This document shows positions 1-64,000 of a DNA stretch of 64,000 nt, in pieces; positions within the stretch are counted from its first letter, which is position 1; each line of letters begins with the position of its first letter. The notes under the pieces were generated by a model, which saw only the letters and a program-made list of their open reading frames with translations, made no database searches and was not told the DNA's origin. Position numbers and translations under genes: made by a program. Where the stretch lies: the NCBI RefSeq assembly GCF_021028975.2, contig NC_059427.1:135284001-135348000 (forward strand), read 5' to 3'. The stretch comes from Sphaerodactylus townsendi. Lineage: Eukaryota.

Positions 1-298
1 ACAGAGAAGTAGTTGAAGGGTTTGAAATCTAAAGAAAACAGTAGATTGAAACCACCAGAATATCCTTAAGAAAAAATTGTTCAATCAATGTCTTAACCAT
101 ATGTGCATGATCCTAGAAATAAGGTTTAATCAAAGATGAGATACCTGGAAGTCAATATATGATGAAAGTCAAGATATGATATTGACACATATGATATTGA
201 CACATATGATGATGTGTCAATATGAGTTGTGTTTTTTATGGTTGTATGTTTTGTTTGTTTTGTATGTGAGAAAATAAAAATTAAAACATTTTTAAAAT

Positions 299-455
299 CC
301 AGACAGTAAATTTCCACCAATAATTTAAGCCCATTATTGCGAGTTCTGTCCTCTGCTGCCAACAGGAACAGCTCCTTGCCCTCCCCTGGGTGACAGCCCT
401 TCAAATGCTTAAAGAGGGCAATCATGTCCCTGCTCAACCTCCTCTTCTCCAGACT
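299..455 (-). mobile_element. CR1 LINE ORF2 C-terminal fragment
   Basis: Translates to LSLEKRRLSRDMIALFKHLKGCH...RTRNNGLKL, a typical CR1 ORF2 end. Homologous to 16.9-17.2 kb. Confidence 0.85.
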
Positions 456-1086
456 GAGATCCAGCTGTTGTTGCACATAAGACACTCAAAAACTTACTTC
501 AAATAGCCTAAGATAGCTCACATGTATTGTGATTACATTTTCAAAACCTCAGCAGCAAACAGGAGTCAAGCAGCTCAGTCTTCAAAGTATTTAATGCTGA
601 GGGACAACCCTGCCAACCCATTTTTAATAGCCTACTAGTGGATATTCATAGTGCTGAAATATAATCATGTTGGCACTGAGCTCACTTCTGGGAAACTCAA
701 TCCTTTATGCCTTCCTGGTTACAAAAGAAGGGCCTTTCTCCTTGCTAGAAGCCCTCATTCCCTTTAAGAGGCTATCTATGTTTTTCTTGCTGCTGTTAGC
801 TGCCTTTTGATATCTCATCTCCATTATTCTGTAATTCAGTTTACAAAGTGCTGAATGATATAGGATTGAGCTATAAATGATCCTTTGTCCACAGTCTTTC
901 CAACTGAAGAAACTGTGACAGTTCTGTTTACTCTAAAGTCCCACTGAGTTCACTGGAATCTTCTTCCTGGTACTACATAAACATCAGGATTACTTAGACC
1001 TATTTTTCTTTAAAAGTTTTATGCTTGTATTATTTTTTTAGGTTCTGCCTGTGACACTCTTCTCACAAAGAGACACCTTTGGTACA

Positions 1087-1516
1087 GGCAGTCTAATCCA
1101 GATTTTTTTTTTTGGGGGGGGGGGGGGGGAGAACAGTCACTGGAATAGGTGTGAGCTTGCACTGACACGTTTGCCCTCCTGGCTGGCATAAATAGCACCG
1201 ATGCTGGCTAGGAAAGTAAACAGTAAAGCAGTAGGTGTCACAGAGCTCAGTGACCCGTGGCCTGCTTCTGGCTGCAAATTCTGGAGTTGTGCTGGCTTAA
1301 CAGGGAAGCCAGAGTAGGTGGGGGCATTCTGGGGGCATTCCTGGAAACAGAGCCAACATTAGGCTTTGGCCCTGGGAACACTGGTGGTGAGAGAATCAGT
1401 CCATTTAGCCCTATGGAGGGCTTTTCAGGCAGCTGAAGGATTTTGAGTTTTTCTAGCCTCTGCATGCTGCCTCCAGAGGGCTTCCCCGGCTGCTTCGCCG
1501 TCTAGATTGGGCTGTT
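1087..1516. mobile_element. Non-autonomous DNA transposon with CAGCCCAATCC-type TIRs (Harbinger-like)
   Basis: Ends GGCAGTCTAATCCAGA...TCTAGATTGGGCTGT. Internal sequence shared with the element at 41925-43935. Confidence 0.6.
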
Positions 1517-2231
1517 AATGTGGTATCATCTGCTTGCATTTTCTCTCCCAGTGATGACACAAAGGCAATTATGTAATGGAATAGGCAGCATCTAAAAAAA
1601 TACTTGTTCAGCTGCATGAATGATACTAGGCAAAGAAAGAAAAATGTACAGATATTTATGAAATATTATTTTTTTAGCTAGGCATCAGAGAGTCAGAGAG
1701 CAACTGAATTATAGCAAGGGAAAATTTAATTTACACTTGGAAGGTCAGCTTGTACTGCACTCTCTTCTAACCTTGAATACGTTTTCAAGGCGAAAAAATG
1801 TTATGAATGCTCTGTGCAGTTGCTGCAGCATGAGTGGGAAAAGTAAGGGAAGAAGATCAGTGCAGATGAGCAAACAAGAGAATAGATTACAATTTACAGC
1901 ACCTGGGTTAATTAATTGAAAGGATGGACTAATTGATATCTGTTTTTGAAAAGGGCCTCAAATTGCTGTATTGATAAGGTAATTTACAATCTTTTCTTCA
2001 GTTACAAGAACGTAAAATTATAGTGATCGATAAGGTTTGCTTTACTTAACTATCACTTTATTTTCAGATTAAATGAGCTGAAACTATTAGAACAAGAGAC
2101 TAGTATAAAAAACCTCTTGCATTAATTCATTCTCAAGTTAAGACCAAAACATTGTATGTCTTCTATCTAGACAGACAATATGACATTTATTCTGTTTACA
2201 AAATAAAGAAATAAGGCACATTGTCACGTAC

Positions 2232-2461
2232 CAAAAAGCAGTATCATGAAGACCCATGACCATTAAAAATTCCTTCAACTTCTTTTCCTTTTCTGCCACA
2301 ATATGGGTTGCCAAATAACAGCCAAAAGGTGAAAATGCAATTACTAGGTAAATTAAAATGATTGCACGAGCAAAGTTATCTATTTCCATAATGGCAGACT
2401 TTCCCATCATGACAGCATTTGTAAATTCCAGGTCTTCCAAAACTGAATGATTAGTGTGCAA
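2232..2461 (-). CDS. ABCA5: ABCA5 coding exon 5 (230 nt): LHTNHSVLEDLEFTNAVMMGKSAIMEIDNFARAIILIYLVIAFSPFGCYLATHIVAEKEKKLKEFLMVMGLHDTAFW; the gene continues beyond the left edge
   Basis: Polypyrimidine tract and tag acceptor at 2462-2463, TG|gtacgt donor. Contains ABCA5 hallmarks IYLVIAFSPFG and HIVAEKEKK...MGLHDTAFW. Confidence 0.96.
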
Positions 2462-2554
2462 CTAAAAAAGAGAGAGAAAATATTAAAATCAATTTGTGTA
2501 AGAATGTCAAAGGCACTGGCAGCTATGAAACATCAAGCAAAAGCCATTCTAGAC

Positions 2555-2672
2555 CAGGGGTCTGCAACCTGTGGCTCTCCAGATGTTCATGGACTACAAT
2601 TCCCATGCAGGAAGGGGCTGATGGGAATTGTAGTCCATGAACATCTGGAGAGCCACAGGTTGCAGACCCTTG
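2555..2672. mobile_element. hAT (Charlie-like) palindromic MITE
   Basis: Near-perfect 118-bp fold-back with CAGGGGTCTGCAACC termini and a perfect 8-bp TSD TTCTAGAC (2547-2554 and 2673-2680). Confidence 0.9.
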
Positions 2673-3593
2673 TTCTAGACTAAGAGTAAATTGACATGTA
2701 AAGCACTGATTTGATGATGATGATGATTGTTATTATAAATAAATACACATATAAATTTATATATGTATTTTAATAAATACATATATAAATAATACAATAA
2801 TTCAAAAGAAAAAGAAAAATACCATAATACATGATATATTCAAAACTAATTACTTAATTCATTTTCTAAATACAAGGCAGTCACACTAAGTTTAGCAGCC
2901 CCAACTAAAGGGGAGGGAGAATCCACCACTGAATGCCGTGTTGGACTGCACCAGGAAACCACTGCTGCTAATATCTTATTATTTTATTTTAATTTCTAAA
3001 ATAAGTAACATAAATATATAAATGCCTGGCTTTAACATATTTTATACTCCTAATCCCAATGCCTGACATTATGAGTTTACATATCTATTTATCATTACTC
3101 GCTTTCCCTAACCCCCACAAAGGCATTAGGGAGGGGTCTGGCCAGGGAGGAACTGGATAGAGGAGACTCCACATCAGTTTGGGGAATTTCCCTGCCAGGG
3201 ACAGAAATAGATTGGCTTGAGCTTTCTCTCTTGCCCATTCTGAGGCCAACCTCTGCCGACGCATCCTGGACCCCCGCAAGATCAAAGCAGGGCGTGAAGG
3301 AGGAGTGGCTGGTGGCCAGGCATGCCTCATGGTGTGTTTTTGATATGCAGAGTTATACAACAGTTATACACAAAAATTGGCCATAGGTCTTTGAGTGTGT
3401 ATGTGGTGCCAAACTGGTACAGAAAGGAATGAAAAGAAAAAATATTGTATATCAATAGGTGAATGGGTAGTTTTTGGAAACCACATAGCATTCAGTCACA
3501 AAGCAAATTTATTTGCAAATCTTTTTAAAATAGAAATAAAACCCTTATCCTGTTAATATTTCAATCTTAGTGAATGATGATTATTGTATTTAC

Positions 3594-3691
3594 CTGTATA
3601 ATTGCTGCATCGAGACACATCTGCAGAGCTGTAAATCCAGAGCGTAAGTACTTTTCAGCTTCACATGTATTTGAAGGGTCTGGACAACTAG
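3594..3691 (-). CDS. ABCA5: ABCA5 coding exon 4 (98 nt): ASCPDPSNTCEAEKYLRSGFTALQMCLDAAIIQ
   Basis: tag acceptor at 3692-3693, CAG|gtaaat donor, frame closes correctly (2+96 nt). Contains the ABCA-family motif SGFxxLQxxIDAAII. Confidence 0.93.
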
Positions 3692-4680
3692 CTATAGAAA
3701 ATGAATGCAAATAACGTTACAAAATAAAAAATGAACATATTTTGTTCATTACCTTTTCAGAAGTACTGTTTTGTTTACATTAAGTTCCTGCATTAAAATT
3801 CTGATACAAAAAAGGGAGGGGGGCCAGAATCCATCCCCACTGTTAATTCTAGCCAGATCAGAAACTTGAGAGTAAGGCTTCTTTAACTAGTTTTGTAATA
3901 ACTCAACATCCCCAAAGCAAACTTTGGCCCACCCCTTAAATGGTTTATGAGGCTTTGGTTGTTAGGTCCTTTTGGGGTGCAGTATTTTTCTCCAGAATCA
4001 ATTGGCGGCTCTTGACCTTTGGGTTTTTTTGCAATTGTTCAAATGTTCTTTTGATGTCTCAGTAGTGTCAGGAAAGGACTAAGTGCCAATTGGAGCTTTG
4101 GGAATTGTGGGTTTGTTGATGTCTTTTGATTGTGAATGATTGCATGTGATTACAGATTCTTTATTCTGTATTGACAATACAATCTCTTGTTCTGCTTAAA
4201 AGGCACTCAAAGAAGCTTCATAAAATAGCTTCTAATAAATACACAATCAGCAAAGCAAACAAAAATAAGCAACAGAAACACTATGCTACTGCAAGTCACT
4301 CCTATGACTAAAACTGTTGGTAGAAGTAAGCAAGACACTGAGACCTCCAGTGATCATATTTCCTATATGCTTTCTCTATCTGGGCCAACAGTAATGCAGT
4401 GATGACAGGATCACATCAGGAAAACAGCACAGGAGGAAAGTTTTATACCTCCTTCCTTAGCATCAGGATTCCTATTTAATTTCCTAACAATTCCCATAAC
4501 TCAGGCAGTTGCTATAATCAGGAATTCTATCTAATTTGGCCCTAAAATCTTACCAATTTTATATTCATTTCCTTGTATAAAAATGCAGATTAAAATCTTA
4601 AGCATCTTATATAACCTTAAGGAACAATAGTCCTGTCTCTTTCTGACTGTTTTATTTTGCTAATAAATTCTTCAAGTCTT

Positions 4681-4860
4681 CTGGCTGTTGTGAGTTTTCT
4701 GGGCTGTGTGGGCATGGTCTGGTAGTTTTTGCTGCTAACCTTTCGCTTACATCTATGGCTAGCATCTGAAAAAAGGTTAAGAGCAAAAACTACCAGATCA
4801 TGGCCACACAGTCTGGAAAACTCACAACAGCCAGTTGATTCTGGCCGTGAAATCTTCCAA
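4681..4860. mobile_element. Penelope-like element terminal-repeat fragments in inverted arrangement
   Basis: Fold-back of CTGGCTGTTGTGAGTTTT...AAAACTCACAACAGCCAG. Same family as 27.8 kb and 34.3 kb. Confidence 0.75.
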
Positions 4861-4947
4861 GTCTTTATTGTGAACTTGGTGACATGTAGCAAAACAAGCA
4901 CAACTTTATAAATTAAGTTATAAGAATATGAACATATGAATTCTTAC

Positions 4948-5109
4948 CTGTTGTTTCTACATAACTTGCAGATAATGGAATCACAGTAGGAGGAAATCTG
5001 AGATAGTAGGACATGGAATCCTTGAAAACTACTCCCACAAAGTTTGAGGGTCTATGAAGACTAGCCTTTTGCAAGTCTTCTTCAGTGAAAAATTCTTCTG
5101 TAATAATTC
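4948..5109 (-). CDS. ABCA5: ABCA5 coding exon 3 (162 nt): GIITEEFFTEEDLQKASLHRPSNFVGVVFKDSMSYYLRFPPTVIPLSASYVETT
   Basis: cag acceptor, G|gtaag donor, phase 1-1. PSNFVGVVFKDSMSY is identical to the recalled ABCA5 sequence. Confidence 0.95.
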
Positions 5110-5978
5110 CTGCAAAAGATTCAAATTATTCCCAACACTCTCTTCTGTATCAACAGTAATGCAATACTATATTTAACTGCTCTCTTCATTCACTGGCCTA
5201 AACTATGAGCCTGCTGAGTCAGGGTATCTCAAGTTCTGCAGTTGGATGGGAACCCCTGAATTTAATACCTACTCAAGTCGAAGTGATGTGAGAATATAGT
5301 GTTTTTCTAAGAGGAACAGCTTTCTTACATTAGCAAAACAAGAGAATCTATTTCTTTTCCTTTCCTTGTACAATTAAATTATATAGTTCAGTGTTCCACA
5401 CCTTGCACATGGTGCAAGTTTCTTACATTCAAGAAATATCACATCTTGAAGGGATAGATGCCAAGTGACCTGTTCACGTGGCTACGGCAATAGAAATGGA
5501 CTAACACTGAAGACTTCCTCTTCTTGGTCTGCAGCAAAAAGAGAAATGCATAACACAAAGAGGCATTCTTCTAGCACAGAGCCCCGGCAGAACATCAGGG
5601 ACAAGAAGGAACACAGTTCTAACTCAGTGGGAGAGAACTTTTAATGATTTCACAACTGGCTGCTTAGATTCAATTAAGAGGAAACAAAACTCGTCCTGCT
5701 TAGTTAAATGTGGACCCTAATATACTGCTGAGATGGATGTGCAAGGTGTTCAGTGTCCTTGTATTATTAGATTCATGGTCAGTACAGCCAAAATCTGAAA
5801 AAAAGGTCAACGACTTTTAAAATTTTAGTCTTTAAAAAAAGAGAGAAGTTCTATTGCACAAAGATACCAGATGTGCTTACAGCCAGTATGATGACCGTAA
5901 CTTCCAGACAAATATAGGGGAGGGGGGGAGCCCAAGACAAATTTATACAATCATTGAGGAACATTAAGATTCACATAC

Positions 5979-6183
5979 CTTCTTCAAAGCATTCAGAAGA
6001 CATTTTGGTCATGCTTTTTCTTGTGAACGGTGTTATTGGAGTGAAGCCGACAATAAACTGAGAGATTTTTGGGTGAGCCACAGAACCAAGATTTTTATCT
6101 GGAACCTCCTCATATTTCTTGCTTGGATACATCATGCTCATTAATACGAGCCAAAATAAAAAGAAAATTGGAAGCAGAACTTC
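5979..6183 (-). CDS. ABCA5: ABCA5 coding exon 2 (205 nt): EVLLPIFFLFWLVLMSMMYPSKKYEEVPDKNLG...ECFEE (TM1 and start of extracellular domain 1)
   Basis: tag|GAA acceptor, G|gtatgt donor, open frame in phase with neighbouring exons. Matches ABCA5 EILFPLFFLFWLILISMMHPNKKYEEVP. Confidence 0.95.
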
Positions 6184-6591
6184 CTACCAAAAAAGTATAT
6201 AAGTCAACATTGATAATAGTAAGAAAGTGACATTTAAAGCTGCAATTCTACTGCTAGTCCCACTAAAGACAATGGCTTTCAAATATACGTGACAAGCAGG
6301 ACAACAGTGTAACAGCAACACATCAATAAATAAATTCTGCTAGTGTTATCAAAGCATATTTATACATTAACTATGTAAGAGGCAGTTCTGCTTACACACT
6401 GTCCCCTCTAGAATAAAAGGCTGCTGCCCAGGAAGTAAACTGATGGCCACACCTCCAGCAACAATCAGCAATGCATTTAAAAATACGTGAGAACCTATCC
6501 AGACATTCACAATAGTATTTAAAGTATTCCAGTCTAAATCCATTGATTTCAATGGGCTTTGACAGGAGTAGATGCACAGGCCTGCACTATT

Positions 6592-6770
6592 GAATTTTTT
6601 GGCATCAAGTCACGGCTGACTATGGCAATTCCATGGGGTTTTCAAGGGAAGAGACCTTCAGAAGTGGTTTGCCACTGCCTGCCTTGGAGGTATTCTTTGG
6701 AGGTTTCCCATCCAAATACTTGGCCAGAGCTGACCCTGCTTAGCTTCTGAGATCTGATGAGATCAAGCTA
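6592..6770 (-). mobile_element. 5S rRNA-derived SINE (5S-Sauria-like)
   Basis: Reverse complement contains GATCTCATCAGATCTCAGAAGCTAAGCAGGGTCAG...AGTATTTGGATGGGA (5S box A/C region), followed by a Sauria/BovB-like tail. Confidence 0.8.
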
Positions 6771-7039
6771 ACAAGACAGAATATTAAAGTCAAATATTGT
6801 TTCACTGTTAAACGGTCATACATATTCATATTCATATATTAAATAAAAAGAGGGATTTACATAACTTTGGAGCTGCATGGGGAATAGTCCAAAGTTATGC
6901 AAATAACTTTTCATTGGTGGCTCTTTAGGGAAAAGGGAGATGGAGCAGAAGTGCTCCTCCTCTACTCATCCCTTCTGTCATCAGCAAAATCAGGTTCTCA
7001 AGCTTTTAAAGCAACATAGCCAACTGGACACTCAGGAGG

Positions 7040-7481
7040 TAAGGAAAGGGAGAGCTCAGGAAATATCCTTTTTGCAGTCCTCTGCACTTCGCCTAATGGT
7101 TTGACAGCCTCCCACCAACTGTCCGGGCCCTGCGGGACCTTGGTGAGTTCCGCAGGGCCTGTAAGACTGTGTTGTTCCACCGGGCCTTTGGAGTGTCCAG
7201 CCGCTGATATGGTGCCCCCCCACTGCTCCTGCTTTGGCACTGGTACAACAGAGCTCCTCATATTGAGGGGCCTGCCGTCCCCCCCTTCTTGGGGTGGGTT
7301 TTTAAATCGAGCCTCTTGTTTAATTTGCTAATTGTTAGCCGCTGTTTTTATGTATTTTAAGATGTTTTATTGACGGAGCCTATGTTTGTATTTTACCGGA
7401 TTTGCTCCTTTTTATTGTTTATATATTATGTTGTTCACCGCCCGGAGCCCTTTGGGGATCGGGCGGTATAGAAATTGAATA

Positions 7482-7566
<85 letters not shown>
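7040..7566 (+). mobile_element. LINE (L2-like) 3' end with a long (AAT)n tail
   Basis: Terminal stem-loop CACCGCCCGGAGCCCTTTGGGGATCGGGCGGTATA followed by an AAT microsatellite. 5' boundary approximate. Confidence 0.65.
7484..7566 (+). repeat. (AAT)n microsatellite
   Basis: Pure trinucleotide run of about 80 bp. Confidence 0.97.
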
Positions 7567-7569
<3 letters not shown>

Positions 7570-7662
7570 CAGATAACGGCAACAGTTTGAGGCTTGCTTG
7601 TCCTTCAATCAGGCAAGCTTCTCCATGAAGACTGATGTAGACCCAGATCCCTCCTCCTACTT

Positions 7663-8017
7663 CAGTGATGGCGAACCTTTTCGAGACCGAGTGCCCAAAT
7701 TGTAACCGAAAACCCACTTATTTATCGCAAAGTGCCAATGCAGCAATTTAACCTGAATAACCCCGAGCAGGGGCCAGCCTGCTGTAGCCTCCAGCAAGTC
7801 CCACATGCACCGCTCTGTGCCTCTCTAGAATCTCTGCTGCCAGGCTCCCTGCTCGCTGAGGTGCACGAGTATCAAGTTCAGCGGCCCAGGCCAGACTAGA
7901 TGTGTGTGTGTGGGGAGGCCGATTCCCCCCCCACATGACAAACTCTGTACGCGTGTGCCCACAGAGAGGGCTCTGAGTGCCACCTCTGGCACCCGTGCCG
8001 TAGGTTCATCACCACTG
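7663..8017. mobile_element. hAT non-autonomous transposon about 50 bp from the ABCA5 ATG-exon donor
   Basis: TIRs CAGTGATGGCGAACC / GGTTCATCACCACTG and a perfect 8-bp TSD TCCTACTT (7655-7662, 8018-8025). Confidence 0.9.
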
Positions 8018-8069
8018 TCCTACTTCCTCACATTACTCATAAATGTTAGCACACTGAGGATTCACTCAC

Positions 8070-8174
8070 CTGACTGCTACTCTTCTTAGTCCTCCATTTT
8101 ACCAGACAGTTCTTATATAAAAGAGCTCGGGTTTGCCTCCACACTCCTACTTCTCTTGGAGCTTCCATTGACAT
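8070..8174 (-). CDS. ABCA5: ABCA5 first coding exon (exon about 8070-8188 including a short 5'UTR part): MSMEAPREVGVWRQTRALLYKNCLVKWRTKKSSSQ
   Basis: Translation matches the recalled human ABCA5 N-terminus (MSTAIREVGVWRQTRTLLLKNYLIKCRTKKSSVQ). ATG at 8174, donor CAG|gtgagt after 8070, polypyrimidine tract and AG acceptor at 8189-8190. Confidence 0.95.
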
Positions 8175-8440
8175 TTTTTTACGTGTAGCTTATTTGACAA
8201 GAAAAAAAAAGTGCCTTTTATGTGCCAAACACTAATATTGTTTTAACCATTTAATAATGAACAATAATCTCCTACAGAAAATTCATAAAAAGTAAATTAA
8301 GTAAATTAATTACAAATTCAGAGGAAGAAATGGAAGTAAACCTGTATTTCGTCATATCACATTCTATGTATGAATAGCTGATTCTCACCATACAAGTGGT
8401 AGATATGACAGATCTAAATTTTATTTTCAGGACAAGGTTG

Positions 8441-8848
8441 ACAGCCCAATCCAGAGCTGCAGGCAGCCAGGGACAGCACCACTCCGGCACCACATCACCT
8501 CTTCCAAAGGGCTTCTCGCACTGTGGGAAGCCCACAAGGTTAAAAAAAGAGAACCCTTTAAATCCCCCATCGGGAAAAGCAGAGATACGCCATGATCTCT
8601 GAGGCCATGCCTGCCAGCGCAAGGGGACTGAATGGGCAGTGGAAGCCGATTAAGGTTGGCTCCAGCACCAGGAACACCCCTGTCACAGTGATGTAGCTCA
8701 GAATGCCAACATGGAGTTAGGCGACATGGCTGGGTGTCGACAGATTTGACCCTCCACCAGGGTAAGTGCCCTGGGATGGACAAATCTGCCAGCGAAACCC
8801 TGCGGCGTCTCCAGAGGGGATTCACACACCCGTCTAGATTGGGCTGCC
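8441..8848. mobile_element. Harbinger-like MITE (CAGCCCAATCC TIRs)
   Basis: ACAGCCCAATCCAGA...TCTAGATTGGGCTGCC, flanked by TGA on both sides. Confidence 0.7.
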
Positions 8849-9598
8849 TGAGACTTAACAGAACATTTATTACACATATACCATGAACTATAAATATACA
8901 GGCAGATAAAAAAACTAAAATACCTCACTTTTACTTTTGTGAGAACAACCCCCTATTTATATCACTATTATTCCTCAACAAATATGGATACCATGGATTG
9001 CCAATCTCACTGTTATGATTTTGGTCTATGACCACAAATAAATTGTTGTTGCTTCATAAGGAGTCTGTTGTGGAAAGAGGAAGGGAAGGAATTTGTAAGC
9101 TGCTTTGAGACTTCTTATGGTTGAGGAAAACAGGATATAAATTCAAACTCTTCTTCTCTTCTAATCTCAGCAGAGGCCATAAGCAGGCCCTTGGAAGATG
9201 GTTGGGTAGGTTCGTAAGGGAGTAGATCCTTCAGGTATGCTGGACCCAAGCTAGGTAGGGCTTCAAAGGTCGACAACAGCACTTTAAATTGTGTCCAGAA
9301 ACAGACTGGAAGTCAGTATAGATAGGTCAAGACTGGAGTAATGTGGTAACTGACCCAATGACCATCTTGATGCTGCACCATGTAGAGTGCATCAGAGTAA
9401 TCAGATCTAGCTGTAACAAGGGCATGCACAATTTTCTACTGGTAAAAGAGACTCCTGGCCCCAGTGGTCACCAGCTCGTCCAGTAGTAGGCCTGGGTCCA
9501 AGAACACTCCTAATCTGTGCGCCTGTTCTCTCAAAGGGAGTGGAGCCCGAACCAGTATGCATTGTTAGATCAGACTTTTCAAACAAATGTTGGGTTAC

Positions 9599-9829
9599 TA
9601 GGGTTGCAAACCTCCAGGTGGGGATTGGATATCTCCTGGAATTATAACTCATCTACGGGATACATCAATTGCTTATTATTTATTTATTTAAAACATGTAT
9701 TCTGCTGGAGAAAATGGCTGCTTCGGAAGGTGGATTGCATGACAAGGTCCTTCCACTCTCCAAACCCAACCCTCTTAGTATCTACCCTCAAATCTTCAGG
9801 TATTTCTGAACCCAGAGTTGGCAACCCTG
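9599..9829 (+). mobile_element. Abundant TAGGGTTGCCA-TIR MITE (hAT-like); further copies at about 20932-21142, 24008-24222 (-), 32645-32846, 41040-41246 (-), 54878-54980
   Basis: TAGGGTTGC(C)AACCTCCAGGTG...GGAGAAAATGGC...TTGGCAACCCT recurs at least five times in the window. Confidence 0.8.
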
Positions 9830-12800
9830 TTTTTGTAGGTATCTTGAGAACAATCCTCCTTTACAGGCAATTATTTCCTTCTCCCCTGGCTTTTTCAGAG
9901 TACTTTACCTGACATAATGAATTATAAGTACAGAAAGTCTTTCGCTAAGTGCTGCATAGATATTCTACTGCTTGCAGTTTCAGAAGGCTTGCTCCACTCT
10001 GAGTCATTAGCTACTTTGATTGTGGTTTTATTTTGAGATATTTTAAATGATCATTATGTATTTTGATTTTTCCTGTGAACATGTGGAAATGTCTAGCTTT
10101 TATTTTGATGGAGTCACAGTTGCTATGACTTACTCACTGATGCAATAAAGGAAACAGACTGACTGTTTAAGTAAAATCAAAAATAAACTGTATGTAGACT
10201 GCTCCTGTGAGGAAATATCCAAGACAAAAAGGTACACTCCAGGGAGCTGAATGTCACTATATCAACAAAGAAAACTGGTTTCAAAGAGTCCCGCAGGGGC
10301 TACCCGCCTCCCTGCAGACTGGTTCTTGCCCTCTCCAGACTCTGGGGAGGGCAGGAGCCAGCCTGCATGGAGGCTGGGGGGGGGGGAGGGGGGGTTTAGC
10401 AGCATGCGGCTTGGGCGCACACCATTTCATCACTTGGGGGAGCGCCCGGCACCCCCCCACATGACGAAATGGTGTGAGCCCGGGGACATGGGAGATCTGA
10501 GAGGCGATGATGAGTCAGATTTGTTGCTCTCCTAAGTCCAATTTCCAAAAAATAATCAGGGGCTAGGCCAATTGTGAGGTTCATTAACTACCCTCTCACT
10601 CCAAGAAGATTGCAAGTTGGCTAGCAGATATAAAGGAATAAGGCCTACAGGTTGAAGGTGGAGTTTCAACCAATGATAACCAGCCAAGCCCTAGCATCTT
10701 ATGTGCTATCTTCAGATGTATACTAACAAAGGGTCTTTCATTCATCAGTTTCTTAGGCTGGGATCAGAATATATCTTCATAGTGAAAAAGGAAGTGGGGA
10801 ATCATATTTGTTCTACAATCAACACACAGAAACAAAATATAGATTTGTAAGGAACTTCATAAGGAATTAAGAGGAGGAATAACCTCAGAATTCTTGTCAG
10901 AAATGGCTTTACCATGCATATCCAGGGGATAGTCTAGAAAAAAAAGAAACTACAGCTCGGGAGAGTCCCAGTCAGGTGGAAATTACAGGAATGAAAATCA
11001 GATTGGCTAAAATAGAGGCATAGAGAGCAGCTCAGGAACAAGAGCAGTTATCCAAGATTGAGGCAGAAAAGGAAAAAGCCAGAATCTCGGAATTGGAGGA
11101 GATATTAGCTACAAGGGGAGTGCCGAGGGAGGGTGCAGCTGTTGCACCAGACACCTTGCGCCTGAGAGAGGGCCAATCAGGTTTTGCCCAGGGCTCCAGT
11201 TTTCCTAGTTACGCCACTGGAGAAAACAAAAACAAAAAGATAAGATGACACAGCTGAAGAGAGAGAGGGGGAAGCTGCGAGAGGGAAAAAAAGAAATCTA
11301 TGTGATAAGGATAAAGGAAATGGTGTGGAGGGCAGAATAACCACTTCCACCAAGAAGCAGAGAAAATTCAATGGAACAAAGAACTTTCCCCCAATGTAAA
11401 AAAGAGGTGGTATGGAGACATTATTTAATTAGCTTTGAATAACCTTGAGGAAACTTTGGGAGCCAGAGGAGGAAAAAATTATATATTTGCATCCACAGGT
11501 TTGTGGAGAACTGAACAAAGTGTACTCAGAAGTGGGAGATGAAGAAACTGAAACTGTATTACTTTTCAAGGAAAGCGAGAGAGTGGGTAATGAACTCATG
11601 GCAGAACAAAATTGGAAAGCTTTTAGAATTTTTTTTACAAAACAGGGAAATGCGTCTAGAGTGTTGATAATCAGAGCCTTGACCAAATGGGTTGAAGGAA
11701 GCGAAGTGACATTTGAAGAGCTAAAGCAATTCAATTGGTCTGAAGCAGTTTTATAGAAAAGTCCCCTCAAGTTAAAGATGGTACACTAGAGACAGAAAAA
11801 TTAAAAACTGCAGATGAAGCTGCCATTTTATTAGTTAGATAGAAGGGAACTTTGAAGGATCTCTTTTCCAGCCCATCATAAAGAAAAATAAAGTTTGGGG
11901 CCCCTCAGAGAAAACTGAGCCAAGCTCAGAAGCCAGGGTAATTCATGTGGTGATCCAGAGTAGACCTCAAATTCAGGCTTCAGAACTGCATACTAGGCCG
12001 CTTGTTAGCTGAATGGCATAATAAGGATTTGGTCCGTTCAACAAACTCACAGAATCCCTTTCCAGAGGACTAAAAATCCCAGGTGTTTCCATAGCCCAAG
12101 TTGAGAAATGCTGCTCTGTGTTATGTTGTGCTTTACTACAAAGGAATTGTTGCGAGAGATAAGTCTCTCAGTACCGAGACTCCCTTATAAGAGGCAAAAG
12201 GGAAAATAACATCGGGCTTGGAGCAGGTGTTGGGAAAGAATGCTGGCGTTATATGCAAGCTTGGAGACTGCTTCACTCACTTATTTGTTTATTTGATCAT
12301 CCTATCTTCTGGATTGCAGCAAAGGACCTTGCAAGCCTTAAGGTTCTGAGTTGCTTACAACCTGACTTATACAAGCCTACAGATAAACACTATACTCATT
12401 ACTTGTGAAAGAACTAATTGGGGGTGAAGCTGATTTATTTATTTATTTGCATACTAGGCCAGAAGCTAGATTGGTTGCTGTGGAAACAGAAAGCAGTCCC
12501 TGTCAGAACCAAGCGTGAATGAACCTGAAACCTTAATGCAGAATATTCCTGCTGTACAATTCCTAACTCAACGGAAGCAAGATGATTGTTTAAAGGAGTT
12601 GTGGCAACAAACTGAGAACTCTTCCCAAGAGGTAACAGCAAAGAATCCTTGTTTGTTTATAGTCATGGACCAGGGTATAAAGTATTCATGAGGCAAAAAT
12701 GTGCCACTATGTGAGAGTTGCATAACTGGTTGCCCCAAGGATATACAGATAGGAGCTTTGAAATCTTGCCCATGATGAAAATGAACTAACAAGTTGAAGA

Positions 12801-13369
12801 AAGATAATCAAGGATGATATGGCAAGTAAAGTGAACTTAGCACCAACATTTACAAGGGAACAATGGCAAGTTAAAGCAGTCTTAATGGAATATCAGTCCA
12901 TCTTTTACAGCTTCCTAGGGAGCATTCAACTGGCTCTGCACAAGTTAATTCTGGAGATACTAGGCCTATTGATCTTCCTCCATACAGAGTAACTGGTCCC
13001 AAAGCCACCCACCAGTATTGAAAAACAAGTTATAAGATATGCTGAACCTCAGGGTCACTGTGCCCTGAGAAAGCCCTTGAGCCTCCCACATGATTTTAGT
13101 TCTCATACTCAATCAGATAGTAAGACTTTATGTGGACTGTAGGAAGCTGAATAAGGTGATGGTCCCTGATGTGTATGCTATCCCCAGAATGGACAAACTG
13201 ATTGAACTAATAATAATAATAACAACAGCAGCAGCAGCAACAATGATGATAATAATGATAATAATTATTTAATTGCATTCATCATTTTAGCCACTAAAGA
13301 ACACACATACAATTAAAGTAAGAATTAAATACAATTAAAGTCAGAATTGAAAAATCAACAACTGATTCA

Positions 13370-13860
13370 AAATGTAGACTATGCAAAGCTGTAGAGGAAA
13401 CACTGGATCGCATACTAAGCTTGTGCAAGAAGATCAAACCAACTGATTGTAAACGTCATAGCACAATTGCTAAAATGATTCACTGGAACATCTGTAAAAA
13501 TATTTGCCAACAGAAAAAAAATGGTGGTAAAACAGTGTTGAAAAAATAGGTGAAAAGGAGCAGGTCAAAATATTGTGGGACATCCAAATATACCAGAAAT
13601 AACAGTGATTGAAAAGGGGGGGGGGGGCTGTAGATAATTGATGTAGCAATAGCTGGTGAAGAAAAAGAACTGGAAAAGAGGACAAAATACCAAAATCTGA
13701 AAATGGAAGTCGAGAGATTATGGCACCAAACAGCAGTTGTGCTCCCAGAGATTACCAGTACACTGGGAGCCATGCCAAAAAACCTTGGATGGCACTTGAA
13801 CCATCTACATATTGATAACATCTCTATCTCCTGGGCTTTGGTACCTAATTTGGTTTCCAC
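13370..13860 (+). mobile_element. R4/Dong-clade LINE C-terminal fragment (CCHC knuckle and restriction-like endonuclease) nested in the Gypsy RT
   Basis: Translated pieces EETLDRILSLCKKI, RHSTIAKMIHWNICK, VKILWDIQI, IIDVAI, EKELEKRTKYQNLKMEVERLW. Confidence 0.8.
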
Positions 13861-13889
13861 TTTAGAACTGACAAAAGGGTATTGGTAGG

Positions 13890-14427
13890 TGGCCATAAGT
13901 CTTACCAAGAAATCTGATGAGGAAAAGCAGCCATGAAGTCTTCTTAAGTGTAAGGATGTATCACTGGCAACCAATATCAAATTAATCCATGCCACATTAT
14001 TCTCTATTACTATGTATGGGTGTGAAAGCTGGACAATAAAGACAACTGACAGGAAGAAAGTGAATTCCTTTAAAATGTCATATTAGAATAGAGTGTTACA
14101 GATATCATGGACTGCCAAAAAAAAGTGGGTTCTAGATCAAATCAAGCTTGATCTATCCCTAGAAGCTAAATTGAATAAACTGAGGCTATTGTACTTTGGT
14201 CACATAATGAGAAGACAAGAATCACTGGAAAAGACAATAGGGCTAGGAAAGGTTGAAGGCAGCAGAAAAAAGAGGAAGACCCAACTTGAGATTGATGGAC
14301 TCTAAAGGAAGCCATGGTCCTCAGTTTGCAAGACCTGAGCATGGCTGTTGATGATAGCATGTTTTGGAGGACACTGATTCATAGGGTCACCATAAGTCAG
14401 AAGTGACTTGACAGCACTAAACACACA
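13890..14427 (+). mobile_element. RTE/BovB-like LINE 3' fragment
   Basis: MYGCESWTIK...LRLLYFGHIMRRQESLEKTI.LGKVEGSRK, ending CATAGGGTCACCATAAGTCAGAAGTGACTTGACAGCACT with a (CA)-like tail. Confidence 0.88.
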
Positions 14428-15299
14428 TTTGGAACCAGAGATGGGCTCTTTGAGTTCACGATTTTAGCTTTTGAATTCAGGAATGTTTCAATCACATTCC
14501 AAAGGCTAATAGCTGAACTACTCATTGTTTTAAAAAGACTGTGTACTTGCTTATATGAATGACATCACAAAGTTAGCAAAACTGGAAAGAATATCTACAG
14601 AATCTGACAATAATGTTCTGTCGAATAAGGGAGGCTGGTTTAACAGTGAAAGTCACCAAATATAGTTAAATGAAATTTCCCACTTTTCTGTTAAATTTCC
14701 CTCTTTCCACCTGCTAGATTTAAAACTAAAACTTTCCTAACAGTCTGACTTGGTCATTCCCTGTAAGAGTTTACATGTTGTGAATTAACATGTGTTGTGC
14801 CATCTTCCCATGTGTTGTGCCATCTTCAGACATACATCAATGAAGGGGTTTTTTTTTCAATTTCTTAGCTTTCTAGGATGGGTTAGAATAAATCTATACA
14901 CACTTGTGGAGGGCTACAAAGAAACAAAGAAGAAGAAAAAGGAGTTAAGTGGTTAAGTGAAAAAGAAAGTGGGGAATTGTCATACCCTGTTTTAACAAGA
15001 GACTTCAAAAGTTGGGTAGATTGTTTTTAAGTTCAGGAATGAGTTTTAAGTCAGGAATTCTACTGATTCCTGGAATCTACTGATTTATGAACAGCAGAGA
15101 CTTCCAGATATGACCATTACAATGACAGGTTTATAAGGTTTGTTGTGACTACTAGTATTATTGGAGATGAGCCAGAAAGTACTCTGATCTGATGTTTTAA
15201 GGAGAATTAAAGTTAATTTGATAGGAGAATAGGCTGAAAAATTGCAGTTTTAGCCTGAACCATCCCTTCCTATGCTTGTTTGTGTTTGTGCAGTCCACT

Positions 15300-15495
15300 A
15301 AGTGGTACCTGACATATGGAGATCCTGTTAGGTCTTTCAGGCAAGAGATTAACAGAGGTGATTTGCCATTGCATACTGCTGAATAGCAATCTTGGAACTC
15401 CCTGGTGGTCTTCCATCCAAATATTAAGCAGGACCAGCCCTGCTTAGCAGCCAAGATCTGACAAGATCAAACTAGCCTGGGCCATCTACGTCAAG
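15300..15495 (-). mobile_element. 5S rRNA-derived SINE
   Basis: CCATCCAAATATTAAGCAGGACCAGCCCTGCTTAGC...AGATCTGACAAGATCAAACTAGCCTGGGCC is the reverse of a 5S-like head. Confidence 0.75.
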
Positions 15496-15700
15496 CTTCC
15501 TGTGCTTCAGAACTACTATAAACGACACTAATGTGATGTTTATCAACCACCAGAGTATGTCAGCACTTTGAAGCATCCAACAGCTGTCAACTGACTAAAA
15601 AAGTATTTCCAGTTTCTTTGGTGTCACTTCTGACTGGTTTGACGCCTGCTGTGGTCTCACCTCTAACTTTTTGTTTGTTGTATTTTTTATTCTCTAGCTA

Positions 15701-15934
15701 CCCTGTTTCCCAGAAAATAAGCCCTAGCATGATTTTTTTGGATTTTTGGAGGACGACTGAACTATAAGCCCTACTAAAAAATAAGCCCTAGTTACAGATT
15801 CCCTGACGCAGCTGATCTGGGGGGGGGGGGGCAAAATCATGGAAAAAACAAGACATCCCCTGAAAATAAGCCCTAATGCATCTTTTGGAGCAAAAATTAA
15901 TATAAGACTCTGTCTTATTTTCGGGGAAACACGT
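15701..15934. mobile_element. Tc1/mariner-superfamily MITE
   Basis: TIRs CCCTGTTTCCCAGAAAATAAG / CTTATTTTCGGGGAAACACGT, TA flanks, and an internal repeated AAAATAAGCCCTA. Confidence 0.8.
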
Positions 15935-16767
15935 TATTTTCTCAGAAACATCCTTCTGGCTTTCAGGCCAGCTAAAGCCTCACTTTTATGAAGACTCAGA
16001 CTAGTTCTAAAGAGTATTTAATCCACGGGATGAACAACCGTTTAAACGAAAAAAACAGTTATCCAAAATTGTAATCCTGGCCACCAGCATCGACGATCTT
16101 ATTTTTGAAGTAAGTATCACTCTGCTAGAATGAGTTTTGTATTTCAAGTAAACAGACAGTGGGGGGCTGTCATTCCAGTCCGAGAATTACACAGTCAGTT
16201 TAAAGTATCTGAACAGGTTCATTTGTGCCAGTTATAACTTATGTGAGTGAATCATGCCATTTTTATGTGAAAAACCATGTATTTGTAACAGAAGAGGAGC
16301 CATGATCTCATAAAGCCCCTTTTCTACTGTTATGCAACTCACATGACAAAGCCATGTATTATCTTTTATTTACCTCGTTTGAGCACAAGAACAAATAAGG
16401 GAAGTAATTAATTCTAAGAATAAAACAGCTGAAACTTAACAGCCATACCATCAGGTCTGTACTGAATACAGACTTTACCAATACAAATAAATCATAATTC
16501 GCTTTTATTTTATGCCAGGATTTAAATAATGTTTTAACTTTCAGGGTTTTTTTGCAGCTTCCTTAATGTTAAGAAGCTCTACTCCTAAACCCTATCTGAG
16601 CTGAAATATTTCCATAAACATTTTAGTTACATATAGTTAGAGTTAGTAAATATTAAAATTTAGGATATAGCTGATACTCACACTCAATTACATGATTTTC
16701 TTGTCTGCTACCAGCAGTGGACTCCTGTTTGTTCAGCTAATCTGAGTTACTGAAGTATTAATATACT

Positions 16768-17617
16768 CATAGAATCACTGAGTCGGAAGACACCACAAGG
16801 GTCATCAAGTCCAACCCCCTGCCGTGCAGGAAAACACAATCAAAGCACTCTTGACAGATGACCATGCAGCCACACTCGGAGGCAGAGTATTCCAATCAAA
16901 CAGCCCTTACCGTCAGGAAATTCTTCCTAATGTTTAGCTGGAATCTCTTTTCCTGTACCTTGAATCCATTACTCCTTGTTCTAGGCTCAGGAGCAGCAGG
17001 AAACAAGCTTGCTCCCTCTTCAACATGACATCCCTTCAAATATTTAAACATGGCTATCATGCCATCCCTTAACTTTCTCTTCTCCAGACTAAACATACCC
17101 AGCTCCATAATTCTTTCCTCATAGGGCATGGATTCCAGACCTTTTACCATTTTGCTTGCCCTCCTCTGGACCCAGCTTATCAATATCCTTCTTGCATTGC
17201 GGTATCCAGAAGTGGACACAGTATTCCAGGTGAGATCCGACCAATGCAGATTAGAGAGGTACTATTACATCCCTCGATCTAAACACTATACTCCTATTGA
17301 TGCAGTCCAGAATTGCATTGGCTTTCTTGGCTGCTGCATCTGTACTGCTGACTCATGTTCAGTATGTGGTCTACTAAGACTCCCAGATCCCGTTCACATA
17401 TACTGTTGTCAAGCCAGGTGTCACCCATCCTATTCCTGAGAATTTCATTTTTTTCTGCCTAAGTGTAGTATCTTACATTTATCTCTGCTGAAATTCATTT
17501 TGTTAGTTTTGACCGAGCTCTCCAGTCTATACAGGTCATTGTGAATTCTGACCCTGTCCTCTGGGGTATTAGCTACCCCTCCTAATTTTGGGATCATCTG
17601 CAGATTTGATTGGCACA
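16768..17617 (-). mobile_element. CR1 LINE, 5'-truncated
   Basis: ORF2 end [32 protein letters not shown]...FLTVRAV, and CR1 3' terminus with ATTCTATG at 16768. Confidence 0.92.
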
Positions 17618-18049
17618 TTGTTCAGGGGTAACTGAACCATTCATATTTGCAAAAGAGTCATTCTAGCTTTGGCTCTTCTAAATGAAACCCTCTTTGGATT
17701 TATTCTCATCAAAGCACTGCATCATCCACAACAACGCTGTTATCTCATAATCAGTGATGCTACAGTAATGGATATTTGTTACTTAAGCATTTTATTTAGC
17801 AACAGATATTACTCATGGGTTGGATTTGTTTTGATAGCTTCTTCCTTTAACCCACTCGGGGTGTAGTTTTAATCATCAGTAGAATTGCCATGATGCCAAT
17901 TTCACACCTAATTTAACATGCAGCACAAGGAAGTCCTGGAAGGTCTTGGTCTACAGGAAAGGAAACTACCTGCGCACACAGCTGGTCGACCCATTACACA
18001 CAGTGATACACACACATAAATATCTTTACCTCCAGCAACACATGCTACA

Positions 18050-18900
18050 TTATTGTGTGCGAACAGGCAAAAAAATGGACACCCAGGCCGGCTCGCTTCC
18101 GAACTACTGACAGCTCCAGCCAAATCCACCTGCAGCCAAGCATCCTCCAGCAGCTTCGGCCTGTCTGCACAAACAGCGGCTGCGGAAGTCGCTCCGGAGA
18201 TGCCACCCCGACCCAGCCGTGGCTTGCCCATCCTCCAGGGAGGCGCCACCCGGCCCCCCGGGTTGTCTTCGAAACGAAGCAACTCTGCCGCGACCCCCGA
18301 GGGATGCCTGGTGGGGGCTCCTTTGGAGCGGACGCGCCACCCCCCCTCCCGCCTTCTGCCCCATCGCTGCCGCCTCCTCTTTCCTTCCTCCCCGCGACCT
18401 GGATTTCTCCTCCTTTTTCCGGCAGCCTTTCCCTGCCGCATCCTTGCCCCTTCTCTCTATCCGCGCCCGCGGCACTGCAGACTCGAACTTCGTTCCCAGA
18501 GGTGGGGAGAAAAAATCCATAGTCGCAAGATCCCTACCAGAGACGACAGCGGCGATTTCAGGCGAAGCTCCTGCTCCCCTCCCAAGAAGCCTGGCCTGGA
18601 GACCGAGCTTGCTAGCGCCGCCCGCCTATTGAGGGGAGGGGGAGCAAGAGCGCCTACCTTGGAGACACAAAGCAGGCCCCACAACCGCCCTGGAGGAGCA
18701 GCAGCTGCCACCGCCGCCGCCGGCTCTCTGCTTCTCGTCTTGCGCGGGCCTCTGCAGGACCCAGGGAACGACACTTGTGTCAGGAGCAAAGTTTCCACTT
18801 CCCCCGCGCAGTAGAGCCGTCCATCAGCCCTACCCGCTGCAAAAAGCCCTGTCGGCGAGCCCGGCAAAGTGAACCACAGCGTTACGTGAGAAAAGGTTTG
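18050..18900 (-). promoter_or_regulatory. ABCA5: CpG island; probable ABCA5 promoter and non-coding exon 1, with candidate donor CAAG|gtaggc (exon end 18658)
   Basis: GC- and CpG-rich, non-repetitive-looking stretch about 10 kb upstream of the ATG exon, which has its own splice acceptor and so needs an upstream exon. Good minus-strand donor. Exact TSS cannot be determined. Confidence 0.7.
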
Positions 18901-19032
18901 GGTATCCTTGAAAACGTCCACGGAACTTTCTCACAGAAGCAAGGACAGGAGTGATCATGGTTAAACTGCCTACTAAAACAAATGATAGGAATACCTATTT
19001 GGAACAATGGAAGATGTCTGAAGACTCACTGA

Positions 19033-19170
19033 GGCCCCTTCTGCACATGCAGAGCAGTGCACTTTCAATCCACTTTCAATGCATTTTTAAGCTGGATTTT
19101 ACAGTGGGGAATAGCAATTTCAAACAATTGTGAAAGTGGATTGAATGTGCATTATTCTGCATGGGGACTG
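19033..19170. mobile_element. Harbinger-like palindromic MITE just upstream of the ABCA5 CpG island
   Basis: GGCCCCTTCTGCACATGCAGA...TGCATTATTCTGCATG. Same family as 38514-38653 in the opposite internal orientation; right end degraded. Confidence 0.75.
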
Positions 19171-19380
19171 AGTGTAATGAAGGTCGGGAATAACTGACTC
19201 CACTTGGAGGAGGGGGGGGTATTGTTCCAGTTCCAGAACATGCACTCACATATATGGTATGATCAAAATAAAAAAAAGAAGATTTAAGAAATTTTCAAAG
19301 TACAAGAATATTAAACCGATACAATCCGTGGAATGCAGCTGATAAAAATATAGCCCAGAATAAAAGGTGATCTGATTAGG

Positions 19381-19652
19381 AGCAGCAGTGGCGTAGTGGT
19401 TAAGAGCAGGTGCATTCTTATCTGGAGGAACCGGGTTTGATTCCCTGCTCTGCTGCCTGGGGAATTCAGATTAGCCTGTGCACTCCCACACATGCCAGCT
19501 GGGTGACCTTGGGCTAGTCACAGCTTTTCGGAGCTCTCTCAGCCCCACCCACCTCCCAGGGTGTTTGTTGTGTGGGGGGAAGGGCAAGGAGATTGTAAGC
19601 CCCTTTGAGTCTCCTACAGGAGGGAAAAGGGGGATATAAATCCAAACTCTTC
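19381..19652 (+). mobile_element. tRNA-derived squamate SINE (Squam3-like)
   Basis: A-box GTGGCGTAGTGG, B-box-like GGTTTGATTCC, and tail GGGGATATAAATCCAAACTCTTC. Confidence 0.88.
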
Positions 19653-19871
19653 CTTTTCATACTCCTTTTCACCCTTCCACAACAAGCTCAAAGGTGTTGA
19701 GGGGAACAATGCAAGCTATGCCATGAATCCTGTAGCAGGAAGGGTGAATCAGCTGTGACTGTCCTTCTTCTCACCTACTGTTTGTGCATATCCTTAGCAA
19801 TGTTCCAGAACAAATGGCTCTTTTTCTGGTAAGATGCAGTGTGGAAGATATGAATTTAATCCATCATCACA

Positions 19872-19924
19872 CCAAGTCAAATAGTGCTAGATGTTCCAAG
19901 TCAAATAGTGCTAGATGTTCCAAG
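19872..19924 (+). repeat. 24-bp tandem duplication CCAAGTCAAATAGTGCTAGATGTT, two copies
   Basis: Read directly from the sequence. Confidence 0.9.
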
Positions 19925-21624
19925 CATACCAAGTTGCTTTGGAGAGGAAAACATCTTTTGATTATTCAAGATCCATGCTCGTAAAAATAATGTGCAGCAG
20001 CTAAGCACTAAATCCTAGCTTCAGAAGTCTCACAGTAAATGTTGCTTTCCAATAATGGAAGCTATTAGATTCCAGTCCCAGTCACTAGCTGGAAAAAAAG
20101 CACACTTTCAGGTTTCAAAATGTGCTTCACACTCTCACAGTCTAAACACAGTCTGTCCTGCACAGATCTCATTCAGTTCAAGGGGTGTTCAAAAGAACAA
20201 TTCCAGGGGAATGTGCCCCAAATCATGTATAGTTATTTATCCTTCTGCTTTATTAAACGTGCACATTTGAAATTTTCAGAAGATTGGGGTCACAACCCAT
20301 CTGACATAGTCATGGCACACAGTTCTACATTTTAATGGTCTTTTACCCCTCCCCACCAGTGTGTGCCCTTGTGAGCCCCAAGGTCTCCTGGGAACTGTAG
20401 TTCCTCAGGCAGTTTTCCCCCTGAACTGTAACTAGGCCACTTTTTTCAGCCTCAAAAAGTACTACAAAAAGAAAAGGAACATAGGTAAGTGTGGGAAGGG
20501 GGTTGGTGTGTGTGTGTGTGTGTGTGCCGTGGGGGGGCGCCATGGAGGGCCAATCCAAACTCTTCTTCTCTTCTTAGATGTGTTGGGCCCCTGAAAGACC
20601 AGGAAGATTTTTTAAAGCTTCCTCAAACACAGCTGCCTTAACCTAATGCCAAAAAGATGGCAAATTTAGCACCAACTGCACCACAGCAGGAGGTTACTGC
20701 AAAGATGGGAGTCCACTGCCAAAAAGGCCCTCTCTCTAGTTGCCATCCTCCAAACCTTGGAAGAGGTTAGCACTTGAACAAAGACCCCAAGAAGCAGAGT
20801 GCAGAGTCTTAGTAAACTGTGACTGGGAGAGGCACCCCAACAGGTATTATGGTTCTAAACCATGCAGGGCTTTATAATATAAAACTAGCATATTTAATTG
20901 GAACCGGAAACATACAGGCATATTCCATTCTTAGGGTGGTCAGCCTGCAGGTGGTGGCTGGAGATCTCCTGGGTTCCCTGGGTGTCCTCCAGGTGACAAG
21001 AGATCACTTCACCTGGATAAAATGGCCACTTTGGAAGATGGACTCTACGGCATTATACTCTACTGAAGTCTCCCGTTCCCCTGATTCTGCCATCCTCAGG
21101 CTTCATCTCCAGATGTGTCCCAACATGGAGGGGGCAACCCTATCGTTCAATCCAATCTGTCATATCCCAAATACATAGTACCATTCATATGTAAAACTCA
21201 GGCATGGTCAGGGAGAAGATAATATATTGTTCGTTTTATGTATATGAGAAGAGGGGGATGTATTCTGACTGCATTGACTCATATTATATTAACTACAGCA
21301 GCCTGAGTAGCCCAGACTAGCCTGAGCTTGTCCATGATTGGCTGGACGTGGTTCATACTTGAATGGGGAAGAAGACCTGGCTTGTAGGAGAGAAAGGGGG
21401 GGGGATAAAAATCCAAACTCCTCCTCCTCCTCTTCTTCTTCTGAAGATGCAATTCAAGACAAATCATCTCTGTTCATCTCTTGCCTTGAATACCCTATGA
21501 GGGGACATGATAGGCATTGGCAACATGATAGGCTGGGTTTCATAACTTGGAGTAATGGCACAAAGAGATAAACGCTTTTCAGATAGAGGCAAACACACAA
21601 CACACATATGACTCAGCAAAGAGT

Positions 21625-21890
21625 CCTGTGGCACAGTGTGGTAAGCTGCAGTACTGCAGTCAAAGCTCTGCACATGACTAGATTTCAATCCCAATTAAAG
21701 TTGGTTTCAGGTAGCTTAAATATCAATTCAATTCAATTGAGTCCCAAGCTTGCTGGGGAATAAAATGCAGATGACTAGGGAAGGCAATGGCAAACCACCT
21801 CGTAAACAATCTGCCTAGTAAATGCTGTTATGTGACTTCACCCCATGGATCACTAATGGCCTGGTGATTGCACAGGGGATTACCCTTATT
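21625..21890 (+). mobile_element. Sauria SINE (Squam1-like)
   Basis: tRNA-like head TGTGGCACAGTGTGGTAAGCTGCAGTACTGCAG, BovB-derived GGAAGGCAATGGCAAACCAC, and 3' TGCACAGGGGATTACC. Confidence 0.8.
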
Positions 21891-22344
21891 TAGATGACTC
21901 TGCACTTTCTTCTGCCACACAGAGATGCCTTCCGAGGTTAAAACACTGTCACAAAGGAATTCCGAAAGCATCCCGTTCCCTGGCTGTAGATCAGGGTCTT
22001 CCAGTCTTCAACACCATTTCAAACAAATGTTTGGCAGGTCACACTTGAATCAGGAAGGAGAGCTTACCCAGAGAAGGGGAAAGGCTCCTGGAGGGAAACC
22101 AGACTTCTCACAACGTATGTAGTCAGATACAGGGCAACATCTACATTTTTTTGAAGGGAGCAAAAGTATCACATCATGCACCCCATATATTATATACATA
22201 TTTTTTCTTTATATGTGTGTATACAATCAATGTATATACCATAAACATATAATACCAAATCTTTTAAAAATACAATAAATTGTGTTAACCTGTATGAATT
22301 GTAAATGAATAACTACACTTTTACATTATCTTATCTATATATTG

Positions 22345-22490
22345 TGTGTAAAGTACCGTCAAGTCACAGCCAAATTATGACAACTCCAGCAAGGGGTCGT
22401 CAGGACAGGGGATTAAGGGGAGGTGCCTTCCTCTGCTCAGTTTTTCTTTGAAGTCTGACCCTGCTTAGCTTCTGAGATCTGATGAGATCT
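22345..22490 (-). mobile_element. 5S-derived SINE fragment
   Basis: TGACCCTGCTTAGCTTCTGAGATCTGATGAGATC together with the GTCAAGTCACAGC tail. Confidence 0.7.
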
Positions 22491-25400
22491 TCCCGTTCCA
22501 TAATCCTTCTTTCTTTCACCCTGACCAGTAAGAAATTAAGTGGGGCTATATTTTGCATTTTGAATCTAGGCTGAGCGATCAGCATTATTGACCTCATCCA
22601 CTGGGCCATAAATCAGCAGACAAGCAAAGGACTCCTCCATTTCTTCTGCCCTGACACGTACAGAAACAGATTTTGGCAGAGCTGTCTTACGAAGCAATTC
22701 AGGTACTTTCATCACAGCATAGATGAGGGAGTCCTTCTCCCCCTTCCCATTTGCCCCCCCCCTTTTTCCTAGGTTGTCAGCAACCTTGCATTACAAAAGA
22801 TTTAAAGAACCTGATGCACAGATTATTATAATGTTACACAGTTGCTGTTTAAAGCAACAACCACCAAAAATGGTGAGGGTAGGAATGGCTAGTGTAACAG
22901 ACAAGCGCAGAAAAAAATGACTAGAGTCTGTGTGGAACTGGGAAAACCTGAACTTGCCCTCCTACATGGCAACCTTCCAGGTTTTAAAGCAATTCCCCTA
23001 AAACTTTGAAGCAATATACTCTTCGAAAGATTGAAGAAAAGTTGGGGAAAATCCAGATGATGTATGAATGCGATTGGGAAGATGGTGATGAGGACAACTG
23101 GCCACCATGGGCTTGCCAAGCATGGGAAATACAAGTGCGCTGCTGCTGCTGCTGCCACCATGCCATGCCTGCCAGCTATGGGTGGGGGATTCCCGTCCTC
23201 TCCTCAGTGCAATCTGGAGTGGGGTGCACCTTGGCCCCCTGTGCTGGCAGCAGTGTTCTCTCAGGTTTACCTCAGGTTTTGATATTCCAGTAAAGCAATT
23301 AGGGAGTATAGCTGTTGTCAAGTGCCTGACTTGCCTGAGGAAAAGTCAAGGCTCCTAATTTATTATCTCTGTGTCACCTCCTCCATAATTTCTACTGCCT
23401 CTCACAGCTGCTGGTTCAAGAGTCTGGGATTTCAGAGCAATCCACAGGCTGTAATAAAAATATTTCTCCTCCAGACACTCCCGAGCAGCTCCCTCACTTC
23501 AGCAGGTTATGCTTGATGGAGCTTGGCTGCAAAGAGACTGCTCAGGTTGTCGTCTGTCTGCTCTATTGGCTTTTTGATCCTTTCTTGCCATAGTTATTCA
23601 AGAATCATGTTTTAGGAGAGCCCATGTTTATAATACAGCTGTCATAAATCTGCGATTTTAAAGATTTCTATCCTCCATTTTATGTTAAAGTTAACTTGGA
23701 ATAGTGTAGAATGCTGCAGCTCAATTACTACTGGGAGCTCGGTGGAGCATGTACATTGACACCCATTCTGCAATCACCCAGTTGGTTACTAGTCATTTAG
23801 TGGGTTCAATTCAAGGAACTGGTCGTCACCTACAAAGCCCTTCATGGTCCTGGACCCTCATACCTGCAGGATTGCCTGTCCTATCATGCTTCATTGCATG
23901 AGCTTTGATCATCTGAATAAAACCTTCTCAGGGTGCTACCCTACTAATGGGAAACAAGAGCAACTGCTTGTTCATATGCATTCAGTACTATTGCTCCCTT
24001 CAGTACTTGAGTTGCCAGCTCCGGATTGGGAAACACCTAGAGATCTGGCTGGGGATGAAGCCTTAGAAGGGTTGAGTTTGGGGAGGGGAAGGACTTCAGT
24101 GGGGTAATGTACCATAGAGTTCACCTTCCAAAACAGTCATTCTCTCCAGGAGAACTGACCTCTGGTGCCTGGAGTCCACTGTAATAGATCTCCAGCCATC
24201 ACCTGGAGACTGGAAACCCTAGTTGCCACTCTTCTATCATTTTTCAAAATAGGCAAAACAAAATTGTTCAGGAAGGCATTTTTATGAAGGGCTTAGAACT
24301 ATAGTATAACGAGGAAGCTCAGGAAGTAGCTTTTACAGAGAAATAGGATTGTAGTCTATTCCAATGATTATTGTATTGTTATAGAATAGTTTTCTACTTT
24401 TTGTAAACTGCCTTGAGACTCAGTGAGAAAGGCAGACTCCAAATAATCTAGCAATTTCTCCCCTATAATGTGGTTTCTGATTACTCACTGGATAAGAGGC
24501 TAGCTTTCCTATACAAATTTGCACTTATTCTTGCTGAGACACAAAACCCTTCTGATAGTGGCTGGCATCCAAGCACAATTATGGAATAAAACCTTTCTGG
24601 TTCTGACAAAGAAACATTAAAAGCTTGGGTCAGATAAAAAAAGTAATGTTATTTAAACAAAAAGAGTCTTTCCCCTTGTGCCCTAGTTTCCCTTTCATTT
24701 GCAGCCAGAACTTGGTGCAGAATTTAACAAAAGAGATCTGTCTGAATCAAACCTGAGTAATATGTTTTGCTTTTTAAAATTTTGCTGTTATTGTCAGGGG
24801 TTTTTTCCCCAGCAGAAAATCAGTATGAGGTGTGGGTACATTATTACAAACAACAGGATTGCTCAAGTCCAATAGAGGAGACCTTAGAGAGGGCTGATGC
24901 CTTGCAATAAATTCCATGTACCAGGGTTGTTTTTTTCAGTCTCTACTGGAGCAAAACAAGAGAACTGGAAACGTTCTGTTTGCACAGTTTTAACTGCATC
25001 ATTTGTCATTCACGGGTTAGCTGGGTTTTGTGGCAGTAAAGAGGGCCCTAGATGGGAAACCTAGGTAATCTCATCCAGCTTGCACAGTGAGATGGAATTT
25101 CTCCGTACTTAGGTTATTTATCTTACTAATTTCCTTATTTTGATCTTCAACCTCCTTTACTGTCCAAAGATGCGCACAACATCCAGTCTTCTCCATTGTG
25201 GTACTAACCTTATAAAACTTGGGGTTTCATAAAAGAACGGATGCTCCTATAGTACAACATTTTATTGGGCATAGCCACAAACCTGCAGATTTTAGGTTTT
25301 GGACCATTTTTAAATCAAACATATGTGCCTGGATGTTTGTGAAAAGGCTTAAATGAAAACACTGGATAGCAGCCACTCCTGCAGATAAGAGGTAGAGCAT

Positions 25401-25528
25401 ACCTGGAAACCTCATTTGGCTTTGTGCTTATAGAATTTTTGATTTGTAAAAAATCCCAAGGTTTTAGTTATGTTTAAGATAATTACAGGAAATGCCAAAT
25501 AGGTAATCTATACCATTTTAGCTTGGCA

Positions 25529-26130
25529 CAGTGGCGAAGCTCCCAGGGGGATGGGGGGGGGGGTTGCCATGCAACAGGTGCACGGATTTGGGTCACACGG
25601 GGGGTGCAAAATCCCCCCAGCCCCTCACCCTTCCCCCGCAGCCCCACTTGTGGCGCCCCCCCCCGCGAAATGTAGTTCCCACCAGAACAGGAAGGCCTGT
25701 TCTCCAGCCTGCTTGGTTTCCTAAAGTAAGTGTGGGGGGGTGTCGTGATTCCCTACGGTAAAAGCTTCTCATTTCTGGCTTTAGAAACCGGAAAGAGGGC
25801 TAGAGAACAGGCCTTCCTGTTCTGGTGGGAACTACATTTCCCAGGGTCTCCTGGGAAATGTAGTTCCCACACAGGTAGGCCTGTTCTGCAGCCTACTCGG
25901 TTTCCTAAAGTAAGTGTAGGGGGCGCGCGGGGAGAGGGCACCATGGGGGCAGGTGGGCAAGCGTGATTTCCTCCCCATACACACTTACTTTAGGAAACCA
26001 AGCAGGCTGGAGAATAGGCCTCCAGCCTGCTCAGTTCCCTAAAGTAAGTGGTGGTGGTTGGTGGTTAGTAGTGGTGGTGAGAGCCGCGGGGGAGGGGGCG
26101 CGCAAAAAAGCCAGCCCAGCTACGCCTCTG
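25529..26130. mobile_element. hAT-like non-autonomous transposon with internal repeats
   Basis: TIRs CAGTGGCGAAGCT / AGCTACGCCTCTG, 8-bp TSD GCTTGGCA / GCTTAGCA, and internal GGTTTCCTAAAGTAAGTGT repeated in both orientations. Confidence 0.82.
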
Positions 26131-26170
26131 GCTTAGCAAGATATAAGTTTGTCATTCTGGCAACACTTCT

Positions 26171-26854
26171 TGTCATGAGCCAGCTCTTGGGCACTGACCT
26201 GGGGGCTGAGAACTCTGATGAAGACACCGTGCATTCAGAGCTGGCTCCTTGCAAGGAAATGCAGGCAGCAGAGCCAATTCCCAGCCCTTCCTTGTAAGCT
26301 CAGGCAGAGCTTGATGCCTTGCACCTGGGAGAGTCTTCAGGAATCTCAAAAGAGCCAAGTAGTGAGCCAGCTGCTCAAAGGGGGCAAAGACATAGACTAC
26401 AGCTGCAGTCAAAGGAGAAGTGCTCACATTGCTGCAAGGCATGGCAGAAGACTCTGCCAGGTGGAGGCATCTGCATCTGAGGAGGATTTTGCTCTTGCAA
26501 GATTCCAGCCTCATTAGCCAGGACTTTCAATGTAAACCCTGTCCTGAGGTTGACTCTGTCTGGATGAAACAAGTATACTTCTTGGTAAGCTCCATGTACC
26601 TGGTCTCCCTCCCTCTGGCCTCCAGCTCTCAGCCAGCCTGCCTGCCTGCCTGCTTGATCTCCTGCCTGTGCCTTGACTTTGGACTGCCTTGTTGACCATA
26701 TCTTTGCCTGCTGCCTGCCCTGCCCCTGGTCTGCCTTGATCATGTCTTTGCTTACTGCCTGCCCTGACTCTGGACTAGTTATGACTATGCTTCATGTGCT
26801 GCCCACCTTGACTCTGGCTTGTCTGGCCACACTGTAGCTACTGCTTGCAGCACA
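26171..26854. mobile_element. Probable solo LTR (Gypsy-type)
   Basis: TGTCATGA...CA termini, 5-bp TSD CTTCT / TTTCT, and internal CTGCCTGCC(C/T)TGAC tandem motifs. Confidence 0.65.
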
Positions 26855-27807
26855 TTTCTATATGCTTTGTGAAATTATTCTTTGCACATGCTCTTATTAT
26901 AAGTAAGTTTTCTGCAGGGAGTCTCTGTTCATGTTTTATATAACCATAATTTGTATCTACTCTGTGAAAAATGTTCTATCTTTTTAACATGCTTTAAATT
27001 ATTCATAATTACTATGTGTTTTTAATTAATTTTTACCCTTTTAGCTACATCCCCCTGATGAAGCTCATGCGAAACACATAAGAGTATACAGACAATTAAC
27101 AAATTCCCTCAAGGACTGTTGGGTTTTTTTTTGCTTTTCCTTCATTGTGCTGAGTGTGCCTCTCAGCTTTTACACATTGATCTTTAAAGGCTGCCCCGAG
27201 TGGCTTGAGACCAAGATACCTCAAGGAGTGCTGCCTTCCATATGAACCCATCAATACACTCTGGGGATCTTCAGAGGCCCTGCTTCAGTCCTGCCCCACC
27301 CCCCGAAGTTAGATGAATGGTCCCTCTCAACTGTGGCACAAAAACTTTGAAACTCCCTCCCTAAGAAGAGTCAACTGTCTCCCGCTAACAGTTTTCCCAG
27401 AAGGTGAAGATGCCTTTGATTTGTCTAACATACCCTTAGTAATGATTACTGGCCTGCCTTCTAATTTTATGTGTTTTTAATTGAATAACTTTATCATTTT
27501 TTCAATGTTTTTACATTTTTGTTTCAATATTTAAATTTTTAAAAATATTAATCGCCTTGTAAACCCTGATCGAGTGGAAAGGTGGAATTAAAAATGTTTT
27601 AAATAAATAACCTTGTAAGTATGCTTCCTCTTAATAAAGTTCTATTTATATCAATAGGTCTTGCTTCCAATTGAGTGTGCTCTGTATTTTTCAGTCTTAT
27701 TTCTGTGAAAGTGTCTGGGAAATTAGGAAGCCTGAGGAAGCAATGACACCCCTTCCACTCAGATATCACTTTTAGATTAGAGCTGAACTAGCAAGTAGCT
27801 TCCTGTT

Positions 27808-28055
27808 GTCTGTTGTGGGTTTTCTGGGCTATGTGGCCTTGGTCTGGTACTTTTAGCTCCTAACAGTTTGCCCACATCTGTGGCTGGCATTGTCAGAGGC
27901 ATGTCATGGTAAGATGTCACATCTTATTGTGACATGCATCTGACAATGCCAGCAACAAATGCTGGTGAAACATTAGGAGCTAAAATTACCAGACTAAAGT
28001 CCCGCAGGCCAGAAAACCCACAACAGCCAGTCTATTCTGTGAGTGAAATTTGACA
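27808..28055. mobile_element. Fold-back Penelope-like element fragment
   Basis: Inverted arms homologous to 34285-34820, with degenerate hammerhead cores (CTGACAATGCCAGC...TGAAAC). Confidence 0.78.
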
Positions 28056-29750
28056 GTTTCCAGTTGCTCCAAACAGTTTTAAGATGTATTACAATTATGT
28101 ATTATTTAAACAATCACACTCCTAAGCATCCCACAGAAATAACCAGGGTTTACTTCTGAATAAATATATCTGGAATCAGGCTATAAAATGTAATATTTAT
28201 TTGATTTAATTTATATCCCAAACTTTCCTGATGAAGCTCAGCTCAGGGAGGTGTACACCAGCTAACAAAATAATAAATAGTTAAAATACAAAACATTAAA
28301 GCATATGACATTCATTAGCATTTACATCTGAAATGATAAAGTCTTAATCTAACAACAAAATGACACCTTAAAATACACACCCACCTCACACATAAGTTAA
28401 ACTAATATTCAAGAAGAGGAGTCATCACTGATACAAGTGATGTTGGGCCAGTAAGATAATGAAGGGGAGATCCCCCACAAAGTCTAATAGATCCAGTAGG
28501 GTCCAGAAAAAGGAAGAAAAATGGGGGGGGGGAAGGGGGAGGAAAATGACAAGAGGGAAAGGAAACAAGAAGGTAACACTGTTGCTGCACTCAAACAAAC
28601 ACCTGGTGGAACATTTCCATCTTACAGGCCCTGAAGAACTGAGCCAGGTCCTGGCAGGGCTCAGGTTTCACTTGACTGAGAGTTCTCCAAGCTCAGGGCC
28701 AGTACCAGAATAGGCACTGTATATGGGATTACTTTGCAAACGAATTGTCATTCTATGGTTACGACATAAAATGACCGGAATCTCACCTGTTTCTCGCTAA
28801 CGTACGGTAAATCACTGCTCAGTATAAAATGCCCCAAATATGGCTGGCAGTCATTAAATTATAAGTAAATATACACTGCAACACAGTTGAGGCCAACTTT
28901 TCTTATATAAAGATAAAAGTGGTTCCTGATCCCACTACCTTGCCCAGTAAATTTTAACTTTGAATACACTTTTATAGGAAAAACAGAAATTCCTGAAAAA
29001 GACATCAATCCAGTACGTTGGATCTTATTTAAAAAAATGAAGAGTCCTTAACTACAGTGGCGCCAGTGGTATCATTATAATATATACACTGTATGCAATG
29101 TACGCCATACTCTGTAATTACATCTATATTTCTGCATAAACTTTCCAACATGTTTGTGTGCTTAAGAGGGGTGGGGAAAGAAGAAAAACCCAGTTGCATA
29201 TGTTGCAGGCATTTGAAACAAAAAATAGTTTTGTAACAAGGAACCAACTTCTTTTAAAGAATTTCCCACTCTTTGCTTGCTTTACCTGAAGGAAACACTA
29301 AATAATCTTTTTATAAGTGGAAGTCAAGAGTAATTTGTTGCACCTGTGCCATTGTTGCTACTAATTTCCCAAACCGATCTCTCCTTTGTAGAGGTAACAC
29401 TCTGTAGTCTCATATGCCATAAGATTAACAGAGTCATTTCGAGAAGGTCTACTCTATTTAGTGGACTCATAACCATTAAGAATCGGTGAGAGTCTGATTG
29501 ATTTTATAGAAGTATATATTTTAGACTGTGATTTTTAAAATTTTTATATGCCAATAAAGGCTTTGCATGATGATAGTGGGATCAAGAAACTAAATCAGAA
29601 ATCTCATGACCTACAGGATTGAGGTGGAAGTAAAACAATATTAAATAAATGGGAATTCTCTGATAATTTGCAAACTTTGGTGTATGACCTTAATCTATTA
29701 ATAAATGAGACAGAACCTAAAACATGGCGCTACTATTGGATTTACTGGTT

Positions 29751-30047
29751 AGAAGATAAGAAGAGTTTGGATTTATATCCCCCCTTTCTCTCCTGTAGGA
29801 GACTCAAAGGGGCTTACAATCTCCTTTCCCTTCCCCCCTCACAACAAACATCCTGTGAGGTGGGTGGGACTGAGAGAGCTCAGAAGAACTGTGACTAGCC
29901 CAAGATCACCCAGATGGCATGTGTTGGAGTTCACAGGCTAATCTGAATTCCCCAGATAAACCTCTGCAGCTCAAGCGGCAGAGTGGGGAATCAAACCCGG
30001 TTCTAACCCGGTTAGAATGCACCTGCTCTTAACCATTACGCCACTGC
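29751..30047 (-). mobile_element. Squam3-like SINE
   Basis: Reverse complement of the 19381 and 33285 family. Confidence 0.88.
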
Positions 30048-31102
30048 ATAGTTGGGTTAAAATGAAGATTTTACTCCATATTTTTTTCCTGTTTATAGCA
30101 GTGACTCCCTCTGCTATTTAAGATGCAATTGTTGTTCAGTAAATTCATACAGAACTATTGCCGCTGCCCCCCCCCCCCCGCAAAACCCCAATTCAATCTG
30201 TCATACAGAGGTCATGGAAGACTGGGGTCTTGCAGCTCCTTTTACTTTGAAAAATACTATTATATGCTTCCAAATCAGCACATTCTTTGAGTTAAAGGGT
30301 TCAGTTTGCATGCTGATTCTGTTAGGGAGGGAATTTCACTATCTTTTTATCAGTGTGTTTTATGCTCAGCTTGACTTGGGTTTAATAGTATTAGTGGACT
30401 TTGTTAAGGAAGGAAGAATTTTGAGCTACAGTGAGGTGAGAGAGAAGGTAGCAGAAATTTATCTCTCAGAATTTCAGCGCTAATTAGAAATTTTATGATC
30501 TCAGGGCAACAACAAATTAACTTATTTTGGCCTTTAAAAGTTTTTGAAAAGGAAATTTATGAGCCTGAAAAGCAATCTAATTTGATGCCTGCAATATACA
30601 GATTCTTAAACATTTTGATAAAAATCCCTTATTTTAAAAGACTAGGTGGGATTATTACTAACATGCGCAATACAAAGAGCACTATAAATAAATATCTTAA
30701 CTATAAATAAAACTTCAAAATAGTTCGTAATTCACTTTTAAATACAGCTCAGAATTTCTTTCATCACAAAATTAAAGTTATGAACGAAGAATGGCTCTCT
30801 GTACATATAAAAATTAAGGAATGCTGACTGAACATATATATAAGAGATAACATAGTAAAATGCTGCATAGATGGTATTTAACTTCAGATAGAATAGCAAA
30901 AATGAGGAATAGCATCTTGAAGGAGTGTTGTAGATATAAGAGCAGAATTCGCTCACATCTTCATTGTTGGTAAAGATATTCTGGAGGAATGTGCTTAAAG
31001 GATTAGAAGAAATAAGATGGGTGAAGTTGTCAAATTACCTTAAATGTGTTTTATTAGGCATGATCCCCAGAAGCTAGAAACCAGAGAGAGAAAAATAGCT
31101 GA

Positions 31103-31622
31103 GCCCCTTTCCGCATAGGCCAAAAACGACAGCCTGGGGGCGGTAAAAACGCCGCCCCCAGGCCGCCGTTCGCACAGGAGCAGCGCCGACCTGACTGCCC
31201 CCCCCTCCCCCAGGGTGGCGTCAGGCCGCCCTAAACAACAACCCTTTAAAGGGTTGTTGTTGGGGGGAAAGCGTCTTCCCGCTGCGCGTAACCGCCGCCG
31301 AACAGCACGCTCATCGCCGTTTGCTGCCGCAGCCTGCGCCACGCTTGCTTGCTGGAAATGCCGGGAAAGTTCAGCCATCGCTGTCCTCCCACCCCCGGAG
31401 GTCGGAGGGCAGCGTATATGGGCTTCACGCTGTGCGCAGGCTTACCGATCGGGACAAGGTGAGTGGGACGGGGCAGGGGGAAGAGGCGGCTCCGTGCGGA
31501 GCCGCCTGCCGTTTGCCGGCCTCTGCTGAGGCTGTCCGCATGCGTGCATGGGAACGGCCTTCTCCACGCCGGCGGAATTCTCGCCGGCATGGAGGCGACA
31601 GGGAGGCCGTGTGGAAACGGCC
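31103..31622. mobile_element. GC-rich PIF/Harbinger non-autonomous element
   Basis: TIRs GCCCCTTTCCGCATAGGCC / GGCCGTGTGGAAACGGCC, 3-bp TSD TGA, and internal palindrome AAACAACAACCCTTTAAAGGGTTGTTGTTT. Confidence 0.82.
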
Positions 31623-33284
31623 TGAGAATCTTGGTAATAGCTGCTACATTAACAGCCCCATCGGGGGGGAGGGGGGATATCTGCCTGTGGGAGCTCTGGG
31701 GCAGCTACGCAGGTGTATTAGCCCTCTTTGAGGAACTTAACCCAGTGAAGGGGTGGAACCACTGCTGTGTGGCTGCTATCACCCTCCCCTGGCAGTGGGA
31801 TGCAGCAAGGATGCCACAGCAGGGACAGGCCTTGGAGAGAAGGCAACATTAGTTGGCTCTCTCTGGGTTTGCCGGCATTGCGCTGGCAAGCCACAGGCTA
31901 CACTTAAGCCAGCCTTTTGGCTGACACTGTGGCCAGATGCCTGGTCATGGCTCGGGCTGCCCCCCTGGCACAATGCTGGAAAAAATGAATTCCAGATTCA
32001 AATGTTTGGATCTGTAAAGCATGGCTCACCCTGCTAATGAGAAAGATAACTGCAATTAAAAATTATAGAATGGGCAGAGGAGAATACAAGAAGAATCCAT
32101 TACAGTTTGGCAACCACTCATTATTTGCTGGAATAAAATAAAGCCAGATGAAAATGTGTAAGGAATTCAGAGATGTATTTAAAAATTGATTAGGAATTAT
32201 TTTGAAGTTTATTTATAGCTGAGATGTTTGTTTATAATGTACTTTGTGTTGTGTTTATTAGTAAGCATTCTTGTAAATAGTATTCTAGTTGACTAAATAA
32301 TTTTTTTAAAAAAATAAGTCTATTTAATGGGAACCACATCCAAGGACATGCTCTTAAGATGACAATGTAAGTTCTCAGTCCTCTATACCAAGTTCTATAA
32401 TGGGATGAGGTGAGGCAGTTATTTTAGACTCCTCAGTTTCCTGCCTCACCATCCCCATTAATACTTGATGGACTGCTTCCAGCCTGTACTCTATGAGATT
32501 GCCCAAGAAGCCGCTTTTGTAGGAACCCAGTGGCAGAGATTCATTTGGTGGGGAGATGCATATGGGCCCTCTGAGAAGCCGCCCCAAATCTTTGTAACTC
32601 CCTCATTAGTTATGTCTGATACCTTCCTTACAAGCTTTCCAATGAGGGATGCTAGCCTCCAAGTGGGACCTGGGGATCTCCCAAAATTACAGCTCATTTC
32701 CAGTCTACATGAGATCAATTCCCCTGGATAAAAGGGATGCTTTGTTGAGTGAAATCGATGGCATTGTACCCCGCTGAGAACCCTGTCCTCCTCAGGATTT
32801 ATTCCCAAATCTCTAGGAGTTTCCCAACCCAGATCTGGCAACCCTACCCTCCCTCCATGACCCAGCCTGTGGCTAGGAGGACCAGACAACCCTACTTCCA
32901 ATGGTAGATAAAACACTTATTTCAGAACATTAAACTCTTACCTTGTTTTTAAAATTTTGGACTAGACTGTTGTAAATTGCTCTTAACTGTCTTCCTTTTT
33001 ATAATTTTTATAAATATGGATATGTTATGCTGATAATGTCCTGACTCGAGCAATTCTCTCACTTAGAAATGCGGGGTTTAACAGCCCAAATAAATAAATC
33101 AATTTAGAGTGCAATCTTATGTAGAGAAATCAGCGAAATTGCTAGAATTCTTTTTTAAATTGTGCTGTCAAATGTGTCCTTTTTTCCTTGATTATTTACA
33201 TCACCCCATCCTGCAAATATTTGTCTTTGCTACGCGTTTAAAAATGGAGAGGGCTTCCCTAAATGTGCTGTAGTGAATCTAATC

Positions 33285-33579
33285 AGCAGTGGCATAGGAG
33301 GTTAAGAGCTCGTGTATCTAATCTGGAGGAACCAGGTTTGATTCCCCGCTCTGCCGCCTGAGCTGTGGAGGCTTATCTGGGGAATTCAGATTAGCCTGTG
33401 CACTCCCACACACGCCAGCTGGGTGACCTTGGGCTAGTCACAGCTTCTCGGAGCTCTCTCAGCCCCACCCACCTCAGAGGGTGTTTGCTATAAGGGGGGA
33501 AGGGCAAGGAGATTGTAAGCCCCTTGGAGTCTCCTACAGGAGAGAAAGGGGGGATATAAATCCAAACTCTTCTTCTTCT
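33285..33579 (+). mobile_element. Full-length Squam3-like SINE
   Basis: tRNA-like head, (CTT)n tail, and 7-bp TSD TCTAATC (33278-33284, 33580-33586). Confidence 0.92.
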
Positions 33580-34284
33580 TCTAATCGACCAGGAACTTGA
33601 TTTCAGGAAATCTGGAGTTGCAAAGCTTTATATAGGCCAGGTGACCAGTGAAGCACTCATCTGCATCTGATGAAAAAGCCTGTGCCACTCACCTTTTCCA
33701 TCTCAACATAACTCACTTCAGGGATTGCAGTAAAGGGCTGAATTCCACCCTGAACTTCTTGGAGGAAGTGTGGGATATACATGTGAAGAATGAACAGATA
33801 TTTAGAGGAACTTTGTTGCACCTAAACTAGAAGATGCAACACTAAGTGAAAACCAAATGCAGTGGTGATAATCATTCTGGCAAGAGTGACTTAAAACCAA
33901 AAGTATGAGAGAGTGTGATAATAGTGTACATTACACTTACAAAGTATATGGTTTGGGCAATTTTTGTCTTCAGTTATTCAAAGGGGGCAGCTTTGAAGAG
34001 GCAGGCCAGATTCAGTGTCATAGCTAGGGTGGCCATGTATTCTACAAACCCAATATGTGCCAACCCTGCAGAAATCTAGCCGCTCATGCTCTGGTGTCCC
34101 AGTGATGTCTTGCCCTTCTTCGAAAAGCCTTCTAATTTTATTTCTGGCATGGCGACTGAGGCAGTTAGGACAACTTTTTTATTCAATAGGATTACACTAC
34201 ATGCCTATCTAAGTATACAAAGTCTGAATCATAACATGAGTAACAGATGCAAAGGGGAGGGAATGGAGAATACAGTGGTCTTAA

Positions 34285-34820
34285 TGTATTGTTGAAGGCT
34301 TTCGCGGCCAGACTCAACTGGTTGTTGTGGGCTTTCCGGGCTATGTGGCCGTGGTCTGATAGACCTTGTTCCTAACGTTTCGCCTGCATCTGTGGCTGGC
34401 ATCTTCAGGGGAGTTTCGCCCGCATCTGTGGCTGGCATCTTCACACTTCTCTTTGTGATACACCTCTGAAGATGCCAGCCACAGATGCAGGCGAAACATC
34501 AGGAACAAGATCTACCAGACCATGGCCACACAGCCTGGAAAACCCACAACAAACAGTGTTGTTGTCGAAGGCTTTCACGGCCGGATTCAACTGGTTGTGG
34601 TGGGTTTTCCTGGCTGTGTGGACGTGGTCTGGTGGATCTTGTTCCTAACGTTTTGCCTGCATCTGTGGCTGGCATCTTCAGAGGTGTATCACAGAGGGAA
34701 GTCTGTTACACACTTCCCTCTGTAATACACCTCTGAAGATGCCAGCCACAGATGCAGGCAAAATGTTGGGAACAAGATCCACCAGACCACATCCACACAG
34801 CCAGGAAAACCCACCACAAT
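34285..34820. mobile_element. Two tandem fold-back Penelope-like units carrying hammerhead ribozyme cores
   Basis: Each unit is a minus arm plus a plus arm of CCTCTGAAGATGCCAGCCACAGATGCAGGCGAAAC...CATGGCCACACAGCC...AAAACCCAC. This resembles lizard Penelope terminal repeats. Confidence 0.85.
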
Positions 34821-36915
34821 CAAACAGTGTTACTTTTTCCTTCTGTGTGTCATGCATCAAATTAGCATCAGTATCTCTTCACAGGACTAAGTCTCCAACA
34901 AGATTTACTAGTCATTTACTATGGGAGATCATGGCCCTCAATGAGCTAGGGGTGGATTCCAGCATAATTATACAAGTGGTGGCAGCTTTCCAATAACAGG
35001 TGTTCAGTGAAAGAGGCAGAGGTTCCATCCTAACACAATGCTAAGGTAGACATAAAAACAAGGTGAGAGGGGAGCCCAAAAGGATCAATGGTGGAGCAGG
35101 GGAAAGAGAAGTAACAAAAAAAATTGCAGGCACTTTCCAGGAGATTGCAGGTTGAGTGAGCTTTCTGCAGAAACAAAAGCTATGGTCAGCAATCTCTGTA
35201 GAACAGTGGTTCTTACTTTTTGTGGATCATGGACTCATTTGACAGTCTGGTGAAAGCAATGGACCTCTTTCTCAGAAAAACATCATAACTTGTCAACAGT
35301 GACAACTGTACCTTACCTAACCATGTATAGTAGCATCCATTCCACCCATACTTGTTTAGACAACAAAACCTTAACTTAATTCAATATTTTAATTTTTTTC
35401 TCCAAATTTTCAAAGCAATAAGAAAGGAACTAAAGAAACAAATAATTGTTGTGCCCAGTTTATGGACCCCCTGAATCTCATCCATAGATCCCCTAGAGTC
35501 TCATAGATCACAGGTTAAGATCCTGCGATGTAGAGGCAGGAATAAACCATGGTAATTGCACAAGGGAAGGGCAGAGCAAGGTAAAAGGATGTTGAAGCTA
35601 CTTGGGCCTAAAAAGCATATTTGCAATGAGAGAGCAGTGGCTAGAAAGCATCATGGGTGTTAGATTCAGATTAGGGCAGCAGATGAGCAATGTGTGCAGG
35701 TTTATTTCAGGATTCAATGGGGAACACTCAAACATTTCCCCCTACAAGTGAAATGTAAGCATACCAGATTGCTCCCCTCCAATGCCTCCAATGACCTTAT
35801 GTTGCATTAACAGGTAAAGAATTAAAGAGCTACAGGTGGTGGAAGTTGCTGCTGTTTCAGTACATTTATCTTCAATATATGCAAACATATAGAGTGGTTC
35901 TCTAGGTTGTAACCTGGCAACGCCAGCAAGATGTCTGATCCCTTGATGTGGAGTCCAGAATCAGCTTAAAGATATGGTTCTAGTAAACTCATATGACTAC
36001 AGAAGTAATGCAAGAGACTGTCTTGTGAGAAATATACGGGCAAATGCCAAAACTAGGTACATGTGAATTGAGTAGTTTTGATCTCCATTTAATGTCCAAA
36101 GTCATGATGAGTGACCAGAAATCCTACCTTTCCCCAAAGCACTCAAACGCAAAAGTGCTTGGTGCCAGTGAATCCAACATTGTGCGCATCTAATTACATC
36201 AAGTATTTGAACAGCAGAGGGTGTTTGTAAATCATTACTGAGAGGACCACTTTCTTTGTAAGACAAAAGAATGCACAGAAACCTGTGTATTATGAGTGAA
36301 ACAGATGCATGAGGGAGATTCAGTAAGAAAGGAAGTCTGAGATAAAGACTAATGCTAACACATGAAGAATGCAGTGCATCATCTATTCTGAAATGCCGCA
36401 GGAATCAGAGGATGGTTTATTCCGTGACTCTAGTTAGGCAAAAGGGTATAGCTGCAATGGCATGTATTATGCTGTCAAATAGCATTTGAAAGCAGCATCT
36501 CAGGACTGTAGTCTCTTGTTCAATGGATAAACATCCTCCAACTGTACATTACGGCAGGAAACAATTACAGCTATCAATGGCCATTCTCTCTTAATGAAGC
36601 ACAAAAGCATCTTCAATGAAAAAATTAGCATTCCTTTGCGGGATTATATAAACAGTTTCCCAACGTTAACTTTGATGAAACTGCTCAATGACATGGCTTG
36701 CCCCTCCTTGAGATAAAGTAGATCTAAATGAAAGAAGAAATGCACCAAGCTGAGCAAACTTCCAATAGGCTTTCAACATTTGAAAAGTTCAGCACTGTAA
36801 CCTGGCCAGATTGCCATCCTCCCAACCAGTTGCCAGAACAGCAAGATGTAGAGTTACTTGTCTGCATTCGTGCTTGCTGAAGGGTGTGGGTGGGTGCACT
36901 TGGATAAAAACCAGA

Positions 36916-37382
36916 GGCCCCTTCCACACAGCACAGGGAGAGTGGGTTGCAGGTGGGATAAAGTAACCCATTCTCCTGTTTTCCTGTTTGCATGCCTCCA
37001 TGGAGGCAGCGAACGGAGCCCGCAGAACCAATGCAGGTTGCTGTCGCACCTTCACACAGAGGCGCGCGTTTTTTGGGTTACCTTTCTCCCTCTGCTGCAT
37101 AGCTATGTGAGACCCTGCACAACAGGGAGGTGGAGCCTCAACAAACACAGGGAAATGTGGCCGATTAAAGTGCTTCCCTACCAGCCATTTGCTCATAAGC
37201 GGCTGCAACGCAAGGTAAAACAAAAGAATCGCGGATAGCACAATTCTTTAAAAAAAACGTTTCAGGGGGTTAACACAGGGCAGCCTCGCTTTAGGGGCAG
37301 AGCTATGCAAAGTCCCCCCCCACCCCCGAAACTTTTTTTCCCCATCCCCATCCTGGGTTTATTGGCCTGTGTGAAAGAGGCC
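36916..37382. mobile_element. Harbinger-like element
   Basis: GGCCCCTTCCACACAG...CTGTGTGAAAGAGGCC termini; TSD not preserved. Confidence 0.6.
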
Positions 37383-38513
37383 TAAGTCCTACCTGAACTT
37401 ATCTGGTTTGTTAATACTGTTACCGTAAGCAACCCGAATAAAAAAATTAGCAACACTCATAAGATGTATATTAATCTTCTGTCTATTCCCTAGAATCTCG
37501 CTTGTAATGTTTCAGATCCACGAAGCGTGAGGCAGCGCAACTAAAGTCAGGAAGCGGGGAGAAAGTGACTCAGCCGATATGTGCCTGACAGGGCATGTTG
37601 TCTTTATGTTCCTGCCACATGATCATCCTGACTGGCAATCATGGGCACTGCTTTCCTTCTTTTTACCAATCATTGCACCTTCTCAGTAACTTGAGGCTTT
37701 CCACTTGTGTAAAACATGAATTACCTCATTATTTAGTGCTGCACTGGATAGAGGCAGAGACCAGAGCTCCCTATTTACAAGCAAACCTCCAAACAATGAC
37801 AGCAAGCAAGACTGCAGAGACTGGGGGTGAGATGAAGAGGAAATAGAAGCAATGGCTCCTCTCCCCACAACAGACAGTAGAGGTGTGCATGGAAATTTGT
37901 TTTGGTTTTGATATTAATTTTTAACGGGACTGTTTTGTTATTGGTGGTCTCAAATGGTTTTGTTTCATAATCGTTTCTTTCATCATTGTTTTATTGTCAT
38001 AATTTGATTTAGTTATTATTTCCCATAGGTTCCCATTAGGACCCCCCCCCCCTTTCTTGGGTCTGTGCCCATATGCTTTCCCATCCAAACTGGACACATA
38101 TCCAAATTTCAGACAGAATAAAGAGGTCTGTTTGCTGAGACATTAAAAGTTTATGAGAGAACGGACAGCAATGCAGACAGCAATGTAGCCACTGAGCTTG
38201 GAGAACAGTATTATGAGGAAAAGGTGGACTGACAAGACAAGGGCATGTGGAGGCACATGAAGGGTAAAGCAACTGGGTAGACAGTCAGAAGCAGGAAAAC
38301 CTTCAAGTAGATTTTCTTGGATGCATGTGGAGAGAAGTCAAGAAGTAGGATGCAAACTTTAAGGGAAAATCCGGCACAGGAAGATAGATATTGAGAGGAG
38401 ATATGAAAGCTAATAGTTCACACATATGTGATCATAGTGCCTACAGCTTGCAATTAATCAAGTAAGCTCAGACTTTTTCTTTTCTTTTCTGTCCCTGACA
38501 CTGCACTCTCTCT

Positions 38514-38653
38514 GGCCCCTTCTGCACATGCAGAATAATGCACTTTCAATCCACTTTCACAATTGTTTGCAAGTGGATTTTGCTATTCCACACAGTAAAA
38601 TTCAGCTGTAAAGTGGATTGAAAGTGCATTATTCTGCATGTCCAGAAGGGGCC
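38514..38653. mobile_element. PIF/Harbinger palindromic MITE
   Basis: Inverted arms of about 45 bp (GGCCCCTTCTGCACATGCAGAATAATGCACTTTCAATCCACTTT) and 3-bp TSD TCT. Confidence 0.88.
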
Positions 38654-41600
38654 TCTGTGCTTCATTAGGAAAATGCTGGCTGCCTTGTAAAAGGGAAACC
38701 AATAAAGGCAGAAACTGCAATAACAAAGGAAACCAGAATGAAATGAAAGACAATAATGTGTTTTCTTCCCATTATAGGCTATTAGCTGGGGAATTATTTT
38801 TATATTAATTATGGAACGCTTCATTTTTCCATATAATTATGGAACACTTCATTTTTGTAATTATCATAACTTATAATTAAAATGGCATTCGTTTAATAGT
38901 TAGCTTTCCCACTTTGCTACCATGGTAAGAATTTAGAGGTAGGGGCTAACCATCATCACGTGTGCACTGTTGCACATCTAACAATAAAAAGTAGTGACAA
39001 GAAAGCTCTTCGCCTCTAGGGTACAGAGGGATAACAGAGTGAGGCCAATATTGTGGAGGAACCTTTGGCAATTTACTGAAGCACAGCTAGGCTCAAAAAT
39101 TACAACTCAAGGGCCTGCTTGTTAGAAAAGATGGTTGGCTATAACTGCTCAAGATATTTGATCAAAAAAGCGTTAATCAGATGAAAGGGAAGGGAAGTGG
39201 TGGTTGGTTAGGAGCAATAAAAATTAGCTCAACCCACTCTTTTCATAACATAGGTAACTGTTGTTTGTTGTTGGTTATCAAGGATGCTAAATCTTGTCCA
39301 AAGGACATAACAGCTTTTTTTCTCTGAAATAAATGTTCAAACCATAACAATTGGCCTTATATTTATAAACTCTTGGAACAGTGATAGAGTCTTACATTTC
39401 ACATACTAATAATGGGGAATGCCCCTATACAGAGCCCAAAAGGAACTTGGAATATAAAATGCATTTGCCTGGATTCATGTTTGGAGACACTGATGCCTTC
39501 TCTGAAATATTTCTGGTAGCATGCTTATAAGCCTACTCAATAAAAATGAAGAATTAAGTCCCTTAAAAAGTCAAAAACATTTGCGGTGCCAATTGTGTCT
39601 ACCTTGGTAGATTCCTAGTCACAAAATGAACCAAATGCCTTACAAAAGGCATCATATAATAAATACAAGCTTTACAAGACTAATGAAGCCTCTTCTTTTG
39701 TTTGTCTCGTGGAGTCCACCAGTGTTTCTAGTAAAAGTTCTTATATCTTGAATCATTCTCTGGGGGGTAGGACCAACACAACAGCTTTCTATTTCTGCCT
39801 TGTTTGAAGTTCTAGCAAATGCAAATAGTCAAGGAAGGAAGAAGGAAGGAATGCAAAGTACCTAGAACCTTTTTGCACTTCTGTTCCATGAAAGAGAAAG
39901 GAACATTAAGTAGAATGAGGTACCTAAACTTCAGGCTACATAGCTTAATCTTCGACAGAATTTCCAATTCAGTTGTAGAATGCAGCAGTACTGGCAGGTG
40001 TGTGTTTACTTCCACAATGGAAAACAATTGAGTACATGAGATCATTTTTCTCAACTATAAGAAATGCAAGAACAAGACGCTTTTTCTGTTTGAAGCTCAT
40101 TGTTTATATGGCTCTTTCCCTGAACAATAATACAAGTTGGATTTCCAGTTAACTTGCTGCTTTTCCTTCCTTTCCTAGAGACTCTTTTGTGGTGCTTTTC
40201 CTTCCAGGTGGCAAAATTCTGTTCTTGCATTTTGATTCCAAACTTATTAGTTGTATGTAAAGTCCCAGGTTGTTTGCTACTCCAGGACAAGATTCATAGG
40301 CACTCGAGGCTCTCTTCTGGGCTGATCTGCTTTGTGGTATGGAAGGTATTTTCCCTCATTTCCCCCCCTGCACGATGTGGCTTCGACCAAAAGACTTGCA
40401 AAATAAAAAGGCTACCCCTCTGCTTCTGGGCACAACCCAACATGCTGGTTCTTACATTAGTGTACAGAACAGCTTGTGACCACCTCCTCCTCTATTGCCC
40501 AGGCCGCCAGTTCAGATCTGCATCTTAAGCCTTATCTCTTCCCTTCAGAGGTGAGGGAGCTGCTAACAAGAGACAAGGGTGAGGTACTCTTTCTGTTACA
40601 GCACCTTGTCTTTGGAATGCCTTTGTTCCTTGAGGATCACCTGGTACCAGTACACTAGTCTGGTAGATACCAAGTTATTTACCCAGGCTTTTAATTAAGG
40701 TGGTTTTTTTATCTTTACAGTTGTTTAATGGTCTGCTTCTGGTCTGAGGTATGTTTTATGGGCAGTTTCGTTCCATTTTGGGTATTGTTTTAATGACTTG
40801 TTTGAAAATGCTTCTTGTTTAAATACTGGTACAGTAGTTTACTATTTTAATTGTAAGCTGCCCCAATCAGCACTCTGGAGAGGTCCCATAGACATTTATT
40901 AAATAAATGAATAAAACAAATAAACAGGCTTTTTGTCTATTTCCATGAGTAGATAGTATAGCCACACCTGAAGAAGGAAAAGCCTTCAATTCATAATAGT
41001 AAATTTGAAAAGGACATTTTTGCAGGCATGGCTTGTAGTTAGAATTGCCACCTCCAGGTTGGGAAATTCCTGGAGATTTGGGGTGCTGAGCCTAGGGATG
41101 GGGAAGTTCGAAGAGGAAAGGGAGCTCAACAGGGATGTGATGTCATAGAGTCCACCCACTGAAGCTGCCATTTCCTCAAGGGGGAACTGACCTCTGTAGT
41201 CTGGAGATCAGTTGTTATTCCAGGCCCTACCTGGAGGTTGGCAACAAAACTTGTACTAAAGGAGTGAGGAAAACAGCAGCTGCTGAAATGCTGTCTTTTG
41301 TACAGTCAGAAAAGATACATGAATCCCATCCTCCTTTGCATCAGATTATCCTACAGGAAATACATAAGGGATTTGCTGCCTTCAGACATTTGGGAGCTCT
41401 GTATGCCCATGGGAATCACTGAACTCTAGAACGGGCCAATTCATAAAAGGCGAATCCAGATTTTGAAAAATCATTTTGTCAAATGGATTTCTGATCGGGT
41501 TCACAGATAAAGAAAGAGATGTCATAGAGTCCACCCACAGGGACAGATAACAGATAACAGGCAGGGACAGATAACAGGAATGCCGAGATGTGTCAACTAA

Positions 41601-42250
41601 ATTCGTGCAGAAACCAAACAATCTCTTGTGAAAACTAGAGCCCGGATAATCACTATCAAATCATTCCAACCAATGAGTCTCCTGTCTTCGGTGTTAGAAG
41701 ATACCTACCAATCCAACTGGCAGTTAAAAATTCTTCACATTATCAGATCCATTGGAATGGACCTTGACCTCTTCATTCAATCTGACCAGCCTAGTCTATT
41801 AAGGACAATAACGTAAAGAATTTGTGATAATGAGATAGCAGCATTATTCCCGTATGAATAAAAAATTTGTTCCCCCCAATGTTTAGATATCAATTTTTCT
41901 TGGGCCAAGAGGTAAAACCCTTTCAGCCCAGTCCAAATTGGGGGGGGGGGGGGGCATAATCAGTCACAGGAGCTGGTGGAAGCCGTGACAGCGCATTTGC
42001 CTTCTCCACCACTGCAAAGAGCTCTCATGCCAATGGAGGGGCCAGAGACACCAGCAGCCGGCCACCCCAGTCTTGCCACAACAAAAGCTCGATGTCCCAG
42101 CCATGCCAGTGGGTGGGTGAGTGTGGGGAGAGCTAGTCAGAGTCGATATTAGTTGACTTCCACCCTGGATTTGCAGCCAGTTGCGATGCAGCTCAAGCCC
42201 TGTACATAAGTCACTCTTTTGAGTGGCATAAGTTCATTGGCCCTATGGAG

Positions 42251-43791
42251 TTAGTCAGTCAGTTTTATTACGGCCATTAGGCCAGCAAAAAAGAATAGAG
42301 AAGAACAAGAAAGAGGAAGAACAATAAACAAAAGAAAAAACTGAATTTGTACAGAAATCCACACAAAGAATATAATCAGCTTGTAGCATTATTACGGTCA
42401 CCCTCATGTGGTCTGGCTCTTGGTCCCAACATGATTCTTCTCTTACTATATGCCACCATACAAAATTTAGCTACCTGCTGAGATATAAGAGAAACTCGGT
42501 CTTCCAGCAAAATTCTCACAAGAACTGAATCGGGATTAACTCTAGTTAAATTTCTGTACTGGATAAACAATGGATGAATTAAAGCCTCCCTTTCCCCTTT
42601 ATGGAGTTCACAATGCAATAAAATATGTAATACAGAGTCCACTTCCTGAGTTCTGCAAACACATAGTCTCCTATGTCGTGGAATTTTTTTGAGAATCTGC
42701 CCATTAGGATTGGCTGGATGGAAAAGCATCAAAAGCGGGCCCTGGAAAAGGCCCCAGTGGCATTCAGTAGATGTTATATATTGGACAGGTAAGGGGCAGC
42801 CGAGATACCTGTCCAAGATTCTTTTAATAGGTTTATATAACACCGGGTAACAAGGGGAAATCTGTTTTGCATTTCAAATGTCATTGAGCCGCTGATAGAT
42901 CTAAAGGCTGTTGCTCTGCAATGATCCAGTTCCAATAGTTGTACAGGATCCAAAGCTGCTACACGGTGTAAGTTTAAGTGTTATTTTTTTTCTAGCCAGC
43001 TTGGATATGGATTGTTGCTGCCAGTAGCAAAGGCAATAAGCCCATGGGGTGGAGAAAGGACTTTAAGCCAGCATTGTTGATAATAGAAGCTAGCCTCCAA
43101 AAGGTTGTCTCCGGGAATTTTTAACCAACCCCTGCTTCTTGTCTTAGAACTACATTAGCTGTACATTTAGGAGTGTTAAAAAGAGCTCTAAGGAATGTGG
43201 ACAGGACTCTCTCTAATAGAGTGAAATCCGAAATTATTGCCAATGGGGCTCCATAGGTGAGTTGTGCCAGGGATTTAGCTTCAAATAATCTAATTGCCTC
43301 TGGAATAAATCCCCCCCCCTTGTGGGACTGTAAAAAATATCTTAGGATTGCCTGTGAACTCCTTTGTGCTGTGTGTATGGCTGTTTGTATATGGGCTGAG
43401 GGTTTTCCGTTGTACTGGAAAACCACACCTAGGTATTTGAAACACTTTATGTGTTCAATCTGATGACCTAACAACTGCCATTTCAGTTTCTTAAATTTGG
43501 CATTAAAATGCACTATCTTGGTCTTTGCGTAGTTGATACTTAGCTGTTCCTCTGTGCATATCTGAGCAAATATCTTCAGCTCTCTTTTTAGCCCCACTTT
43601 CGTCAATGATAATACAACAGCATCATCGGCATACATGAGAATGGCTATACTCTTATCAGCGGTAAGGATAGGTGCATGAGTATCTTTCTTATGAAACCCT
43701 GTTATTAATGTGTTAACATAAAAGTTAAACAAATGGGGTGGTAGAAGGCACCCTTGCCTTACACCTTTCTGAGTAGAGATGGGCGCCGTTA
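42251..43791 (-). mobile_element. 5'-truncated non-LTR retrotransposon (RTE-X-like) with RT and C-terminal CCHC, inserted into a MITE spanning about 41925-43935
   Basis: GVRQGCLLPPHLFNFYVN...ILMYADDAV...FKYLGV RT motifs, RLCVC...HILLHC knuckle, AATAAA plus (CTGA)n tail, and a perfect 12-bp TSD GGCCCTATGGAG (42239-42250, 43792-43803). Clade assignment tentative. Confidence 0.88.
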
Positions 43792-44018
43792 GGCCCTATG
43801 GAGGGTTTTCTGGCAGCAGAGAAGGTTTTAGGTCTTTCCTCCCTCCCCATAACTCCGGAAAGCTTGTTGGAGGTGATGCTGCACTGCCTTCACCATGTCA
43901 CCTCCAGCCACTGCAGTTTAGTCCAGGGATTTGGATTGCGCTGTTTGGTCTACATATTCTGCAGCATATTTAACAGACTAAATTAGATTAAGTGGTGATA
44001 AATTTTAAAGCACTGTCT

Positions 44019-44212
44019 AAGAAGAAAAGTTGGTTTTTATACCCCGCTTTTCTCTGTCCACCTCCCCCTAACAGTTGGGGCTGAGAGAGTTCTGAGAGAA
44101 CTGTGACTAGCCCAAGGTCACCCAGCAGGTTTCATGTAGAAGAGTGGGGAATCAAACCCAGTTCTTCAGATTAGAGTCCGCTGGTCTTAACCACTATAAC
44201 ACACTGACTCTC
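44019..44212 (-). mobile_element. Squam3-like SINE, internally deleted
   Basis: CTGTGACTAGCCCAAGGTCACCCAGC...GGGAATCAAACCC...CTTAACCACTA. Confidence 0.8.
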
Positions 44213-45869
44213 TAAGACTTCCAGGTGGAAGAAAGAAAAAGACTAGTCTCCACTGAGAGATTTCTTCCGCATCAAATGTCCCCTCAAAATGTCCAAGAGC
44301 AGAAGAAAGATGAGGTAGTCCTTAAACCAACAAAGATAGAGACTAGCTTTAGCACATTAGGTAAGGAATGAACTGAAGTCACACTAATTTTTTCCTACTG
44401 TGTACAGAGAAAGAAATCCCCAATAGCAAAATCGTATCCCACTTTCTTCCAACAGAAGACTCTTTCTCCTTAAGGTTAGAACTGGTATTTCCAAAAACAC
44501 TATGTTACAGTGTTGCTCATATGCATCATACCTTGGTTGTATGCCACTCATATGAAACAACTGGGGTGATTAAATTTATTTATTTTATTTATATATTTAT
44601 ATCTTGCTCCTGAGCCAGCCAAAAAAATAATTAAAAACAACGTAAATAATTGGTTCTTAAAATCTCATGGACCTCAGAGCAAAGCAAAACATTTGACAGC
44701 TCAAAACATTAAAACCAAACAGAACAGCTCAAAACATTGAAGCAACAACAAATTGCAGCCATTAAATTTGCAAATCACAAGATTAAAACAGCAGACTAGC
44801 CAGATAAAAGAATGTTCTAGTTTTTCAGAGAGGTGGGGTAGGAGGAAGAAGATTTCTAGAAAGCCAGGGCAATATATAAGTCTTCATTCAGCACCAGAAA
44901 TATAACAAGCCCATTAGCACTAGACGGGCATCCACATGGCAGAAACTTTATGTGCAATTCGGGGTGAAGGGGAACTGAAGCTGCACTGTAAGTGATGGAA
45001 GGGTTGCGCCAGCACACATGCCACCAAAACCTTGCAAAGTGGCATGGATGCTGGCATGCAAGAACTCAGCTTGGCTGCCAGCCACTGTGGTGCCCAAACC
45101 TGGAAGTACAACCCTGTGGCAGCATGCCCCCATGGTAAAAGCCTCCGTTGGCATGGAGAGGGGCGTTCTTGGGGCATTCCCAGGACAGACTTTTGACTTG
45201 GGGACACCCCCTTTACCCCTAATCTCAGGTACTAAATTATACCGATTTTTTTGTTTTTGTTTGCAACAATTTTTAATTAATTAAAATAGACACATAAGTA
45301 TATATATATGTCCAATATAATATTAAAAATCAAATCCTAACAATAAAAAATCCTCTATAATAACTTGTTAAAGACTCCCTTATAGTTTCCAAGAGATACG
45401 TTGCCAAAGTTTTTCCAAATAATATTGTTACCATTATTCATAATAAACAATCTTATATGTCCATCTCAAAGTGTCTTGACATTCATATCATTTAACTCTC
45501 ATGGGTATTTATATTGATGGAGAGGCAAGAAAAAACATTCTATTGATCTTAATAACAAACAGCAAAACAACCCGTCTGGGATGTAGGTAACATTAATTAA
45601 CCCAAAAAAGAGAAAGAAAAGGAAAAAAGTATATATAAAATTAAAATTGCTTTTATTCAGCTCGTTAAATTCTTATCTCAAAAGAAAACCTGTATCTATT
45701 TTATATGACTTAGAATTCATTGGTGCTGGCAAACATTTTAAATTTCTCTTATGTCCCTTTTTTTTAGGTATTCATCAAATGTTTTCCATGTTGCCTCATA
45801 GCGTGACATGGGGAGATCCTTCTGAACTTTTTCTGGGTGCAAATCCCTAGTTGTAGCAAAATTATACAA

Positions 45870-46032
45870 GAACCTTGTGCCACCTTAAATGCTAACAAAT
45901 CTTTCCTCCAGTACAAGTGTTTGTAGACTAGAGAGGCCCCTTCTTCAGGTCTGCTCATTGCATCTGAAGAAGTGGTCTGTAGTCCACAAAAGGTTATGCT
46001 AGAATAAAATGTTGTCTTGAAGGTACCACCAT
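45870..46032. mobile_element. Second Penelope-like family, inverted terminal fragments with a degenerate hammerhead core
   Basis: GCAT-CTGAAGA-A-GTGG...CCAC-AAAA-GGTT-ATGC followed by AATAAAATGTTGTCTTGAAGGTACCAC, with an inverted partner upstream. Confidence 0.6.
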
Positions 46033-47690
46033 TTCCTGTTTTATCATCTCATTCAAGGGGAAGAACTTTGTGGTTTCAAAGAGGCTGGGTTCAGTTGCTT
46101 TCAAGTTTTGGAAGATACAGACTTGATACCTTTTACCATATCTGAAAGTTTCTTATAAACTTTCAATGATATGTATATTTCATTTTTCCTTTAACAAACC
46201 ATTTAATTAAAAAATCAAATTCTGTGACTTCAGAATCTTTCACACTCCAAGTTATATTCAGGCTCATGTTATAAACGCTTTCTCCTATTTATGCCTAGGG
46301 TTCTTTTCCTCCTTATTTAGGATTACTTTTTTAAGTGTCCTATTGCCTGAAGAATCTGAGAAAGATGCTGTGGAAACCAGAAAATTAATATAATAACATA
46401 GCTAAGGTTATATATCTGATCTTTGAGCAAAAGGACTCTATTTGTGTTCAAAAGCCTGCTTTCTTCACAATGTAAAACTGCCATGGATGGGGAAAGGCAA
46501 ATCCCTTTCTCATGAGGAACCACCATGGTGCCTGATGGAAAATGAACAGTATGGCTTTTGCCTGTCCAACAGTAATCTTCATTTGATGAGTTTTCAGAGC
46601 TCTTTAAATGTAGAACTCCCAAATTCAACCAAAAAGAGAAGAAATGGCGAGAAGCAGGGACCCCTACTAGGAAGCCAAGGGCAGCCTGGGCCCCCAGAGA
46701 GAAGTAAACCCCAAAGAGATCTCACCTGTGGGGCAGGTGAGGCCAACACACTGATGGCTGGACAGGGTGGGGGGGGGGGGCGGGCTGGTGTTTGTAACCG
46801 CAGTCTGGGGTTGGAGCATTCTGTTGAGCCGAAAGAGATGGACCCTGAGCAATGACTGCAAATCCAGTTGTTGGGCCACATTTTTAAGATGGTGGTATGA
46901 AGAAATGAAAGGTGTCCGGTAGTGGAGGAACATAACAAGATGGGAGAGACTATGTGAACTTGTGGAAGAGAGCTTAATTGCCCAAGGTGAAGAAAACACT
47001 GGTTGTGTTTTATGTGTTGCAGACGTCAAAAAAAAAAAAACTGTACTGAAGTCACTGCCTTGGAGCTATCCTTTAGGAAATGGAACTTCACCCTCTACCC
47101 AGCTTGGTCACACTGACCCCAGCCCTAGTCACATTTGGAATTGGCCGTAAGCTTCACTGGGTTCTTTTAGACCACTTGTTTACTTTCAGCCTAACTTACT
47201 GCATCAGACCATTGCAAGGAAAAATTGGAGTCAGGTGGCTGGCCAATTTATGCTACCCTGGGGAAGGAGAAGGATACAATTGTGACAGAGCAGATCTCCA
47301 CCCCAGTTTCCAGCAGACCTGCAACCAGCATCTTGAAGCAGATATACGGTTATGTTCATGATATGAACAGCTAATCTAGAAAGACAGACTCCAAGCAGCA
47401 TACAAAGGTGAACCTGGATGGCTGTCACATGATCAGAGATCCTGTCCCAGAGGCAAGCTGAACATACTATTTGCTCTGGAGCCAGAAAATCTTTTCAGTA
47501 ATTCTGGACTAACTGACTATCCATATAGCATCACCATGTCTATTTCTGCATCTGAGTCAGAAATGTGATCTCAGCTCAGGTCTGAGGGAATCAGCAACTA
47601 GTGTTGCTGAAGCTTTGGATAAAGCCATGGGGTGAGATCATCTAGAGCTTAGGAGCTGGATGTCATCAATACGCTGATGACACCCAGTCA

Positions 47691-48444
47691 GGGCAAATCC
47701 TCACTGAAAAAATAAACTTGTTTCCCCCTGGTTCAATAAGATACAGCACCTTTTTATTGTGGTTTCTCCCTCCCCACCGCAGCGTGAGTCTATAGAGGGG
47801 TTCGAAGTTAATCCCGGTATCAAACAATGCAAATTTGTTACAAATCCACAATCTGCTCTGCAGTTCTTTTGTTCTTTGTTCTGATTGGCTGTTGTGTTGT
47901 GGCGGGAACAATACCCCTACCCTTTGCTTGTTTTTTAAAAAATTACGCAGGTAGTCTTTTTTACCTCATGCCAGCCATGGCGACTCCCGTCATTGCTACG
48001 AATGTGCACGCTTGCTCCCCCTCTCTTTGCAGGAGTGTNNNNNNNNNNNNNNNNNNNNNNNNNNNNNNNNNNNNNNNNNNNNNNNNNNNNNNNNNNNNNN
48101 NNNNNNNNNNNNNNNNNNNNNNNNNNNNNNNNNNNNNNNNNNNNNNNNNNNNNNNNNNNNNNNNNNNCAGCCCACTGTGCTCTGATTGGCTGGAATGTTT
48201 CACATCATTCCCTAGGGCAGGAAAAATAAACCGATTGTTTTCCCTGTGTCTCCCCATCAATCCGGCCTTGGCCTGTGTTTTTCAAAAAGTTGCACCTTCC
48301 TGCCAGTTTTTTAAAAAAATGCGGGATGAGGGGGAGAGCACTTGCTGCGGTGGGGATGGAGCCGAGTTAGGCACTGAGGCCAGGGGGACTCCTTGCCCCA
48401 GCCGGGATTTTAATCATGTCACGGGATTTTGGGGGGAATCGCCC
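47691..48444. mobile_element. Harbinger-like element spanning the assembly gap, inserted next to an L2 RT remnant (CHQYADDTQ at about 47661-47687)
   Basis: GGGCAAATCCTCAC / GGGGGAATCGCCC termini with TCA / TGA flanks, and internal repeated TCTGATTGGCT. Confidence 0.6.
48039..48167. other. Assembly gap (N run)
   Basis: 129 consecutive N. Confidence 1.
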
Positions 48445-49269
48445 TGATGTTCTTCAGGAACTGCTGCACTGGTCCTGATCATGAACTAGTGCCTGAACAG
48501 AACTCAAACTAAATCTGGAGAAGCTGGAGGTACTACTATTAGAGAACTCTTATAATACACAGATGTAAGTGTAATATACTTGGGCTTGATAGGGTAATCA
48601 CTGCCCAATCAGAACAAGCTGATGTCATCGTGGATGCAGACTTACTCTTTAATAGGCAGGTAACTGGTCTCTATGGTAGCTTTTCACCAGTGATATGTGT
48701 TGTGAATACTGCAATCCTCTTTGGAGCATGGGAGGGATTGATTACTGTAATGGACTCTACATGGGGTACTCTTGAAGACAACTTGGAAGCTTCATTTATA
48801 AAATTCTGCAGTCAGAAATCTGTGAAATGTCAAGATAATAAGGCTTTGTCAGTTAATTGCCTGCCAGTTCCCTTCTGTGCCCCATTCAAGCTGGTTTAGC
48901 CTGGAGACATGGGTTCTGCTTTTCTATCACTGGGTTCCACTTCTGGTTTTGAAGAATGACACATCTACACCACTTCCCCTGACCCCACATAGCTTCACCC
49001 CTTTGATGCTATTGGCAATGCATGGGTACCAGATGATAGCTTTTCAGGGACTGGCATGAGTGCAGGTGGCCAAGGCAATAGTTCTTGATAGAACAATAAT
49101 GGTTCTTGAGAAACTGTTGGTCATATGTTCACAAGAAACAACATTTAAAACTGTGACCAACCCGATCTTCAAATTATTATTTCCAGAAAGAATTTCAATT
49201 CCAAAATCCTGAAAATCAGAAGACTTTCCTTTGATTCAACACTGAAATCCTGGTTGAAGCTACTTACTT

Positions 49270-49402
49270 TATTATTTATTTATTTATTTATTTATTTGTT
49301 TGTTTCACTTTTATACCGCCCTCCCCCAGGGGGCTCAGGGCGGTTCACATCATAATACAGCAAGTGAATAACAAAATAAAATACTAAAACTTCATAATAG
49401 TT
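49270..49402 (-). mobile_element. Short L2-like LINE 3' end with a (TAAA)n tail
   Basis: Minus strand reads TGTGAACCGCCCTGAGCCCCCTGGGGGAGGGCGGTATAAAAG...(TAAA)n, the same terminal stem-loop type as 7436-7470. Confidence 0.75.
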
Positions 49403-49461
49403 GTAAAGAAGGCTCTGCTGCACCTACATGATGGGCCAGGGCTGGCAGCTAAAAGCTCCAA
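49403..49461 (-). repeat. Exact inverted duplicate of MAP2K6 5'UTR segment 50077-50135
   Basis: 59/59 reverse-complement identity read directly from the sequence. Confidence 0.95.
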
Positions 49462-50067
49462 TATTAAATATTGATTAACAGCCCCCTGAAGGATTGCAAT
49501 TGATTTGCTAATTTTAATGTGTTGATTTGCTAATTTTAAAATGCACAAGTCACATTAATGCAGTTCCAATGGCGATCTCAGATAAGAATCTCCATGTTTA
49601 ATGGCAATTCATTATACTTCAATCTGATTACGAAAGACTAGGGGGTAAGGGTTTGCCTAAATCGTCAATATCCCTTACTTATGAGGATTGCTGGATGCAG
49701 AGGATTACATAGACAACAGTACAGAACGGTTATTCATACGTTATTATGAAACTGTAAACAGGTAGAAAATATGTACTGCAACGTGCTGATATACACACTA
49801 TGTAATGATTCTCAGAAGCTCTGGACTACAAAATAAATGATGAGCTGCCGTTTTCATTTCCTACTTACCTTTTTCATATGATCTAAGATTTATCTCTTCA
49901 CCCCAACACACATAACACCTGTATCTTATTATTATTATTTTGAAAATTCAGAGCATAGAGCCAAGGAACCTTCTTAATGAAATACTCCGTGGAAATCCGA
50001 ACGAACTACATTACCCAGAAATCATAGCTCTGGTCGTAGAAAGAACGTCTGCGCACTGAGACACTCT

Positions 50068-50352
50068 GTTCCAAGTTTGGAGCTTTTAGCTGCCAGCCCT
50101 GGCCCATCATGTAGGTGCAGCAGAGCCTTCTTTACCATTGCAATAACGGGGGGACCCACTTTGCAATCTGTTTTGCAAGGTGTGCAATTGCAGCTCTTTC
50201 CTTTGCAAGGAGCTCTGGTGTAGGAAGTAAGAAAAACTCCAGTTGCATGAAGATTGAGAGCTTGCAGTTTGCATCTTTGTTGCAAAACTAGCTACTGAAG
50301 AGAGAAGGCAAAGTCTTTTGTGCTCCCCTCCCCCATCAAAGCAGAGGGGAAA
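50068..50352 (+). promoter_or_regulatory. MAP2K6: MAP2K6 5'UTR (exon 1), containing two uORFs (50109-50114 and 50247-50291)
   Basis: Begins GTTCCAAGTTTGGAGCTTTTAGCTGCCAGCCCTGGCCCATCATGTAG, matching the recalled human MAP2K6 mRNA 5' end. TSS inferred from that similarity only. Confidence 0.85.
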
Positions 50353-50368
50353 ATGTCTCAGCAAAGAG
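50353..50368 (+). CDS. MAP2K6: MAP2K6 (MKK6) exon 1 coding part: ATG TCT CAG CAA AGA G|gtaagg (MSQQR-G); exon 2 not found in the window
   Basis: 16-nt coding stub with a strong donor, preceded by a leader very similar to the recalled human MAP2K6 5'UTR (...GTCTTTTGTGCTCCCCTCCCCCATCAAAG...GGGGAAAATGTCTCAG). Syntenic with ABCA5. Confidence 0.92.
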
Positions 50369-52407
50369 GTAAGGCTTCGACTTATGTTCCTTGCAAATAT
50401 GCAAAAAGTCGTTCATGCATTTTGGAATTGCATGCATGCAATTTTCGGGATGCAATTGCATTTTGAAGTTTGAGGCTTTGAATAGCTCTCAGTTGCATTT
50501 CCTGTTTAATATGTGCCTTTTTTTGCAGGCACACACACAGTCGCGCGCGCACACAAACGCACACACAGTTCCTGTAAGGCAGGGCTTGCAGTTCAGCTGT
50601 GCATTGACGTTGTTTGCATTCTTCTCCTGGGATTACTGAGCTCTTTTTGCCTTTTGCACAATCAGAACAGATAAAGGGTATTGGGAACCCTATGCATGAG
50701 TCGCTTTATACGTATGCACACAGCATACAAACGGTAAAATGCAGGCGAAACTGCAGACAGTTTATCGTGCAAATTTAAATCAAACTTTATGCAAAAAAGT
50801 ATCTGGTGCAAATGTACTGTGAAACTTGAGTGGAGTTACTAAGAATATATGCCTTTGTTTCCATGGGAAAGTATTGTTCTGGTGCCAGAGCTGAGCTCAT
50901 TTTCCACAGGCAGAACCCCCCCCCCCCCCGTCGCAGGCACTGAGTGTAGCTTTTATGGCGAGATTTACGAAAGTTATGCAAGGAAGTGGAGTTACATGCA
51001 CAAGCACAGATTTATTAGCTTTTTTGGTGTTTTGAATGGAATCAGATGAGATCTTTAAAAAAATACGGGAGAGGATTCTATTTAAGGGTGTCAAGACAAT
51101 AAAATCTTGCAAACGGGAAATGATAATATTTGGGGTCCCTTGCAAAACCTGAAGAGTAGCCTACAGCGTCCATTCAAACTTTAGAGAGGCATTGGTTAGA
51201 AACCAGTGCAACTATCCTGTGTCTTTCTGAATGCATCCTCTGAAGGGTACGTTCATGATCCCGATGCAATTTTGTGAATTTACAGTTTTCTCTATTAAGG
51301 CAACCCCTTGCTCCTTATGCAATATGTAGGCTGCAGAGGAGTGGTGGTAGGAAGAATTTGGGATTGTGTGCACGGTGCTGCAGGATGCATTTAGGGAAAC
51401 CACTTGTAGGAGTTTCAATGCAGAAATTAGGAGGAGAGGGATACAGTTACAGTTATGCAGAAGACCAGAGGCGATAAGCAGAACTGTCCAATACGCTGAA
51501 TGGCAGCGTATTACTGCAAACCTCGAAGAACGCACACTTGCATTTTGTGGCAGTTGAATTGCATAATTTATTCTCCATTTGCTGCAGTCATTTCTCCCAG
51601 CCAATTGGAAGGTGATTGGAAGCTCCCAGCGGAAAGAGGCCAGTCAGTTTTGCCAACCTCGAAAAAGGATGCCTACAAAATGTGGCACGCACTTGAGGCT
51701 TCTCATCCAACATGTTCAGCTTTAGTAAGAGGCCAAGAGGGGAATCCGTCATTTAGTAATTGGAGGAGGGAAGAAGAAACAAGAGTGAACCCCCACCCCA
51801 TGAAACATAAATGATTATGGCTCCTTTTTTTCCAGCAAAAAGCTTTCTGTTCTCCCCAGGATTTGCCTCAATCAAATAAAAAGAGCCCCCAGTATAGAGG
51901 TTACAGTTTCTTTTATATCAAATCCAAATTTGTTTACCTTCTTGCAGAGCTCCAGGTAGGAAAAAAAAAGGGGGGGGGGATTAGCTACCTCACAGTTTCC
52001 AAGAGTGGTTCCTTTCTTGTTTCCTGTCCATTCTGACCTATTTCACCCTCAGTGTTTTCAGTATTCGAGTTAGGTGTTAATTAAAGGCATTACATGAAAT
52101 TGCATTTTTGCAATATGTTTCAATAGATGCTTAAATATAGGATCTTGTTTTCATCCGGTGTTTTAGAACACAGACCAGGCCAGTGGCGGTTCTACAGGCA
52201 CCAAAAGATCTTTTTTTAAAAAAAAGAGAGGAAAAAAGGAAATGTTATGTCAGTGGTGCATACCAATGCTGAGATTCATGTTGTATTATTTTGTGGTGTT
52301 GACAAAATGTGCAGAACGCTTTCAATTAATTTAAGTAAAAGACAATCCCTGCCCCAAGGATCTTGCAGTTTAAATTTAGAAGGATGGGGATGAACAACAG
52401 AGACAGT

Positions 52408-52649
52408 GGTCGAATCCCCACTACCGTCTTAGCCAGGTTTCAGAACACAAACTAGCCAGGTTTGAGGGACGACCTCCCCAGTCGAATCCCCACTACCGTC
52501 TTAGCCAGGTTTCAGAACACAAACGACCCTTAGTTTGTGTTCTGAAACCTGGCTAAGACAGTAGTGGGGATTCGACCGGGGAGGTTGTCCCTCAAACCTG
52601 GTTAGTTTGTGTTCTGAAACCTGGCTAAGACGGTAGTGGGGATTCGACC
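52408..52649. mobile_element. Young fold-back Harbinger-like MITE in MAP2K6 intron 1
   Basis: Near-perfect 242-bp palindrome; each arm has two copies of GTCGAATCCCCACTACCGTCTTAGCCAGGTTTCAGAACACAAAC. 3-bp TSD AGT. Confidence 0.88.
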
Positions 52650-55600
52650 AGTGTTAGAAATGAGAGGTGGGAATGCCAGCAGTGGTTTAGCTTTTATTTC
52701 TGTTGAGAACAGGAATGAAGAAGTTTTGTGGCACTCTGAGCTCTTGGGACATCCATTCATTTTACGTCATGAAGAGAGGCATCATCTTGAGAACTGTCCC
52801 TGGGACTATTCTCTTCTGTGTGTTCTTCCTTTCCCACAAATAGGTTAATAAAAATAGAATTCAAACCCCCCCCCCCCCCATCATTTTCCAGGTATTCATT
52901 CTGTATGTGCTTTGCTGTTATTACATAAACTGATGTGGGTGTGACATTCCGCAAAGTATGCCTGTAAATGGCACTGTGGTGATGCTTTCTACTATAGTTC
53001 AGATGGAACATTGTAGCTCATATCACTAGCCCATATATTTTTTTCATAGTCAGAAATCATCAGTCCCTGCACAGTTTCACTTTGTGAACCAGACACTCCT
53101 GGCTGATTTTCATCACTTCCCTTCTGTGGAGAAGAGCTTTGTGACTGAAATTCTTGTATTTTTAAGCTTTTCTGAGGATGTCTTCAGCAATAAAGGCCTG
53201 AAAAACTCTTAATGTGTGATTCACCCATTCCCTCTGATGGGCCTTTACCCAGTGGAGATAGTTCACACAGCTGAAAGATTTGAGAAAGCAAGTGAAAAGC
53301 AACTAACAATGCAAACCTAAAAACACTTGGGAATCCCATTAAAATAGACTTGAGTTGGATTCTGAGTAGATCTGCTTAGGTTTACTCAGGTGTACTCCAA
53401 TTCTAACTGAGGTCTGTTCAGTTGGGTTTCTTTCCAAGAAAGTGTGTTTTACCATCCTTATACACAATTGGCTAAGGGATAGAATGTTCAATGACTAACT
53501 CCCATAACTCCCAGCCAATGGCTGCACATGCCCATTGGTGGGTGACAATCCGTCCCATCCTCGCCCACCCTCCCCCAACCCAGGAGCCTCCCCCTGCTCC
53601 AAACAACACATTGGCATGCCAGGCCAGCGGCTGATTGCCACTCTCTGCCTTGCTGAGCCCACTACCCCAAAAAGCAACCCAGGCTGCTGCAGCAGTGCAT
53701 TGCCCCACCACCAGCCCTGCCCAAACAAACAATAGAACCTCCCTGACAAGGACTACAAGCGCTGACCTAGGATAGGTCCACCTGGGACTGGGGCAGAGGC
53801 TGGGGCTGTTCTAGGGGAAAGACAAAGGAGGATGGGTTCCCCCTTCCCCCTCTTCTTGAGCCCATTTTATTTTAATTTAAAATGGGCTTTAGTGCTAGTT
53901 GCACTATAAACTGCATACGAACATATGTAAACTGGTTCTAACAGTATGTTAGGAAAAAACTTTCAGGGATGGGTTGTGCATGTGAACTGTTTAGGCTCTT
54001 CGAACTGTACTTCAGTACAGGCCTTTGTAAAGAATAGTGCAGGGATAAATATACCCCTCTGCATTTCCTATTACTTCTTCCTCTTAGAAAGGTGTTCTAA
54101 TTGAGTACATCATGGTGGGAGTCTGAATGGAAATTGTCAGTTTGCACAGCTTGTCTATCTCCATTCAGTCTCTGACCTTTGAATACCCAGGAGGGATTTT
54201 ATCGAGACCTTACACATATGTGTAGTGGTCTTTAGCCTAGGATGCTGAGCACACATGTTTGGAAGGAAGTTCCCATTAGCACCAGAGGGTTTTATTGCAG
54301 GAAAACCTGTAAATCATTTCTCACACATTTGGAAAGTCACTACATCACTTGAGTGGTCTACATTATGTCTAACACATCGGAGCAGCAATTATTATTAGGA
54401 AGTGCAGTTGGGCACAGTAGTATGTGGTCTTGTGAACTAGCTAGCTTGCAGTGTTTTAATCATGTTGACATTGAAACATGCTCAACTCTCATAGCAGTTC
54501 TTAACAGACTTGTGGAAAATGGAATGTTTCCAAATTAATTAAATAGATAGTTTGGTGGTTACCTGGAGTTACCAAGTCAGATTATGTTGCATGTATGCTT
54601 CTAAAATACTGGGAGTGCTTTGCACTTGACCAGTATGAGTGAGTCACTTTCGCAGCTTACTCAGTGTGAAGCGGTCGTCAATGATTATGTTTGACTTGGT
54701 TTTGTGTGTAATGTTAATCACACTGTGTACTGGTATGTAATTTATTATTTACAGAACTGGTCAAAACATCTTCCTAGTGTTGTCCCACTAATGCAGGGTC
54801 TGCTGTACTGGTCAAAGCATCGTAAACACTAAATTAATATTACTTACTATTTAACCAAGGGATAATTAACTTTAGGTGCTAGTTGGTTGTCAACTTCCAG
54901 ATAATGGCTGGAGATCTCCTACTATTACAATGGATCCCCATGAGACAAAAGTAAGGTCAAAGATTGACTCTGTGACATTACACAAGATTCGAGGCCTCAG
55001 AAGATGACTGGAGTGACTGGATAGGTTGATATGGGAGAGGGCAATTTTAGGATTTATACTTAATTCCTGATTATGTGGGTGAGGAATGTCATTGGTTCCT
55101 AACTTTATTGGTATGGTGAATTTTGGACTGTAGATTTTTGTCAGCCATTTTTTTCATGCATTTTAACTAGGATTACCATTTCTCCACAGGGGCGAGGGAT
55201 TGCCTGCTCTGAGCTCCCCCCAACCCGGCTATGTTTAGCTAGCCAGTGGCGATTTCTACTAGGAATAAATGGAGGTCAGTGTTGATGTGTTGATGTCATT
55301 TCTAGAAGTGACATCATCAATGACAATGGGGACACTCTGGTATTTGGGCAAAACTTTATTGTAAAAATAGTTTCTACCACAGAGTTTCCCCCCAAATACA
55401 AGAGCATCCCTGTGGTCAATGGCAACATGATAATGTTACCTCAAGAAGTGATGTCAGCTTGCTGACACTGACCTCCATTTGCAGCTAGTAAGTTCCTCCC
55501 ACCCCAACTTGTTCTGGTTGCCAGGAAATACTCTGATTTTAACTGCAAGTTTGCCTGTTTTATAATTGTTATTTAAACTTAAATTATCCAAGCAAAATTT

Positions 55601-57678
55601 TACTTAACGGACCTATTCATGTTGAATTTGTTGAAATGTTTATTGTGCTTGCATAAGTTACTCAGCTTTTTAATGAGAATATAAGGACACAACTGTCCAA
55701 TTGCAGTTACCTCCATGAGCTGTAAAAATTATAGACGCAACAAGTGGATCTTGTTGAGCTTTGAAGATTACCAGTTTTATTTTTCTTTGTTTATTTAAAA
55801 TTTAATTTAAAAAATAATGCCAAGAATTAATGCATCTCTTAATCCCGGTCAGAATGAACAGTCCTGAGCAGTGTCTATATTGAACAGAGCTTACTCTCAA
55901 GTAAGAGGGCATAGGATTACTTTGTAAGAAAGCTCCATTGAATTAAATGGGATTTATTTCAGAGAAAACACATAGAAGCAAGAGGAAGGATTTGGCTTCA
56001 TTTCGGCATACAGAATCAGTTTTCCATCCTCTTTACTTCTTTTTTAAAGTAGAGATCGAGAAAGCAAAACATGGAAAAGGGTTTGGAGTTTGCTTGGGTT
56101 GCCCCCTATTTAGCGAAAGCTTCAGATTTCAGACCTAAAATTATCTTGCAATATTGCTTTAGAACCTCCCACCCTTATTGCATTTTATTCCAGTGGAACA
56201 TTTATCCTTTTGGAAATTATATTTGTTCTTAAACATTAAGCATCTTCTGTTTTCTTCTGATCATCAGCTCAGACCAGTACATCCTATTCAGTCCCCTCAT
56301 TCTGTTCTTTTCCCTATTTTTTTTTCATCAGTTCTGGTTCAATATGGCTTTGGTTTATCCCATGATTTCTGCATGTATTTTTGAGCCTTTAGTGTTCTCT
56401 TTTGTTTTTACCTCCCTTCCTCCTCAGGGTGTTCCTGGCCCTTGAGGCCACTTTCACCCTGATTTTTTTTGGAAACTGATTTTGAGTCGGCTTTTTTCTG
56501 TGTGTAATGTTTCTATCAGATGATTTTGTCCCACCCATCACCAGCCCACTTTTCAGTGATTTGACTATTATAATTGTTTAATCTCTCCCCCCTTTCCCCA
56601 CCCACTGCATGTAGAAGAAAATAAACGGATTCTAAAACTGTAAAAATGCACAGGGGGCAGACATGTACAAGAACTGTGGCCAAACCAGTTCCAATACTTG
56701 TGGATCAACTCCCAGGAAAATCAGAAGTAAGTTCAGCATGCAAAAAAGGTCCCAGTCTCTGCTAATGCTGGAATGAGGGAAGGAATGAAACTGTCAATTT
56801 AAGCCTGTGAGATACAGGTTTGGGGAGCACATCCGAGAGATCCATCTTGGATTGAAAAATAATATAGATATATCAGAGAAAGGTATTGTGTCAGCCCAGA
56901 AAAATAAAATTTGTTCAAAATCACTGTAATCGTTAGCTAATATACTTATAGAGTGACCATTAATAGAATTCATTTCATACTAGCCTTATTCACAGTAGTA
57001 CTAGCAGAAAGGTTCCTTATTTACAAAGCCGTAGCTCTGTTATTAAAAATATATTAAACCAAAGAGCCTTCCTTTCACAAGGGAACGAATTCTGCATCCA
57101 AGCAAACCCCCGGGTTGCTCACTGAATTTTGTCAACAGAGATAACGAACAGGATTTCCCCCAGTCCCAATGTAAAATGCAAAATCACTAACAGAATGTGG
57201 AAAAAGACCTTCTTTGACTTAAAAGGCCAGCATATCAAGGACATGGGTTTTCCCTTTTTCCCCTCAAAGGACCCTTTTCCTGGGGCAATAAAAATAGCTC
57301 TCTTTGAAACCCAAGTTATTGTATCTGAGAACCGTGTACTAGAAATGCTGTGTTTTAGCAAGGAAATATGATTATTCTTAAATGAATAAATACTGCCCAG
57401 TATAATTCTGTCCTGGTTAGGTAGGTATTGTGTTAAATACCAGAGAGTTGGAAAATATATATGTTACCTGTCAGCTACAAGACAGCTAACATTGTGACCT
57501 TAGGGTGACAAACATTTGGCAAGGAAAGGAATCCCACTTCCGGGAACAATGCCTCCCTCACATCAAAGCCAAAAGATCTTATCTATCCTAAGATGATGTG
57601 ATTGTACGATGCAAACTGACTTTTTGTGATCTATTATTTTGAATTTCTTGTTTATTGTGTGCTTCTAAAGAACACATA

Positions 57679-58453
57679 CCGTATATATTCGCGGATAAGT
57701 TGAGTTTTTCAGCCCTTTTTTAAGGCTGAAAAATGCCCCCCTCGACTTATATGCGAGTCAGTGATTCCCCCTGCAATGCCCCCCCCCCCATTTACTTTAA
57801 CAAACGGAGCAGGCTTCAGAAGAGGCCTGCTGCCTGTGTTCTTTTCCCAGCTGAAATGGCCTGCTGGGAACTACATTTCCCAGGAGACCCTGGGAAATGT
57901 AGTTCCCATCAAGTCATTTGACGCCTGGAAGGGAACACAGGTAGCAGGCCTCTTTTCAAGTCTCCTCCGTTTGTTAAAGTAACTGCGGGGAGGGGAGAAT
58001 GGGGGGGCAGGGGGCGCCGAGCAGGGAACACCCTCTGCTCCAGGGAAAAGGTGGCTGCCTTCTCCCTGGGGCAGAGGGGGAAGGGCAGCGGCGCCCTGCT
58101 CTCTGGGGAAGAGGGGGAATGGCGGGGGCACCCTGCTTTGTGCAGGGAACCCCCTCTGCGGCTGCCTTCTCCCTGGGCAAAGGGGGAATGGCGGTGGTGC
58201 CCTTCTCTGTGCCACCGGCTCTCGCGCTGCGGGAGCCGGTGGTGCCAAGCAGGGAACCCCCTCTACCCCAGGGAAAAGGTGGCTGCCTTCTCCCTGGGGC
58301 AGAGGAGGAATGGCAGCAGCGCCCTGCTCTGTGCCACTGGCTTCATTTCCCACCCTCGACTTATACACGAGTCAATAAGTTTTCCCAGTTTTTTGTGTTA
58401 AAACTAGGTGCCTCAACTTCTACTCGGGTCGACTTATACACGAGTATATACGG
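57679..58453. mobile_element. Tc1/mariner-superfamily non-autonomous element with GC-rich internal tandem repeats
   Basis: TA-flanked TIRs CCGTATATATTCGCGGATAAG / CTTATACACGAGTATATACGG, and internal repeats of GCAGGGAACCCCCTCT...GCTGCCTTCTCCCTGGG. Confidence 0.85.
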
Positions 58454-61030
58454 TATGTATTTTACAACAAGATTGCCCCCTGTTGATGTATTCTGTTTCC
58501 CACAACATTTCCTATAAAATAGAAAGTGTGCACCCTCTCAGAGCTTCACTCAGGAGAAGCCAAATGAGGAGGTAACACAGCCCTCCAGTTAAAGCTTACT
58601 TCTTTTGACCTCTAGCCTCTCTGGTTCCATTATTGGCCTGGAATATTGAGATACAGAACTGATGTAAAACTGGGACATATCAAAGATACAAGAAGATCAT
58701 TCTATTCCTTCATAGCATTAAAGAAACAGCACATCTGAAGCAGGAATCACATTGAAGAAACAGCACATCTGAAGCAGCATTTCATCAGGTTTCCTGGTAA
58801 TTCTTATGGCCATTTGTTCCAACTACTACAACATGTTGGCAATTCACAAATGGCATTTTAAATGCACTTCAGTGACCAACCACTAGAAAAACATGGAGGT
58901 GGTATAAACATCAAAGAAAACAGGCGACAATGGCAAAAGAAAAAAAATACAAGAAAACAAGGCAAGAAGCTCCAGGTGCAACCCCCACCCCCACCCCTCT
59001 GTGAGTTTAGCTGGGCAGCAGGCAAAGAGGAAAAGGGAACACCTGCAATAAGCTAGTAGGAGCCTGCAATGCACTTCAGCAGACTTTGCAACCCACTTGT
59101 GGGTTGCATTCCACAGATTGAGAAATGCTGCCCTAGATCCAATACCACAATGTTTGTGTTGAGTAGCAACACACTCTTCTTGCAATCATTGGACTCCCTG
59201 GTTTTATTTACTTATGGAGTGGGTAACCTGCTGGTCCTTAACTGAGAGTCCTCCCCAGTGGATCAGAACAAGGAGATAAATAATAGAACCTACTTCATTC
59301 ATTTCTTTAGTTTTCAGACAGCATATATTAAGATTTTGCAAGGACTGAATGATATTTTATACTTATTATTCCTTCAGGTTAACTAAATGAATTTGAATTT
59401 TGTGCATGATGTCACCCAACTGTACCTGAACATTTTACTGTGACCATGAATGAAACTTAAATGACAGTGAGATACATATAGTCCTAGCAGCTTTTTGGCT
59501 TGTGATATACTGTTAATGTGGCCATTTCTGACAAATGACCTAGGGGTGTGGTTTACTACTTAACTCAAGGGTGGGGAAACATTAATTTTGTTGTTAAGAC
59601 TATAAAATGAGCACTGATGCCGGCCTCTTATGTATGCTGCTGCTTCAGAATTCCCCACATGGACAGGTTGCTAGTCCTGACAGCCCAGGCTCACAGTAAG
59701 CCAAGAGTTATCGCATTCCTTCAAAGGGTTGCCAGGCAGCAGCTGACTGCCCCACAGGAGGAAATGGAGGATGGGGCCTGATGCGACAGATGGGGCCTGG
59801 AATGTAGGCATCACACTGGCAAGCTTATGTTGCTTCCAGCAAAATGTAAGTGGCATACTTTGTAATATTTTGCAGAAACTCTGTGATAAAACTGGTCTTT
59901 ACTGGTGGTGACATTAGAGTGCTGACTCCCCTTCCCATTTCCTCCCACTGGTGCTTAAGCTGTCAGTGAGTAAGTAGAGGAGGCCTGACATCTATATATC
60001 CCACAAGTATAAAAATGGTGTGGCCTGTCATACTCAGGCTTGGACCAAGGGCAGCTATACATGAATCCAGATATGGATTGTCTGTCCCTAAGACCTTGCT
60101 CTCCATTGCTGGAGGCTGGAATTTGAACACTGTAACGGCAGAAGATGCTGCTCTCATAGCTAGACCAGAGAATGTAGGCATGTAGATGTTTTGTACTGCC
60201 TGTTCATCTGAGAGGCTTCTGCCCCTAAAGTGGAATCTGATCCCAGAGTACACACTTTCCATGGTAACTCACTAGATGAACTCTTGGCTTCAAACTGCAA
60301 AGTTCCTAGTTGAATCTCTGGAGTTCCTCTGTGGTGCTGTGCCCAAACTCTGTGTCAAAACAGGTTTAGTTGGTAATGTGCTGACCAATAAGAGCTGCTG
60401 GATGAAAATAATTGTTTTTTTTTTCTCAAGTTGCAAACTTGACACCACAGTAAAGTGGAAACTGAACTTTATTACTTTATGGTGATGGATGCTTATCTCT
60501 CGCCAAGGTGCCAAGGGACAAATATCCCAATCTAATGACACTCTCCCCCACTACTTGTTAACAGCAAATCAGTAGATACCCAGGAGATTTTGTTAAAAAT
60601 TCTGTCTGTCACAGGTATAACAGGAAACAGGTCTTGCAAGAACTGTGTTGGGAAGGGTGACAACAAAGTATTGATTGCTGGTGACTAATATCTGTAGCCA
60701 AAATTGTGATAATGGTGCCAAAGGAATGCAAGCCATTGTTCTAGAAAAAGAAATCTTCAGGCATTTTTTGTAAATTGATTCCCCACAATTGGAATCTTGA
60801 ATATAGATACTTGTGGCCAAGTATAAGATTTTTTGGGGGTGGTGGTGGTAATATTATATCTAATTTATTCTTTTTTTCTGGAGCAACATAATGCTGAGAG
60901 GTGGCTTTATGACATTTGTCAAAACTGGCCCTGAAAGCTCCATCTCAGACATCTTGGAGTGCTACAGTTGGAACAAATGCTGTCAAATCAGTTTTGTTTG
61001 CAGTTGCCATAACCAGTCAATACATGAGAG

Positions 61031-61305
61031 GTGGGAGCCAGTGTGTGTGGTCTCTGATTTGGAGAACTGGGTTTGATTCCTAGCTCCTTCACATGAGCGG
61101 CAGACACTAATCTGGTGAAATGGATTTGTTTTCCCACTGCTCCGCATGAGGCCTGCTGGGTGACCTTGGGCTAGTCACAGTTCCATTCACAACTCCCTCA
61201 GTCTCACCTACCTCACAAGGTGTCTGTTGAGGGGAAAGGAAGGCAAGTAGTTTGCTAACTGTTTTAAGACTCCTTAGGGGAGTGAAAGTTGGGGTATACT
61301 CCTCT
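61031..61305 (+). mobile_element. Older Squam3-like SINE
   Basis: GGGTTTGATTCC B-box, GCTGGGTGACCTTGGGCTAGTCACAG core, and CCTCACAAGGTGTCTGTTG. Confidence 0.78.
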
Positions 61306-61707
61306 TGGTTTTTTCTCATGGTACACATCTTGATCATTATGGGTACACTGAGGCAAAAAATATAATTGGCCATCTTTGTACCCAATTAGGGCCCTCTACA
61401 CTGTCAACGATTAAAAAGTACGAATCAGTTTTAAAAACAATATGTATGTATAAAACCAACATGTAAAGATGTGGATTGTGATATTTGTTGGAAAATTAAA
61501 TTAGTGGTAACGTAGATATAACTTGGTTCAAAAACTGAGTGATGCATTTCTACGTATAAAAAATAAGTTTTATTTTCTTCTGTTTGTTAATTTATGGCTC
61601 CTTTGGTGTTGAGTGATGAAATTAAGTTCTCTTTCTACTTGATGTTTTGAAATGAATATCTTTAGTATGCTAGGATCAACATTCCCCGCAAGGGGCACAG
61701 ATGCACT

Positions 61708-62777
61708 TAGAGTCGTATTTTCCTAGGGGCATGGGGTACCCTATGTCCCCAGGCACCTCCATTTGGTCACGTGGGGGGTGTGCGCAAAAATTTCAGGTTT
61801 GTGGTTTTTTTTTATTTTTAGTGCTTTTTCAGTTTATGGCCTGCAGGGGGTGCAGTTGTTAGTCTAGCAGCACCAAAATTTCAGGGTTTTTTTTCAGGAG
61901 ACTCTCCTGATGATACCACCCAGGTTTGGTGAGGTTTGGTTTAGGGGGTCCAAAGTTATGGACTCCCAAAAGGGGTGCTCCCATCCCCCATTGTTTCCAA
62001 TGGGAGCTAATAGGAGATGGGGGCTACACATTTGAGGGTCCATAACCTTGGACCCTGTGAACCAAACTTCACCAAACCTTGGTGATATCATCAGGAGAGT
62101 CTCCTAAAGATACCCTGAAAGTTTGGTGCTGCTAGCTTAACAATTGCACCCCTGACAGCAGGTACCCTCCAAATTTCCCCAGATTCTCCTTCTAAATACA
62201 CCCCCTCCGCATGGACTTAAAGGGAGAATCTGAGGTTCCCATTGAAAATGGGGGAAACATTGAAAATGATGCTGTTTCAGGGTGGGGGAGAATCCACCCC
62301 AAAACAGCATCACTTTCAATGTTTTTTTAACTGGGGACCCCAGATTCTCCCTTTAAGGTGGATTTAAAAGAAGAATCTGGGCTCCCTAGTTTAAACACCA
62401 TTGAAAGTGATGCTGTTTGGGGGTGGATTCCACTGGAGGTGTTTTGTGAGAGATGATGCTGATATTTGTTTGGTAAATGTTTTGCTGGGTGTGATTTGTG
62501 AGAGATTTACATGCTTAATACCCACTTGCACTGGCTTGGAGCTGTTTCTCAGGCTAACAACCTACCTCATAAAGTTGGCGTGAGGACAAAATTAGGAAAG
62601 AGAGTTGGTGGGGAGAGAGCCATGTATGTTTTTCTGGGGGTGGGAGGTGTTTTGTGTGCTGGTGCAAAAAATCATTGTTTGGTCGTGGTGGGGGAGGGTG
62701 GCAGCCCATACTAGGGGGAGGGGGGTGCCAAACGCAGGTTTTGTCCCCAGGCTCCAGTTTGCCTAGATACGCCTCTG
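61708..62777. mobile_element. hAT-like non-autonomous element with an internal inverted repeat
   Basis: TAGAGTCGTAT / ATACGCCTCTG termini, degenerate TSD GATGCACT / GATGCCCG, and internal inverted arms at about 61865-62135. Confidence 0.68.
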
Positions 62778-63239
62778 GATGCCCGGCCGCATGGCCACTG
62801 TAATGGTGCTACGTAGATAAGGGGCTGTCTGGCAGGGAGAGCTCTCCCGGGCAGCTCAGTTCTGTGCAGCTCTTTGGAATACTTAGGGGGCCTATTGGTT
62901 AGGATTGTTCAATTGCTTAAGCATTTTGGATAGGCATGGATTGGGTTCCTCACTGTCAGTGATAAAACTGGGGAAACTTTTCCACAGGTCTTGAGAATGA
63001 GGGTCTCCAGATTAATATTTTTATTGCTTTTACACAAAATGATATCAGTTTTATTGAATGCCCACCAAATAAAATTATTGAAGGCATAGTTTCTTCTCCC
63101 TGGTTTTATATAAAGTAGTGAAAGTAACTAAGAAAGCACAATTTGGTATGATTTCTCTTTAACATAGTAAGCCTATTAAAATAGAAAAGGGAGGGGTCAA
63201 ATGGAAGAGGTGCCTTATGGAGGAAAAAGGGGATATTTT

Positions 63240-63445
63240 TTTGCCATCAAGTCATAGCTGTTTTATTGTGGCCCCACAGGGTTTGCAAGGGAAGAGACAT
63301 TCAGTAGTGGTTTGCCATTGCTTGCCTCCGAGCTATGATCCTGCTATTCCTTTCAGGTCTGCCATCCAAATACTTGCCAGGGCCAACCCTGAATAGTTTC
63401 TGAGATCTGATGAAGTTAGGCTAACCTGGGACTATCCATGTCAGA
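63240..63445 (-). mobile_element. 5S-derived SINE
   Basis: CCATCCAAATACTTGCCAGGGCCAACCCTG...TCTGAGATCTGATGA plus a GTGGTTTGCCATTGC Sauria-like tail. Confidence 0.78.
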
Positions 63446-64000
63446 GCAAAAGAGTCCCAAGTTTTACTCCGTTACCCAGGATCCATGCAATGCTGAAAAC
63501 AGCCCTGGCTGTGCCTGTCAGAGGGCTGAGCCCATACATGAACTACCACATCCAGTGCTCTTAAGCATCAGTTTATTTTTCATCCTTACTGAAGCAATGA
63601 AGAGGATATATGTTTTCTGAGGAAGTGTGTAAGCCTGAAGGAACTACCAGTGAAACCTGTTTGCGGTCTCAGAATGCAAAACAAAAACTTTTGATTATTT
63701 TTAAATGAGTAAAGAGTTTGCAGATGGTCAAAACCTGAAGTGTTGGATGCAGTCCTACTGGGATCTTGGAAAAGAAACAGGTTTCTTACTGGCTGCTGTG
63801 GGTTAAGTTCCATGGAATGTAACTCACAGGTGTAACTCACTGAAATTTCCACGAATGGGTATGTGGAAAGAGTAAATATTTTAGTGTCTTGGCAAGGGGC
63901 CCATGTGATTGTCATAAGATTACTAAAATATTGCTTTAAGTCACCATCTTCAACTGGGCACTGATTGTGTGTGTTAAAACTGTGGTTTATACAACACTTA

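What the first reader, a model, noticed from the sequence alone, without database searches (positions are those of the whole stretch)
49270..50135. Chimeric insertion: 59 nt of the MAP2K6 5'UTR captured in inverted orientation on a LINE 3' end, about 620 bp upstream of its source
Seen: 49403-49461 is the exact reverse complement of 50077-50135 and abuts an L2-like 3' end. The minus strand therefore reads [MAP2K6 leader 59 nt]-[LINE 3' end]-(TAAA)n. The captured piece starts only about 9 nt from the inferred TSS and includes the ATG-TAG start-stop uORF. Known: LINE reverse transcriptases template-switch to other RNAs during target-primed reverse transcription (for example U6-L1 chimeras). Inference: the RT jumped onto the neighbouring nascent MAP2K6 transcript and copied it almost to the cap; local DNA-templated repair is the alternative. 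Zero mismatches implies a recent event. The inverted repeat brackets the core promoter, so any upstream-initiated transcript would form a 59-bp stem over the leader, and a divergent transcript would carry a decoy copy of the UTR.
Basis: partly seen in the sequence, partly recalled or inferred. Interest (0 to 1): 0.78.

Follow-up and report, generated by a model that had tools for sequence, protein, structure and literature searches.

The report
Retroposon junction with copied promoter-side filler
A truncated jumping-gene copy in a lizard genome carries at its inner end an exact 59-base inverted copy of sequence 615 bases away, next to a gene's putative first exon; this is most likely a by-product of how the insertion was sealed, a kind of event already described, and whether the copy came from DNA or from the gene's RNA could not be tested.

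Summary
The sequence observation holds. Window 49403-49461 is the exact reverse complement of 50077-50135: 59 nt, 615 nt apart, none expected by chance, sharply bounded. The left arm abuts the 5'-truncated end of a minus-strand retroposon that has a 3' stem-loop and a (CAAA)2(TAAA)5 tail. A candidate 5-bp target duplication (TATTA) encloses tail, element and 59-mer together.

Three labels are unverified: "L2-like", "MAP2K6 5'UTR" and "9 nt from the TSS".

My reading is one retroposition event whose 5' junction holds a long filler copied from nearby sequence. L2-clade LINEs often carry flank-templated 5' extra nucleotides and make about 5-bp duplications. L1 insertions with locally templated DNA and inverted duplications are also published. 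Geometry fits both, and the transcription start is unknown.

An assembly artefact and two independent events therefore remain untested.

The scan found like cases elsewhere in this genome, for example a 45-nt inverted filler copied from 723 nt away (s1-760018). Interest is moderate to low: a new member of a known kind.

The parts
49270..49274 (.). Left copy of the candidate 5-bp target-site duplication (TATTA)
   Evidence: It matches 49462-49466 and is the only occurrence in the tail boundary zone. The 5-mer is common locally (0.35% per position), so support is weak. The 5-bp length matches that reported for L2-clade ZfL2-1 (PMC4245944).
49275..49302 (-). Microsatellite tail, (CAAA)2(TAAA)5 when read on the minus strand
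   Evidence: Read directly. The units are nearly pure, which suggests a young insertion.
49303..49402 (-). 5'-truncated retroposon 3' region (stringent-type LINE or SINE tail) with a stem-loop at 49316-49343
   Evidence: Fold energy is -33.4 kcal/mol, z = -3.28, and no shuffle folds as well. A diverged relative lies at about 7424-7513 and extends to about 7150. The family was not named.
49403..49461 (-). Derived 59-nt copy (left arm). Read on the minus strand, it equals the + strand of 50077-50135.
   Evidence: Searches show exact identity and sharp ends. Calling this arm the copy is an inference from its position at a retroposon break.
49462..49466 (.). Right copy of the candidate TSD (TATTA)
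49467..50076 (+). Spacer: unique sequence that includes the presumed core promoter of the downstream gene
   Evidence: No other copy exists in the window. There is no CpG island; CpG observed/expected is 0.4-0.7. An ACTAYRNNNCCCR motif lies at 50005, but the same motif also occurs in palindromic repeats elsewhere in the window.
50077..50135 (+). Presumed source segment (right arm), in the presumed leader of the gene. It contains ATG-TAG at 50109-50114.
   Evidence: That it is transcribed is inferred, not shown.
50136..50368 (+). Rest of the putative first exon: ATG at 50353, MSQQR, and a GT donor at 50369
   Evidence: Identity as MAP2K6 was not verified.

Best explanation
This is a single retroposition event. 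A stringent-type non-LTR retroposon RNA (3' stem-loop plus a (TAAA)n tail; LINE or its SINE partner) was reverse-transcribed at a nick in an AT-rich site about 0.8 kb upstream of the gene's putative start codon. Synthesis stopped about 100 nt into the element.

Before the 5' end was joined to the other side of the break, a polymerase copied 59 nt from local DNA 615 nt away. Two routes are possible. The 3' overhang of the reciprocal end could have folded back on its own resected strand. Or the RT or a host repair polymerase could have jumped to the exposed strand. The product was then ligated. The result is a long, flank-templated '5' extra' segment that now forms a perfect inverted repeat around the promoter region.

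Shown: the exact repeat, its sharp ends, its position at the truncation point, the orientation, and the candidate 5-bp TSD.

Inferred: that it was one event, which arm is the copy, and that the template was DNA.

Most likely it has no function.
For: -
- The candidate 5-bp TSD enclosing tail, element and 59-mer matches the roughly 5-bp TSDs of L2-clade ZfL2-1 (PMC4245944).
- About 40-50% of L2-clade inserts carry 5' extra nucleotides. A large share of these are templated from flanking genomic or LINE DNA (PMC4245944, PMC4760211, PMC2666801).
[quoted passage not shown] Inverted duplications were attributed to processing of the reciprocal end (PMC11702581).
- A DNA template needs no special RNA species and no coincidence with the TSS.
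- The best initiator-like match (A at 50055) lies 22 nt upstream of the arm, so the copy need not reach a cap.
- The scan's followed-up note s1-760018 describes a 45-nt filler copied inverted from host DNA 723 nt away at another retroelement junction in this genome. Its size and distance are similar (unchecked by me).
Against: - No microhomology is visible on the source side of either junction. The bases flanking the source differ from those flanking the copy at the first position on both sides. Snap-back or annealing-mediated synthesis usually leaves some microhomology.
- Published 5' extras are 'several nucleotides' copied from the immediate flank. Here the filler is 59 nt from 615 nt away.
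- The copy is in the sense orientation of the downstream gene and lies in the zone where its TSS is expected. The RNA model predicts this; the DNA model does not.
- There is no read or cross-species evidence for any step.
Confidence: 0.42

Rival explanations
1. One reading: RNA template switch. During target-primed reverse transcription the RT left the retroposon RNA. It continued on an RNA of the adjacent gene, either a nascent transcript or a released short capped promoter-proximal RNA. It copied from position 50135 back to the RNA's 5' end at or near 50077, and the run-off end was joined directly to the target.
For: - The two parts are in the same (sense) orientation, as template switching requires (10.1101/2025.02.02.635956; PMC4476161).
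- The segment lies in the presumed leader, upstream of ATG 50353.
- Both junctions are clean with no visible microhomology, and the candidate TSD is intact. Direct joining of run-off, full-length cDNAs has these features (PMC4245944, PMC11702581).
- Chimeric retrocopies with cellular RNAs are noted elsewhere in this genome (s1-753588, followed up).
Against: - The TSS is unknown. There is no TATA box and no initiator match at 50068-50077; the best match is at 50055.
- There is no extra G from a cap at the junction.
- The acceptor would have to be an RNA from the gene only 615 nt away. That calls for a proximity effect that has not been documented.
- The join is not at a splice site, so nothing marks the template as RNA.
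- Gene identity and transcription of 50077-50135 were not shown.
Confidence: 0.3
2. Two independent events. A 59-nt inverted templated duplication (replication or repair template switch) and a retroposon insertion happen to abut.
Against: - The arm starts exactly at the element's truncation point, with no base between them.
- No TSD-like match flanks the element alone, whereas TATTA flanks element plus arm.
Confidence: 0.08
3. Assembly artefact. The left arm, or its junctions, does not exist in the animal.
For: No read was laid on the junctions. Exact identity is also what an artefact would give.
Against: - Three runs from two samples of the closest organism hold 0.92-0.95 of the sampled 31-mers of 49000-50600, and other organisms hold 0.21-0.81. 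It cannot be said which words are missing.
- A 59-nt inverted patch placed precisely at a retroposon truncation point inside a plausible TSD is not a usual assembler error.
Confidence: 0.06
4. Reverse polarity. The 59-mer belongs to the inserted retroposon RNA (its body or a transduced piece), and the copy at 50077-50135 is the derived one, patched into the leader by repair.
For: The diverged relative at about 7150-7300 has a GC-rich body upstream of its AT-rich 3' region, so a GC-rich 59-mer is not out of character for the family.
Against: - The arm has no match in that relative or anywhere else in the window.
- The right arm has no break hallmark beside it.
- The arm would need an internal deletion of the element to sit where it does.
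Confidence: 0.06

Closest known systems
5' extra nucleotides (5' EX) of L2-clade LINE inserts, templated from flanking sequence (Kajikawa, Yamaguchi and Okada; PMC4245944, PMC4760211, PMC2666801)
   Same: Extra bases sit between a 5'-truncated stringent-type retroposon and the target. They match nearby sequence. The TSD is about 5 bp.
   Different: Published extras are a few nucleotides from the immediate flank. Here the filler is 59 nt, inverted, from 615 nt away. Clade membership of this element is unproven.
Locally templated insertions and inverted duplications at human L1 integration sites (PMC11702581)
   Same: [quoted passage not shown] The authors attribute it to processing of the reciprocal DNA end.
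   Different: That work used L1 with poly(A) in cultured human cells. Here the element is a non-L1 retroposon fixed in a lizard assembly, and no experimental evidence exists.
Chimeric retrocopies by RT template switching: U6/L1 and mRNA first-exon/L1 chimeras (PMC4476161; 10.1101/2025.02.02.635956)
   Same: The 5' part is in the same orientation as a 5'-truncated retroposon 3' part, inside one TSD.
   Different: In known cases the 5' part comes from abundant RNAs or from first exons joined at splice sites, and from loci unrelated to the target. Here the source is 615 nt from the target, the join is internal to the exon, and an RNA origin is unproven.
Polymerase-theta or synthesis-dependent MMEJ snap-back templated insertions (own knowledge)
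   Same: An inverted copy of sequence near a break is inserted at the repair junction.
   Different: These usually use templates within tens of bases and show priming microhomology. None is visible here.

Membership tests
Flank-templated 5' extra nucleotides of L2-clade LINE inserts | Extra bases lie exactly between the element's 5' (truncated) end and the target flank | tested here: met
   The 59-mer occupies 49403-49461, between the element's end at 49402 and the flank at 49462.
Flank-templated 5' extra nucleotides of L2-clade LINE inserts | The extra bases match sequence flanking the insertion | tested here: met
   Identity is 100% to 50077-50135, inverted, 615 nt away. Both the distance and the length exceed what the papers describe.
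Flank-templated 5' extra nucleotides of L2-clade LINE inserts | Target-site duplication of about 5 bp | tested here: inconclusive
   TATTA occurs at 49270-49274 and 49462-49466, but a 5-mer in AT-rich DNA is weak evidence. No empty site was available.
Flank-templated 5' extra nucleotides of L2-clade LINE inserts | The element belongs to the L2 clade | not testable with these tools
   No repeat library was available, and no RT-coding copy with this tail lies in the window. The stem-loop plus tetranucleotide tail fits the stringent type (PMC3747384). The tail is unlike Bov-B (CAA)n or Sauria (ACCTTT)n (PMC13295347).
Chimeric retrocopy by RT template switch onto a cellular RNA | The 5' part is in the same orientation as the retroposon part | tested here: met
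   The minus strand reads the + strand sequence of 50077-50135, then the element in sense. This assumes the gene is on the + strand, as ATG 50353 and the GT donor at 50369 suggest.
Chimeric retrocopy by RT template switch onto a cellular RNA | The 5' part is a copy of an RNA: it starts at that RNA's 5' end, or carries a splice junction or a cap-derived G | tested here: inconclusive
   There is no splice junction in the piece and no extra G at the junction. Initiator-like matches are at 50017, 50055 and 50158.
Chimeric retrocopy by RT template switch onto a cellular RNA | Both parts arrived together (shared presence or absence in relatives) | not testable with these tools
Snap-back / MMEJ templated insertion | Microhomology at the priming junction between the break end and the template | tested here: not met
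   The base before the copy differs from the base before the source. The same holds after the other end.

The most novel reading that the evidence does not exclude
The 59-mer is a cDNA of a short, capped, promoter-proximal RNA of the adjacent gene, released from a paused or prematurely terminated polymerase. A non-L1 LINE reverse transcriptase working 615 nt upstream would have captured it by an end-to-end template jump. Its two ends would then record a germline transcription start (about 50077) and a pause or termination site (about 50135). It would also show that stringent-type LINE enzymes can sample nascent host RNA at the insertion site.
Probability: 0.18. Interest if true: 0.7.

Novelty: new member of a known kind. 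Interest (0 to 1): 0.36.

Why it matters
- If the DNA reading is right, this is one more natural example, unusually long and clean, of how non-L1 retroposon insertions are sealed using nearby sequence. Its main use is as a data point for a genome-wide survey of 5' junctions in squamates.
- If the RNA reading is right, it would be a rare natural record of a reverse transcriptase copying a local nascent transcript. It would mark a germline start site.
- Either way, the insertion left a perfect 59-bp inverted repeat bracketing a presumed promoter. That could matter for local stability or for any transcript spanning both arms. Nothing here shows such an effect.

Tried and rejected
**Reads and cross-species comparison**
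So there was no read support, no empty site and no TSS mapping.
- Only local scripts and folds beside them were used.

**Gene identity**
- A motif scan of six-frame translations found no further MKK6-like exon in the window.

**Repeat family**
- Only one diverged relative lies in the window.
- Rfam and tRNA scans of that copy gave nothing useful.
- A search of earlier findings by sequence was blank, which means nothing.
- The LINE fragment at about 42.2-43.6 kb has a different tail.

**Other checks**
- A longer, gapped inverted repeat was rejected.
- A CpG-island promoter was rejected: CpG observed/expected is 0.4-0.7.
- The ZNF143-like motif at 50005 was downgraded as a TSS anchor, because the same motif sits in palindromic repeats elsewhere in the window.
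- The N run at 48039-48167 was left as it is.

Full report
**Observation**

The window holds an exact 59-nt inverted repeat. Its arms are at 49403-49461 and 50077-50135, 615 nt apart.
- With up to three mismatches allowed, these are the only two copies in 64 kb, and no shuffle produced any.
- A gapped local alignment of the surroundings gives only the 59-nt block. The outer and inner flanks score 26 and 18, within the range of shuffled controls.
- The repeat therefore has sharp ends and is not the core of a longer, decayed inverted duplication.
- The spacer (49463-50076) and the sequence right of the right arm have no other copy in the window.

**What the left arm touches**

Read on the minus strand, the left arm is followed without any intervening base by three features:
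- an AT-rich stretch;
- a GC stem-loop (49316-49343 on the + strand);
- a short A-rich linker and then (CAAA)2(TAAA)5.

This 141-nt stretch folds much better than shuffles (z = -3.28, none of 200 as good). A stem-loop followed by short tandem units is the usual 3' end of 'stringent-type' LINEs and their SINE partners (PMC3747384).

One diverged relative lies at about 7150-7480. It has the same stem-loop and a long (ATA)n tail.

I could not name the family. The tail is unlike the (CAA)n of reptilian Bov-B or the (ACCTTT)n of Sauria SINEs (PMC13295347).

**Target-site duplication**

TATTA occurs immediately before the tail (49270-49274) and immediately after the 59-mer (49462-49466).
- It encloses tail, element and 59-mer as one unit.
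- No comparable match encloses the element alone.
- Five bases in AT-rich DNA are weak evidence. However, 5 bp is the TSD length reported for the L2-clade element ZfL2-1 (PMC4245944).

**The gene side**

Downstream of the right arm lie an ATG at 50353, five codons (MSQQR) and a GT donor at 50369.
- No further kinase-like exon is in the window, so I cannot confirm that the gene is MAP2K6.
- There is no CpG island and no TATA box.
- Initiator-like matches lie at 50017, 50055 and 50158, not at 50068-50077.
- An ACTAYRNNNCCCR motif at 50005 looks like a ZNF143-type promoter site (own knowledge). The same motif also sits in palindromic repeats at 2.6, 25.8 and 57.9 kb, so it is a poor anchor.
- The claim that the copied piece starts about 9 nt from the TSS is therefore unverified.

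**What could not be done**

- The look-up of sequencing runs showed that 20 runs hold words of 49000-50600. The shares were 0.92-0.95 in three runs of the closest organism, then 0.81, 0.59, 0.44, 0.26 and 0.21 in others. Raw RNA reads of a close relative were also listed.
The tool says this is no evidence of anything.
- There is thus no read support for the junctions, no empty site in relatives, and no TSS. The N run at 48039-48167 was left alone.

**Mechanism: what the geometry allows**

The first-strand cDNA is the + strand, primed from the left flank and growing rightward. After position 49402 it continues as the complement of the + strand of 50135 down to 50077. Three templates give this product:
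- the + DNA strand of that region, copied by the RT;
- the minus strand itself, copied by the 3' end of the reciprocal DNA end after folding back.

All three predict the orientation seen. Neither junction shows microhomology on the source side.

**Mechanism: what is already known**

[quoted passage not shown] A large share of these are templated from the flanking genomic or LINE DNA (PMC4245944, PMC4760211, PMC2666801).
[quoted passage not shown] Inversions and inverted duplications were ascribed to processing of the reciprocal end. Template switching between RNAs was also seen (PMC11702581).
- Chimeras of L1 with cellular RNAs, including first exons in sense orientation, are catalogued (PMC4476161; 10.1101/2025.02.02.635956).
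- Both candidate mechanisms therefore belong to known kinds.

**Weighing DNA against RNA**

For RNA:
- The copy is in the sense orientation.
- The source lies where a TSS is expected.
- The joints are clean and direct with an intact TSD, as for run-off cDNAs.

For DNA:
- There is direct precedent for local templating.
- No special RNA is needed, and no proximity effect has to be assumed.
- There is no cap-derived G, and the best initiator match is 22 nt upstream.
- Parallels exist in this same genome. One followed-up note describes a 45-nt filler copied inverted from host DNA 723 nt away at a Penelope junction (s1-760018). Two first-reader notes describe a 32-nt inverted copy (s1-750897) and retroposon ends fused to nearby intron sequence (s1-746440, s1-743066). 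I did not check these notes.

I put the readings at:

| Reading | Confidence |
|---|---|
| Single event, DNA template | 0.42 |
| Single event, RNA template | 0.30 |
| Two independent events | 0.08 |
| Assembly artefact | 0.06 |
| Reverse polarity | 0.06 |

**Age and function**

Zero differences in 2 x 59 nt bounds the age at about 11-32 My (95%) for rates of 2.4 to 0.8 x 10^-9 per site per year (the rates are from my own knowledge). The nearly pure tail also suggests youth.

Nothing indicates a function. A transcript crossing both arms would form a 59-bp duplex, and an upstream antisense transcript would carry the leader copy and meet AATAAA-like tail units. No such transcript was shown.

**Verdict**

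The repeat is real and well observed in the assembly. It is most likely a long, locally templated filler at the 5' junction of a truncated retroposon. That makes it a new member of a known kind. The attractive RNA-capture reading remains open and is cheaply testable by TSS mapping and by the empty site in relatives.

Noticed in passing
window 50136-50520: The motif TTGCA(A/T) and its complement occur 20 times in 385 nt, against about 0.9 expected from the window average. The run spans the rest of the putative leader and the start of intron 1. It could be a cluster of C/EBP-like half sites or a low-complexity repeat.
   Followed up: partly
window 2593-2634, 25831-25864, 57870-57903 (also 20401): Short palindromic hairpins have arms that carry the ACTACA..TCCCAG motif. 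They look like a MITE-like or hairpin repeat family. The same motif occurs singly at 50005 in the presumed promoter.
   Followed up: no
window 6677-6794 (-): A 5S rRNA-like sequence scores 37.3 bits, just under the Rfam gathering score of 38. It is probably a 5S pseudogene or a 5S-derived SINE head, next to the retroposon copy at about 7150-7480.
   Followed up: no
window about 7150-7560 (+): A longer, diverged relative of the retroposon 3' end has a GC-rich body, the same stem-loop and a long (ATA)n tail.
   Followed up: partly
window 49500-49539: An exact 18-nt unit is repeated at 22-nt spacing (a tandem duplication) just inside the spacer, 40 nt from the left arm (family D3).
   Followed up: no
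window about 42250-43600 (-): A LINE fragment has a reverse-transcriptase YADD motif and a different 3' end, which finishes in ACTG-type units. It is not the family at the finding.
   Followed up: no
window 48039-48167: A run of 129 N lies 1.1 kb upstream of the finding.
   Followed up: no
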